A stretch of DNA of 50,406 nt, counting the filler, from Basidioascus undulatus (taxonomy: Eukaryota), in the NCBI GenBank assembly GCA_000826855.1. It is 3 parts of 3 records of this genome, joined end to end, with 100 filler letters (N's around TTAATTAATTAA, not from the genome) between each part and the next. Parts side by side here need not be neighbours in the genome. Positions count along the whole stretch, not along the records: positions 33,709 to 50,406 come from JTLS01000573.1; 2 more parts are not named here. One strand, 5' to 3'. Of this stretch, positions 1-50,406 are shown one piece after another. Under the pieces are notes generated by a model. The model was not told the origin of the DNA. It did not search any database and saw only the letters and a list, made by a program, of their open reading frames with translations. A program made the translations under genes and the position numbers. How positions within the stretch are numbered: the first letter of the stretch is position 1; every line of letters starts with the position of its first letter.

Positions 1-2074
1 TCCCCGCCGCCGCCGCCGCCGCCGCCGCCGCCCAAACCCGTCTCGCGCTCGCGCCTGCTCGACTTCCTCCTCTTCGGCGGGGCCGGCGTCGGCCTCTACT
101 GGATCTACGACTACCTCTCGTCGCAGGAGGAGGAGCGCGCCGCGCGTACGAGCCCGATCGCCAAAGTCCTCAACCGCACCGGCAGTTTCACCATCCCCGT
201 GCGCAACAAGGACGGCGTCCCCACGATGAAGACCATCAAGCGCTTGTCCCACCCCGCGACGCTCCAGCTTCTCCGCAGGAACGAGGCCACGTACGTCGTC
301 GATCGCCCAGGGGGGAGCCTCGTCAAGGAGTACTTTGTCAACTCCATCGCGAGCAACGACACCATCGAGGACAGGCGCGCGGAGGCCATCGTCGAGCGCG
401 ATGTGCCCGCGAAGGACGTGCCCGAGGTTGGGAGGAAGGGAGATCTGCTTTTCTTGTGCGTTGTTTCTTCTGATATGTTTTGGTTTGGGCGGTCATTGAT
501 CGGTATGGGCATGCAGCTGCGTCTTCGATGGGCATGGAGGATGGCGGACCAGCGAGCTCCTGTCAAAATCACTCATCCCTGCTGCAGCTTTGCATCTTTG
601 TACGTCTCTTACACTTTTCAACCTCCAATCTATTGCTGAGATGTAGTTCCACAGCCTCACTATTCCACGGCAACTACCCGACCCCGCAGTCCCGCTTCTC
701 CTCCCTCAAACGCTACCTCCTCCCGGCCTCCTCCTCCTCCGCCCCGCTCGACGCCCAGCCCTCGCTCGTGACCCAGACGCTCAAGAACGCCTTCCTTTCC
801 CTCGACCACTCGATTCTCTCCGCGCCGCTCCGCGTCCTCTCCAACCTCCCCGCGACGCCGCCGCCCGCGCCCGAGCCCAGCGAGGCCCTCCTCACCGCCC
901 TCAGCGGCAGCTGCGCGCTCATGGCGTACGTCGACGAGAAGCGCGAGGACCTCTATGTTGCTGTCACGGGCGACTCCCGTGCGGTTGCCGGGTACTGGGA
1001 GGACGGGAAGTGGAGGGTCGAGGTGTTGACGGAGGACCAGACGGGTCGGAACCCGAAGGAGGTCAAGCGGTGAGTTGGGGCGAGCGTTGACTTCACCACT
1101 GTTGCTGATATGCTTCAGGGTACAAACGGAGCACCCCCCGGCGGAGGCACCGTATGTCATTCAGCGAGGACGCGTTCTCGGTGGGCTGGAGGTGAGGCTC
1201 ACATGCAATCGTTCCCTGATGTCTGATAATCTCACATCCGTTTGCAGCCGACTCGCGCCTTCGGTGACGCCCGATACAAGTGGCCTGCACCTCTGCAAAC
1301 CCAGTGCGTGTTTTTTGCATGCCTGAAAAGTGGACAGTCAGCGGTGACATGCGACTGGTCATAGGCTTGCAAACGCTCTTCTCCCTCCATCTTACCCCGC
1401 CCGGCCCCCTCCTCGCGGCCTCCTCACCCCTCCATACGTGACCGCCGAGCCCGAAGTCACGCACCGCTCCTTCGCCATCACGGGCCGCCCGCGGTTCCTC
1501 ATCCTCGCGACGGACGGGCTTTGGGACCGGCTGTCGAACGAGGAGGCGGTCGGCCTCATCGGCCGCGCTCTGGACGGCACGGGCAAGACGATGTCCAAGT
1601 CCAAGGGCTCGATGACGCGCTCTGAGCTGCTCAGGAGCGTCGTCAAGCCGCGCGATGGCGAGGAGGGCGTCGACGGCAAGAAGGGCAAGCGCGCGAGCGA
1701 CGAGGGCGAGACGGACGATGCGCACTACACGTTCGCAGAGCAGAACCTCTCCACTCACCTCATCCGCAACGCTCTCGGCGGCGCGCACGACGACCAAGTC
1801 TCGGCGCTGCTGTCCATCCCTGCACCTTATTCACGCCGCTTCTACGACGACACGACTGTGCGTAGCTGCTCGGTCCTTCTTTCTCGGTGCTTTCAACTAA
1901 TGCTAACGATTTGCTTTCGCTTGGTGTGCGCAGGTTTCCGTGATTGTATTTGACGACGTCAAGGACACCGCGCAGCAGGCCGCTGCTCACGAAAACGCAC
2001 AGCCGGTCGGCCTCACGCCACTGACGCCGCCGCCGGACGGTGTGCAGCCCGGCCCTGTGCTGGCCAAGCTCTGA
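1..2074 (+). CDS. PTC5: PP2C-family protein phosphatase, pyruvate-dehydrogenase-phosphatase/Ptc5-like; 5'-partial, multi-exon
   Basis: Spliced translation gives PP2C motifs NSIASNDTIED, CVFDGHGGW (intron 456-516), SGSCAL, VAVTGDSRAV, GRVLGGLEPTRAFGDARYKW, TPPYVTAEPEV, FLILATDGLWD, NLSTHLIRNALGG and YDDTTVSVI. N-terminal TM segment LLDFLLFGGAGVGLYWIY. Last exon 1934-2074 ends ...PVLAKL-TGA. Confidence 0.9.
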
Positions 2075-2291
2075 CGATCTTCATCTCTCTTCCTTTCCTC
2101 ACCTAGCCCTGTACTCTACGCATTTTCACTCGCTTCCGGCATATCATTGCATACAGCCCTCACTGTCTGCAGGGGGTCGAGCAGCTTCGCGGACGATGCT
2201 CATTCCATAACGTACATACGACCTTCGACTCAACGTCTCCATTACCAAAACGCGAACCGCAACAGGAAGGGTAACCGCATCTGACAACGCC

Positions 2292-3386
2292 TCACACAGC
2301 GGCCATCTGCGCGTGAGGAGGCTTCGCCTCCCTGCGCAGGTCGTCTTGGATGTACGGCGGAGGAAGCAAATCGCTCATCCTGGTAGACCATCCCGATGGT
2401 GCACGGGTGCCCTTCTGTGAGATGAAACAGAGACGTGGAGCGCGGAGCGCGGCAGTCAGTTTGGGAAGACTTGACACTGTCGAAGGAGCGGAGAAAGGAA
2501 TGGAAGGCGAACAAGAAGCTGGTTATGCCGCCTGACGGCCAGTCCCATGATTGTCGCTAGAATCAGGTTCATCCCGAAGAGGATCCTGGATGCGAGCGCG
2601 GCGAGAGGCGTTAAATTTCGTCCCCAAACGCAGTCCAGCCGTTGAAAGCCGCACCATGAAAACCCAAGCTGCCCCAGCAGTGACAGCAGCTACCCGGGTG
2701 AGACGGCAGGCTTGAAAGGACCTTATATCAAGTAATACTCTCACGGCCGTGTCATAGTAGCCTTTGCAGAACGATTCCGACTGTCTTGGTTGCCGGTCTG
2801 GGCAGTACGCGTCCTTGCCTCGCAGAACTGTGAGTGCTACTGAAACGCCTACAAATGGAGATCCCCACCTCTTCAGCTAATCAAGTATCACCAGATTCCT
2901 TCACCTTGGGGTTAAGCACCTAAGAAGAAAGCAGACATGATTGCCGAAACGGTGACTGCGAACTGTTACAGCACGCATCTCGCCAAAGTTAGCTGAAAAG
3001 GTGCAGCCGCAACTCCCCCTGCAACCTGTCCCCCCAAAGTGAAAGACGCACCCCCGGGGTCGGTCCTCCAGTTGCGAACAGTGGGATTGTCAAGCAGCAC
3101 TACGCGATGTCCGGACACTCATCAACCTTCCGCTCCAGCAGACACTCCACGCAGTCCGCACCTGGCACACGACAGCGGCGATGAGCGCGGGGAAGGCCGG
3201 GGGCGAAAGGACAAAATACATTTGCATTTTCTGTTGCATAACGGGAAGTTTGGTCAGAGTGTGGTCGAGCTGGTGCGGGGAAGGAAGACTCACATCGAGC
3301 TCGCTGCTGGCAATCACCAGCGCCGCGAGAGCCACGGCGAACAAGATCACTGCCCATAACCGCACGAAATTGACGAGTTCAAACAT
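2292..3386 (-). CDS. MARVEL/membrane-associating-domain-like 4-TM protein, copy 1 (apparently intact, ~8 exons)
   Basis: Joining GT-AG introns gives an open frame: MFELVNFVRLWAVILFAVALAALVIASSELD/KMQMYFVLSPPAFPALIAAVVCQ/CCLTIPLFATGGPTPG/FAVTVSAIMSAFFLG/VSVALTVLRGKDAYCPDRQPRQSESFCKGYYDTA/LGFSW/ILFGMNLILATIMGLAVRRHNQLL/KGTRAPSGWSTRMSDLLPP...AAV*. It aligns along its whole length to the gene at 10938-11738. Confidence 0.75.
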
Positions 3387-4723
3387 GCCTGACGAAGGAA
3401 GTGGTTATTTTGGTGAGGCGATGTTGGTGAGCTGCGTCTTGTCGTGACTATCAGGTCGCCTGCATTGCACCGCGTCACAGGCAGGCTCATCCATAAACCG
3501 CGACCTGAACCTTCCTTCAAAGCAGTTCCATGCCAGTTGCACCCACCCCGTTGCATATAAATGCAGCCAGTACATTCTTGGAACTCTGTGGGAAATGAAG
3601 ATATACAGGAGACAGGCGATGGAGTTCAGGCCGATCAGACACCTGCAGCGGAGTACCGCACGAGGCATTAGGGAGATCCGGTATAAAACACGGTGTTCGG
3701 CATTACACAAACAGATAACTACCTACCTCTGATAATTGAGAGGAATGGGGCCAAGTGTAACCCCGTTCGAATTGTACTCGACGCTGCTGATTGCAATCGC
3801 GGCCGGTTAAGCCGCTCGCTGAAAGTTGAACTAGGATGTTGATATAGCACAAGCAACGCCTACTGTATGCCGTGCTAGACCTTTCCCCCTTTTTTTATTT
3901 CTTTTGTCCTCCCACTCGTTTGAGGTGAACACGGAGGAAGCTTAGTGACGATCCCGCGGCGGGATGAGCTGCTGCAGCCGGATTCTGCTGCACCATATGA
4001 AAACCTTATAGTATTTGAATACCACTCCATAAAGGAACAAGACCCAAGTTGCGTTCATCAGGGGTTACGCCGCATGTCGGTCTTGCTCCGGGACGACAAT
4101 GTAGACGGGGCGGCACAAGCCTTGCTCGGCCTGCGGTATGCTCCTCGTACAGAGGAGAAGAGGAGGAATGTGCCATTTCCAAGATGTTTACTCCAGGCAG
4201 TTTCTCCAGAAACTGTGCGACGGATGAGTAGACTAGTGAAAGTTAGGGCGTTGGGCGTTGAGGTGCATTTTGACCACGTTCTCGGGCCGATGTTAGGATC
4301 GTCGCACGCTTTCGACAGTACATTATGCATTCGATGAAGAATGCAGCGGCGCATGCCTATATTTCCTGTTCATTTCCTAAATAATACTTGGTTTGTAACG
4401 CTCCATGCAGCAAGCCACGTAACGGGTGTGCTGTTACTGCATCGCTCGATCTGTCGGCCTGGCTATGCTAGTGGCAGTCAACCAGTCTCAAGACTGTGAA
4501 TTACTGCGAGAATACTGTGAATTACTGCGAGAAAAAAGCTTTGAAGGATGCTGCAGCGGCACAGCTTGGGAGGCAGACGTTGCCGGTATCGTGACTCGCG
4601 GGCATCGGGACTCGCTCCGCGAAATTTTGTCTCTTGCGCTTCTCTTGCGCTCATACGCCGTTGGTAGATAACCTCCTTGCGCCCTTCCTCTTCCTCCCAC
4701 ACTACTTCACTCCTATCGCCGCA

Positions 4724-5630
4724 ATGTCTTGCACGCCACGCACTGGCGACAAGGACAATACTTCGTCTGACGAGTCGCTCGCCCCCCGCCTTTCGAGCCT
4801 TCCCTTGACCCTCGAACCTCGGCCTGCTCACCAAGCCGTTCCGGCACTGGCGGACGTCGAGGAGGGCCTCCCAAGCGAAGCGCCAGTGCAGGCAGAGTTT
4901 GGTAGCGTCAAAGGTGGAAAGGCTGAGGGTCTCTCCGCAGCCAAGGGAGCTGAGGAGGATGCGAGAGAGCAGGCTTCGCCTCGGGCGCTGCCGAGCTACT
5001 GGTAGATCAACGGGGTGGACATGAAGCTCGACAGTCGCCCAAAGGAGGACCGTTGTCCTCTCGATCTTTACTTTGAGCTTCCGAGGACGTCCGATTTTCG
5101 GCGGTACAGCGCAGCCGAGCTCCTGGCGATTTACGAGCTGAGCCAGGAACAGATCGATTTTCTCCTGGTAGGTCAATTTCACGACGGGTTCGACCTTCCC
5201 CGTTCGGAGTAACCAATCAATATGCCAATCCCATTCTCTCCAGTAGACCGCCTCACTACATGGATAGGTTACTTCGGGCCTGGGGTGGACTTTGCCAGAC
5301 ATCAGGCGCGGGTCATCGGAAGCATGTGCTAGGCGGTACGTCCCTTATGGCAGGATATTTGCGCCCGGAGCTGTTTTTTGAACTCATTCTCTTTTTATCT
5401 TTCATTGATAGCTTCGGAAGTTAGTCAAGGAGGGCTGCAGCCATGCCTACCTCGCTCCACGGGTCATCGTCGAGGACGGAGTCGACACCATCGTCGAACC
5501 GTCGCTCGTTCTCCTCTACCATGCCTGGCACACCGTGGGTATTGGTTTCTGAGGTCTTATTCCACTTTTCTACCTGACAATTCCGTTTTGACAGAACCAC
5601 CCGCCCCTTCCCCCTCAACTTCCAGCTAAA
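4724..5630 (+). pseudogene. Disrupted gene of unknown function, repeat-unit gene B copy 1
   Basis: MSCTPRTGDKD...EQASPRALPSYW*INGVDMKLDSRPKEDRCPLDLYFELPRTSDFRRYSAAELLAIYELSQEQIDFLL...GPGVDFARHQARVIG...GCSHAYLAPRVI...VEPSLVLLYHAWHTVG. In-frame TAG at 5003-5005 where copy 2 has Glu, plus further lesions. Confidence 0.6.
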
Positions 5631-5959
5631 CGGTCTTGCAATCATTGCTGTGTACCTGGGCGAGGAGATGGTGTTGGGGTCGTGATTAGATTTCTTGTTG
5701 GTCTAATACACTACAGCTATGCGTTGTCTGTAAGCAATGCAAGGCTACCGTCAAATGGCACGACCAGCCCATGTGCGTCTGTTTTTCCGGTTATTCTCAC
5801 CGCGAATCGTTCAATGGCATTGTCTATCTCTCGTTGCGCTTTTTATGACTATGTCGAGCCGGCCGATAGCTTGGATGTAATAATTTTTAAGTAGTTTCGT
5901 TTAGACTGCAAGTTTCCATTACATACAGCGATGCCTACTCAACGTCGGCATACCTGACT

Positions 5960-7015
5960 GCGGACCTGCAGGGGTCACAACAGCAGCAAGTTCGCCAGAA
6001 TCCAGGGAGGTAACTGAGTATCTATAATACATGAAATAAAGACATTTATGAGTAAGTTGCCTATCCTGTGAAATATGGGACGCAGCTCCAAGAGCGGCTG
6101 GCCGTCTGCGAGTGGCCTCCTATTCACCACACTTTTCATGTTACACGTGGATTTTAGGGTATGCAAATATCTGACGGGAAACACTTAAAGATCCTGAAGG
6201 AGACATCCACTTTGTTTTGCTCGCCCTGCCAGACTGCATGTTGTTGCATGAGTTCCCACAGAAGGCAGCCGTTGGAAGCCGCACCACAAAAACCCAAGCT
6301 GCCCCACAATTTCCCCAGGTTCTATCACATTTGATCAAATTGAAATTCACTGCTGCATCTTAGTAGCCTGTCCAGAACGGTTACGACTGTCAGGCTGCCG
6401 GGGGACCAGTATGCATCCTTGCCTTGCATGACTTTGAGGACCCCCGAGACGCCTGAAACGGGGATCTCACTCTCCTGAATCAACAAGCACGACTATGTGG
6501 CTTTACCTTCAGGAATTTAAAATGTTGAGCACCCAGTAAGAAGCCAGACATGATTGCCGAAACATTTACTGCGACCGCCACAGTGTCCCTCCGAAAGTCA
6601 GCTGAACAACGCACCTGCATCCCCACCCGCACTCCCTCGAAACGGGAAGACTCACGGCCCCAGTTGGACCTCCCCTTGCAGCCAGTGGGATATTAATTAA
6701 TGCTGTGGGATGGCCGAACACTCATCAGCCTTTTTAAGTCACAGAACCGCCCTAAGCAGTGCGCACTCTGCAGCAGGCAGGCGACAGTCGCGATCAGCGC
6801 AAGGAAATCCAGGGACGATGGGCCAAAATAGGTTTTTTTTTCTGTTACTAAACCATAGTTGTTCCATGGAAGTTTGTCAGAGAGCTGATGCGTGAGGGAG
6901 ACACCACGAGCGAGCTAGAGCACTGAGCGCTCCCTGCTCACAATCACCAGCGCCGCGAGCGCGACGGCAACCAAGATCACTACCCATAACCGCAGAAATC
7001 TGACGATCTCAACAC
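5960..7015 (-). pseudogene. MARVEL-like gene, copy 2 (pseudogene)
   Basis: Homologous to 2292-3386 (LRLWVVILVAVALAALVIVS; GKDAYW; QLGFLW). Start codon is GTG with an adjacent 1-nt deletion, and TAA stops occur at ~6360 and ~6381. Confidence 0.75.
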
Positions 7016-8344
7016 TTATTTACAAGCAAAGCGGTACTTTTGCTTAGATGATGTGGATGAGCTGCTTCACATCGAGCCCAAGAGGTTGCCTGCATTACAC
7101 AGCGTCACATGCAGGCTCATCCGTATCTTTGACCTGAACCTTCCTTTAACTCATTTTTCTGCCAGTTGCACTTAATATGGCATACATTCACCCTCACAGT
7201 TCACGTGGTAGCTGTCGATGGTGCGTGCAGACGTACAGGAGCAGACGATGAAGACCAGCAGAAGAGGATCCCTTGCAGCTAGGGGGTATGCAGTCGCGCA
7301 AGAGGTGATGGGAAGACTCGATATCAATCCCCTCAATTTAAATTGCATTAAAAAACACCAAAAATGTACATGTACATCTCTTTCGTTTATTAATATGCGT
7401 ATTTTCAAGCATTCTGGCCAAGTGCAGGGCATCACTGGTCGGGCCGCTGAGTAAAAGATCAGCAAGGATCTTATACCAGCGCCAATAACCTCGTCGGTAT
7501 AGATATTTAAATGGGTGGAGTATCTGAGGATCCCGCGGTCAGCGGCCTGAGGGTAGTATGTCCTGGAACGGTTGGGCGGACTGCTGCGCTGCTGTGTCCC
7601 GCCGCTTGTACCGGCAGTGACAGCAGCCGCTGTGCACTGCGTCATATCCAAAGGTTAACCTAGCAGGAGGTTAAATTTGAGACCTATGAAATCCATACCG
7701 TATCAGATAGATTGAAAGCAGCATAAGCGTCTTGATCTTGTGTGAGATTGTCGACGAGTTTATCAAAGACGTGCTCTAGCTCGACTTGCGAGATGTCGGC
7801 CCCGATAAACGAGGGAGAGAAGAAATTTTCCATCCTTTGAAGACACTCAAACTCCCTTTTCTCCGGGAGTTGTACGGCGCATGGGCGTAAAACCTGGGCG
7901 TTGCCGGCGTTGGGGCACATTTCTGACCGCGTTCTCGGGCCGCTGTCGAAACCAAGCGTGGTGGGTACTCGACAGGCTGAGCATCCCTCGACGCTTTTTC
8001 CCCAACTTACTGTTCAGAGCAAGAAGGGTACTTTGTGTCTAACGAGCAATGAAGGAATAAATCAGCGCTCGATGTGCCGTCTTGGTCATGCCAAGTCATC
8101 CAGTTTCAAGACCTCGGATTTCGCAACAAACTTTCAAGGCATGCGGTAGCAGTACAACGTTTAAGGCCTAAAACCTGCAGTTACCGAGGCAGGCGGTTAC
8201 CAATACCATATCGGGACTTGCGGACATCCGGGCTGGCTCTGCGAAATTCTGTCCCTGACACTTGGTTGCGTTCTCTCCTCCTTATTCTTGTCCCTCCCAC
8301 ACTACTTGTCTTCAATACCAGACATATCTTCTCACCCTTCCATA

Positions 8345-9270
8345 ATGTCCCGCATGCCACGCATTGATGCCGAGAAGGCTTCTTCGCTTGACGAGTCCAT
8401 CGCTTCCCACCTCTCGCTCTTCGGACCTCCAATCTCGTCCTGCGCACCCAGGCGTTGCCACACCGGGGGACGCCGAGGAGAGCCTCCCGAGGGAATCCCC
8501 GGGCAGGCAGAGGTACGCAGTGCAGAAGGTGGAAAGGTTGAGGGTCTCGCCACGACCCAGGGGGGGAGGAGGATGCGGAAGAGCAGGCATCCCCTCGGGC
8601 GCTGCCGCACTACTGGGAGCTCAATGTGGTGGACATGACGCTCGAGAACCGCCCGAAGAAGGACCGCTATCCTGCCGACCTTGATTTTAGCTTCCCGAAG
8701 ACCTTTGACTGCCGGGACTACAGCGTCGCCGAGGTGCTTGCGGGTCACGAGCTGAGTGAGGAGCAGGTCGACTTCGTTCTGGTGGGTTCGTTCTTCTTGA
8801 CGGTTACGCTCCGATGGGAGACGTAAATGACCCTCGTACTCCAAAATCGGCTGCGACAGCTATCTGGGTATGCTTCTTTGGACCAGAAGTCGACTTCGCC
8901 GGGCACGAGGCGTGGGTCATCGGCCGCTAGTGCCGGGGGTTGAGTCCATGATGGCAGGATAGTCATGGGTGAAGCTATCTTTTGAACCCCTTCCCATTTC
9001 CCCACAGCCTTCGCAAGGCCATCATCAAGGGCTGCGGCCATGACTACCTCGCTCCGCGGACCATCGCCAAGGAGGAGTCGCGGAGGGAATCGCCTTGGTC
9101 GTCGAACCATCGCTCGTTCTCCTTTACCAAGCCTGGAAGACCGTGGGTATCAATCGCTGCAATGATGCTCTACTCCCGCGGCCTGAGCGTTCCATCTCGA
9201 CAGAACCATCTGGCTCTTCGCCTAGGGCGTCTCGTTCTACAACGTCCTCGTTTTTCTTGTCGTGTACCCG
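8345..9270 (+). pseudogene. Disrupted gene of unknown function, repeat-unit gene B copy 2
   Basis: MSRMPRIDAEKASSLDES...EQASPRALPHYWELNVVDMTLENRPKKDRYPADLDFSFPKTFDCRDYSVAEVLAGHELSEEQVDFVL...GPEVDFAGHEAWVIG...GCGHDYLAPRTI...VEPSLVLLYQAWKTVG. Frameshifts and stops relative to copy 1. Confidence 0.6.
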
Positions 9271-9609
9271 GATGAGGCACTCTGAGATGGCGCGGGAGTC
9301 ACGATTTGCTTTCTTATGGCTTAATATGTTTAGAATTGATGAGTAATATATAAGCAGCCTAAGGCGAAAGTCAGCAGTTGTATGTGTGAGTTCGTCGGTG
9401 CAAATCTTTGTGTGTATTCGCGCAGTGCTTCGTCTGGCTCGACGTGCACAGCGTCTGTCCCACTTTGGCTTATTGCCACTATATTGTTCGGGAACATTTA
9501 TTGGACATCAAGAGCTAACAACCTTGTGAATAAGGATAGAGTATGCATGGAAACGAGGATGCGATGTGATAGTTGCGATCCACGCCCGCATTACAGGTTG
9601 CCGATGTGC

Positions 9610-10631
9610 AGGGTTCACATCAACAGCATGCTCGTTAGACCCAACTGAGTTAGCGTCTCTATTTTCCAGACAAGACAAGGCTTTGAGAAGTTCATTGAGC
9701 ATACTTTCTCTGTGAAATGTGGCCGACAGCTCCAGGAGCGACTGCTGTCTCCCGAGTGACCTCCAACTATGAGATTGACCACTAGGTAGTCTTACACCTA
9801 AAATTTAGCGTACAAGACCAATCACTTGAAATTCCTTTCAAGCTGCGTGAAGCACGCCTCCGACTTTGTGTTGCCCGCCGAAGTGCCAGACAGCCTGTTC
9901 CCACAGCGGAGCCGGAGAAAGCTGCACCATGAGAACCCCAGCTGCCCCACAGTGCGCCAGCTTCGGCAGTAAGAAGGGAAGCTTAAGAAGACGTTCGACC
10001 AAGAGGAATGTGGTAATTGCGTCACAGTAGCCTTTCCGGAACGGTTCTCATTACAGTAAGCGTCACCTCTGTGAGACCCCTGAAACAAGGATCACATGCG
10101 TCAGCTGGACCAGCACTACCCGGTTATTTCACCATCCGGACTAAATTTATGAAGTCTGTATATCTGGAAGTAGGCAGACATGATTGCCGAAACCAAGACT
10201 CCAAATTGTTACCGCGCACGTCCAGCAAGGGTCAGCTGGAAGACCCAGCTGCATTTCCTGCCGTTGTCTTGTTCTCGAAACAGAAAGAGGCACTCCCAAC
10301 GTCGGTTCTTCGGTTGCCAGCATTGATGGTTGTTCAGCATTACGCGATGGCCACACGCTCCGTGCTCTCTGTTCCAGTCCCGCGCCACGCAGTCGAGGCG
10401 CACACGACAACGGCAATGAGGGAAACGTCGACGGCGGAAGGCCGCAAATACATTTCCTTTTTTTTATTGCATGATGTACAGTCACGGAATTTAATCTTGG
10501 TCGGCGAGAGACAGAGCTGGGGCTGTCAAGGAAGACGCACATCGAGTTCGCTGCTCGCAATCGCCAGCGCCGTGAGCGCAACGGCAAACGAGTGTAGCTC
10601 ATCGCCGCATGAGAATGGCGAAATCAAGCAT
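9610..10631 (-). pseudogene. MARVEL-like gene, copy 3 (pseudogene)
   Basis: ATG at 10631 gives MLDFAILMRR* (TGG>TGA at 10599-10601), then a frameshift before FAVALTALAIASSELD. Later GDAYC and QLGFSW segments are conserved. Confidence 0.75.
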
Positions 10632-10937
10632 GGGTTTGAGCTGAGCACACTTGAGAAGCTGCGTTTTCTCGACATGAGGTCGCCAGGTTTGCGACGCGTC
10701 ACAGGCAAGCTCATTCATACCGCAAGCTAAACCTTCCCTCACACACACTAAGACAACCGATCTTGTGGGAATGGTTCATCCGGCGCATCATTCGTCCAAT
10801 CATTCTGACGCCCGACGACCGAGAGAATATTAGGTGGGCATTACAACGTAGACACACGATCTATCTGCAGCGGGAAGGTGTAGAAGAGGGGAGGGAGGAG
10901 AGGAGGGACAGTGGTTGGAGAGGGCAGCAGAGGGTGC

Positions 10938-11738
10938 TTAAGCCTGCTCCTTCTTCTCCGGGACCTGCTCGTGCTCGGGTTTGGGAAGGATGTCGGAGAG
11001 GCGAGTGGACCAGCCGGAGGGGTTCTGGGTGCCGCGGACGCGAGAGTTGTGCTGGGTGACGGCAAGACCGAGGCTTTTTTACATGAAAAGACATCGTCAG
11101 CATCAAGGAGTGTGACGGTGTAGTTGTGGGCAGACGTACAGGAGGCAGGCGATGAAGTTGAAGCCGAAGAGGATCCACCTGCAGCCATGGAAGTCCGCTT
11201 GTTAGCTCTTTTCACAATTCTGACGGGCAACGGGAATCCTGACAAGAACGCGATATTCGTCTGTCATTCCAACCCATATCAGCACCTGCTCGCCATCAAG
11301 AGCACTAGACGGGCATGGACGGACCTTGTAGACATCACGGCAGTGGGAGGGGCCCACCGGGGACTGCTCCACGTCGCAGTACGACTGGCTCGACCAGCGC
11401 TTCACGGTGACCGCAACCGCGACGGCGAAGGAGAAGGCGGAGTTGAAGGCGTAGATCGAGAGGGCAAAGGAGGCGGAGACGGCGAGGGAGACGAGGAGCG
11501 GGAAGATGGTGAGCAGCTGGAAGATGGCGTAGGCAAGGGCCGCAGCGATCGCGGGAGCGTAGCCGGCACCGAAGTAGTCCCTGAACACAGACGCTGATCA
11601 GCACAGCAGACCAGGGAGGTGTAACACTCGAACTCACTTGATGCGGTGAATGTAGTTACCACCGACGACGAGCTCGCCGAGGGCAACGGCAAGGATGAAG
11701 ACGTTGATGAGGCGAGTAACGGGCTGAAACCAGGCCAT
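10938..11738 (-). CDS. MARVEL/membrane-associating-domain-like 4-TM protein (intact, 5 exons)
   Basis: MAWFQPVTRLINVFILAVALGELVVGGNYIHRIK/DYFGAGYAPAIAAALAYAIFQLLTIFPLLVSLAVSASFALSIYAFNSAFSFAVAVAVTVKRWSSQSYCDVEQSPVGPSHCRDVYK/TNIAFL/WILFGFNFIASCLL/LGLAVTQHNSRVRGTQNPSGWSTRLSDILPKPEHEQVPEKKEQA*. Four hydrophobic helices, a C..C..AF.W pattern before TM4, and canonical introns with GCTGAY/GCTAAC branch sites. Confidence 0.8.
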
Positions 11739-11889
11739 CTTTACCGATGTTCTGCTGGGTTGGAGGGAGAACGGGTGAGAGGGGTAGGAGGAAAGGAGAA
11801 AGAGCTCGACGGTCCGGGCGCGGAGTGAAGGGCGGGAAGGGGGAGAAGGAAAGGCTGGCTGGGTTGGGCTTATATTGCAGCCGGCCGTT

Positions 11890-12091
11890 GGTCGTCATCG
11901 GACCTTGTGGACTGACATGCTCCGCCCACTCATAAGGCTCCGACTTGCAAATCTTCATAGCTGTAACAAGGTGATCCGCTAAAACTTCTATATGATATAC
12001 TTGCGAAAGGCCGAATGGGGAGCATGCAGACTGTCTCGGCCGCGAGGAAGCCGACCACGACGAGCGCAGTGAAACTGATTGATGACTTCAT
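11890..12091 (-). pseudogene. Possible remnant of a small secreted-protein gene
   Basis: Signal-peptide-like MKSSISFTALVVVGFLAAETV followed by a possible intron ending TTACAG and then MKICKSEPYEWAEH. No convincing 3' end before the MARVEL promoter. Confidence 0.25.
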
Positions 12092-14426
12092 CTTGCTTGT
12101 TGATCCGTGGGAATGGTCGATCACAATTTTTAGAACGTCTTCGCTTCACCTGAACGGAAACTTTGCGAAGCTCTCACGAACTTTTTCGGAAGCAAGTTGC
12201 GGCCGCTGCGCGAAAGTAATGTCTAGTAAAACCGGTAGCCCTCCTGGGAGACCCGGATATTATGAGCAGTGAAAAGAGAGTGAAGCCGGCCGTGAAAAGA
12301 AGAGCTGGAGGCGCAACGCACGCGCCGAGGATGCGAAGGTGACTTTAATTTTTCGACGCCCGATCGACGGGCGGCGCGACGTGGGGAAGGCGGGAGTCGA
12401 GGAAGTCGAAACTGCCTCAACTCTCGGTGGTGCGGCCGCTAGTTGCACACCAAACAGGAAGATGCTTCTCAAGGTGAAAATAGAACACGTCCTTTGGTGC
12501 GAGTACACGGCGACACAGAAACTTGAGTCCAAGCTCTCACGGAATGATGTGGTGAAAGGGATTCAGCAAAAGATATGGATCAGGAGGAGGGCGGAGTGGC
12601 ATTCTCCGTCCGTGAGCCCGAAGGTCGCCCACATCGCCCGCCCAACGCCCGCCCGCCCGCATCCCCACACGCCGGCATTTGCTCCGTCGGCCGGAACATG
12701 CCCGAATGTCTAGACTGTTTTGAGCTGTTGCTTGCTTCAGGCTTCGGCCTCAGGGTCTGCTCGGCACGGCGTCGGCCCAACGACTTGTGCATGGCGGCCA
12801 TGTTGATCAGGAAAACTTGAGGAAACGGTAGGCCGAAGGGAAGCTCGGAGACGAGTTGTCTTCGTAGTCTTGTGGAGGAGCACTGCGGACTTCACTGTTG
12901 CACACGGGACTACTGTAAAGTGCTCCGGATGTAAGGAAGACAGTACCCAGTGCATCTTGCAGTGTGGGTGCCCACGCGGATGGGCGATTGGCTGTCGTGT
13001 TTACGTTGAAACCCTGCGAATAACTCTCGTCGGCACAGATGAGTGCGCCCGTTGACTTCCAGTATGCCCAAGAAAAAAACCACCCTCTGGTGTTGGTAAG
13101 CTACCTACCATCCGCTGTGGTCGGAAGGCACTTCAGTCGACCCCGTGGTTGTGGCCTTATGACACCTTGACTTGACTAAATTCAACTAGCCTCACACAGT
13201 CTTCGAGTGGACCGGCTAGAACTCAGATCGCCTATTAAGGCAGCTCGGCAGGTATCAGCCCGCACTTGCTGGCAGTCACCGTGAGTGTGTTCTTGACGCT
13301 GACAGTGAGCCCAGTCGCTGGCGATAGGTATACACACGTCCAGACTTTCAGTGCATGATGATCTTAACAATGTTTGGAAGATTTCTCAACCACATCAGTT
13401 TAGAGCGTGTTTAAGTATGCCAGAGGATTCGAGCGGACCTGCAAGAAATTAGAATCTCTGAGAAACGCCTCTTGACTTTGGATGGATTCGGTAAGACGGG
13501 GTGATGACGGAAAGGCTATCCCTCCTTGAACACACCGCCCTTACGTACAGTTTATTGGGGATACTGAGTGCCCTGTGTCCGCGTATTCGTCCTGTCATCC
13601 TGGACAGCGTGCTTCTGCTTCGTCGAGCTGAGATCCCTGCCCTGGAAAGTGATAATGATACCTTCCCTAGTAAATACTGACTTCCAATTATATTACTGAC
13701 TTCCAATTATACAGCTAATATGAAAGATGCAATTCGACTCATCAAAAGCAGATTCCGAAGAGATGATGAGATTGGTGAGATTGGCAATCACTACTCTTAA
13801 CGCGGGTCATTTTTGGCAAAGCTCTCCCGGTCCTCGGCTTTCAGAAGGAGGCTTCATTGAGGAAGACGAATGTAAAGAGACTCCTAATCAGGAACTAATA
13901 GGCAAGCTAGCTAGCGAGACTTGCGCCGGACAAGTTGCGGATGCCAAAACAAGCCAAACTCGGCTCAAGCCAGCCTCGTTGATGCTTGCTGTCCGCCCGC
14001 CATCTCGGTCCAAATCGCATACGGCTCTCAAAGCAACTCTCTGCCCTGATTGACTGACTATCGCCTCACAGAATTGAACCGAATTCTGTTCGAAAGCCAT
14101 TTCGCATTCTCGATCGATGCGTCTGTCTACGTGCGCGAACGCCTTTTTCGCGAGTGCGGCGGGAGCGACGCATCACGCCGAAACAGGTCTCTGTTGGCGG
14201 ACTCGCCTCCCCATCATGGGCGCCCGACCCGGCTGACCGCCTTCGTCCTGGTTGACCACACCTTTCTCGGTCGCTCAACTGGGTTTCTATCGGCCAATCG
14301 CGGAGCCAGCTGCATTCGCCGCTGACTGGCCTGTATCGCATCTCTTATCGTCTCCTTGCAGATCGTCCTCTCGTCCACATTAATAATACACATCCATCGC
14401 CCACCCACCATCTACACGTACCACGA

Positions 14427-16236
14427 ATGCGCACTCATATCCCATATTCGTCCTCACCATGCATTCCCCTCGCCGATCCGACCCCTCGGTCGATTGTCCG
14501 CTCAGCCCCAGACGACTGGCTCGTCGCTTGTCCCCGATCCCTCCGCCAACCGCCCAACACGCCCGCGCTGGTCGCGACGTGCACCGAGGCGTTCACTGCG
14601 CCCGAGCCGAGCCTCATCACCGAGCGCTTGAGGCGCAAGGCTATGCTCGACAACGCCGCTGCGGCGTATACGATGCGGAGGAGGGCTGGTGCGGGATGGT
14701 CGGAGGAGGAGTTGGCTCGGAGAGAGCCCGCGGCCGGGTGCGATTGGCATTTAGCACTCCAGGAGCGCTCGGCTGTGCTCGACATGGCGCGACTCTGTCC
14801 CACGTTCGAAGACGACAATTCGCTCCCTTCGTCCCCTCGCTCCGCTTCGCCATCACCGAGGGGCGGTCCCCCGTCTTCCACTGCGGTCGAGGTCGTGACG
14901 GGGACGCACGCCGACGAGGATCAGCAGGCCCCGACCCGCCCACTTCTGCGGCGACAGCCGTCCACCGCATCTCGCCCACCGAGCGTGTGGCTGGCCGAGC
15001 TCTCGTCGTGGCAGCCGCCACAGCAGATTCTCGCGCACGGTCCGGAGTCTGCAGCGCAGGCCTCGGGGAACACCATTCTCTCGCTCTTTCGCTTCTCTTT
15101 CGTCGCGGACGTTGCACCCGAACCGTCGCTCGACGCCCTCCAACTCTTCAGCAGCTCCGCCCCCGTGCCCTCGGCCTTCCCGGTCACGCCTCTGTTCCGG
15201 CGGCCCAGCGCCGACGACATTCGCCAAGTCTCCTGGCCTCGTCATCTTCCCCCTCCCATACCAGCTCCTCCTCCTCATGGCCCGCCGCGCGGACGCCCGA
15301 CCTCTGCCCCTATTTTCGTCCGCGCCGTACCCACGCGTCCGCCCATCCGCCGCACGACGTCGACGCCCGCCCTCTGTGTGCCGAAGTCCTCGGAGGCGCT
15401 GCATGTCGTCACGGCGCATGTACAGGGCGTCTTCCTCGCGTATGACGCCGAGAGCGCGCGGGCGCGCATCTCGGCTGAGCGGCCGCTGTTGGAGCGCCTG
15501 CGGCGGAGAATGTCGGACAACAACCCTGCGCAGTCAATATACGACGCAATCGAAGCGGAGTAAGTCTTCTACAATCACATTCCTGCCTCTTCTACCTTTA
15601 CACGTTCGATGTGTTGACACTCTTTTCCCTCTGCCGTTTAGTCTCCTCTACCCTACCTCCCTCACTCAGCGCCTGCGCAACGTCTACACCGTCTACTCCC
15701 CCCTCATCAACGACGCCCGCCGCGCCTCGCGCTGGGCGTCCGAGGCGCTCCTCCCGCAAGCGCAAGCCGCCTATCTCGCTGCCCACCCTCTCCCGCCGCG
15801 CCCCGTCCCATGGCTGGCCCAGCGCATGCGCACGCGCAGCATCCCGTCCCGGTGCGGGCACTGCCTGCAGCTGCACGCGGGCGGGACCTACTTCTGCCAA
15901 GCGTCCATCGCCGCGCGCGCTGAGCGCGCCCAGGCGAGGGAGCGCGTCCTCAGCGCACGATGGGAGAAGCTGCATCGGGATTTGAGTGGGCTGGGCGAGG
16001 GACGGTGGGATGCGCTGGGCGGTGCGAGGGGCGTGTGGGACGTGGAGGAGGGCAGCGCGGCGCAGCTTGACGGGCTCATGGGCGCGTGTGAGAGGGAGCG
16101 GATAGATGCGAGGCGAGAGGTGGTGATGTGGGAGTGGATGTTTGTGTGGCTGAGGAGGAGGTTCGAGGAGGGGCAGCTGAGGGACGGACGGACGAGAAGG
16201 AGCTCGGTACCGTCGTTGGGCATGGCGCAGTCTTGA
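14427..16236 (+). CDS. Hypothetical protein (~575 aa), Pro/Ser-rich centre, C-terminal CxxCxxxHxxxxxxC motif and helical tail
   Basis: Long GC-rich ORF 14427-15559, intron 15560-15641 (GTAAGT...GTTGAC...TTTAG), and in-frame exon 15642-16236 containing RCGHCLQLHAGGTYFC. Confidence 0.7.
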
Positions 16237-16763
16237 TGTCTCCTCATGCTGCTCGAGTTTCACACACTATCAAAGCATACCCTCACTTCGTTATTGTAAT
16301 AGTGTAATGTGTTGTTCTTTGACATTGCACGACGATATTTGCATTGCCTGCAAGGTTGGTTGCCGCTGCGCTTCACGCCTTGCCACGTCCACTCGTCCAG
16401 ACACGGTCACTTTCCGCGCATTGTGGGCGCGCTGAAAGTCAGAAACCGATTCCCCCTTCGTTCCTCAGGGGAATCGCAAATAGTTTGCAACGACTCTGCG
16501 ACAGAACATTAATCCATGTACGATTACGAAGACGCGCGCGGCCATGCGACTTTCAATCGCAGCGAAAGCCCAGCACACGCAGCAGCCTCCGCACCCAGCA
16601 AGCCTAACAGCATGCGTGCTTTTGCAATTTAATCCGTGGTCGCATACAAATACAGGGATTCCTAATTACCACGCCGCAGGGGCGGACCAAGTGTATATAG
16701 CTACATTGCGATGAGGTGAGGTTTTGAAGTGGCTACTGCGAAAGACCCGTAACACGGGGGAAA

Positions 16764-16863
16764 NNNNNNNNNNNNNNNNNNNNNNNNNNNNNNNNNNNNN
16801 NNNNNNNTTAATTAATTAANNNNNNNNNNNNNNNNNNNNNNNNNNNNNNNNNNNNNNNNNNNN
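16764..16863. other. Assembly spacer (44 N + TTAATTAATTAA + 44 N)
   Basis: Exactly 100 bp. The central 12-mer gives stop codons in all six frames, and the structure is identical at 33609-33708. Confidence 0.97.
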
Positions 16864-17346
16864 AAGCAGCACGGCGGGCGTCGAGGAGCCGCCTAAAGGA
16901 GATTGCTTAGTCTAAGTGATATCCCTTAATGATGCAAACACTACAAAAATGGGACAATTTGTATATTCTATAGGGTGCAGGATACGGGATAATTTAGTAA
17001 TGGAACAACTTGGTATTAACAGGTGAAATAAAAATCCATCAGGTGACCCAAATGACTTCCAAGCTTCCCCAGCACTGGAGAGGCTGCGTTCATGACGCGT
17101 CTGCGACGCATCCATCCAACTTGACGGTCCTCGAGACGCACAATCTGCGCGTATTGTACTTCCTAAAAGCATAACTCCCCCGTTTTGTGTTCTCTCTCGG
17201 CTACCGTACTGGTCCTCCTCCTACAGCGTCCAGCATGAATCCCGTCATCCTCACCCCCGCAGTCTCCTGCCCGCACCCCTCCTGTGCAAATGTAGACCGA
17301 CCTCCCCGATGCCTGAAGGTTTCCCGCCGCGCTCCCTATACCCGCC

Positions 17347-20300
17347 ATGCCGAAGCCGACAGTCGCCCAGAGGAATTTCGGCATATCCATCGGCACGTCC
17401 ACCCTGCTCGTCTTGAGGCTACTCAGCGTTCTGAAGAGTAAGAAGAGACTGGCAGATGGCCACCTATGATCAGCGGCCTCCTCGTCCCTCTCTCGCTCTT
17501 TCTCAAGATCGGCGGGTTGGCAGGGCGGTGGTATGTCCGCATCGAGAGGACGAATGGAAAGGCACCGACTGTCGTCGAGTCGGAGCCGAATCCTGTTTGT
17601 GCGTGCCGACTGTTTGAACAGGATGGATTGCGTTGAGCGACCTGATGAGACTTCGACTCGACAGTCTTGACAGCGTTACTTGGCGTCGCGCTAGGATGCG
17701 GAGTCGTGGCCAACGCCAGCCTTGCCATGCGCTTCTTTGAGAAGCGCCCGAAGCTGGCAACGCAGTTTGCGATGCTTGCCTTCACAGTGAGTAGTACGTG
17801 ACTGTTCAAATGCATGCGCTCAGGAACACATACTAATCCATTTGTTTCCAGTTATTGTCGACGTGGTCGCCGTAGGTCCCCTCCTGCCTTCGGCATGTAA
17901 TGAAACGACGTGCACACCGGCACAAACACTGCATTCGCTGTGCAGTTAACCTTGTTCAGCCACTACCGTAAACAATCTGGCGGGTGGTCGTACGGATCGG
18001 TATGCTGCTTCACCAACATTTACGGCCTGTGACCTTCACCTGCTGCTCTCCCAGCCATTCGGGTTGACAATCGCAACGACCTGTCTAGCGTGCGCTTTCA
18101 TCCACCCAATCCTCCGTTGCCGCTTCACACTATCGACGCTGACACTTTACCTTTCTAGAGGCCTCGCTCTCGCCCCCCTCGTATTCGACTACTGGCGCTA
18201 CGAAGATCTCGACAAAGTCGGTACGCACGCCGTCCACATCCCCGGCTCTCTCCAGAGAGTCAGAGTCTCCTGATTTGGGGGGGTGGGGGAGTTGGCCTTG
18301 ACCAGGGTCCGGCATCACACTTCACCAGCGCTCCGTCGTCGTGCTCTTCATAGTCGTGCTCTGTTACATTTCACTCGGCGGCTTCTGCTTCTCCCGCCTT
18401 CTGGACATCACCTTTGTCGAGGGCGTTTATTGTAAGCCTTACCTTTGGATCGTTGTGTACGCGGGCAATGTTCATTGGAAAGTGAAGATGACAGGGATTG
18501 AGCTTCTTATTCTCGTCGTGAGTGCGGCTGTGTTTAGGAGTACCGATAGGAAATCTCACGCAAAGAAGTCTCTAGGTTGGCTTCAGCGTGGTCCCGACGA
18601 AGTGGTACGTCAAGTTACTCAGCCTGTTCTATATCGGTGTGCGTGGCTGCGTACCTTTACTTGGGTCTTGCAACCGCTAAGGCAAGAGACGGGACTCTAC
18701 AGGGCGGTGTCGTGCTTGTCGGTTAGTCTTTCTACGGATCTGTATCAGGAGCGCACATTTTGCTCACAGGTCCCCGAGCAGTCCTCTTCGCCATCAACAT
18801 CCGAGAGACCCTCCTCGAGCGGCTTTCCCGACAGTGCGTCCCCTCTCCCAGCCCCTCCGTCTGAAATCCCTCACCCCGCCACCCCGCAGTCTCCTCCGCA
18901 CCCGCTCAGAGGCCCTCACGCACTACCGAGTCCACTATTCCGGACAAGATCAGCAGTTTGCGCGCCCTCATGAGGTCCATGGGGACCTTCCTCGCCCAAC
19001 GGACAACAGGGACGAGGGACATGCCGAGCAGCTTACGATGGAGCTGAAGGACCTCGCTAGTGAGGCGGAGAGCTGGGAGAAGTACACGAACGAAATCGAG
19101 AAGCAGCAGCAGAAACAGTCTTTGGCGAGAGTAAGTGAGATGATTATCCTGTGAAGCACGGCCATCGCCATCCGGGTGAATTGAAGGAGGACAGCAGTTG
19201 GCGATTTGTGCGGCACTGATGATGTCGTTCTGGCTGGTACCGTATCTTCTCATAGATCAGGTATGCTTAACGCTGATCAACCTACAGGTAGGGGCCGGCG
19301 TACTGTCGAGAATGGAAAAATGGCCCTTCTTCGATGCGTTTGTGAGTCACCCCTGAGCATCCCATCCAAAATCTGCGCTCTGACAATCCCAACCGCAACG
19401 CAGTACTTCTCTTTCACCTTCTTTCTCACCATAGGGTAGTGTCAAGTTTTCCGGAGAATTACCCTTCAAACATCAACATCACTGATAGATACCTGCGAAA
19501 ACAGCTTCCAGCGCGACCCGCAGACGTTCCAGGGCAAGCTGTTCGTGATTTTCTGGGCGTTGCTGGGCGTGCCAACATTAAGCAAGTCGTTTTCACTCTC
19601 CTCCTTCCTCTTCTCTTCTGCCGAGTCTAATAGACTCCGCGTACGTCAACCATAAGCCATTCTCATTACTCGCACGTTGCTTGCTTCCTTCGTCTTGCGC
19701 CTTCAAGCCGAGCTAATGTACACCACTCACTTCGGTCGCAGTCCTCGCTGATGTCTGGCATAAGAAGTACAAGCATGCTCTGCGTGATGAGACTTTCGTC
19801 CGCGCTATTGAGCGCATCGATGAGGAGAGCAAAAATACGCTGCAGCAGATGGAGGAGGGTGAGCGCAGTGCGAGCCAAGATCCAAGCGAGCGTTTGATGG
19901 CGATAGCAAAACATCTGCATAAGGCGAGCTTAAGCCTTTCCTTTCCATCTACATGATGTTGCCGAAGTTGACATATTGAGAATTGTATTTCACAGCACAT
20001 TCAAGTGAGAGGACGTTCCACATAGCTGCTTTACCTCTGACATGCCTATCGGAAACCTTCTACGCAGTTTCTCGTCGTCCACGGCCCCGAAGGTGGTCCA
20101 CCGGAGGCTTTAGAGGAGCTCCTTAACCACGTAAGCGGGGACGTCCTCTCGCAAGAGACGAAGGTGAGCATTCTGGACGACGAAGAAACCCGCCGAGTAA
20201 GTCCTTCTCTCCTTTCCGGACAAACTGTTTCCTCTCCATTGGCGTGCTCAACTTGATGTAATAGCGTCTCTTCGCCCTTTCTTATGAGAGTACGGCGCAC

Positions 20301-20558
20301 ATAGTCATTTCGAATTCGTGAGCATGAACAATAGCGTTGAGCTGACTGGATATGCAATCGATTATAGGAACCCTCGCGGCATTGGCGGAGGCTGTCCAGC
20401 AGACGTTGAAAATTCAGGGGAATGATCAGAGACGGGCTCGGACGAGACAGCTGTCGAGCCGTGAGAGCCGAAGGAAAAGTAGGAGGGGCGAGAGTGTCGG
20501 GAGAAAGGGGAGGTTTGAGCGTTATGTCCCTGCCGCAGCGGTTGCAATTGACGAATAG
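17347..20558 (+). CDS. TOK1: TOK-type (8-TM, two-pore-domain) outward-rectifier K+ channel homologue with non-canonical pore loops; many short exons, start uncertain
   Basis: Spliced peptides: PPMISGLLVPLSLFLKIGGLAGRWYVRIE...PNPVFLTALLGVALGCGVVANASLAMRFFEKRPKLAT; GSGITLHQRSVVVLFIVVLCYISLGGFCFSRLLDITFVEGVYWIELLILVVGFSVVPTKWYVKLLSLFYIGGGVVLV; INIRETLLE; FWLVGAGVLSRMEKWPFFDAFYFSFTFFLTIGFQRDPQTFQGKLFVIFWALLGVPTL; VLADVWHKKYKHALRDETFVRAI; ILDDEETRRRLFALSYERTL...IDE*. These match the remembered basidiomycete TOK architecture. Confidence 0.85.
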
Positions 20559-21149
20559 GCAACACCGAGTACCGACTGTGGTCGCTGCGTTGCGGAAGTA
20601 GCAGTGAAGTCTTATGCTGCGCTCTGCGTCGTGCTCCCAAGGACTTGAAAGCGAGAAGACAGCTTCCACAAAACCAGAACAAAAACCTGCCCTGCAGGTG
20701 AGACTCTTTAACACTTTTCGTCATACATATATAGTCTCTCAGCATTTTTTCGTCATCAGCACTACTTCCTCTTCCTCAAGTACCTTTTCGCTACCCCCAT
20801 CCAGGGTCAGACCGGGCCCTAAGCAGAGTAAGACTTGCGAAGTATGCGGTTTGTCCCCAATCGCCGGCGAGCAACTAGCAGCGAGCACGCAACGCAGGAT
20901 CTCTGTCGGCTTCCACTGTCAATTTATGATATAATTGTACAACGCTCAATTTCCACTCTCCCGCGCGCCCCAAGCGTGGCTCAGACCCTTCATAAATGTG
21001 TGCACAACGCGCAGTCAGCCCCACAATGCCCCAAGGCGAATCGGTCAGAAACGGGTTATGCACTACTTATAAGATCGAAGCTCAGGCTGGAACGCGGTTC
21101 CCTAGAGTTCGGCCGGGAGACGTAGGTAGGACCAAGTCAAAACCCGCAG

Positions 21150-21967
21150 ACGCACCTTTTTCGCCTCTTGCAGCTTGCGCACAGCCTTGTTCATGTCGTC
21201 CTGGGTGATGTACTCGCGGTCGGCGCCGATGGCGTTCATGCCCGCGCCTCGGTGCAGACTTTGCGAAGGTCCGCACCGCTGAAGTTCTCCGAGAGCTGGC
21301 AGCCCACACAGGCTATCAACAAACGCACTATATGAAGAGCAGTGAAGGGGAAAGTAAACTCACCCTTGCGATCGCCTCCAGATCGAGCTCGCATTCCTTC
21401 TGCGTACGCTGGCATGGATCTTCAGGATCTGTTGTCCGATCGTCAGACATCCCATAAGCAAATGACCGCTATGAGCAATGACTAAAGCAACTGGATACGC
21501 ACCTCTGCAATCGAGCCAACTCATTCGGCAGCGGGATCTCGATCTTCCTATCCAACCGTCCAGGGCGGAGCAGCGCGGGGCCGAGCGTGTCCCGCCGGGT
21601 CGTGGCCATGATAACCTTGATCTTGCCGAGGTAGTCGAACCCGTCCAGTTGGTTGATGAGCTGTTCTCAGCCGTTTCAACTATTGCGTCAGGCAGAGCAA
21701 AGAGACATGAGAGGACGAGGGAAGGGGAAGAGGAGGGAGCGGCCGTACCTCCATGAGCGTGCGCTGGATCTCACGGTCCGCGGAGGTACTGTACCCTCGC
21801 TGAAACGCCGCCCGCCACTGGCATCGATCTCGTCCATGCAGATGATGCACGGCTCGTGGTCTTTCGCATAGCCGAACATTTCCTGGTCTCTGAGTACGAG
21901 AGATGCAATCTGACAAAAGGAGAAAACGAAGGCGTACGCGGACGAGACGGGCAGATTCACCAATATA
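21150..21967 (-). pseudogene. RPT4: 5'-truncated, intron-retaining fragment of 26S proteasome AAA ATPase Rpt4 (subunit 10B)
   Basis: [134 protein letters not shown]. There is a 5-bp duplication frameshift at ~21786-21794 and further frameshifts. Walker A and the N-terminal half are absent. Confidence 0.9.
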
Positions 21968-22093
21968 CTGAAAGAGTACAGGCTGCCGCCGGCTCTTGTT
22001 CTCGACTCCCATCATCGCCAGCTCCCGCAACCCTTCGCCTCCTTCACGCTATACCTTCGCCTCTTCTTCATCCATATCTTGATTCAGACCGAC

Positions 22094-23037
22094 ATGTCTT
22101 CGGGACAAAAGCGCAGCTTACAGCGGACTCGCCCGACTCCTCCCCCCGCTCTCCTGCGCCACGAAGCGCAGCAAGCTCGACGATGCCCTGGTCGCGGTCG
22201 TGTACAAGGGCTCGTCCAAGGCGATTATTCGCTCGAAACTGGCGGTGAACTACGAGGCTGGTCTATCTACTCTCAAGATGAGCCTCTTCAAGGCCTGCGG
22301 CGCTGATGCGGAGGACTCGACTCGGCAGACTGCTCGCGCGCTCCTCGTCGGGCGCTTCCCCGACATCCCGAAGCAGCTGGCCAACCACGTTCAGCTGACC
22401 GCGCCAGTCGGGTCGCGCATGTGCGAGCTCGATCCCGAGGACTGGGACTCGCTCTACCCGATCCTTGAGGAGATCACCCTCGCTCTGTCGCCTGCGGTCC
22501 TCGAGGAGCACGCTCGGCGTTCGACCGCGCATCCACTCGCTCTACGGCAGCCGCATACCTCGTTCCCGTCCTCCACGGCTCTCTCAAACGCCACAGTCAA
22601 GTCCGAGGCCGACACGTACGTATGCTGGACTTTGAATCGCGGACTCGGAGGCGGTTGCTCAACGATGCTCTCCTTAGACCGCTGCGTATACAAATTCCGT
22701 ACCAATTGAGACTTGAGGTGCAGTTGATCGAGACGATGGATTTACAGCGGTGAACTACGGCACGCCTTGTCTCTAATCAAACTCGCTGCTAGGCTAACCA
22801 CCTAATCCCGCCGCACATCCAGACATTTCGTCGACCATGCTCCTCCAGAAGCTCTTCAACCACTTTGAGGAAGACGTCCGTCAGAAGGTCCTGGGAAGGC
22901 TGAAGGATCGCAAGCTCAATCAGTTCCATCACCTGCGTTTCCTCCTCTACGGGCAGCGACTCTCGAGGGACGAGACACTGGGGAGCTTGCAGATGAAGGA
23001 CGGGGACGTGATCGACGCTTTCTTTGGGCAGGAATGA
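22094..23037 (+). pseudogene. Protein with C-terminal SUMO-like (Rad60-SLD/ubiquitin-like) domain; apparently frameshifted
   Basis: C-terminal exon LLQKLFNHF...LRFLLYGQRLSRDETLGSLQMKDGDVIDAFFGQE* follows the SUMO-like pattern LRFL.DG.R...TP..L.MEDGD.ID. The ATG at 22094 is out of frame with ORF 22200-22709, with the break in a C-run at ~22142-22147. Confidence 0.6.
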
Positions 23038-23933
23038 TCGAGAACAAGAGGTGCGACTGGAGGGAATCGAGAGCGACGAGGGAGCTATGGCGGACGCGAC
23101 GAAGTTTCGGGCGCTTGTGGGGTGGCATGAAGATGGGCGTGTGAGATGTCAAAGAACTTGTGAGACCGCATCGTACCAACAATTGTTTCTTTTGGTGCTC
23201 TTGTCTCCCGAAGAATGAAGCACTTTTTTACCTCTCCCTTTCGAAGTGGGTAGAGCTATCGGTCCGGCCCGGCGTAGCTCCGGAATGCAACGCCGTTGCA
23301 TGCTTGACTGGCTGATTGGCTGACTGCACTGTGTCATCTTCAATCATTATGCTGCCACACCCCTAGAACTGGTAGCTCTGCCCCTGTTAGGTGAAAAAAA
23401 TCAATGGAAAGTCTGCCGAGATCAAGCGTGAATCGGACCTTTACAGATGTCGGCCTGGGAGCTTGCGAGGCAGAAAGTGGGCGGCTTCTTCGGTTCCCCC
23501 TTGTCCAGTCAGAGGGAATAGAGTTCGACAAGTTAGTTGAGACTTGGCCTTGGTTAACTACAGTATCCCAGAAGATTCCACGTCACCTCGAACTGCACGT
23601 TACTGCCGCGTTGAGGTCAACACCACGCAGTCAGCTTACAGCCAGAGATGAGGATCACTCCGCGATGAAGCCAACCATTAACTACTCAAAAAACGACGTA
23701 GGGCGACAAAAATTTCAGCCAGGCGCCATACCAGAGTCTTTGAATTTCATGCGGACGCGAATGCGAATGCGAATGCGGGAACGAAAGTACAAGCGAATGC
23801 GAGAATGGACAGCACGCGAATGAACGCGAAACTGTTTAACATATAACGACGAAGGTCAAAGTCATGCGTGGAAACTGGTGTAGAAAATGCGTTCAGTGTT
23901 CGACAGGGTTCCAATGTTTTGCGTGGCGGGCGA

Positions 23934-25652
23934 TCAGCTGGAAGCCTTGATCTGCCCGCAGTGAGAGCAAGACCAAAAGACGGCCTCCGTCTCTTGCTGA
24001 TCATCGGACACCATGTCAGTAACCCACCCTCCGTCAAAACTGCCGCGATGAAAGAACGTACTCCGCATCTCCCACAACTCCACCGGACCCCGCTTCCCAC
24101 CGCGCCTCCGCCGAGGAGCGCGCCCGTTCTGCCGGCCCGTCGTTTCGGAGGCGGGGGAGCGCGCGGCGGGGAAGGGGGGAATGTCAACGCTGGGCGGACG
24201 GAGTCGCATATTGTGCAGACGAGCGTGAGGGGCGGGTTGAATGCGAACGTGCAGGTTGGGCACGCCCAATTCTCGGTCGACTCGGCCCGTGTTGGTGGTG
24301 GGACGGACGAGCCGGATGGGAGGAAGGCGGACGAGGAAGAGGGGGTGGGGTCGATGGAGGAGGCGCGTCCCAACTGGCCGGAGAGAAGGCGAGAGGGAGG
24401 AGGTGTTGGACGGGTGCGAGGGGGTGCGCGAGAAGCGGCGACGGCGACGGGCTTCCGCCCCGCCGGGATTAGCGCTGTGGCGGGAGGAACTGCAGAGGAT
24501 GGCGCTCGAGAGGTTCGCTTCTGCGGGGGCATGTCGTCTTCAGACCCCGACGAGTCGATCTCGATGACGCCTGTTGGACGCGCCGGCGGGAGAGAAGGAG
24601 GCGCCTTGCCCTTGCCCTTGTCCGCTTTGACGGCGTCCTCCGCGGACGAGGACGTCGTGGCCGACAAGCCGGCACCAAGCGCATTCGGAACGACCTGCTC
24701 TGGCGCAGTCTTTATACCCTCCCTTGTCGCCTTTTCCGCCTCAGCGAGCGCCGCAGCGTCGTGCGAGCAAGCCTTCTCGTCTCGCGCCCTTCGCTCCGCA
24801 GCCTGTCCCCGCCAACCGTACATCAGCTACGCACCCGTAGCCCATATGATCTCATGTCAACTCACCGCGGCCATGACGTCCCTCAAGATCTTGCCGCCCA
24901 TCCCGACGTCGTGCCTGCCGCCCAGCCGCCCGCCGCGCCCAAGCCGGATCTGCAGGTCGTGTCGCTTCTGCGCGGCCTCGAGCGCGCGCCGCCTGCCCTC
25001 GGCGAGGCAGACGTTGTGGCTGACGCTTTGACCCATGCGCGTGCCTTGCGCGAAGAAGCCCTCGCCGTGGTATCCGCCGGCGCGGAGCTCGTCGTACTCG
25101 AGCGTGAGCTGACAGATGAATGGCGGCAGAGTCGTCAGCTATGAACATGGAAGGAGAAGAGCGAAAGAGTTCACCTTGTCGAGGAAGTCGTAGAAGACTT
25201 TGTCGTGCGGGCCGCGGACGTTGTGGGTCAGCTCGTGCAGCATCGTCCCGATGACCTGTAGGTGGACAGCCATCAGTCCCATTCGAACCCTGCTAGACGG
25301 CAGCGGGAGCGTACATCTTCGAGATCATAGAGCGTATCTGGAGCCTGCGCCGGCCTGAGCCGGAGGCATATCTTCGCGCCGCCATTCACGTTGATGCCCA
25401 GTAGATTGGGCTGGGCAGGGAGAAACTCCGCGAGGACGGGCAGCATCCACCCGCTACCATCCACAGCCCCTCATCAGCCCCAAGCCCTCGGCCCTGAACT
25501 CCGAATAAACGGATATGATGAACGCACTGTTTCTTCATGAGCGGCTTGACCAGGCTCGCGACGGTGTGGAGCATGTGCAGGGCCTCGCCCGCCCGGGGCA
25601 ATTGGGCGAGGTGCGTGAAGGACTTGATCCACCCCCCGGACGGGTCGGACAT
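23934..25652 (-). CDS. WSS1: WLM-domain metalloprotease Wss1 (DNA-protein crosslink repair) with C-terminal RanBP2-type zinc fingers
   Basis: ALHMLHTVASLVKPLMKKHGWMLPVLAEFLPAQPNLLGINVNGGAKICLRLR; VIGTMLHELTHNVRGPHDKVFY (HExxH); GYHGEGFFAQGTRMG; AAERRARDEKAC; WACPTCTFAFNPPLTLVCTICD; WSCGRCG..FWSCSHCGQIKASS*. Confidence 0.92.
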
Positions 25653-26133
25653 CGTCGACGGCGAGAGGTGATATGTTCGAAAATAAGACGAATGGAGATT
25701 GAGTGTGTGCGGTATACGAGCGAGCGAGCAAGGTTGTTCAGTAAACGAGGGGAGGATGCGAGTGGCGCGAGGGCAACCCGCAATCGCGGGACCGGAGTTT
25801 GGACGCGACGAGGACGCGTAAGCTGCTTCAGTGCCCCTGCCGCGTAAGCTTCTCTTTCTTTCCGAGGCTGGGCCCTCCCTCTGATAAATCAGTTTGCTTC
25901 AATGAAATATAAATCTACATATCGAGTGAAAGCAACTGCTGAGCTTGGAGCCAAACCCAGGCGAAGAAGAAAAAGTAGCGCCTTTCAGAGACACAGTAGG
26001 CTTCCTAACACAAACGTATCTTTCACCCCGGTACATGAATGAATCGAGCCATAATGTCTATTGTTCTCTAAGATGCGTGTAACTCTACCCGAACACGCGT
26101 CCCGCATTTCCTCCTTCATCCTCCTCTCGAGCT

Positions 26134-28335
26134 CTATGCCGTCTGCGCCGGTCCTCCCGCCCGCGCCTCAATCCACTTCTCGTGCTCGCGCTCCTCGCGC
26201 TCGAGGCGAGCAAGCTCCTGCGCGTACCGGCTGGCAGCGCGGATGCGAGGGCCGAACCGGTAGAAGACGAAGGGCAGGAACGCCATCGGCGTCGCGATCA
26301 TTGCTAGAATGCACGTCGCCCATTGGTATCCGACTATATGAGGGAGCGAAATATGTCAGCGGACATGCCAGGGCTCGATGAGTAGGGATTGATTTGGGCG
26401 AGCGTACCGTTCTGGTAGAAAGGCACGGCGACCAGGGTGAGTACACCAGAGAGGATCTCGCGGAAAAGCGATTGCCCAGTGATAGCGCTCGATGCCATTA
26501 CGCCGTACGACTCGACGGTGTAATCCGAAACGACAAGAAAGACTGGCGGTTCAGAAACGAGCAGATGAGCATCGGATCATACCGACCACAACGCGCGTGC
26601 GAGGTCTCGCGACTTACGAACATGGCTCGAAATGCCGAAAGCGCAGAGAGCAAACATTGACGCGAGGTAGTTAACTGAGGGTTGCGAAGACCAGGCGAAC
26701 CAGTAGAGCGAGACTGGGAAGAGGATGCCAGCTGGAGGATCGAGTGAATTAAACGTAGTGAGGGTATCTCCGAGAAGCATCCTCACGCACCGACCATACC
26801 CCAGAGCAGCTTGTGCTCGGGCACGTCCTTCTGCCGCGTCTTTTGTTCGATGCGGAGCGTCGCGCGCCGCTGGAAGTAGAAGAGCGGCATGGCGATGAAG
26901 AAACCCACTTGCATCGCGATGAAGACCAGGTTGATGTTGGGCTCCGTGAACCCGTACTGCTTGTAGATAAGCGGCGCAGACTCGACAGTGAGGTACTGTA
27001 GAGGGTGCAAAGGGGATCAGAGCCTTGCCCGGCAAAGGAAGACAAAGATGTAACGCACGATGATGCCGTAGTTGAGCCCGTCCCACAGACCGAAGAGGAA
27101 GACGATCGGCTCAGTCGTGAGCATGACTGGTCCCCATGGTCACCCACTGGTCAGCCTCATTCCGTTCAGGCCTAGCGCCCATCCCAGTCTTCACTCGCCG
27201 ACAGGCCTCAGCACCGTTTCCTGCACGATCTCCTTCACGCTCCTTCGCCCGAGCCGCTCGTGCAACGCCCACGCCTGCAGATCGCCATGCTTGCGCGCCT
27301 TCTTCGCGCGGCGCACGAGCAGCGGTCCGCCGCGAGTCTCGGGAACGAAGAGCAGGAACAGCACCATCAGCCCGAACCCGATGATAATGCCGATCCAGAA
27401 GATCCACCGCCAGGACAGGCGGTGCACGATATATCCTCCGCTATGCGACGAGAGATAACACTTCAGCACAAAGGAAGTCGAGGAAAGATTGGGGTCGAAA
27501 AGAAGACGCACAAGAGCGGGCCGAGGATGATGCTCTCCGCCGCGAGAGCCCAGAAGTTGAGCGCCCACAGGCCAACGACGTCCGTGCCACGGAAGAGATC
27601 GGGGATGTTGCAAACAGAGTTGAAGATGGGCGAGGCGAAGAAGCCAGCGAGAAAGCTGTTCATCGATGTCAGTCCGTCTCTCGGAGGAATAGTGTGCTCG
27701 ATCCGCTTACCGGAGAATCGCAAGGGTGGCTATGTTTTGCGCCAAAGCACAGCCGACAGCGAGGACGTATGAGACGACCATGCATATGGTGAAGACATAC
27801 TTTCGACCATAGTCCTGTTGCCACAGTCGGTGAGCGTCCCCCATCCCTAGGATTGTGGAAAAGAGGAAACGCACCTCCGCAAAGGGCGTGAGCACCACAG
27901 GGCCGAATCCGAACCCAAACAGGTACAGCGCGAGAGGTAGCTTGCTCTGTACTGCAGGAATACCGAACTCCTCCTGGACGTGCGACGAGGCCGGCGCGAA
28001 GATGGAGCTCATCATCGTCACCCAGAGCATCTGCAGGCCGCTATCGGTTCGCAGTCGCACCTCAGCATCCCGCAGGGTTTCGCGAGACGCGTCAGGGACT
28101 TACACGATGAAGACTACAAAACATTTCCGGGTATTCGACCAGTTGAACGGATTGCCGGCATCATTGGGCTGTTGATGAATCCGAACTCCTCTCAGCGCCC
28201 TTCCCTCCTCCGAGCTGACAGTCGCGTGCCACTCACCTGCCAGTGTACCAGATTCTCCGGATCGCCCCCTTCGACTTCCTTCTCTTGGAGCTCCTCAGCT
28301 ACGATCGTCTGAGTGGGCGAAGGGTCGGCCTGCAT
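26134..28335 (-). CDS. MFS transporter, DHA1 (drug:H+ antiporter) family
   Basis: ENLVHW..DAGNPFNWSNTRK; SSIFAPASSHVQEEFG; GFGPVVLTPFAEDYGRKYVF; ILRFLAGFFAS; WRWIFW; FVPETRGGPLL; TEPIVFL; PEHKL; SLYWFAWS; ESYGVMASSA; FYRFGPRIRAASRYA; stop TAG at 26134-26136. Confidence 0.92.
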
Positions 28336-29475
28336 TGGGGCAGATGCGGCGGGCTCGAGGACGAGGAAGGATGAGGTTCTGCTATCGTGCCATCGCGTCA
28401 CTAGGATTCAAAGCTCGCTTCCCCATGTCCTACACGGAGCGCTGACTGAGCAATAAAGTGGACTTGCAAAGGGTGATGGCCGCCGCGGTCCCGAACCTGA
28501 AGAGATGAATGCGAAAGGACGACGAGGACACACAGTGCAAGGGCGGAGCATGGACGAGCTGATGCAGCTCTCTCGCTGAGCGGTACGCGCGGCTTCGATA
28601 CACTGGCTTTTGAGGCTTGAGGAAATGCCGCGGATAACTGAAGGGCACACATCATGCCTCATTGTGCGGAACATGCAACTCAGTGATTTTCCAGCCACTG
28701 AAAACAACATACGGTTAGAGATATGTATACTGTAAAGTCGCTGAGGCTTGTCTGCAGGCAAATGGAAACAACTTGTGGTCCGTCCTGCAGAGGAGAATGA
28801 TGCCGCTGCGCTTTGCTTTCAGGAATTCCCGGCTTGTGATTCTCACAAGAAAGGCTTTTGGAGTTTCTCCACAAATCCAGCTTGAAAACATTATACGATT
28901 CATGGTTCTGACTCGAGTGTCAGCAAGCACTTGGAGATCAGGATCTGCCAAAGATGGCAAACAGCAAACGTGCACTCAACAAGAGACAATCTGTAGCTTG
29001 AGCCCGAGCGAGATACCTTCAATCATATACAAGAATTGATTTCTACAATGTACTTTACCCTGACAGTTAGAAATAAGACGTGTTCGAGCTCCACACGTCG
29101 CAATGCCACCCCTCGTCTCACTGTCATCCCCGGCCTCTCCATTTACAACACACCTCTCGCCCTCAAACTCGAAATGAGTTTTGGTACCCTTTCGGATCTA
29201 CGAGAATTGGTTAAGCGGCTGGATGATGGGCACCACAAGCCCGGTATTCCTCCTCCAGCAGCTCAAGGTCCCTATGTTTCCCAAACCATGCGGATGTGCT
29301 TCCAGTTTTCCCTTTCGAAATCTGCGCCCCCTTACAGATTCCCCATGATTCTCCGTCATGGTACAATGCGCAAGGCATGGGCAACCGATCGTACAACAAA
29401 CCTGCAGGCCCGCACACAGGTGATGTTCGCAGTAGTAAATCTGCAGGTCGAGCCTCAATTTAAAACCTTTACATC

Positions 29476-31167
29476 CTAGACCCCTCGCGGAATTCGAACG
29501 CAGCTCTCACACAGGGCAGATAAAACAACCAGCATGCTCAGCAGTCCATTACCGTCACGCCTTGACCGCGTAACCACAGACCACCCCGTAATTGACCTGG
29601 AGGGTCTCCAGCTCTTGTCGGCTGTGGACGTGCATGTTGTGCAAGTGGCTCTCCGCCATGCCGCAATGGATGAGGAGGGGTATGAGTGCTCTGAAGAAGA
29701 CATCTAATGTCCTCGGAGTGTGTTAGCGCTCCATGGATGGATAAACTGACCGGATCAACACATTGGTGTCAATATCCCCCAGGCACCGATGTTCTTCAGT
29801 TGCGGGTCTGCGTTGCATTCTGCTCAGCTTGTACACGTCTCATGCAAAACCAAAGGCGATCTAACGTACCGGAAGGTCACGGGCCGACGTGGACTTTGAA
29901 CTCCTGGACTTTGCTCTCCGCGATGAGGCCCTCTTTGTGGAGGGAGGAAAAGTATTGAGGAACTGCGTGAGCAACAAACCCTCTCTATTAGCATGTGTTG
30001 CAGCTGCCAGCTGTGCCTGCTAGGGAACACGTCAGTGCGTATTGTTTGAGGGAATGAGGATGTCCACTCCCGCTTGGTCCAGAGTGCGCAGAATCTCGCC
30101 CAAAACTCGCACAGCGCAGGTCCAGCGCCCGTGGAAGGGTTGAGGTCCGGCTCGACGACGAGGAGGACGCCGCCTGGGCGGAGAAGGCGAAGGCAGTTGC
30201 GGATGAGGCCGTGCCAGTTCGTCACCTAAACCGGAGGGCACCTGAGGGAAATAATGCTACGCTTTGAGGAACTGTGTGAGTCAGGAACTGTATGACTTAC
30301 TCCGAGGAGGAGGAATCGAATGTGCACAACATCGAAGAATCCCGGCGTGAAGAGGTCCAGGTCCTTGGTCACGTCGCATACCTCGAAGTTGACGTTCAGC
30401 GGCATGGTTCTGAGAGACAGTTTGAGTGGAAGGCCTCAGTCTTACCATGATCGCGCACTTAAAGCGTGAGTGGGGACATACTCAGGTTGGACAGGAACGA
30501 GGTCCACCCCGGTGACGAGCGCAGACTCGAACTGCTGAGCGATCTGAATAGCGCTAAGAACCCTGAGCTCAGTGAGGTGCATGACTTATACTTGACGAAA
30601 AGAATCAAGGCCTACCATGCGCCTGCACCAGTTCCAACGTCGCTGAAGTGGTCACAACATGAGCATCACCATTCGGCGATAAGATGCGCTGAGATCCCAC
30701 GTACAGGATCCTCCGTGTTTCGCCTTCGGAGGCTCGCTTGGCGATCACGTCCTCGACGGGGCCGAAATAAAGCTTGCCCAGAAACAACAGGAGGATCTGG
30801 TGCTGCGAGGCCCCCCTCCTCGTTCAGTACCCACCGACCACGCACTCTCCCAGCGCCTCGCTCCTACCTGAACGTCCAGTCGCTCAAGCTGCTCATCTGC
30901 AGCAAACGTCCCTCAGCCGCCCAGATAATATTTAGGTTTGAAGAAAGCCTGACTTGCCGTCATTATGCAGTTCATACACGTCGTTGCTGTTCTGGAACCT
31001 CCTGCCTTCATAACGTAACATCGGAAGAGTTAGCGCTCTCTGTTGCAAGTCGAGAAGACCATGAACAGCTCCTTACCTTGGTAGTATTGGTACAGATCAG
31101 CGTTGATCGTGCTCGTGAGCGAGTACATGCTCTGCGTAGGGGAGAGGCGAGCGTGTGGGGGAGCCAT
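29476..31167 (-). CDS. Class I SAM-dependent methyltransferase, LaeA/TAM-like; carries one in-frame TGA (possible recent pseudogene)
   Basis: SMYSLTSTI; YEGRRFQNSNDVYELHNDDEQLERLDVQHQI; GKLYFGPV; ILDVGTGAGAW; VTGVDLVPVQP; PLNVNFEVCDVT; FDVVHIRFL; VTNWHGLIRNCLRLLRPGGVLLVVEPD; KVHVGP*PSDPQLKNIG. Confidence 0.82.
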
Positions 31168-31895
31168 TGGAACCGCGAGGTTTAGATAAAGGTAAGAAAG
31201 GATAGAGGACGAAGCAAATTACAGCAACCTCCAGTGCATCGTTTATGTACTCCGGGTGATGATCGGCGCAGCCGCATTTGTCGAGGTGCTCGCCCGCCTG
31301 CATGCAGTGGTCCTGCAGCGGTCCCACCCAGTTGGCAGACGCTTGCCGAATTTGGCAGGTGCCTTGAGCGCTCGTATTTTGGCGTTTCTGAGGGGGGCGT
31401 TCAGAAGCAGATCTGGGGGGCAGAAAAACGACGGACAGGCAGTGTTGCGATCCCACCTTCCCTTGCACAGCTCGCTGCAAGTAGACCGAAGTCTGCCGAG
31501 GCCTGACAGTCAAGGTCCGAGAGCCGACTCATTTCAAATTGCAGCCGCTTTCACGCACCAAGAGTCGGCGACGCTCATCACAGTCATGAATGACATCCCG
31601 TTCCGAACGACGATGCGAAGCAGAGATCAATGCTTTAGACTCAACACGGTGTTGCACTAATAACTAATAAATGAGTTGGTAAAGTAAGCTAAAGGTAGGT
31701 AGGTATAAGGCATGGGGGCGGAGTAATACTGTAATACGACAGGATTAAACAGTGGGCAGATAGTTAATAACCGATTCCATCCAGCACAAGGTAGACCGGG
31801 CTCCCTGGGGCGGGCGGAACAAGGAGAAGGGGAAGGACGGGGAAGAGGAAGAAGAGTGCGCAAGGAGGAGGGAGAAGAAGAGAAGAGGAAGACGA

Positions 31896-33608
31896 CTAAT
31901 AGGCCCAGCCCATAGCGTCGTTGAGCGCGGCGGTGTACCCCTCCAACTCGAGTCCCTCGTCGCCCGGCGCAGCGCCAGCCGCGTCCGCGCCAAACATCCA
32001 TGCGACTGAGCCCTCCGTCTGGGCTAGGTTGAGCGTGAGGTCGAGCGAGTGCTCAGGCGCGGTGGGGGCGGGGGCAGGCCAGCTGTCAAAGAGGAGGGAC
32101 GGGTCGACCGCGGGCGCCTCGCCGCGCTCCCAGACCGAGGCGTCGCGCTCCCACGCGGCCTTGACGAGCTCCGCGGGGGAGGGGATGGCTGACGGGGCGA
32201 AGGTCGGGGGCGCGGAGGGGGAGGAAGGGTCGGAGGGGGCAGGAGGAGCGGGGTAGGATGTGGGAGCGGGGACGTCGACTTCGAGGCCCAGGGGGGGAGG
32301 GCCCCACGCGAAGTTGCTTAGCTCCAGGTCGGCGGGGGGGGCGGACGATAGCGGTGGGGGCGGGACGAAGAGCGGCGTCGTGTCGATGTGGTATTGCGCG
32401 TAGAGGGCTCCCGAGGCGGACGGCGGCGGAGGAGGGTGGTCCTCGGCATGCGCTGCGGCGAGCTGGCTCAGAGTGTGGAACGCTGCGAGGTGCGGCGGGG
32501 GCGAATCGCCCGGCGCGGACGCGGGGGGGAGGTCAGCGAGGACGGATGGTCGCGGGCCGGGTCCGCCCGCGGAGACGGGGTAGCACTCGGGGGGGAAGTC
32601 GAGCACGGGCGGGGGCTTGCTCGCGCGCTTGCGGGTGCGGGTGCTGCCCGACGAACCAGACGGACTGCGCGCAGGCGAAGGGGAGCGTGAGCGCGAGCGG
32701 CGCGCGGACGACTCGGACGGCGGGGGTGCAAGGTGCGTGGTCGCTTCCGCCTCGACGCGGATGGCGTCCCGCTCGATCGCAGTCGCGCCCGCGGCGAGGC
32801 GTTCCGCGATGAGCTCGCACTCGCGCTCGGTCGTCGCGCGCCCTTCCTCCGGCATGAGCCGCCGCCGCCGGCGTACTTGCCCCGGGCGCACGCTCGGCTG
32901 GTAGCGGTACTCGGGGTTCGCGGCGCTGAGGGAGGAGGAGGTCGGGTCAGAGAGGAATGTGTGCAGAGGAAAAGAAGGGAACAGGGAGCTCACCGATGCG
33001 CCTCCTTCTCCCGCTCGGCCTGCTGCTCGAACGGCGCGCGCTCCGGGGGCGGCAGAGCCTTCCACATGAACGCGGCGATCTTGGAGATGTTTCGCTGGTC
33101 GTTCTCAGACGACCGCTCAGCGAGCCCGTTTTCAATCACGTGTGACCTGAATCCCACATCGTCAGTGCCAGTTCCTACTCGAGAGGCAGTTTGGGGGACG
33201 CACCGGTAGATGATGAACGCGTTCCTGGGGCGCTTGACGTGCCCCTCGGGAACCTTGCGCGCGTGGCTCGCCTTGCTCTTGCGCTTGCTGGGCGCGCCAA
33301 GGGAGGCGGACGAGCCGGCGTCGGACTCGGACGGGGTAGGGGCGGAGGGGGACGCGCTGTCCCATGAGGAGGCGGAGCCGGCGGTGCTGGGCCGCCAATC
33401 GTCAGAGGGCGAGGGGGAGCGGTGGCTCTCTGCCGGGGAAGGATACGAGGAGGCTGCGGAGGAGGGGCGCGAGGGGTGGTTGAAGGACTCAAGCTGCCCT
33501 GCGGAGAAGTTGGTGAAGAGCGTTGGGGTCGGGGGGAGGAGCGCGAGCAAGGGAACGATCGGTGCTGCAAGGGAGGCGAAGGAGGCGGAGGTGGGGGGCG
33601 GGCTGGGG
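31896..33608 (-). CDS. MATA/SOX-type HMG-box transcription factor; 5' end lost in the gap
   Basis: SHARKVPEGHVKRPRNAFIIYR/SHVIENGLAERSSENDQRNISKIAAFMWKALPPPERAPFEQQAEREKEAHR/AANPEYRYQP, followed by a long Pro/Ser-rich tail ending AMGWAY*. Two introns lie in the HMG box. Confidence 0.9.
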
Positions 33609-33708
33609 NNNNNNNNNNNNNNNNNNNNNNNNNNNNNNNNNNNNNNNNNNNNTTAATTAATTAANNNNNNNNNNNNNNNNNNNNNNNNNNNNNNNNNNNN
33701 NNNNNNNN
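33609..33708. other. Assembly spacer (44 N + TTAATTAATTAA + 44 N)
   Basis: Same 100-bp construct as at 16764. Confidence 0.97.
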
Positions 33709-36441
33709 CCCCGTCCCCGCCCCCGCCGACCCATATCCACTGAAGGAACTGCTTGCCCCTGAGGTACCATCGCCGTAAGATCCCCAGTTTCCATCGCTAC
33801 CGCCTCTCCCTCCACCGTATTTACGGCCGCGCCAAGCTGTTCTGACCGAACGGGGAGTAGGAGGAACGAAGGGTTTCGGCGGCGGCGGGATGTAAGGAGA
33901 GCCCCAACGCAAAGCTTTTGCTTTATCTACAGGTCCTTCACGCCAGCATACAACCGAATCGAAGGCTCTGAGTGGTTGATCGTAGCCCTGTAAGGATTGT
34001 CAGAAAAAGGACTAAAATCAAAGAAGCCAGTCAGAAGACTTACGACACAGAACCGTCCGCAGTTCGGTTGCTTCCCGTCGAAAACGTTCGGGTCTCGGAC
34101 GCCTACGAGCGCCCAGCCCGCAAGACCGATCGAACCAAAGTCGGCGGGTACACCTTTGTGTCCAAGCGGTATACTACCACCATCAAACGCCGATCTGCGA
34201 CGACGCTTCGCCGACTGGTGCTCGCGCCCGGCGTGCGCAATGGCGAAGGCCTCAACATTCAAGACAAGGATGCTCGAGTGCTCCGAAGGGTACGATGCTA
34301 GGTTGCCGTGTCGATAGAAGCGTCGATGGCGGATCCGGCGGACGAAGTGCTTAATTTCGTCGGTGAAAGACGATGAGAAGGGTCGGAATGACGAGTAGGG
34401 AGTCTTGTACGTCTTCCACCATAGTTGCGACGTGTCTCCGAAAGCCTTGTCTAGACATAAAAGTGTATGTGAGAAGGCGCCATGACTTCGAAAGCAAAAA
34501 CGTAACGTACTGAAAGTTTCCTCCTCGACATGTGCCTCATGGTCGATGTACCTATACCGGCATTCATATTCGCGGAAGTCTCTGTGGATTGTGATGATGA
34601 GAGCTAGGTCAGACTTACAAGACAGGCGCCCTGACGCACCCGCGAGTGTAGCACTCTGAATCGCGCAAGTACTTATTCCCTATGAGCTGGTATGTGTGCC
34701 ATATGAGGTCGATGTCGAGAGTTGGGACAAAGAAGCGGTGATGGCGCCGATGAAGGAAGAGGAAGTGGTAGTAGCGCGAGATAGACTGAGCGATCGGAAA
34801 GGATGCGTGGGACTTGTCAAGCCACCCGAGGGAGAACGCTTTGTTGGTGAAAGTCGAGAGGCGGAGGACCTGTTGTAACAAGACTCTGAGTGAGCATAAG
34901 TCTAGCACAAAACAGAAGCGAACAGCATCATACTGCGTCAAGAGATCGACAGAGAAAGGTGTAGGGTCGCTATAAGCGGACAACATCCTGAGGAGCCTGC
35001 TGAAGAAACGTTTGAGTGACAAGTACAGCTTCAGCAAACCGGCGGCATACCTTGGCTTGTACTTTATCCATACTTCTTCCGGTGAGGTATGATCCTGAAG
35101 CTGAGGTTTGAGGAATGGCTCAAGGACGTTTCTCGTCCACTGTTTTTGAATGGCCTGCTTGGGTTGGGCGTAACCGGAGGTATACGAGTACGAAGTACCC
35201 CCTTCTTTCTGTGCTCGGACGATGTTCGCGAGGGTTTCGCTTGCCTCGGTCACGCTCGACTCTACACGCTCAAGCGACCAGCCGAGAAAGTCGCCGACCG
35301 AGCGCCTGTTAGGTGCGACCTCGATGAACGGTTGGATGAGAATCGACGCGAGGCGCTTCGGATCAACCGGATCCTTGAATCTGGTAAGCGGGTCAAAGAG
35401 AGTGCCGCTTGAAAAGGTAGAGGGTGAGCGTTACCGTTGAGTTTGAAGATGACAGCCGCATAGAGCCTCACGCAAGAGTCTTCTCCCCGTTATTCAAGCA
35501 ATCCGCCACGTCACTCGAGAACTTTCCGACCGCTAGGCTTTCACGCTTGTCAAAGTAAGAACGAAGTCAGTAGTGATGTTAGTTGGAGCTTAAATCAATT
35601 CAACGCACTGTGATTGCCAAACCGCATGCGTTGCAGGTTGTGCTGAAGCCGTTCTGGCACCAGCCTCGGCCTTCGACCTTGCCGCCCAGAAGCTCGACCG
35701 GAGGCTCAAGCCAAGGGACCATTGTCCTCTGACCGCACCGCGGACATTCGAGAGCTCGATGGTGCTGGCAGCCGGGGTAGATCTCGAGCGGGATGTACGG
35801 CGTCGATGTCTTACTCGTCCAGAACGCTACTTGATCCTTCGTCGGCCAGAACTGGAGCGATACAGGCTCAATATGCGATACCTGCGGAGTTTTCAGCGCA
35901 TCAGCGCCTGCACAAATTTCTCGGACTCTGAGAGAAGAAGCACGATTCGCTCCAGAGGCATCCCGCCGATTGCGTCCAGCTTCGAAAACTTGCGCTCCGT
36001 GTCTTCCGCGTACGCCCACGGGTTGAGCAGGTAGGCGTGCCACACGAGGAGAACATCCAGAGGCGGGATGGCGCGGTCCTCGAGATCTCGGCGATGTCCA
36101 CCTGGCTTGACGATATGCTTAAGCCAGAGTTCGAATCGATGTACGGCCTGCTGGAGGAACACGCGCCAGCGTACAGCGGCAGGCGAGTCCGAGTCGCTGG
36201 GAAGCGGTGTAGAGACGGAGCGCTCGATTGCATGGAAGGCGGCGAGGAGGCGCAGGTGCGCGAGGACAGTAACGCCACTTATGCCGATATCGGTACCGTA
36301 CGATTCCCGTTTTGTACTGACCCAGATGTGCTTTGGTACGTCGGCGAGAGACGGATGGTCGGTTAAGAAGGACGCGAACGTAGACGACAGTGATTTGTAG
36401 CGAAGTTGCGGTGAGGGTGAGAGCTGGTCTGATTCAGGCAT
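33709..36441 (-). CDS. DUF1399 / glycine-rich domain-containing (GRDP-like) protein; 3' end runs into the gap
   Basis: HLRLLAAFHAI; RWRVFLQQAVHRFELW; IPPLDVLLVWHAYLLNPWAYAED; LECPRC..GWCQNGFSTTCNACG; ISRYYHFL..FFVPTLDIDLIWHTYQL; YIDHEAHVEE; Gly-rich C-terminus. Confidence 0.85.
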
Positions 36442-37169
36442 GACGATTATGATGACCGTTGAGGATGGCAAGTGATGAGGAGAGTAAGGGACCAAAGAGC
36501 GAGTCATCTTGAGCTAAGTATCGTCGACAGGCCACGGCAAACGAGTCACGTTGTCTTCGACGCTCTGCACATTGCGAGCGCCTGACCGGTCACAAAAGAC
36601 GACGCAGTACAGGGTCCGTGAGCATTTACACAGCCTCATTGCTCTTCATATATCGAGGTACATAGCGTTTTCCTTATCCTCGTTCGGACATGCAGCCGAG
36701 TCGTGTGATGAACGTCAGGCCAGACTGCCGTCGAAAGTCGTTGGCGACCAAAGGCGCAGAGGACTGATAGTCAGCAACCATATTACGGTCGCACCTTGGT
36801 GTGCGAATCGAAATCACCGTTGCAAGGCGCTCCTTTAACGTAAGATGAGTTTCGATGCACGGTGTAGACAACGACCCGCTCGAACGAGTCGCTCGAGTGG
36901 TGCCAGCTCTGTCACATGAAAGGACCGACTCCTACTCCGGCCTGCCCTCTTGCGCTATATGTGCGCCGCGCCTCATCGTTCAACGTAGAAAAAAGCGCCC
37001 TACAGTTAGCTTGAGAAAGATCTCGCAATGAGGCGCCCGCTTGTATTCCTTATCACTTGAATTTGGCACTTCCAAGCCTTCGTTCGTTCCCTCGGACTAA
37101 TTCTCCTGACTGAGCGCCTTATCATTTGGCGGTCAATTTGTTCACCTAGATGTCAGACTTTTCTCTAAG

Positions 37170-37530
37170 TGTCACGAATGCATCCCCGTCACTCCCACCT
37201 TTCACCAAGCCCACTTCCGGTCGTGGACAGCCTTATCTTGCACAGCCTTCACCTTTGTCTCCTACACTGCCTTCGCCACGGCCTTCCTGTGCTCCCCATC
37301 ACTGCCACTCCAGCACACAGCCCTTTGGTAGCCTATAAAGAATGCCCACTTGCCCTCCCCTTGCTCCCCATCCGGTCTTGCTCTTCTACTCCTGTCATAG
37401 TCCTCGCTTAAGCCCTCGTCCTAGTCCTCGTCCTAGCCTTGTCCCACGCCCCAGATCTATTCTTGCCAACGCGAACCTTTCAGCCTGTAGCCCCCGCTGC
37501 GGTCTGCCCCATCTAGTCTGATTCCTGACA
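37170..37530 (+). mobile_element. Solo LTR (361 bp)
   Basis: Begins TGTCACGAATGC and ends ...TTCCTGACA (TGTCA/TGACA termini). Internal TATAAAGAATGCC. Homologous in inverted orientation to 37738-38042. No clear TSD. Confidence 0.7.
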
Positions 37531-38042
37531 CCAGTCGTCCTTGATGCACGATGGCCTTGAGGTTGGACTTCCTTTGGAATTGCTGCGAGGATTGTCCGTA
37601 CGGAGGGTTGGGCCATATTCGAACAAACACTTGTTGTATTTCAGCCTTCGTGGACTCGGGGTATAGGTTTTGCGAAAAATTTGTTTATAGGGGTGTCGAG
37701 AAGCGCGGGGTCGAGACCGGGAGTTCTAGCTACCAAATGTTGCACGGTGGTGGGTAGGCACAGTGCAACTCGGGGGATGCAAGGCGAGGACGAAGAGCGA
37801 GAACTGGGCCGTGTAGAAGAGCAAGATCGGATTCAGATTTCGAGCAAGGGAAGGGCAAGGAGGCATTCTTTATGGGTTACCAAAAAGGGCTGTGTGCTGG
37901 AGAGGCAGTGAGAGAGCACAGGAAGGCAGTGCAGGAATCAGGAAGGCGTGCAGGAAGATAACGGAAGGTAATGCAGGAAGATAACGGAAGGCAGTGCTGG
38001 AAGATAACGGAAGGGAATGTGACAGGGGAAGCATTCGTGACA
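37531..38042 (-). mobile_element. 5' end of an LTR retrotransposon: LTR (38042-37738), PBS (37735-37722), leader and start of a gag-like ORF
   Basis: The minus strand reads TGTCACGAATGC...GTGCAACA, then TT, then TGGTAGCTAGAACT (TGG-initiated PBS, resembling the complement of initiator tRNA-Met). ATG GCC CAA... at 37616 is cut off by the other LTR at 37530. GGAAGATAACGGAAG occurs three times inside the LTR. Confidence 0.75.
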
Positions 38043-38532
38043 CCGTGTTACACCCTGCGATACAGAAGGCATATGTCAATAGCTGATGGACCCAGGCACC
38101 AGAAGTGTGAGTGAGGGAGGCGAGCGGAGAAAGCAGCCGACTGAGCGACACGAAGCGTTACATAATGGAGATGAACCAATATGTATGGCAGGGGAATGTC
38201 CCATCCCCTGACCGTCAGTTCGGGGATCGCGGCTTACTGGCGGTATGTGATCATTCTATGGGCAATGGTATTCAAGCCTTTAGAAAGGTTCTGCTGAAGT
38301 CCAAACTCCCATCGAGTATTCTGAAACAGGCGAGCAGGATATTCAGAAGGTGTTGAAATGATGGTACCGCACGTTAGTACTGTACATGTAACTTAGCGTG
38401 CGAGCCGCGTCCTGCGCATCCGGCCTCCGTCGCCGCACCCGCCCTGCTGTCTGTCTGTCTCTGCCTTCTCTACTCGACGACCACCATTTATTTTGTTCCA
38501 CTCACTCACTCACTCCACCACTCATTGCCCTC

Positions 38533-40150
38533 ATGACTACTTATGCTGACCGTCGATCGCCCGATCTCCGGGCTCGGCTGTCAGCCATTCTCTGGGCTGA
38601 GGCCTCGTCGACATAATATTAATGTTAATACTTAAAGGCGAAACCGCACCGCTGGACGTGCCGGCCAGCTGCTCTCTCTCGCGCCACGAACCCGTGGCTA
38701 CCAACGCGTCGCTCGCTCGCCACCATGATAGCATACCCAGGATTCGCTTTAATCATTTTCACGAAGTTCCAGACTCTCCCGATATGGAGGACGAGGTCGC
38801 TTCGGTCACCGCCCGTGAGCAGTACCAGATCGAGTAACAGCGCCGCGAAATCGAGCAGCAGCGCAGCGACCTCCAAGCACCCAGCGTACAGCGCCGCAGG
38901 CCCAACGAGCCGTCCGCCGCAACCCGCAAGGCTCTGTGGCGTGCCGACGGGTGCTTCATCAGGAATATCAAGCTGCTCTCGAACGACCTTGCGCACATCC
39001 TTGATAACAAGGCTACGCCAAAAGAGCGGGACGAGATTGTTAGTCGAAGCGGAGGGCCAAGGCTTTCCCCGCACCTGCATGCTGACTCGCTGTGTGATGC
39101 AGGCGCGGCGCGCCCACCTTCTCGGCATCGTCCCCGTACTTTCCCTCCAGCATGAGTCCAACCTGATTGGCGTAAGCATAGCGGTGTCTTTAGAGCAGGG
39201 CTAGGCGATCCTGACGTTCACTTCCTTGCAGTTTCGGCCGATCTGCACCGCGCCCTTGACAGCTACCACGCCTTTGACCGCTACTGTTGACGAGAGCACC
39301 AGCAGCCAGATGGTCAGCATTTTGGGGGAAGACCTGAAGCAGAGGATAGACGCAATGATGGCGGGTTCTGATGACCTTAAGACGCTTTGGGAGAAGCTTC
39401 CGGTTACGTCCCGTTTCGCGTTTGCATCGCGAAGGGTTCCGGTATGCTGACGCACTCTGTATATCCCATTGTCAACCCCGGTACGCCGTCGTTTCCTCCG
39501 TCCGCACCGTATCTCCCCTACCGCTGCGCCCTACCCGCTGGTTCGATGGGAGGGGACGTCGACGATGAGCCACATGCGGTCCTTGGGAGACTTCACTTCC
39601 GAGCCGGGCCTGACCCAGACGCGCCGGGCGCCGCCGAGTTTCCTCAGCATATCGAGTACGGTACAAAGCGCGCGGGGCGACCAGCTCAACCCCTGGCTCG
39701 TTGTGCTCAACGCAGCGGACAAGTTTATAACAACCAGCCTAGTCTGGCCCTGCCGGAGTCGACGCAGCGGCTCATCGATCTCACAAAACAGATCGACCGT
39801 CTAATCTACACCAACCCACCTGCCACCGCAAAGCGTCGGCGCACTTATGGTGTGTTTTTCTTTCGTTCAAGAGGTCGAGCATGGGCTCGGCATCTGGCCT
39901 CCACCTGCAGAACCCGGCGGCGGCATTAGCACACCTGCTGCGAGCGGCGGCGACATAGGGAGCGGCAGAAGTGGTGACGAGAGGAAGGGAGATGGAGGCA
40001 ATGGGGTCGGGGACAATGCTGCCGGCTTGGATATCGAAGGTGCGTTCTATCCCGTGTTGTGCAGAGAAAGGTTGAGGACAGAGATTGACCGGAGGAAGCC
40101 TTCAAGATCACCTCGGTTAATTACCTGTGGAAGTTTTGGCCGCATGGATT
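38533..40150 (+). pseudogene. Fungal HNH-endonuclease-domain (HNH_2-like) gene relic
   Basis: ALWRADGCFIRNIKLLSNDLAHILDN...HESNLIG..SADLHRA.D.Y (C..AHI...N...DLH..D pattern), then LNPWLVVLNAADKF...LIDLTKQIDRLIYTNP. Several stops (e.g. TAA at 38835-38837) and frameshifts. Confidence 0.6.
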
Positions 40151-43100
40151 AGCGCGGAGACTGGAGTTGTACCTTCCATGGCGTTGTCGCCCACCTCACC
40201 TCCCGGCTCTGCCGGCGGGGTCTGGCTCCCGCCCGCGATTGCCAAGCTCTTTTCTCCCACGGCCACCCTCTCGCCTCCTTCCTCACCCAAACAGCAGGTC
40301 CCGGCTCCCACGTCCGGGGGTCTTGCTAAGGACGTGCAGGGGAGGATTCTGAGTTGGCGGAGCGATGTCAGCGGGGATGCCTGAACCGTCATTCATTTCA
40401 CGTTGCCATTCCTACTCTGCTGGCTTGATGCCCGCAGCTTAGCTAAGTGTTGGTGCCGCTAACGGGCACGGAGGGTACAGGTGTGGTAGACCACATGGGG
40501 GATGCGAGGGCAGGGGGTGCAACGGCGGGGGATCAGAGGGCAGGGGGTGTAAGGACAGGGCTGCAAGGACCGCCCCGGGAAGGGGGGGGAAACTACATGG
40601 GGATTCGATGCCCACGACGGGGGGGATGAGGGTTTGAGCGATGGTGTCCTGGGTTTGACGGCGCTTTCTTTCGTTGCGAAGGGCAGTCTTGATGCCACGG
40701 AGGACGACGCAGGCGTGATGCCGGGGATGGCATGGTCACTGCCGAGGGAGATTTCGACGTCGAAGGCGAGGGCCTCACCAATCTTGCTGTAAAGGCAGGA
40801 GGTCTGAGTGTGGCATAAGAGGCGTCCACACTTACATATTCTACCCTGGCCTGTCTTGCTGCAGCACCAGCACAGGGCAGTATTGGCATCTGCATGGGGA
40901 CGGCACAGAGCAGGGTTGACGAGGGGGGGCTGGAGCATTTTATGTAGCATCCCCAGAGTCTCGTGCACTGCAAGGGTGGGAGCCTGAAGCTGTGTGCATG
41001 CGGTGCATGCAAGAGGGAGTGCAAGGATGCGGTAGACAGGCTGTCCAGAAAATGGGGAGAGTGACAGGCAGGGCAGTGGATGGAGTTGGCTGGAGCGGCG
41101 CGGACAAGGGCATGAGAGTAGGGGCCAAGGGCATGGTGATCAAGACACTGCCGAGGGGGAAACAATCTGTGATGATGGCTGCGATTTAGGTCTCACGCGA
41201 TATTTGGACACAGCACTGCTCCGCAGGTTTCAGGCCAAGGGCAGATGCCACAGGCAGGGCAGCCCAGTGGCTTTGTTGGGACTGACTGGATTGGCCAAGA
41301 ACAGTACTATCGCAACCCTGAGTACATGCATTCATGGCGGGTATGTTGCTCGGGACCATGCAGGCAACGTCTGTTGACAGTTTCATGCCCGAGCGGATGC
41401 GCGAGGCTGAGAAGGCGCCTGTGTCCTATGTCCAAAACAATGTGCACTGGATGGGCACCGCCAATGCGGCTGCGGTGAATATGCAAAACGAGATTAGAAC
41501 GTCTTGGTTGAACAGCCGCATCTATTCGCACAACCGTTTTCTGGAAGAAAAGAATGCTGGCGGTGCGTTGGGCTATTTGGTGCGTTACAAAGTGCGCGAG
41601 ACACCGCCCCACTACATGGCAGCCAGTGCGGGCCACAGCGTGTCACGGCAGCAATACGAGGCCACGGCCACCCAGATTGAGGCGATTCCCAGCCGTCAAG
41701 ACAGAGACCGATACCAAGCTGATCGGACTCAAGGCGGTGGTCACTCTATGCTCCATAGCACCGATCTGGTTCATGACCAACATGAAGACGACATCGGATG
41801 CGGTCAAGCCCATTGAACAATACGTGCGCACAACCAATGCCGAGTTGCGGCATCAGGGCCTTCCGCTAGCGTGGAATATCGAATACACGCCCATCATGCC
41901 ACCCACACGGGGAGTTTCCTTGTGGCATTCGCAGCTGTGATTATGGGCTGAAGCGGATAGTCACGTGCTGTGAATTGCTGAGCTTGGGGTTCGCCTAACT
42001 CAAACACGGTGGTACTACTGAGGTTGTGCAGCCGCGCGCGACGATGTGTGGCATGACATGTAATGGCATGCATGTTACTTGTTACGCATGCCTCATTTGT
42101 CTGTTACTTAGGTTAGCCCACCTATGGGTGGCAGCGGCGGTATCTCCCAGCACTTCAATCCAGCCCACCACGCAAACATGACGATATGCATCGACCACAT
42201 CCTGCCTGTGAACGCCTCACTGCTGTCCAACGTCGGTGTCGTCTTCGCGCTTCGGACCCATGCGCGAGGTCCGGGCTGAGCTGTTCGGCATGGACGGGTG
42301 CAAGATTGCGTCCGCTCAGAAGGTGTAGAACAGTCCTGAGCGGACGGTTGAGAATCACTTTTCAAGTGCTTCTTGAGTCACGCTGGGGATGCAAGTCCTG
42401 CAGCAGTCCTCGTCGGGCTGCTGTCCATCCCTTCTGGCGTTCCTCCCTTGCTCTCCCCTCCTCGCACGCATCCATTCCGTCCACCCCATCCCCGCCACCC
42501 CCACACCCTCCTGGCCTGCTCCGCCCCGCCACAAGCCTGCCCGCCCCGGTCTCAACCTCCCCGCTGCCCTCCTCGCAGCGAAGTAAGCGTGCATGGCGCA
42601 GCAGATTGTGGAGCAGGAAATGCGGCTCCTTGGCCACCTGGCACCTGGGATGCTCAAGCTGGAGAAGAAGATGATGATTAGATGGCTAAGAAGAGTGAGT
42701 GAGGAGATCGACAACGGCGAGAAGGCGGCAGAGGGTAAGAGGTCCAAGACACCCGAGAAGGAGAAGGAACGGTTGGATAGGGAGCTGGATGAGGGTAGGA
42801 GAGGGTAGTGCCGAGTTGGAAATGGTTAGCCCGCGCCCGCACCGACATCTGCACCTGCTGCAGGGGCGAGTGAGGACAAGGAGGGATTGGGCGAGATGGA
42901 ACGGTTGAGGAGGAAGTTGGCCAGGTTCAAAGTGGTGGTGCGTCACTCAGGTTGGTCCGTGTAAGGGTTGCATTCACTCTTCCCTGCATCCTACCCTAAC
43001 AGCTGCCGCTCTAAGCTTTCTGACTGATGTCCAAGGCACAAACAGAGCGTTGAACTGCATCTTGCCACGGGCAAGGGTCGGCGCTGCCCGAAGCTAAAAT

Positions 43101-43452
43101 GCACACAGGTTGCCTCGTGGCCTTTGAGGCCCCAGGCCCAACTGTCCAAATGGTTGCCTGCTTACCCTATGATAGAACATTTACGCGCCTCGGCGAAATC
43201 GCCCGAGGCCGGCGCTAAGTGTTAATGAAATACAGACACGAAAACATGCATATGCTCGCCAAGCCCGAAGTTCTTAATTTGGCAGCATAGGATAGTGAGG
43301 TGTTTATCACCTTGTTCGCACCGCATGACTCTGTCCTGACATGATCTGCAACGATGTCTAACACTCGCCTAACGTATAAGAGCGGGCAGGTCCAATTCTC
43401 TTCAGTCAGGTTCCACACACCTTTTGGTTCGCGTTCTTGATCAAACACAAGA

Positions 43453-44156
43453 ATGTACGCCCTTGAATACTTCTTCCTCGCCATCTCCGCCGCATCCCTT
43501 GGGACCGCCTCCCCCGTCGCTGCCCCCACCGAAGAACCCACGATGGGCGCACTGGCATTCCACAACGGCGTGCAAAAGGACCTCGTCAAAGACGGCTGGG
43601 GAACAGCGACCATCTGCTCCGTCTACTCCGCCGACGAGACCGTCTGCTTTGACTCGGAGGACGATCACGTCGCCTACCACGCCCGTCGCAACAACATCCC
43701 CATCGAAGACGTCCTCAAAAGGCGAGGCACCGGTCTCGAGGAACGCGCGAGCCCCAGCTGCACCTACGGCGCATGCTGCGTGTATCAACTCAAGGCATTC
43801 GAGGGACGGAGGTTACAATTCTTTTCGAGCGGAGAACATACGCTGGGACAGTACGACTTTAGGGACAGGACGACGGGTATTTACAACAATCGGAAAATTT
43901 ATGGTTGCACTTTGGTTGATTACCGGTAAGTTGTTCTTTGTTTTGTTCTGACTATAACAGCTGTGTCATTTCTTTAAAAAAATGTCGGTGGCATATCTCC
44001 TCAGTTTGCTGACTTTCACGCTGTTTTTTTTTCAGGGATTGGATGCCCGACCCCGAATTCATCTGTCCGCTTGGGTCGGCATACGGCGATCTCAGCAAGC
44101 AGAGCTATACTTACGGTGGAAACTGGGATAACATGGCGGATCGCGTTGACATGTAA
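43453..44156 (+). CDS. Secreted 197-aa protein; C-terminal domain resembles actinobacterial peptidase inhibitor I36 / beta-gamma-crystallin-like proteins
   Basis: Exons 43453-43925 and 44036-44156 (intron GTAAGT...GCTGAC...TTCAG). Signal peptide MYALEYFFLAISAASLGTASP, pro-region ending KRRGTGLEER, then SPSCTYGACCVYQLKAFEGRRLQFFSSGEHTLGQYDFRDRTTGIYNNRKIYGCTLVDYRDWMPDPEFICPLGSAYGDLSKQSYTYGGNWDNMADRVDM*. TATAAG at ~43375. Confidence 0.8.
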
Positions 44157-44199
44157 ACCTGCTCTCGAACGAGAATGTGATGATCTCTCCACCGCTGAC

Positions 44200-44860
44200 C
44201 CGTGCCTGGCACCGCTGACCGACAACCTCATTACAGGAGTAATTCACCTCGCCCGACCTGGTGTCTGCCGGACAATCACTGCTCAGTACGCCTATACCCA
44301 CCCCTCTTGTGCCCTCCATCACCCTAGTGCCACACTTTCCCGCAGCGTCTCACCCCCCGAACAACAGACCGCCGCTGCTGCCAGGGCGGCGACATCCAGT
44401 GAGACTAGGCGCCCACATCCACCCCCCCCACTTTCCCCGGCGCACGCTGACACCTTGCCGCCAGACCGTCACGCCCCGTCTCTCACTGTGTCTTTTTTCC
44501 CTTTTCCTCTATTCTTTCTCTCCTCGAACCCACACCGTCCGCTTCATCGTGACATTGCTTTGCGTCCGCCACGCCATGAACATGTTGTCCATAACGCCTG
44601 CCTGCCTGCCCACGCTGCCGAATACTCCACACCCACTTAACGCCCTGACAGACCGACTAACCCCTCACCATAGCCGGCCAAGAACACGGCTCCCCCGCCT
44701 CGCCATTGCGGCTTTGATACTCAGACGCGCACACGTCCAACCGTCCCTGATCCTGCTTGTCCTCGTGCTCCTAACAAAACCCCCTACGGCAGCCCAGCCA
44801 TGGCCTCCCTTCATCTTACGAACACTCGCACTGAACTCCCGCGGGCTTGGAAACGAGTTC
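44200..44860 (+). mobile_element. Degenerate LINE (Tad1-like) fragment: end of ORF1 zinc knuckles and start of the ORF2 AP-endonuclease
   Basis: Broken Cys/His clusters (CFA..HAMN..C; ACPRCRILH; HCG...DPACP), immediately followed by LRTLALNSRGLG, which resembles the N-terminal L.....N.RGL motif of the APE domain. Confidence 0.45.
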
Positions 44861-45962
44861 AAGACGCCATCATCAATTCTTCTGTCTGCCAGTGTTGCAC
44901 GCTGGCTGATTCGAACGATTAAGATCGGGAAAAGCCGTTCTCCGTTTCGCTTCATCATGGTACTTTGATCCTGCCCTTGAGAATGCTAGGAAATATTAGG
45001 CTTCTGACGATGCCACGCTGCAAACCTGCAAGTCAGAGCGACCCGCAGCCACTGCGCGTGTTTGTTTCTGCAGTATGCGACGTTCGTCTGCGCTCCGCGG
45101 ACTCCTTGAGCACTCGTCCGCGATCGCGCTGCTCGCAGAAAACCCTGAAAATCCGTCGACCACTAGAGCGCCTGGTAAGTTTATAGGCAGCCATCTTTCC
45201 GCGACGGACGAGGAGGACAGACGAGTGGTGGAAAAAGGCAGAGGGTGGGCTGCAGGGCACATACATGTGATGCGAGCGCACTCTGACGGCCGGGGGCAAA
45301 AACTATCTACAGCGACGTACAGAGGAGCAGAGAGGCGAGAACAAGGAGCAAGAGAGGCAGAGAAAGAAGAAGGGGGCAGATCCCAACAAAAAAAAACGGG
45401 TGAGAAGAAATAGGGGTACGCAAGTTCTAAATCCAGCAAAAAGAGATCTAACTACGGGAAAAAAAACTGTAAGCCAATAACGTGAGGCAACTTTCCCACG
45501 CTCGTTGCTATCTTCCACCGTGTCCAGCCCACAACGCCTAAATTCTTCCTGAATTCACCAACGTATGTCCAATTTTCCCTCCCCCCTTCCCAGTCTTTTC
45601 CATCTCACACAACCTCTTGCCCAATCAAACAAACATGAACTCCCCTATCGTCTTCCCCCTCGGTAAACGCACCTCAAGGGCAGCGTCGAGGCTGCCGAGA
45701 GCGCGCACCGGGCCTATATCCATGCAGGAAAGGCGCAGAAGGCTATGTCGATGCAGGAAAGGCACAGAAGGAGGCTCGGAGGTAGATGTGGCGGCGGCGC
45801 TGGTGAAGAAGAAGGTGCTGTCGAGCAGTGGCTTGCCTCGCGAGCCGGACGCGTCTCCCAGCACCCATCAACAAGCACGTACCGGGGACAAAGTGCCTCA
45901 GCCCGCCAAGCTGTGCGTCCCAACCCTGCTTCTCTTGCTCTATGCGGCGGCGAGATTGCACA

Positions 45963-46757
45963 ATGATCCCAGACATTCCCCCGCCCCTCCGTAAGTTGGA
46001 ATCCGTCCTTCTCGAGCCTGCACCTGCGGTCGCGACCAAACACAGGCAGTCGCTCCTTGACGCCCACCCACGCGAGTGTTCCCTCCGCATCACCACCGAT
46101 GTGTCGTACCAGGGCGTTCCCTCTTCATCACTTGCCCCAGGCTGACCTGACGTTGCCCACTGGGGTGGGGTTGCGAGCAGCTGGGGCGCCTTGCATATCG
46201 GCGCCGGGATCACGGTGCGCGCGCCGGGCATCTCGGTCGACTACAGCATCGCTGTGCTCGACCATGTGCGAGCTTATCGCGCTCATGAAGGGGCTTTCCT
46301 ACGCCGTGACACACACGTTCCCGTCCCCGTCCCCGTCCCCATGCGTCACCCCTCCCCAGCGCATCCTCCTCATGACCGACTCGCTCGGCGCGCTCCACAG
46401 CCTCCTCTCCCCCAAGCCGCTCCGCACACCATACACCTCCCCTCCTCGCACCGCGCGCACAAGCTCTTCGCCGCGCTTGCCACCCGCGGTGAAACGGTAA
46501 CGCTTGCGTGGTGCCGGCGCGCGCATACGAGGCGAGAGGATCGTCTGGCGAAGAGGGCGAGGGGAAAGGAAGGCAAGACGAGGGCGAGGGAGATCTCGGA
46601 GGTTGCGGCGAGGGAGGCTAAAGCTGCCAGAGAATTTACGAGAGAGTGGGAGGAGGAGGCTAAGGGGAAGGTGGTGGTGGTGGAGAAGAAGAAGAGCAAG
46701 CGGTGGGTAGGCGTACAGGTGCGCCTGGCTCTAGCTGGACGTGCGCTAGAGCCATGA
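45963..46757 (+). pseudogene. RNase H-like domain relic (non-LTR retrotransposon type), frameshifted
   Basis: ITTDVS (cf. YTDGS), CELIALMKGL, ILLMTDSLGALHSL, VTLAWCRRAH and DRLAKRA occur in RNase HI motif order across different frames. Confidence 0.6.
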
Positions 46758-47618
46758 TATGGTCGGCGCGTGAAAGCCCGGAAGTAAATTGTAGGATGTG
46801 CGGACTTTAAAACAGAAAAGAAGGGGAAGGCGGAATGGATTGCTTTCTAGAGCCGGTGCTGCTGGAGAGAGACGACTGCGACGCACCAACAATAAATGCA
46901 TGGATCAATGTATGCTTTTCAGGCCGCTGTATGTTCTCCGCCCCGGCGGAGTTAATGACACATCCTCCTCTCACTGCAGCGCTCGGGCAGTAAACTCTAT
47001 ATACACAGGTGAGTATGCAGCCGTTGATGGTGCTGCCGGCGTATACACTCAGGAAAGCAGAATGAAAGGGTGTTACCACTCTTTGCTTTTCTCCAAAGCC
47101 TGCAGTCGCATGGATATCCTGTTTCCTTTGAGCTTGCGAGGAGAGCCTGTCAGTCTCACTCAGTCAGTCTGAATCGATCATTACCAGGAATCAATTCGCT
47201 GCGGTACCCTTTAACTTGCCTTGTTTTCTTCCTCTTGATTAAAATATATGCTCTAACTTTAGCGGCTCCACCGGAGAAGGCTCCACATCGACACTGTGAC
47301 ACATCGACACACTGCGATCTTCTCCCTGTACGTACAGATACGTACAAACGTCGCGCCTCCCCCCCCCATGTGACGCTGTTGACTCACCCTCCTTGTCTTT
47401 TCTCATGAAATTCCTCCTCTCGACAACCGTCATTGAGTTGCTTTTCCTCCTATCTTTTCCTTTCTTCCCCATCGAAAACACCACATATAGGGCTCTGGTG
47501 CGAAGACGAGTCGAAAGTCGATTCTCGAAAACCAAATTGTTTTCTTGGTTAGCACGCAGAGTCGCTGCAATTCTCTTTTCCTGACCTTCCTTCCCACCCC
47601 TTGACTTCCCAAGCAAGA

Positions 47619-48286
47619 ATGGGCAGGACGCTCCCCATCCTAGCCACCACGGCTGTGGCACTCGCCTCCTACAAAGCCGTCTCCCTCGAGCGCTGCTACC
47701 CGCTCCGGGATCCACCTCCCATTTACCTCCACCTCCCGTACCTGCTTCGCTTCCCGACGCTCGAGCATCCGCACCCCGACTTCGAGTACTTCTCGACCCG
47801 CATACATCCCCACCGACATGTCACATCCGCCCCAGGCTCTCAGTCCCAGCCGAACGAGCTCCTGCCCATATTCCTGTCCGCGGTCTACTCGACCTGGACC
47901 CTGCGCCTCGAGGCATTCGGCTCCAGTTAGCAAATCTTCCCCAAGCGCCCGACAGCTAGGCGGGCGGGCTCTTCAAGACGGTCAACCGCTCTTCCACCTC
48001 CGTCGTTGTGCGCTGGTCGGTGCCGGAGGGTATTCTGCGCGCGTACCACGCCCGGGGCCTCGCGATCATCCGGGGCGGGCTGCAGGAGCTCGCCGCGGTG
48101 GAGGTGGGCGACGAGAAGGGCGCCGTCGAGCTCGTGTATGCTTGCGCGCAGCATTATGGAGGGCGGAGGGCGGAAGGCGGAGGGGCGGCTGGCAGATCTC
48201 GTTGTCACGCTGCATCTTTATGCAAGGCTTTGTTGGACCAGGCGGCGAGGAGGATGGAGCGCGGGGAGTGGGTGGTCGCTCGATGA
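47619..48286 (+). pseudogene. Fungal hypothetical protein with N-terminal hydrophobic anchor; disrupted
   Basis: MGRTLPILATTAVALASY...FLSAVYSTWTLRLEAFGSS* (TAG at 47928-47930), then GGLQELAAVE..VELVYACAQ..LHLYA/LLDQAARRM with frameshifts. Confidence 0.5.
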
Positions 48287-48785
48287 GCGAGGCTGGTTGT
48301 AAGCTGGCGAGGACGCAACACCACTCTGGACATCGCATGGTTTTACTGCGTGATTTTGCTGTGCTTGAAACTTGAGCGTCGCAAACATAAACGCTAATCG
48401 TCAATCCCTCTCCTAGGGCTGAAAGTCCCTGCGGCTCGGTCTCAGCAAGATGCAGAAACATTGCCGTCCCCATCTTCCCTTTCCGCCTTCTCAACTGTTC
48501 CTGGAAATTGTGTTGTCCACTTGGAACAATTTCCACCGACGACGTTTGGGAAACTGACGCTGTAGGAACCACGGGCCTGTCAATATTGCGTTTCGGTACT
48601 GACTGCCGCCCAGCGGTGTTGGTAAGTCAGCAGTGTGATGGTCCATCATTCAATATTCGCCCACCTTCATTAAAATCGGCTAGCACATTGACCGTCGATG
48701 CATGCTTGCCGCTCTTTTTGCTGTTGTCTTCTTGCATTCAATTTAAGGACTACGTTCTCTTTAACAAAACTAACCAGACAGACAG

Positions 48786-48866
48786 GTCGTGTTGGCGCAA
48801 TGGTAGCGCGTCGGTTTCCGATTTCCAATGTACCGGAGGTTGTGGGTTCGAGTCCCATGCACGACT
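48786..48866 (+). tRNA. tRNA-Arg(CCG) with ~9-nt intron (48822-48830)
   Basis: Acceptor GTCGTGT/GCACGAC, D arm GCGC-AATGGTA-GCGC, anticodon stem TCGGT/ACCGG with loop TT-CCG-A, T arm GTGGG-TTCGAGT-CCCAT, and a TTTT Pol III terminator directly after. Confidence 0.85.
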
Positions 48867-49275
48867 TTTGAGCCTTCCTGGCACTGGCTGAACCATACTT
48901 TTTGCTAACGAGAGCTCCAACGATCCCAACACGCCCGCTGTTCTACGTCGACGCTCGCACTTTGGCCCGGTTGCGGAAGCGCCTGCCCGCCCGCTTCTTG
49001 CGTCCGCTGGTTTCCGAAGACTTCCCGACTGCGCCGAATCTGACAACATTACTCTGTCCAGGCAGCTTAAGGTGATCATCCTTTTACAAAAAATTATTGT
49101 AGCTCCACCTTGCCAGCCTACCGATATTGAAATCCACCAGTTTGGCGCCATCTTTGTCGTGGAGAGGTCGCACGATCACATGTCAATGCAGCACACGCGA
49201 TCTTCCCGCGTACTCGCCAACGCTTGCACTTGAACCATCATCATCTCGCTCCTCGGACTACGCGCGCCAACGAGC

Positions 49276-50406
49276 ATGTCGTCGACCATCACCGCGACCT
49301 CGTCTGAGCCCCCGCCGAAGCTGTCGAGGCGACGGAGAGCACCCCCTGCGCAGGAAGGAGCAGTACCGGCCATGGTGGACGAGAACGTGAACCCTAATGG
49401 ACCGGCGGAGAAGAAGGAGAGGAGGGGGAGAGATAAAGAAAGTGAGTGTTGCGCTATGTTTGAGTATAAGTGGAAGTGTCGCGTTGCGTTTGTGGCTGGG
49501 TCTGCGTCGATCTTGAAGCATAGCGAGTACCCCAGTTGCCGTCCACGTGTTTCAGAGCTCATGAAGCTCTGTAGCTGCCGTTCTCGCCGTTCAGTGACAG
49601 AATCAGTCTCCATACTACGGTTCTGACCCTATCATTCGGCGGGCCCACAGAGAGCCGGCCGCCTCAGGCCTTCGACCCTATACCTCCAGGTCAGTCCCCG
49701 TCGCGCTGTCGTACGCCCACGCATAAAGGTCTGACACTTTCCTGCTATAAAGCACCGCTTACCCCAATCTATTCCCGCTCGAGATCCCCATCCCCCTCAC
49801 CTTCATCGGCCGAACCCGAGCAGCTCGGATTCTCCCATAACCTCCCGCTCATCCTAGCTGTACTTCCCCCCGTCGGCGCGCTCGTCTTCGGGTCGACAAG
49901 GGCATGGGTAGACTTGCTCATGCTTATATGCCTGGCATTCTATCTGTACTTTGTGGTTCGAGGTGAGCTTTTACCGTCATATCTCTGCGTGTTCCGCTCA
50001 CGGGACTTTCACCTCTATCCAGCCCCCTGGGAGATCTACTATGCGTCTGTAGCTGCAGCAGAGCACGAGAACGCCTCCGACCCGTCCCATAAAGCGGCCA
50101 TCACCTCGCTGCGCACGCTCAATCTCTTCTCCCTCTCCCTCACCCTTCTCTCGCCCCTCCTCGGCTCGCTCCTCCTCCACCTCGCGCGCACCTCTCTCTC
50201 CTCGGGCCCAAGCCTGATCGACACATTCTCCATCCGCCTCTTCCTCCTCGCATCGGGCATAAAGCCCCTCCTGCATCTCGTCTCCATCCTCCGCTCGCGC
50301 TCCCTCTCCCTGCACGCCCAACTGCGTGCGGCGCCCCCCGGCGAAGTTGAGCGTCTCCAGCGCCGCGTCGCGCGCCTCGAGTGCGAGCTCGACGACTGGC
50401 GCCGGG
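49276..50406 (+). CDS. Conserved fungal multi-pass membrane protein with coiled-coil tail; 3'-partial
   Basis: First exon MSSTITATSSEPPPK..., then HNLPLILAVLPPVGALVFGSTRAWVDLLMLICLAFYLYFVVR/APWEIYYAS...LSLTLLSPLLGSLLLHLARTSL..IDTFSIRLFLLASGIKPLLHLVSILRSRSLSLH..VERLQRRVARLE. Intron at ~49963-50022. Confidence 0.75.

Follow-up and report, generated by a model that had tools for sequence, protein, structure and literature searches.

TOK channels are specific to fungi and have been discussed as antifungal targets. According to two reports, their hallmark is the succession of four helices and two TM-P-TM modules (PMC3410928, PMC13323377), and structures have been obtained for CaTOK of C. albicans (PDB 9PIK, 9PKO and 9PKP), which contains a cytosolic S6b/S7 module, a helical extension made up of S6b and the N-terminal part of S7, together with a structured C-terminal helical domain (PMC13323377). 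The filters of CaTOK read TIGLGD and TIGYGD; the second filter (SF2) is called strictly conserved in TOKs (PMC13323377), and GXG is reported in essentially all TOK homologues surveyed (PMC3410928). In one C. albicans TOK record, XP_712779, the GXG of pore 2 is replaced by VYG (PMC3410928).

The locus described here lies in a stretch of 50,406 nucleotides of Basidioascus undulatus DNA, termed the window. It presents a TOK-like layout in which the two pore loops read VVGFS (P1) and TIGFQ (P2) at the positions occupied by TxGxGD in TOK channels, so that the second Gly and the Asp are missing from both filters.

Gene model and pore loops

Joining 22 exons gives an open frame of 619 codons followed by a stop (Table 1), beginning at the first ATG past 17100 and preceded by an in-frame stop at 17172. 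Hydropathy of this ORF-keeping model yields eight hydrophobic segments, with the pore loops sitting between S5 and S6 and between S7 and S8, a count that is valid only with exons 6 and 14 included. The model was compared with the contigs of X3, a run labelled 'DNA?' that we treat as transcript-like because its contigs show GT..AG skips; it is a single low-depth data set from one sample (depth 3.5-7.9), and contigs of this kind lose rare isoforms. X3 contigs join across both exon 6 and exon 14, and one of them extends from the S3 exon to that of S5, in agreement with the TOK-like arrangement proposed in the first-pass annotation. The end of exon 13, comprising 39 residues, is predicted to form one long helix into S7 (AlphaFold2, single-sequence; helix 41-79, block pLDDT 73-95, mean pLDDT 69), an arrangement that would correspond to the cytosolic S6b/S7 module of CaTOK (PMC13323377). 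The exons of the C-terminal region include a micro-exon of 9 nt (19996-20004) and another of only 25 nt (20265-20289). A tblastn search with the model returned ten matches within the window, all inside the gene itself, and hence no paralogue.

Table 1. Features of the TOK-like locus, in window coordinates unless model residues are given
Feature	Position	Strand	Basis or remark
Whole gene model	17235..20558	+	22 exons, 21 introns (51-160 nt); splice sites and translation
Hydrophobic segments	model residues 56-76, 97-123, 130-156, 168-189, 199-234, 259-285, 370-395, 424-448		hydropathy
Exons 2-7, S1-S4 equivalent, four hydrophobic segments (residues 56-189)	17456..18220	+	hydropathy
Donor GTGAGT used by transcript contig (17786 to 17852)	17787..17792	+	frame requires weaker overlapping GTAGTA at 17791
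Exon 6, 35 nt, first half of S4	18055..18089	+	required by open frame; bypassed in transcript contig (18028 to 18161)
Exon 8, S5 and start of pore helix 1	18306..18431	+	X3 record 18 covers to 18423
Exon 9, 23 nt, end of pore helix 1	18495..18517	+	last codon 18515-18517 is first V of VVGFS
Intron 9, 58 nt, GTGAGT..AG, inside P1 loop	18518..18575	+	no space for micro-exon
Exon 10, V-G-F-S (18576-18587), then V-V-P-T-K and start of S6	18576..18638	+	sequence
Exon 13, 241 nt, cytosolic S6-S7 linker	18890..19130	+	uninterrupted in X3 records 19-21
Exon 14, 39 nt, first half of S7	19198..19236	+	required by open frame; bypassed in transcript contig (19130 to 19292)
Exon 15, remainder of S7 and loop ahead of pore helix 2	19288..19341	+	frame requires acceptor before 19288
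Exon 16, pore helix 2 and T-I-G	19404..19435	+	both flanking junctions seen in X3 (19341 to 19404; 19435 to 19505)
Intron 16, 69 nt, GTAGTG..AG, inside P2 loop	19436..19504	+	joint in X3 contig, depth 7.29
Exon 17, F-Q-R-D-P-Q-T and most of S8	19505..19581	+	sole piece with family match
Exons 18-22, cytosolic C-terminal region	19742..20558	+	X3 record 22, with its loose end, shows all four junction pairs

Joining the exons by coordinates reproduces the two loops, and the two loop introns, that had been read at first pass, and the spliced sequence bears out the replacement of the second Gly and the Asp in both. In P2, T is encoded by 19428-19430, I by 19431-19433 and G by a split codon (19434-19435 plus 19505); this junction is directly seen in a spliced X3 contig, while those of P1 are deduced from the sequence alone. 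Each loop had also been described as about one residue shorter before the Pro, which agrees with a canonical filter-to-Pro spacing one residue longer than in either loop here, and the post-filter register is supported by the alignment of the T of PQT to T139 of TRAAK. The 3' end of exon 17 (GC donor at 19582, followed by a 160-nt intron) is an unobserved choice among several. The X3 depth bin 18487-18603 (1.2 = 5.02 x 28/117) suggests a contig start at 18576, left uncounted because no loose end is listed for it.

All frame-keeping GT/GC-AG choices were enumerated for both loops. Neither the 208 two-intron nor the 29 one-intron solutions for P1 yield T-x-G-x-G-D; four of them contain G-V-G, by fusion of an upstream G to the VGFS exon, and lose the pore helix. 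None of the 36 solutions for P2 contains G-x-G. A micro-exon restoring GD, which the first-pass annotation had asked to be excluded, has no option in either loop intron when flanking introns of at least 35 nt are demanded.

Database searches for relatives were made with single exons, which in this gene are 6-80 residues long. In a Pfam scan by fragments, one of ten (exon 17) matched, to Ion_trans_2 (PF07885; E 0.003, 17.8 bits, below the cut-off of 22.5; profile positions 46-66 of 79), and the same exon retrieved 32 K2P chains from the PDB (best E 0.014), where S5 (exon 8) weakly resembles TREK-2 M1 (E 7.6). The S1-S4 exons gave no Pfam or PDB match, the P1 exons no family match, and nothing useful came from the PDB when it was queried with the exons of S1 and P1 or with the S7 piece. 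Word searches with the S5 exon and the S2-S3 exon against longer proteins returned 18 candidates apiece, of which none reached E<=10; an exhaustive phmmer search with the linker exon (80 residues) found no relative among 1.84 billion representative proteins; two metagenome scans gave 494 and 439 pattern matches, none of them confirmed; and the ESM Atlas returned no usable match. A control search with a neighbouring GRDP-like gene recovered just two proteins, both from Logan assemblies, which indicates that the searched protein collections are poor in fungi and, hence, that blank homologue searches say nothing about novelty. No TOK homologue devoid of GXG in both pores was found in the literature searched, which takes in a minority of subscription journals.

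Splice junctions in transcript-like contigs

Eleven of the 14 junctions in X3 contigs agree with the open frame, including that of P2, those of the 9-nt micro-exon and two GC-AG introns, whereas the remaining three (17786 to 17852, 18028 to 18161 and 19130 to 19292) break it. Counted over the 21 model introns, 11 are seen, 5 are contradicted and 5 are unobserved. X3 is without cover at introns 2, 8, 9 and 17, which leaves the two P1 junctions unseen. In the first of the frame-breaking junctions, the GTGAGT donor used lies 4 nt upstream of the frame-keeping one, and the 26 loose letters ahead of 17852 correspond to 17761-17786 with the three X2 variants. The second omits exon 6 and, with it, half of S4; X3 record 18, a single spliced contig, runs from the S3 exon through to that of S5, and its 307 letters (26+20+83+59+119) are such that exon 6 cannot fit. 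The contig bearing this junction is identical to the window, letter by letter, in exons 5 and 8, and the break therefore holds for the window's allele. The third omits exon 14, and thus half of S7, and enters at an acceptor 4 nt past the frame-keeping one (19288), out of frame. Neither exon 6 nor exon 14 is present in X3 contigs, which likewise hold no productive alternative at the three critical places; both exons keep open frames and ordinary splice sites. A micro-exon at 18055-18062 would on paper restore the frame across 18028 to 18161, but it was discarded, as it needs an intron of just 26 nt and no letters are left over for it in record 18.

The earlier description of open-framed flanking helices and C-terminus consequently stands for one ORF-keeping model, three needed junctions of which are contradicted by X3. 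The contention of an otherwise intact gene holds only in part: 11 junctions fit, but three of 14 break frame, and the small S4 and S7 exons are bypassed.

Frame maintenance and allelic differences

The 619-codon frame contains no stop, an outcome with probabilities of 0.28, 0.04 and 0.003 in neutral simulations at 2, 5 and 10% divergence and obtained in 0 of 2000 runs at 20%. GC3 amounts to 68% (72-77% in the two pore modules) versus an intron GC of 51% and a GC3 of 66-77% in neighbouring genes, and coding composition is intact in every part of the gene. Haplotypes are about 5-6% apart, and all 12 indels listed, of 19 between haplotypes or strains, are intronic, in a surveyed span where exons make up 877 of 1638 nt. 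The region 20368-20569, mostly last coding exon, shows one 1-letter gap (X3 record 22), a point that counts against the kept frame. Stops, frameshifts in coding exons and loss of coding composition, the hallmarks of a pseudogene, are not encountered in the model, and the gene is not a processed copy, since its introns are retained. The reading frame thus looks maintained rather than decayed, which places the filter changes before any inactivation and makes them at least tolerated; with every listed indel falling in introns of haplotypes this far apart, any inactivation must be much younger than the filter changes.

The allelic differences listed, on the other hand, indicate relaxed constraint. 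Among the 40 listed of 196 substitutions, the exon codon differences comprise 14 non-synonymous and 7 synonymous changes; the exon at 20068-20196 differs in 13 of its 129 letters (10%), and C-terminal exons diverge by 7-10%, not below introns. Around the pore exons, the second haplotype shows 19 letter differences over 18322-18640 and 9 over 19331-19539. The proposal of a selected shift rather than decay retains the maintained frame, with no stop, coding GC3 and listed indels confined to introns, as its support, and loses ground to the weak constraint seen in these differences.

Possible readings and relation to known systems

Both K+ motifs are lost, yet the only transcripts seen are out of frame, so that this channel gene has either been repurposed or is dying. 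We tentatively lean, at slightly less than an even chance, towards a TOK-derived protein whose open frame was kept after loss of K+ selectivity. Such a protein would descend from the fungal TOK family, with four helices at the N-terminus ahead of the S5-P1-S6 and S7-P2-S8 modules, and both its filters have lost the second Gly and the Asp of TxGxGD and one residue before the conserved Pro. The filter changes probably arose before selection on the reading frame had ceased, because the coding signature persists with no stop or frameshift in spite of loops far from consensus, and the outcome would be a long-lived TOK-like protein unable to build a four-site K+ filter. In a dimer, VVGFS and TIGFQ loops would each be present twice; since both pore helices are kept, as are the first Gly, the aromatic residue and the post-loop Pro/Thr, the inner part of the filter could persist while the outer sites would be lost. 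The favoured mechanism is a putative weakly selective or non-selective monovalent cation pore, in which both conduction and selectivity, like the Na+/Ca2+ permeability suggested at first pass, are conjectural; a non-conducting TOK-like subunit paired with a canonical TOK seems somewhat less likely. It is doubtful that protein is produced at present, because the mRNA of the one transcript-like data set is out of frame at three places, which would make a productive isoform rare, conditional or absent. The weak GTAGTA donor beside a perfect GTGAGT and the need for an unobserved 160-nt GC-AG intron also weaken this explanation, and long-term maintenance is argued from one sequence, as no orthologue was retrieved. 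The bolder proposal, that the gene is alive and belongs to a TOK-derived lineage not yet described, seems unlikely. It would have a shortened, single-glycine G-F-S/G-F-Q filter convergent with Trk/HKT- or NaK/CNG-type loops, so that what was a K+ efflux channel of fungi would now act as a non-selective cation pore or as a modulatory subunit with dominant effect, and its productive isoform would be conditional on regulated inclusion of the small S4 and S7 exons.

A serious contender, though itself well short of probable, is a recently inactivated TOK paralogue, that is, a young or incipient pseudogene in which selection was lost, the filters drifted and splice-site lesions led to out-of-frame mRNA. 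The apparent integrity of the frame would then be due in part to freedom in picking cryptic GT/AG sites. Every X3 contig at the three critical places is non-productive, with exons 6 and 14 bypassed, a perfect donor taken 4 nt ahead of the frame-keeping one and an acceptor taken 4 nt after it, and both broken filters, the excess of non-synonymous over synonymous changes among those listed and the 10% divergence of one C-terminal exon point the same way. Drift without selection is harder to reconcile with 619 codons free of stops (P 0.04 at 5% neutral divergence), with coding composition intact throughout, with 12 of 12 listed indels being intronic between haplotypes about 5-6% apart and with the open frames and ordinary splice sites retained by exons 6 and 14; besides, the non-productive contigs come from one low-depth set and one sample, in which rare isoforms are lost.

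The idea that the odd loops stem from a wrong gene model, the real mRNA encoding canonical GxGD filters, draws on the introns that interrupt both loops, on the micro-exons of 9-25 nt and GC-AG introns that do occur in this gene and on the unobserved P1 junctions; it is close to refuted and highly improbable, as a spliced contig shows the P2 junction, the filter motif appears in none of the 36 P2 alternatives nor in the 208 and 29 P1 solutions, and the loop introns are too short for a hidden micro-exon. Trk/Ktr/HKT transporters carry single-glycine pore loops, and the G-F-S type of loop recalls those of Trk/HKT. The protein might belong to a separate two-pore membrane lineage, related for example to these transporters and sharing with TOK only the pore-loop architecture. 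The S1-S4, S5-P1 and S7 exons are without match in Pfam families or PDB chains, and CaTOK is absent from the PDB matches of exon queries, although its presence in the searched set is uncertain. We consider such a lineage improbable: P2 retains T-I-G-F, the post-filter exon matches K2P/Ion_trans_2 and not Trk, and the 4 + 2x(TM-P-TM) order is the TOK hallmark (PMC3410928, PMC13323377). The search blanks carry little weight against TOK descent, because queries as short as these exons do not permit a sensitive search.

If a TOK-like open frame was indeed kept after the loss of both filters, the locus would constitute a natural experiment on the TOK scaffold without K+ selectivity, with possible roles as a leak cation channel, a silent partner or in a function other than conduction, and a 'pseudo-channel' would join the K+ transport proteins of fungi. 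If it is a dying paralogue, it represents ordinary gene loss and a warning that splice-site picking can make intron-rich genes look intact.

In pores built from a pore helix and a loop, loss or replacement of outer filter residues accompanies weak or changed cation selectivity, and NaK and CNG/HCN are non-selective relatives of K+ channels with altered filters. These proteins and Trk/Ktr/HKT belong to other families and topologies, and their likeness to the gene described here would be one of mechanism only. With fungal TOK channels (S. cerevisiae TOK1 and CaTOK), by contrast, the locus shares eight TM segments with two pore loops per chain, four extra N-terminal helices, a long cytosolic helix into S7 (predicted here), a sizeable cytosolic C-terminal region and, in P2, T-I-G followed by an aromatic residue. 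It departs from CaTOK in having VVGFS and TIGFQ, each one residue short, instead of TIGLGD and TIGYGD, in contrast to a second filter described as strictly conserved (PMC13323377) and a GXG described as near-universal (PMC3410928). Animal K2P channels (TRAAK, TREK, TASK and THIK) have in common with it the post-filter/inner-helix exon, aligned to K2P P1-M2, and differ in possessing four helices rather than eight and G-x-G always in both filters, according to PMC13323377. XP_712779 (PMC3410928) is likewise a TOK homologue with a non-canonical second filter, but there a single glycine is changed, in one loop and at unchanged length, whereas here both loops are altered and shortened.

Gene model and pore loops

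The gene lies in GC-rich, intron-rich, eukaryotic (fungus-like) sequence, and its exons were joined by coordinates after reading 17000-21000 in all frames, the chain being chosen to keep one open frame. Hydropathy of the modelled protein reveals eight hydrophobic segments (S1-S8), with pore-loop-like stretches (P1, P2) placed between S5 and S6 and between S7 and S8; given this model, the topology is that of a TOK channel, four segments followed by two pore modules being the TOK order in PMC3410928 and PMC13323377. A scan of single fragments returned only one, sub-threshold, match to Ion_trans_2. The introns at 18432-18494 (63 nt, directly preceding pore helix 1) and 19237-19287 (51 nt, within S7) are stop-free multiples of three, and their retention would preserve the frame. 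An open frame of 170 codons on the minus strand (17163-17675), antisense to exons 1-2, is probably incidental, a consequence of GC-rich coding sequence. None of the five Pfam-annotated genes in the window has an evident connection to the channel-like gene. Runs of N at about 16770-16860 and 33600-33660 appear as X in translations, the first about 400 nt upstream of the gene start.

Joining the exons reproduced exactly the loop letters VVGFS and TIGFQ that the first-pass annotation had read. In a canonical K+ filter four residues separate the aromatic residue from Pro; here each loop has three. The first Gly and the aromatic that follows it are present in both loops, the second Gly and the Asp in neither; TxGxGD occurs in neither. 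The register downstream of the filter is supported by an alignment with the animal K2P channel TRAAK, in which T139 pairs with the T of PQT and the next helix is aligned across 18 residues. The TOK filter motif is TxGxGD, and the filters of the Candida albicans channel (CaTOK) are TIGLGD and TIGYGD, the second being termed strictly conserved (PMC13323377); PMC3410928 gives GXG in both pores of fungal TOK homologues, with VYG in pore 2 of one C. albicans record.

All frame-keeping GT/GC-AG combinations were enumerated around the two loops. Around P1, none of 208 two-intron and 29 one-intron solutions contains T-x-G-x-G-D, and the four with G-V-G arise only when a Gly from further upstream is joined to the VGFS exon, which destroys the pore helix; around P2, G-x-G is found in none of 36. 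The introns within the loops (58 nt in P1, 69 nt in P2) leave no room for a micro-exon. Choice of splice sites thus does not account for the altered loops.

Features of the window, with splice junctions of the X3 contigs compared with the ORF-keeping model
Feature	Position	Strand	Remark
ORF-keeping model	ATG 17235 to stop ending 20558	+	22 exons, 21 introns (51-160 nt), 619 codons
P1	interrupted by intron 18518-18575	+	LILV / VGFSVVPTK
P2	interrupted by intron 19436-19504	+	LTIG / FQRDPQT
Junction	17392/17456	+	agrees; GC-AG intron 17393-17455, donor GCACGT
Junction	17786/17852	+	breaks frame; perfect GTGAGT donor 4 nt upstream of frame-required GTAGTA
Junction	17871/17946	+	agrees
Junction	18028/18161	+	breaks frame; replaces two modelled introns, bypasses exon 18055-18089 (first half of S4)
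Junction	18220/18306	+	agrees
Junction	18721/18782	+	agrees
Junction	18833/18890	+	agrees
Junction	19130/19292	+	breaks frame; bypasses exon 19198-19236 (first half of S7), 4 nt past required acceptor
Junction	19341/19404	+	agrees
Junction	19435/19505	+	agrees; P2 junction
Junction	19923/19996	+	agrees; GC-AG intron 19924-19995, donor GCGAGC
Junction	20004/20068	+	agrees; with 19923/19996 delimits 9-nt micro-exon 19996-20004
Junction	20196/20265	+	agrees; precedes 25-nt exon 20265-20289
Junction	20289/20368	+	agrees; follows 25-nt exon
PP2C phosphatase	474-1953	+	Pfam, single exons
AAA ATPase (proteasome-subunit-like)	21102-21770	-	Pfam, single exons
RanBP2-type zinc-finger protein	23747-24826	-	Pfam, single exons
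MFS transporter	27191-27706	-	Pfam, single exons
GRDP-like protein	34615-36513	-	Pfam, single exons; two PF07173 matches

Transcript-like contigs and allelic differences

Besides two DNA runs (X1, X2), a third run from the same sample as X2 and labelled 'DNA?' (X3) is read as transcript-like, because its contigs omit GT..AG stretches that the DNA runs retain. X3 gives seven contigs here, at depths of 3.5-7.9; rare isoforms drop out of contigs, and a minor productive isoform is therefore possible. The junction count draws on the joints themselves, on the letters that separate them and on loose ends; 11 of 14 junctions agree with the model. The C-terminal 9-nt micro-exon and 25-nt exon both occur in one spliced contig, and a third GC-AG intron, with donor GCAAGT at 19582, is proposed. 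At each of the three disagreeing junctions the frame is lost and a stop follows soon after. The contig that bypasses part of S4 (X3 record 18), identical to the window in exons 5 and 8, sums exactly to its 307 letters (26+20+83+59+119), so that nothing is concealed between its pieces.

The 619-codon frame contains no stop; under simulated random substitution, the probability of remaining stop-free is 0.28, 0.04 and 0.003 at 2, 5 and 10% divergence, and no trial out of 2000 stayed stop-free at 20%. The two pore modules have a GC3 of 77% and 72%, the frame as a whole 68%; introns have 51% GC, and neighbouring genes have a GC3 of 66-77%. At this locus X1 and X2 each contain two versions differing by roughly 5-6%, a sign either of a highly heterozygous dikaryon or diploid or of two strains mixed in each run; examples within 17200-20700 are 16 differences and 1 gap in 246 nt, and 19 and 2 gaps in 319 nt. 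All 12 indels listed, out of 19, fall within modelled introns, although 877 nt of the 1638-nt span concerned are exonic; like the stop-free frame and the GC3, this speaks for maintenance. Among the 40 substitution rows listed, out of 196 and mostly from the linker and C-terminal region, 25 are exonic and amount to 14 non-synonymous and 7 synonymous changes by codon; the pore regions differ by 19 and 9 letters. Weak constraint is suggested by these codon changes and by divergence that is not lower than in introns in exon 20068-20196 (13 of 129 letters) or in 20368-20569 (15 of 202, plus one 1-letter gap). The differences in the former, which exceeds its adjacent introns among the rows listed, are mostly amino-acid-changing and include two multi-letter codon changes.

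Readings of the locus and relation to TOK channels

The reading that we tentatively favour is a protein derived from TOK, long maintained and lacking K+ selectivity. In each loop several substitutions and the loss of one codon separate the sequence from the TOK consensus, and the rest of the frame is devoid of the lesions that neutral drift would soon introduce; hence, the filter changes are probably older than any inactivation and were borne by a gene still under selection for its open frame. To this extent the original argument for a selected shift holds, but its premise of an otherwise intact gene is doubtful for the present day, given that X3, the sole RNA-like data, is non-productive at three places. 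The same data lend weight to a recently inactivated copy, as do the allelic differences, which hint that constraint has been relaxed, beyond the membrane core at any rate; against it stand the stop-free frame and the preserved coding GC3, and we consider it possible, though the less probable of the two. That the gene is a mis-modelled channel with canonical filters is very improbable, since splice enumeration yields no filter motif and the P2 junction is present in an X3 contig. A lineage other than TOK is improbable, the segment order being TOK-like. Searches with exon sequences retrieved no fungal TOK sequence, and a control with a neighbouring gene drew only two proteins, both Logan-derived, so that these blanks reflect the collections searched and say nothing about the gene. 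The product is best named TOK-derived or TOK-like, not a TOK channel.

A dimer of the favoured TOK-derived protein would bring together VVGFS and TIGFQ loops, two of each. The pore-helix aromatics, the first Gly, the next aromatic residue and the post-loop Pro/Thr are in place. With the second Gly gone and one residue missing, the outer half of the filter would be unable to form, and P1 is moreover without the Thr hydroxyl. Channels with an altered outer filter serve as an analogy for weak cation selectivity; by this analogy the likeliest outcome would be a short, weakly selective cation pathway, and the next likeliest a non-conducting subunit modifying a canonical TOK. According to PMC4101882 and PMC7678990, a basidiomycete may have several TOK genes.

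A TOK-like gene with the motif missing from both pores is described nowhere in the literature searched, the coverage of which is incomplete; the present gene would be a new variant if functional, and a case of ordinary gene decay if not. Beyond the filters, the 80-residue linker exon is predicted to end in a 39-residue C-terminal helix entering S7 (single-sequence model, mean pLDDT 69), which would match the cytosolic module that S6b and S7 form in CaTOK (PMC13323377).

Follow-up and report, generated by a model that had tools for sequence, protein, structure and literature searches.

A gene of actinomycete family in Basidioascus undulatus, probably adopted by a fungal lineage and encoding a putative secreted protein of Inhibitor_I36 type

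Positions 43453-44156 of a stretch of Basidioascus undulatus DNA (50,406 nucleotides, filler included, called the window throughout; the part holding the gene comes from record JTLS01000573.1 of assembly GCA_000826855.1) raise the question of how a gene of bacterial type, apparently for a secreted protein, comes to stand in this genome with an intron, and what its product might do. The gene lies on the + strand, consists of two exons, is intact and encodes 197 amino acids, as judged from its translation. Exon 1 (43453..43925), delimited by translation and phmmer, opens with the ATG at 43453 and takes in 157 full codons and two bases of the next one, codon 158. It is followed by a spliceosomal intron of 110 nt (43926..44035; phase 2, inside the codon for Arg158; GC content 35.5%), which has a 5' GTAAGT and a CTGAC about 25 nt before the terminal CAG. 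Exon 2 (44036..44156), delimited by translation, supplies the third base of codon 158, the codons for residues 159-197 and the stop codon TAA (44154-44156); its product is the second Greek-key half with the C-terminal end GGNWDNMADRVDM. The spliced coding sequence measures 594 nt and has a single terminal stop. The start codon stands in the context ACAAGAATGT (A at position -3), and a TATAAG at 43375..43380 (+ strand), 73-78 nt 5' of the ATG, may be a TATA box.

The splice was checked with a profile (length 206) made from the 127 non-eukaryotic rows of the family. The spliced product scored 171.6 bits and aligned end to end (residues 10-196 on profile positions 16-201); taken singly, exon 1 scored 126.9 bits and exon 2 29.5 bits (E 2.7e-11 in a one-sequence search). 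The junction VDYR|DWMPDPE is colinear with VDYRDNMPDPE of Streptomyces, so that taking out the intron restores colinearity with the bacterial homologues. The two-exon frame proposed in a previous, sequence-only reading of the locus is thus borne out by the spliced translation and by the end-to-end profile alignment, and the locus is a real, intact eukaryotic (fungal-type) gene. A word-indexed search of the protein collection with exon 1 gave no match, homologues surfacing only with exhaustive phmmer; seemingly absent from the protein collections searched, the gene is therefore probably unannotated.

The flanks had been described as a transposon graveyard with decayed LTR, HNH and LINE sequence, a description for which frame searches and a direct-repeat search gave no signal. 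Reverse transcriptase (RT), integrase, RNase H, HNH and endonuclease families were found neither in 58 long frames taken from all of the window nor in 84 frames of at least 65 aa (38-50.4 kb), 35 frames of 40-64 aa (41-46.6 kb, E<=1) or 102 frames of 95-149 aa (1-38 kb), and LTR-like direct repeats were not found in 36-50.4 kb. No recognisable gene was found in the 12 kb around the gene, and tblastn detected no paralogue of it elsewhere in the window. In other parts of the window, weak MFS and AAA fragments may be traces of decayed genes; other frames include an N-terminal piece of a PP2C, for which a search against longer proteins found no match, and a GRDP-like frame, for which a protein atlas gave a phylum-level lead to Ascomycota (0.93), and one tRNA-Arg was the sole RNA found by Rfam and ARAGORN. 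A leftover open frame, unexpressed or decaying in a gene-poor region, would fit the empty 12 kb, the MFS and AAA fragments, the absence of the protein from the collection searched and its long end branch in the trees (1.3-1.6 changes per column). Both exons are nevertheless open, the splice signals are canonical, all family-invariant residues are kept, the profile alignment runs through with no frameshift, and the TATAAG and a good start context precede the frame; such a relic is considered very unlikely.

Regarding the architecture of the protein, a probable signal peptide (43453..43512, residues ~1-20) can be read from the letters of the sequence, with the hydrophobic core FFLAISAASL and small residues at SLG/GTA; the homologues likewise begin with hydrophobic leaders, and residues 1-20 have a pLDDT of 53-62 in the AF2 model of the exon-1 product, which reaches a pLDDT of 87 overall. 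An N-terminal module follows (43543..43692, residues ~31-80), delimited by alignment and AF2 and composed of two beta-hairpins and a helix. Its residues W49, A52, C55 and C65 are invariant in a 70-sequence alignment and are all present in the window protein; pLDDT is 95-97 for residues 31-80, and 93-97 for residues 31-90, which are modelled with four strands and two helices. The module matched no Pfam or NCBIfam family, and the intron-truncated exon-1 model of the window protein itself gave no significant fold match in the PDB. A flexible linker with basic sites (43717..43746, located from sequence and pLDDT; pLDDT 62 for residues 91-100) contains KRR (43717-43725, residues 89-91) and LEER (43735-43746, residues 95-98), both of which had been named before and are present in the translation; a Kex2-type cut is proposed after R98. 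The first part of an I36 / beta-gamma-crystallin-like domain (43747..43925, residues 99-157 plus 2 nt) was placed by Pfam and invariant columns and holds C103, C109, GRRLQF and FRD. Residues C103, C109, G118, R119, L121, Q122, G127, F136, R137 and D138 are invariant in an 11-sequence alignment (A2). The motif string that had been given for this domain is present, with its spacing off by one (7 residues and not 6 between GRRLQF and Leu).

Membership of the family was determined by comparing exon 1 with 1.84 billion representative proteins using phmmer, which gave 94 homologues at E<=1e-3 (best 2.2e-19). Of these homologues, 88 matched the Pfam family PF03995 (Inhibitor_I36), 85 with a score no lower than the gathering score, which was also reached in all eight actinobacterial loci examined; this agrees with the earlier naming of the I36 family. 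Exon 1 alone scored 17.2 bits against PF03995 (E 0.005), below the gathering score of 21.1, over residues 98-149 on profile positions 3-52 of 69; in most members, the window protein included, the match ends near profile position 50. NCBIfam had no model for six family members. The family is accordingly described as a conserved N-terminal module joined to a Pfam Inhibitor_I36 domain, and the window protein has the invariants of this two-module subfamily in both modules, colinear over the full length. The full layout of signal peptide, disulfide-bonded N-terminal module, linker and I36-type domain appears to be inherited from the bacterial family. The part that had been taken for a pro-region added by the fungus is a conserved folded module and no such addition, because the Streptomyces proteins carry the same one.

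A double Greek-key fold of beta-gamma-crystallin type is predicted for the chytrid homologue P0003, the AF2 model of which (pLDDT 90, pTM 0.81) gave 19 PDB matches in Foldseek at E<=1e-3, those among the matches listed being beta-gamma-crystallins. Clostrillin (E 3.5e-5, target TM 0.75), Ciona crystallin, Protein S (target TM 0.78) and spherulin 3a were matched at a target TM of 0.71-0.78, and the family profile retrieved beta-crystallin B1 from the PDB sequences at E 7.9e-4. The crystallin-like fold expected from the sequence-only reading is thereby borne out, at the level of models, for this homologue. The Ca2+ motif of microbial beta-gamma-crystallins consists of two copies of N/D-N/D-x-x-S/T-S; the corresponding stretches of the window protein, located by eye, are R-D-R-T-T-G in the first Greek key and D-N-M-A-D-R in the second and are partly degenerate, and in the alignment N-D-I-V-S-S of the Ciona crystallin stands opposite the family consensus R-D-x-x-S-S.

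All 36 bacterial loci of the family belong to Actinomycetota (a biased sample, since they were collected with a single motif built from 11 closer sequences), as do the nine named bacterial proteins (Streptomyces, Actinoplanes, Crossiella, Nonomuraea), so that the actinobacterial link first proposed holds. The labelled eukaryotic members besides the window protein number only six and belong to four chytrid species, namely Powellomyces hirtus (KAI8918432.1, KAI8918409.1), Geranomyces variabilis (KAJ3165459.1, KAJ3174849.1), Thoreauomyces humboldtii (KAJ3021664.1) and Rhizophlyctis rosea (KAJ3039441.1). No other fungal matches were found among the labelled phmmer results from the 1.84 billion representatives. 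The distribution is thus patchy as far as rows carry labels, 83 of the 134 tree rows having no organism label. Signs of integration are the intron, the presence of host genes and the tRNA on the same contig, and a host-like GC3 (0.71, compared with 0.64-0.92 in neighbouring host exons and 0.84-0.92 in the Streptomyces homologues). The intron and the eukaryotic neighbours led to the rejection of bacterial contamination as an explanation.

The position of the window protein among these relatives was approached with three trees. A quick tree of 134 rows joined it with the chytrids (SH-aLRT 97), as did a careful tree of 50 rows (95/90), in which a Streptomyces clade of six rows was the sister group of the fungal clade (union 93/86); a careful tree of 81 rows placed it as sister to six Streptomyces rows (97/95) with the chytrids apart. 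The last of these could mean a separate transfer, by which the window lineage received its gene directly from the Streptomyces subclade (type of L001-L005 and P0008) and the Arg/LxxR site of the linker arose twice under the same pressure of the fungal secretory pathway. Identities are in line with it: 75 of 165 residues (45%) are identical to the Streptomyces protein of L004 over the whole length, compared with 56 of 150 to P0003, and 53 of 100 compared with 33 of 91 within the I36 domain, while exon 2 shares 22 of its 40 residues with each of L002 and L004. Nine residues are unique to the window protein and the Streptomyces clade, compared with five for the window protein and the chytrids, and the window protein is free of the C-terminal deletion of about 8 residues seen in the chytrids. 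Against this, two of the three trees join the window protein with the chytrids, and the separate-transfer topology had the lower likelihood each time: for the 81-row set a tree constrained to the chytrid grouping beat the free-search tree by 10.2 log-likelihood units, under LG+F+G4 the chytrid grouping was better by 18.3 to 18.9 units, and for the 50-row set the Streptomyces grouping was 9.4 units lower. A junction R-A-x-x-S-C and four other residues found only in the window protein and the chytrids would moreover need convergence. The AU test (p 0.70 for the chytrid grouping and 0.30 for the Streptomyces grouping; p 0.24 for the latter in the 50-row set) rejected neither and is compatible with a separate transfer, which is regarded as somewhat unlikely.

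Regarding the origin of the whole fungal group, nesting among bacterial sequences is favoured; the placement at 93/86 in the 50-row tree agrees with the expectation of nesting within Actinobacteria, whereas an un-nested tree, with the window protein and chytrids outside the large bacterial group, was not rejected (p-AU 0.39). Because the trees are unrooted, the direction of transfer is read from taxonomic breadth, with at least nine genera on the bacterial side and four chytrid species among the labelled eukaryotes. An ancient fungal family of beta-gamma-crystallin type passed on vertically, its likeness to Actinomycetota proteins being due to deep homology or convergence, would be in keeping with the un-nested tree, with clusters of Ascomycota secreted proteins that a protein atlas returned for exon 1 (0.84-0.86; leads only), with the presence of PF03995 in 11% of the 187 proteins of one atlas cluster (again a lead only), and with a passage of PMC6980582 that places PF03995 among the cysteine-rich small secreted proteins of Tricholoma matsutake. 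Chytrids were, however, the only labelled fungal matches in the phmmer search, the 45% identity to Streptomyces extends across the whole two-module length, and the breadth lies with the bacteria; vertical descent is judged extremely improbable. Of the transfer from bacteria as it had been put forward, the intron in a gene of bacterial type stands; a direct private transfer is not supported, since the gene also has relatives in four chytrid species, with which most of the trees join the window protein. Taken as a whole, the sequence-only reading is partly supported.

The linker is where the fungal proteins depart from the bacterial ones. All seven eukaryotic rows, and 15 of 126 others, have an Arg five or six residues before the first I36 Cys (-5/-6), and LxxR occurs in the linker of six of the seven compared with two of the 126; the R-A-x-x-S-C junction is common to the window protein and the chytrids. 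This conservation, restricted to eukaryotes, suggests that the linker became a cleavage site of Kex2 type, and the proposal of LEER as such a site is plausible, the Arg being conserved in all eukaryotic relatives. KR, RR and LxxR are named as Kex2 motifs in passages of PMC8528282, which also describe Asp at P3 as unfavourable; the sites of P0003 and P0005 carry Asp at P3. The window protein, 197 residues long, has such motifs (KRR, 89-91; LEER, 95-98) in its first half and ahead of the mature domain, as in the motif rule for proteins with Kex2-processed pro-domains (K2PP), while its N-terminal piece is folded in the AF2 model and does not show the disorder expected of a K2PP pro-domain.

Overall, it is considered probable that a gene of an actinomycete family was adopted by a fungal lineage and encodes a secreted pre-pro-protein with a Kex2-type site. 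A Streptomyces-like actinomycete gene would have entered a fungal lineage, and the window gene and the six chytrid proteins (Spizellomycetales/Rhizophlyctidales) would be its descendants; a spliceosomal intron, codon usage like that of the host and the linker Arg site (LxxR, KR or RR) would have been acquired after the transfer. The signal peptide would direct the protein into the ER, and a convertase of Kex2 type would cut after LEER (R98), possibly also after KRR, releasing a double-Greek-key domain of about 99 aa (A99-M197), which may then work outside the cell by binding a target tightly; the N-terminal module may assist folding or act as a pro-domain. A joint reading goes further: the bacterial N-terminal module was made into a cleavable pro-domain by the LxxR/KR of the linker, in a non-chytrid lineage, following two captures or a passage from fungus to fungus. 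This combination is thought distinctly unlikely. Its double-capture branch implies a convergent gain of the LxxR/KR site.

As to the function of the released domain, the best single guess, offered tentatively and by analogy, is that it may inhibit secreted metalloproteases like SMPI, the Streptomyces nigrescens metalloproteinase inhibitor (MEROPS I36, PDB 1BHU). A wall-binding antimicrobial role comes second and is viewed as doubtful. Put more broadly, the mature domain might be no protease inhibitor at all, acting instead as a wall-binding antimicrobial resembling killer toxins or as a Ca2+-dependent binder. This alternative gains from the fold matches, which are to microbial beta-gamma-crystallins and not to SMPI, and from sequence searches of the PDB, in which neither the family profile nor a single-domain member matched SMPI at E<=10 and exon 1 did not retrieve it either; a beta-gamma-crystallin/WmKT fold is also common among fungal candidate effectors according to passages of PMC10462633. 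Around eight actinobacterial loci (143 frames), an ECF sigma factor was located upstream in two and a GH18 chitinase in one (Streptomyces L003, adjoining the homologue), the latter being in keeping with a wall-directed role, although it concerns one locus of eight only; no conserved partner or peptidase neighbour was found in these frames. WmKT, SKLP and AFP1 were likewise not among the Foldseek matches listed, and the Ca2+ motif is non-canonical in the window protein (RDRTTG and DNMADR, by eye). These points count against a non-inhibitory role, which is rated as unlikely.

Bacterial genes are well known to have passed to fungi, and secreted proteins with the I36/beta-gamma-crystallin fold have been described before, so that the locus opens no new category; its value is that of a clean worked example, ordinary but tidy, of a bacterial-type gene with an intron. 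The gene stands nearest to one Streptomyces subclade and to soil chytrids of the same habitat, and the putative Kex2-type site, confined to eukaryotes, falls exactly at the domain boundary. If confirmed, it would provide a testable case of a foreign secreted protein adapted to fungal processing and would point to an uncharacterised two-module actinobacterial family, which numbers over 80 clusters when grouped at 50% identity. Were the joint reading true as well, the family would amount to a natural experiment in which a bacterial secreted protein was re-fitted to the eukaryotic secretory pathway. No paper joining Spizellomycetales, horizontal gene transfer and Actinobacteria was found among the best matches in the literature.

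Among known systems, the I36 proteins of Streptomyces (P0008, i.e. WP_389438918.1 of Streptomyces sp. NPDC002886, and loci L001-L005) share the whole architecture of the window protein, including the W/A/C/C pattern of the N-terminal module, C..G..C, GRxLQ, FRD and GG.WND.AD, with 39-45% identity over ~165 aligned residues, rising to 53% with L004 when only the I36 domain is compared. Unlike this clade, the window gene has an intron, a eukaryotic-style leader, a GC3 of 0.71 instead of 0.84-0.92 and a linker with LxxR/KRR. A literature search found no tested function for the bacterial two-module proteins and no I36 paper on this subfamily. The chytrid proteins resemble the window protein in the two-module architecture and in the linker Arg (LxxR, KR or RR) followed by A-x-x-S-C before the I36 domain, but differ in overall sequence (31-37% identity, 45-56 identical of ~150 aligned residues) and in their second Greek key, which is shortened and diverged with a gap of ~8 residues that the window protein does not have. 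SMPI is a single-domain protein with no N-terminal module and reportedly has, after Ohno et al. 1998, a double Greek key of the beta-gamma-crystallin-precursor type; it shares with the window protein the name of the Pfam family and is itself a secreted actinomycete protein. Passages of PMC9002140 state that it inhibits thermolysin, pseudolysin and griselysin. The K2PP effectors SnTox3, ToxA and SIX1/4/6 combine, in the part of PMC8528282 drawn upon, a signal peptide, a pro-domain ended by KR, RR or LxxR and a small cysteine-stabilised mature domain, an arrangement which the window protein parallels with its signal peptide, motif-ended N-terminal piece and small cysteine-bearing domain. The same part describes K2PP pro-domains as mostly without secondary structure, whereas the N-terminal piece of the window protein is confidently folded in the model and apparently bacterial in origin, only the linker being flexible. 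The beta-gamma-crystallin/WmKT double Greek key is, in the passages of PMC10462633 used here, one of 18 orphan candidate-effector families and present in over 80% of 20 fungal species; the window protein resembles these WmKT-like orphan effectors in being small, predicted to be secreted and of double Greek-key fold, and differs from them, no sequence link having been found, in that its detectable relatives are the actinobacterial and chytrid two-module proteins.

The gene at positions 43453-44156 (+) consists of two exons, as described in a sequence-only reading of this DNA: exon 1 (43453-43925) has an open frame from the ATG at 43453, the 110-nt intron (43926-44035) begins with GTAAGT, carries CTGAC close to its 3' end and has a CAG acceptor, and exon 2 (44036-44156) ends in TAA. 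The GC content of the intron is 35.5%, compared with about 57% in its flanks. The spliced coding sequence of 594 nt encodes 197 aa, with cysteines at residues 55, 65, 103, 108, 109, 152 and 168. Databases were queried with the exon-1 product (157 aa), whereas the spliced protein was analysed by script only. A profile built from 127 non-eukaryotic family rows scored the spliced protein at 171.6 bits (residues 10-196 on profile positions 16-201 of 206), exon 1 alone at 126.9 bits and exon 2 alone at 29.5 bits; since this profile spans the spliced protein without a break, the predicted splice model has independent validation. The junction, VDYR/DWMPDPE, is the counterpart of VDYRDNMPDPE in Streptomyces.

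In Pfam, exon 1 matched Inhibitor_I36 (PF03995) with an E-value of 0.005; its 17.2 bits, over profile positions 3-52 of 69, fall short of the gathering score (21.1). A word-indexed protein search with exon 1 gave no match. An exhaustive phmmer search of exon 1 against 1.84 billion representatives yielded 94 proteins at E<=1e-3, including 18 at <=1e-10 (top match 2.2e-19, 44% identity). PF03995 was matched at E<=0.01 by 88 of the 94, with the gathering score reached by 85 of these, in agreement with the I36 family named earlier; three had no match, and another three are repeat proteins, probably spurious. The motif string proposed earlier is present, with its spacing miscounted by one residue. 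The phmmer alignments span almost the entire exon-1 query, beyond the I36 portion, and in a 70-sequence alignment the N-terminal residues W49, A52, C55 and C65 are invariant, and conservation reaches 90% or more at C103, C109, G118, L121, L131 and F136. For these reasons the supposed pro-region is not a fungal addition but a conserved family module (N-module, approximately residues 31-80), which is also present in Streptomyces proteins; no Pfam family (exon-1 search) and no NCBIfam family was found for it.

Among 20 phmmer representatives looked up, 11 were named and nine were without name; the named proteins came from chytrids (Powellomyces hirtus, 2; Geranomyces variabilis, 2; Thoreauomyces humboldtii and Rhizophlyctis rosea, six in total) and actinomycetes (Streptomyces, 3; Nonomuraea, 2). 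A profile search contributed four further names (Actinoplanes, 2; Streptomyces; Crossiella). One family motif was run against a single genome for each bacterial or archaeal species; this motif-biased scan confirmed 36 loci, all from Actinomycetota (Streptomyces, Saccharopolyspora, Streptosporangium, Amycolatopsis, Actinoplanes, Allokutzneria, Lentzea, Kribbella and one MAG). Three of these loci (L031-L033, from Allokutzneria and Lentzea) encode single-domain I36 proteins of 117-122 aa, and their position within the two-module family tree suggests that the N-module can be lost. In one 410-aa protein (P0017) the whole two-module unit is duplicated in tandem.

Three trees were not in full agreement on the place of the window protein. 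In a quick tree of 134 rows (83 without organism label; bacterial locus L013 and 10 proteins omitted) it joined the six chytrid rows with an SH-aLRT of 97. In a careful tree of 81 rows, from which 53 rows had been dropped as redundant, truncated or very long, it had six Streptomyces rows as its sister group (97/95) and stood apart from the chytrids, as would be expected if a second, independent bacteria-to-fungus transfer had given rise to this gene. That live rival also draws on raw identity, which is higher to Streptomyces locus L004 than to the chytrid homologue P0003 (75/165 vs 56/150 overall; 53/100 vs 33/91 in the I36 domain), on nine residues uniquely shared with the Streptomyces clade vs five with the chytrids, and on the absence of the C-terminal gap of the chytrid proteins. 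The Streptomyces arrangement is, however, the lower in likelihood. Constraining the window protein to the chytrids in the 81-row set raised the log-likelihood by 10.2 above the free search (p-AU 0.67), so the free search was suboptimal; under LG+F+G4 the two constrained trees were 18.3 units apart (AU p 0.70 with the chytrids vs 0.30). A careful tree of 50 rows regained the grouping with the chytrids (95/90), with Rhizophlyctis basal in the fungal clade and the six Streptomyces rows of the 81-row tree, again a clade (99/99), as the sister group of the fungal clade; joining the window protein to Streptomyces without the chytrids was 9.4 units worse and unrejected (AU p 0.24). The proposed nesting among Actinobacteria is favoured by the union of these two clades (93/86), whereas a tree with the fungal clade un-nested from the large bacterial group, 5.9 units worse, is unrejected (AU p 0.39). 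Tree and identity data fit a fungal clade that arose from this Streptomyces subclade, with the chytrid copies diverging faster. The trees are unrooted, and the direction from bacteria to fungi would follow from breadth, since nine or more genera of Actinobacteria and over 80 clusters stand against four chytrid species and this genome.

P0003, modelled with a 90-sequence alignment (pLDDT 90, pTM 0.81), gave 19 Foldseek matches in the PDB at E<=1e-3; the matches listed are all beta-gamma-crystallin domains (clostrillin, Ciona crystallin, hahellin, nitrollin, Protein S and spherulin 3a; target TM 0.59-0.78, about 87-102 columns), so the anticipated crystallin-like fold was recovered for this homologue. 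Against PDB sequences the family profile matched beta-crystallin B1 (E 7.9e-4). The exon-1 model of the window protein, from which the last 40 residues are absent, had a pLDDT of 87 and a pTM of 0.76, with 93-97 at residues 31-90 and a fall to 62 at residues 91-100, the KRR...LEER linker. Its search against the PDB gave nothing significant (best E 0.14), so by that search the modelled N-module would have no recognised solved relative. The I36 namesake SMPI, a metalloproteinase inhibitor of Streptomyces nigrescens, was retrieved by sequence neither with the family profile nor with a single-domain Allokutzneria member; the tie between the two proteins would thus be the Pfam name, without direct likeness.

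GC3 is 0.71 in the gene, 0.64-0.92 in nearby host exons and 0.84-0.92 in Streptomyces homologues; within the gene it is 0.78 for codons 1-97 (signal, N-module, linker) vs 0.63 for codons 98-197 (I36). The sequence shows a TATAAG upstream of the ATG (43375-43380, +) and an A at -3 in the start context. No further copy of the gene occurs in the window. The idea of a transposon graveyard was not upheld: no transposon-type family occurred in 279 frames scanned across the window, and 36-50.4 kb is free of long direct repeats; the surroundings are simply poor in recognisable genes. Protein domains in the 279 frames are few, which is remarkable for eukaryotic sequence of about 56% GC. Apart from the target they comprise PP2C, RanBP-type zinc-finger, HMG-box and GRDP-like pieces, which are assigned, with a tRNA-Arg, to the gene's contig, sub-threshold DUF7455 and treble-clef zinc-finger matches, and weak MFS_1 (27710-28099, -) and AAA (21691-22011, -) fragments, which may be decayed genes. 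The multi-exon PP2C-type phosphatase gene (1-1950, +; Pfam PP2C in frames 474-1070 and 1348-1950) runs past the left window end; its N-terminal piece had no relative among longer proteins in a word-indexed search. The HMG-box frame (E 5.4e-10) is followed by a low-complexity Pro/Ala/Ser-rich frame of 73.6% GC (together 31896-33652, -), with a run of N (X in translation) at about 33.6 kb. Two neighbouring frames (34615-36513, -), each matching the C-terminal part of GRDP-like PF07173, represent two exons of a single gene or else a tandem pair; their nearest protein-atlas cluster is eukaryotic, mostly Ascomycota (score 0.93). The tRNA-Arg (CCG; 83 nt; 48785-48867, +; ARAGORN and Rfam, 51.1 bits) is the sole RNA family match in the window. 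A G-rich tandem repeat (15-nt period, 3 overlapping copies; 40497-40556, +) precedes the gene by about 3 kb, and an inverted repeat (37324-37884) has 43-nt arms, 88% complementary and 475 nt apart.

In eight actinobacterial neighbourhoods of family members, neither a conserved partner nor a peptidase was found. Streptomyces loci L007 and L012 each have a gene for an ECF-type sigma factor (1094-1702 and 1037-1678, respectively) in the same orientation as the family gene and about 1.1-1.2 kb upstream of it, and in L003 the divergent neighbour (876-2741) is a GH18 chitinase that also contains CBM_4_9 and fn3 domains; both are unconserved over the 8 loci. The yeast killer toxin WmKT has the same beta-gamma-crystallin-type fold. 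Given this and the literature on SMPI, effectors and PF03995, the window protein is probably secreted and matured by a convertase into a binding domain working outside the cell. That literature describes SMPI as the inhibitor of thermolysin-type enzymes on which I36 was founded (PMC9002140), the fold as common among fungal orphan candidate effectors (PMC10462633), and small secreted proteins of Tricholoma matsutake as including PF03995 (PMC6980582). Metalloprotease inhibition is a tentative first guess for its role, followed with somewhat less confidence by antimicrobial action or wall binding.

Both proposed processing motifs, KRR (89-91) and LEER (95-98), are present in the window protein. 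An Arg five or six residues ahead of the first I36 Cys occurs in 7/7 eukaryotic rows vs 15/126 others, LxxR at this place in 6/7 vs 2/126, and a dibasic pair (KR or RR) in 3/7 vs 1/126; no member of the sister Streptomyces clade has the site. It reads LEER/ASPSC in the window protein and LDAR/APSSC, LDAR/APNSC, LAKR/AASAC, LARR/AAPSSC, ARRR/APSSC and STPR/APYSC in the other six eukaryotic rows. Kex2 is described as favouring Leu or other aliphatic residues in the P4 position, and Kex2-processed pro-domains are sought by the motifs KR, RR and LxxR (PMC8528282). LEER matches this pattern, with Leu at P4 and Glu at P2, and falls in the sole flexible stretch of the exon-1 model. This eukaryote-only Arg/LxxR feature is the best support for the processing idea, of which the putative Kex2-type site stands while the pro-region itself is bacterial; the fungal innovation would be the cleavage site. 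Two chytrid sites carry Asp at P3, called unfavourable for Kex2 in PMC8528282, and the window protein differs from typical Kex2-processed pro-domains in that its N-module is predicted to be folded.
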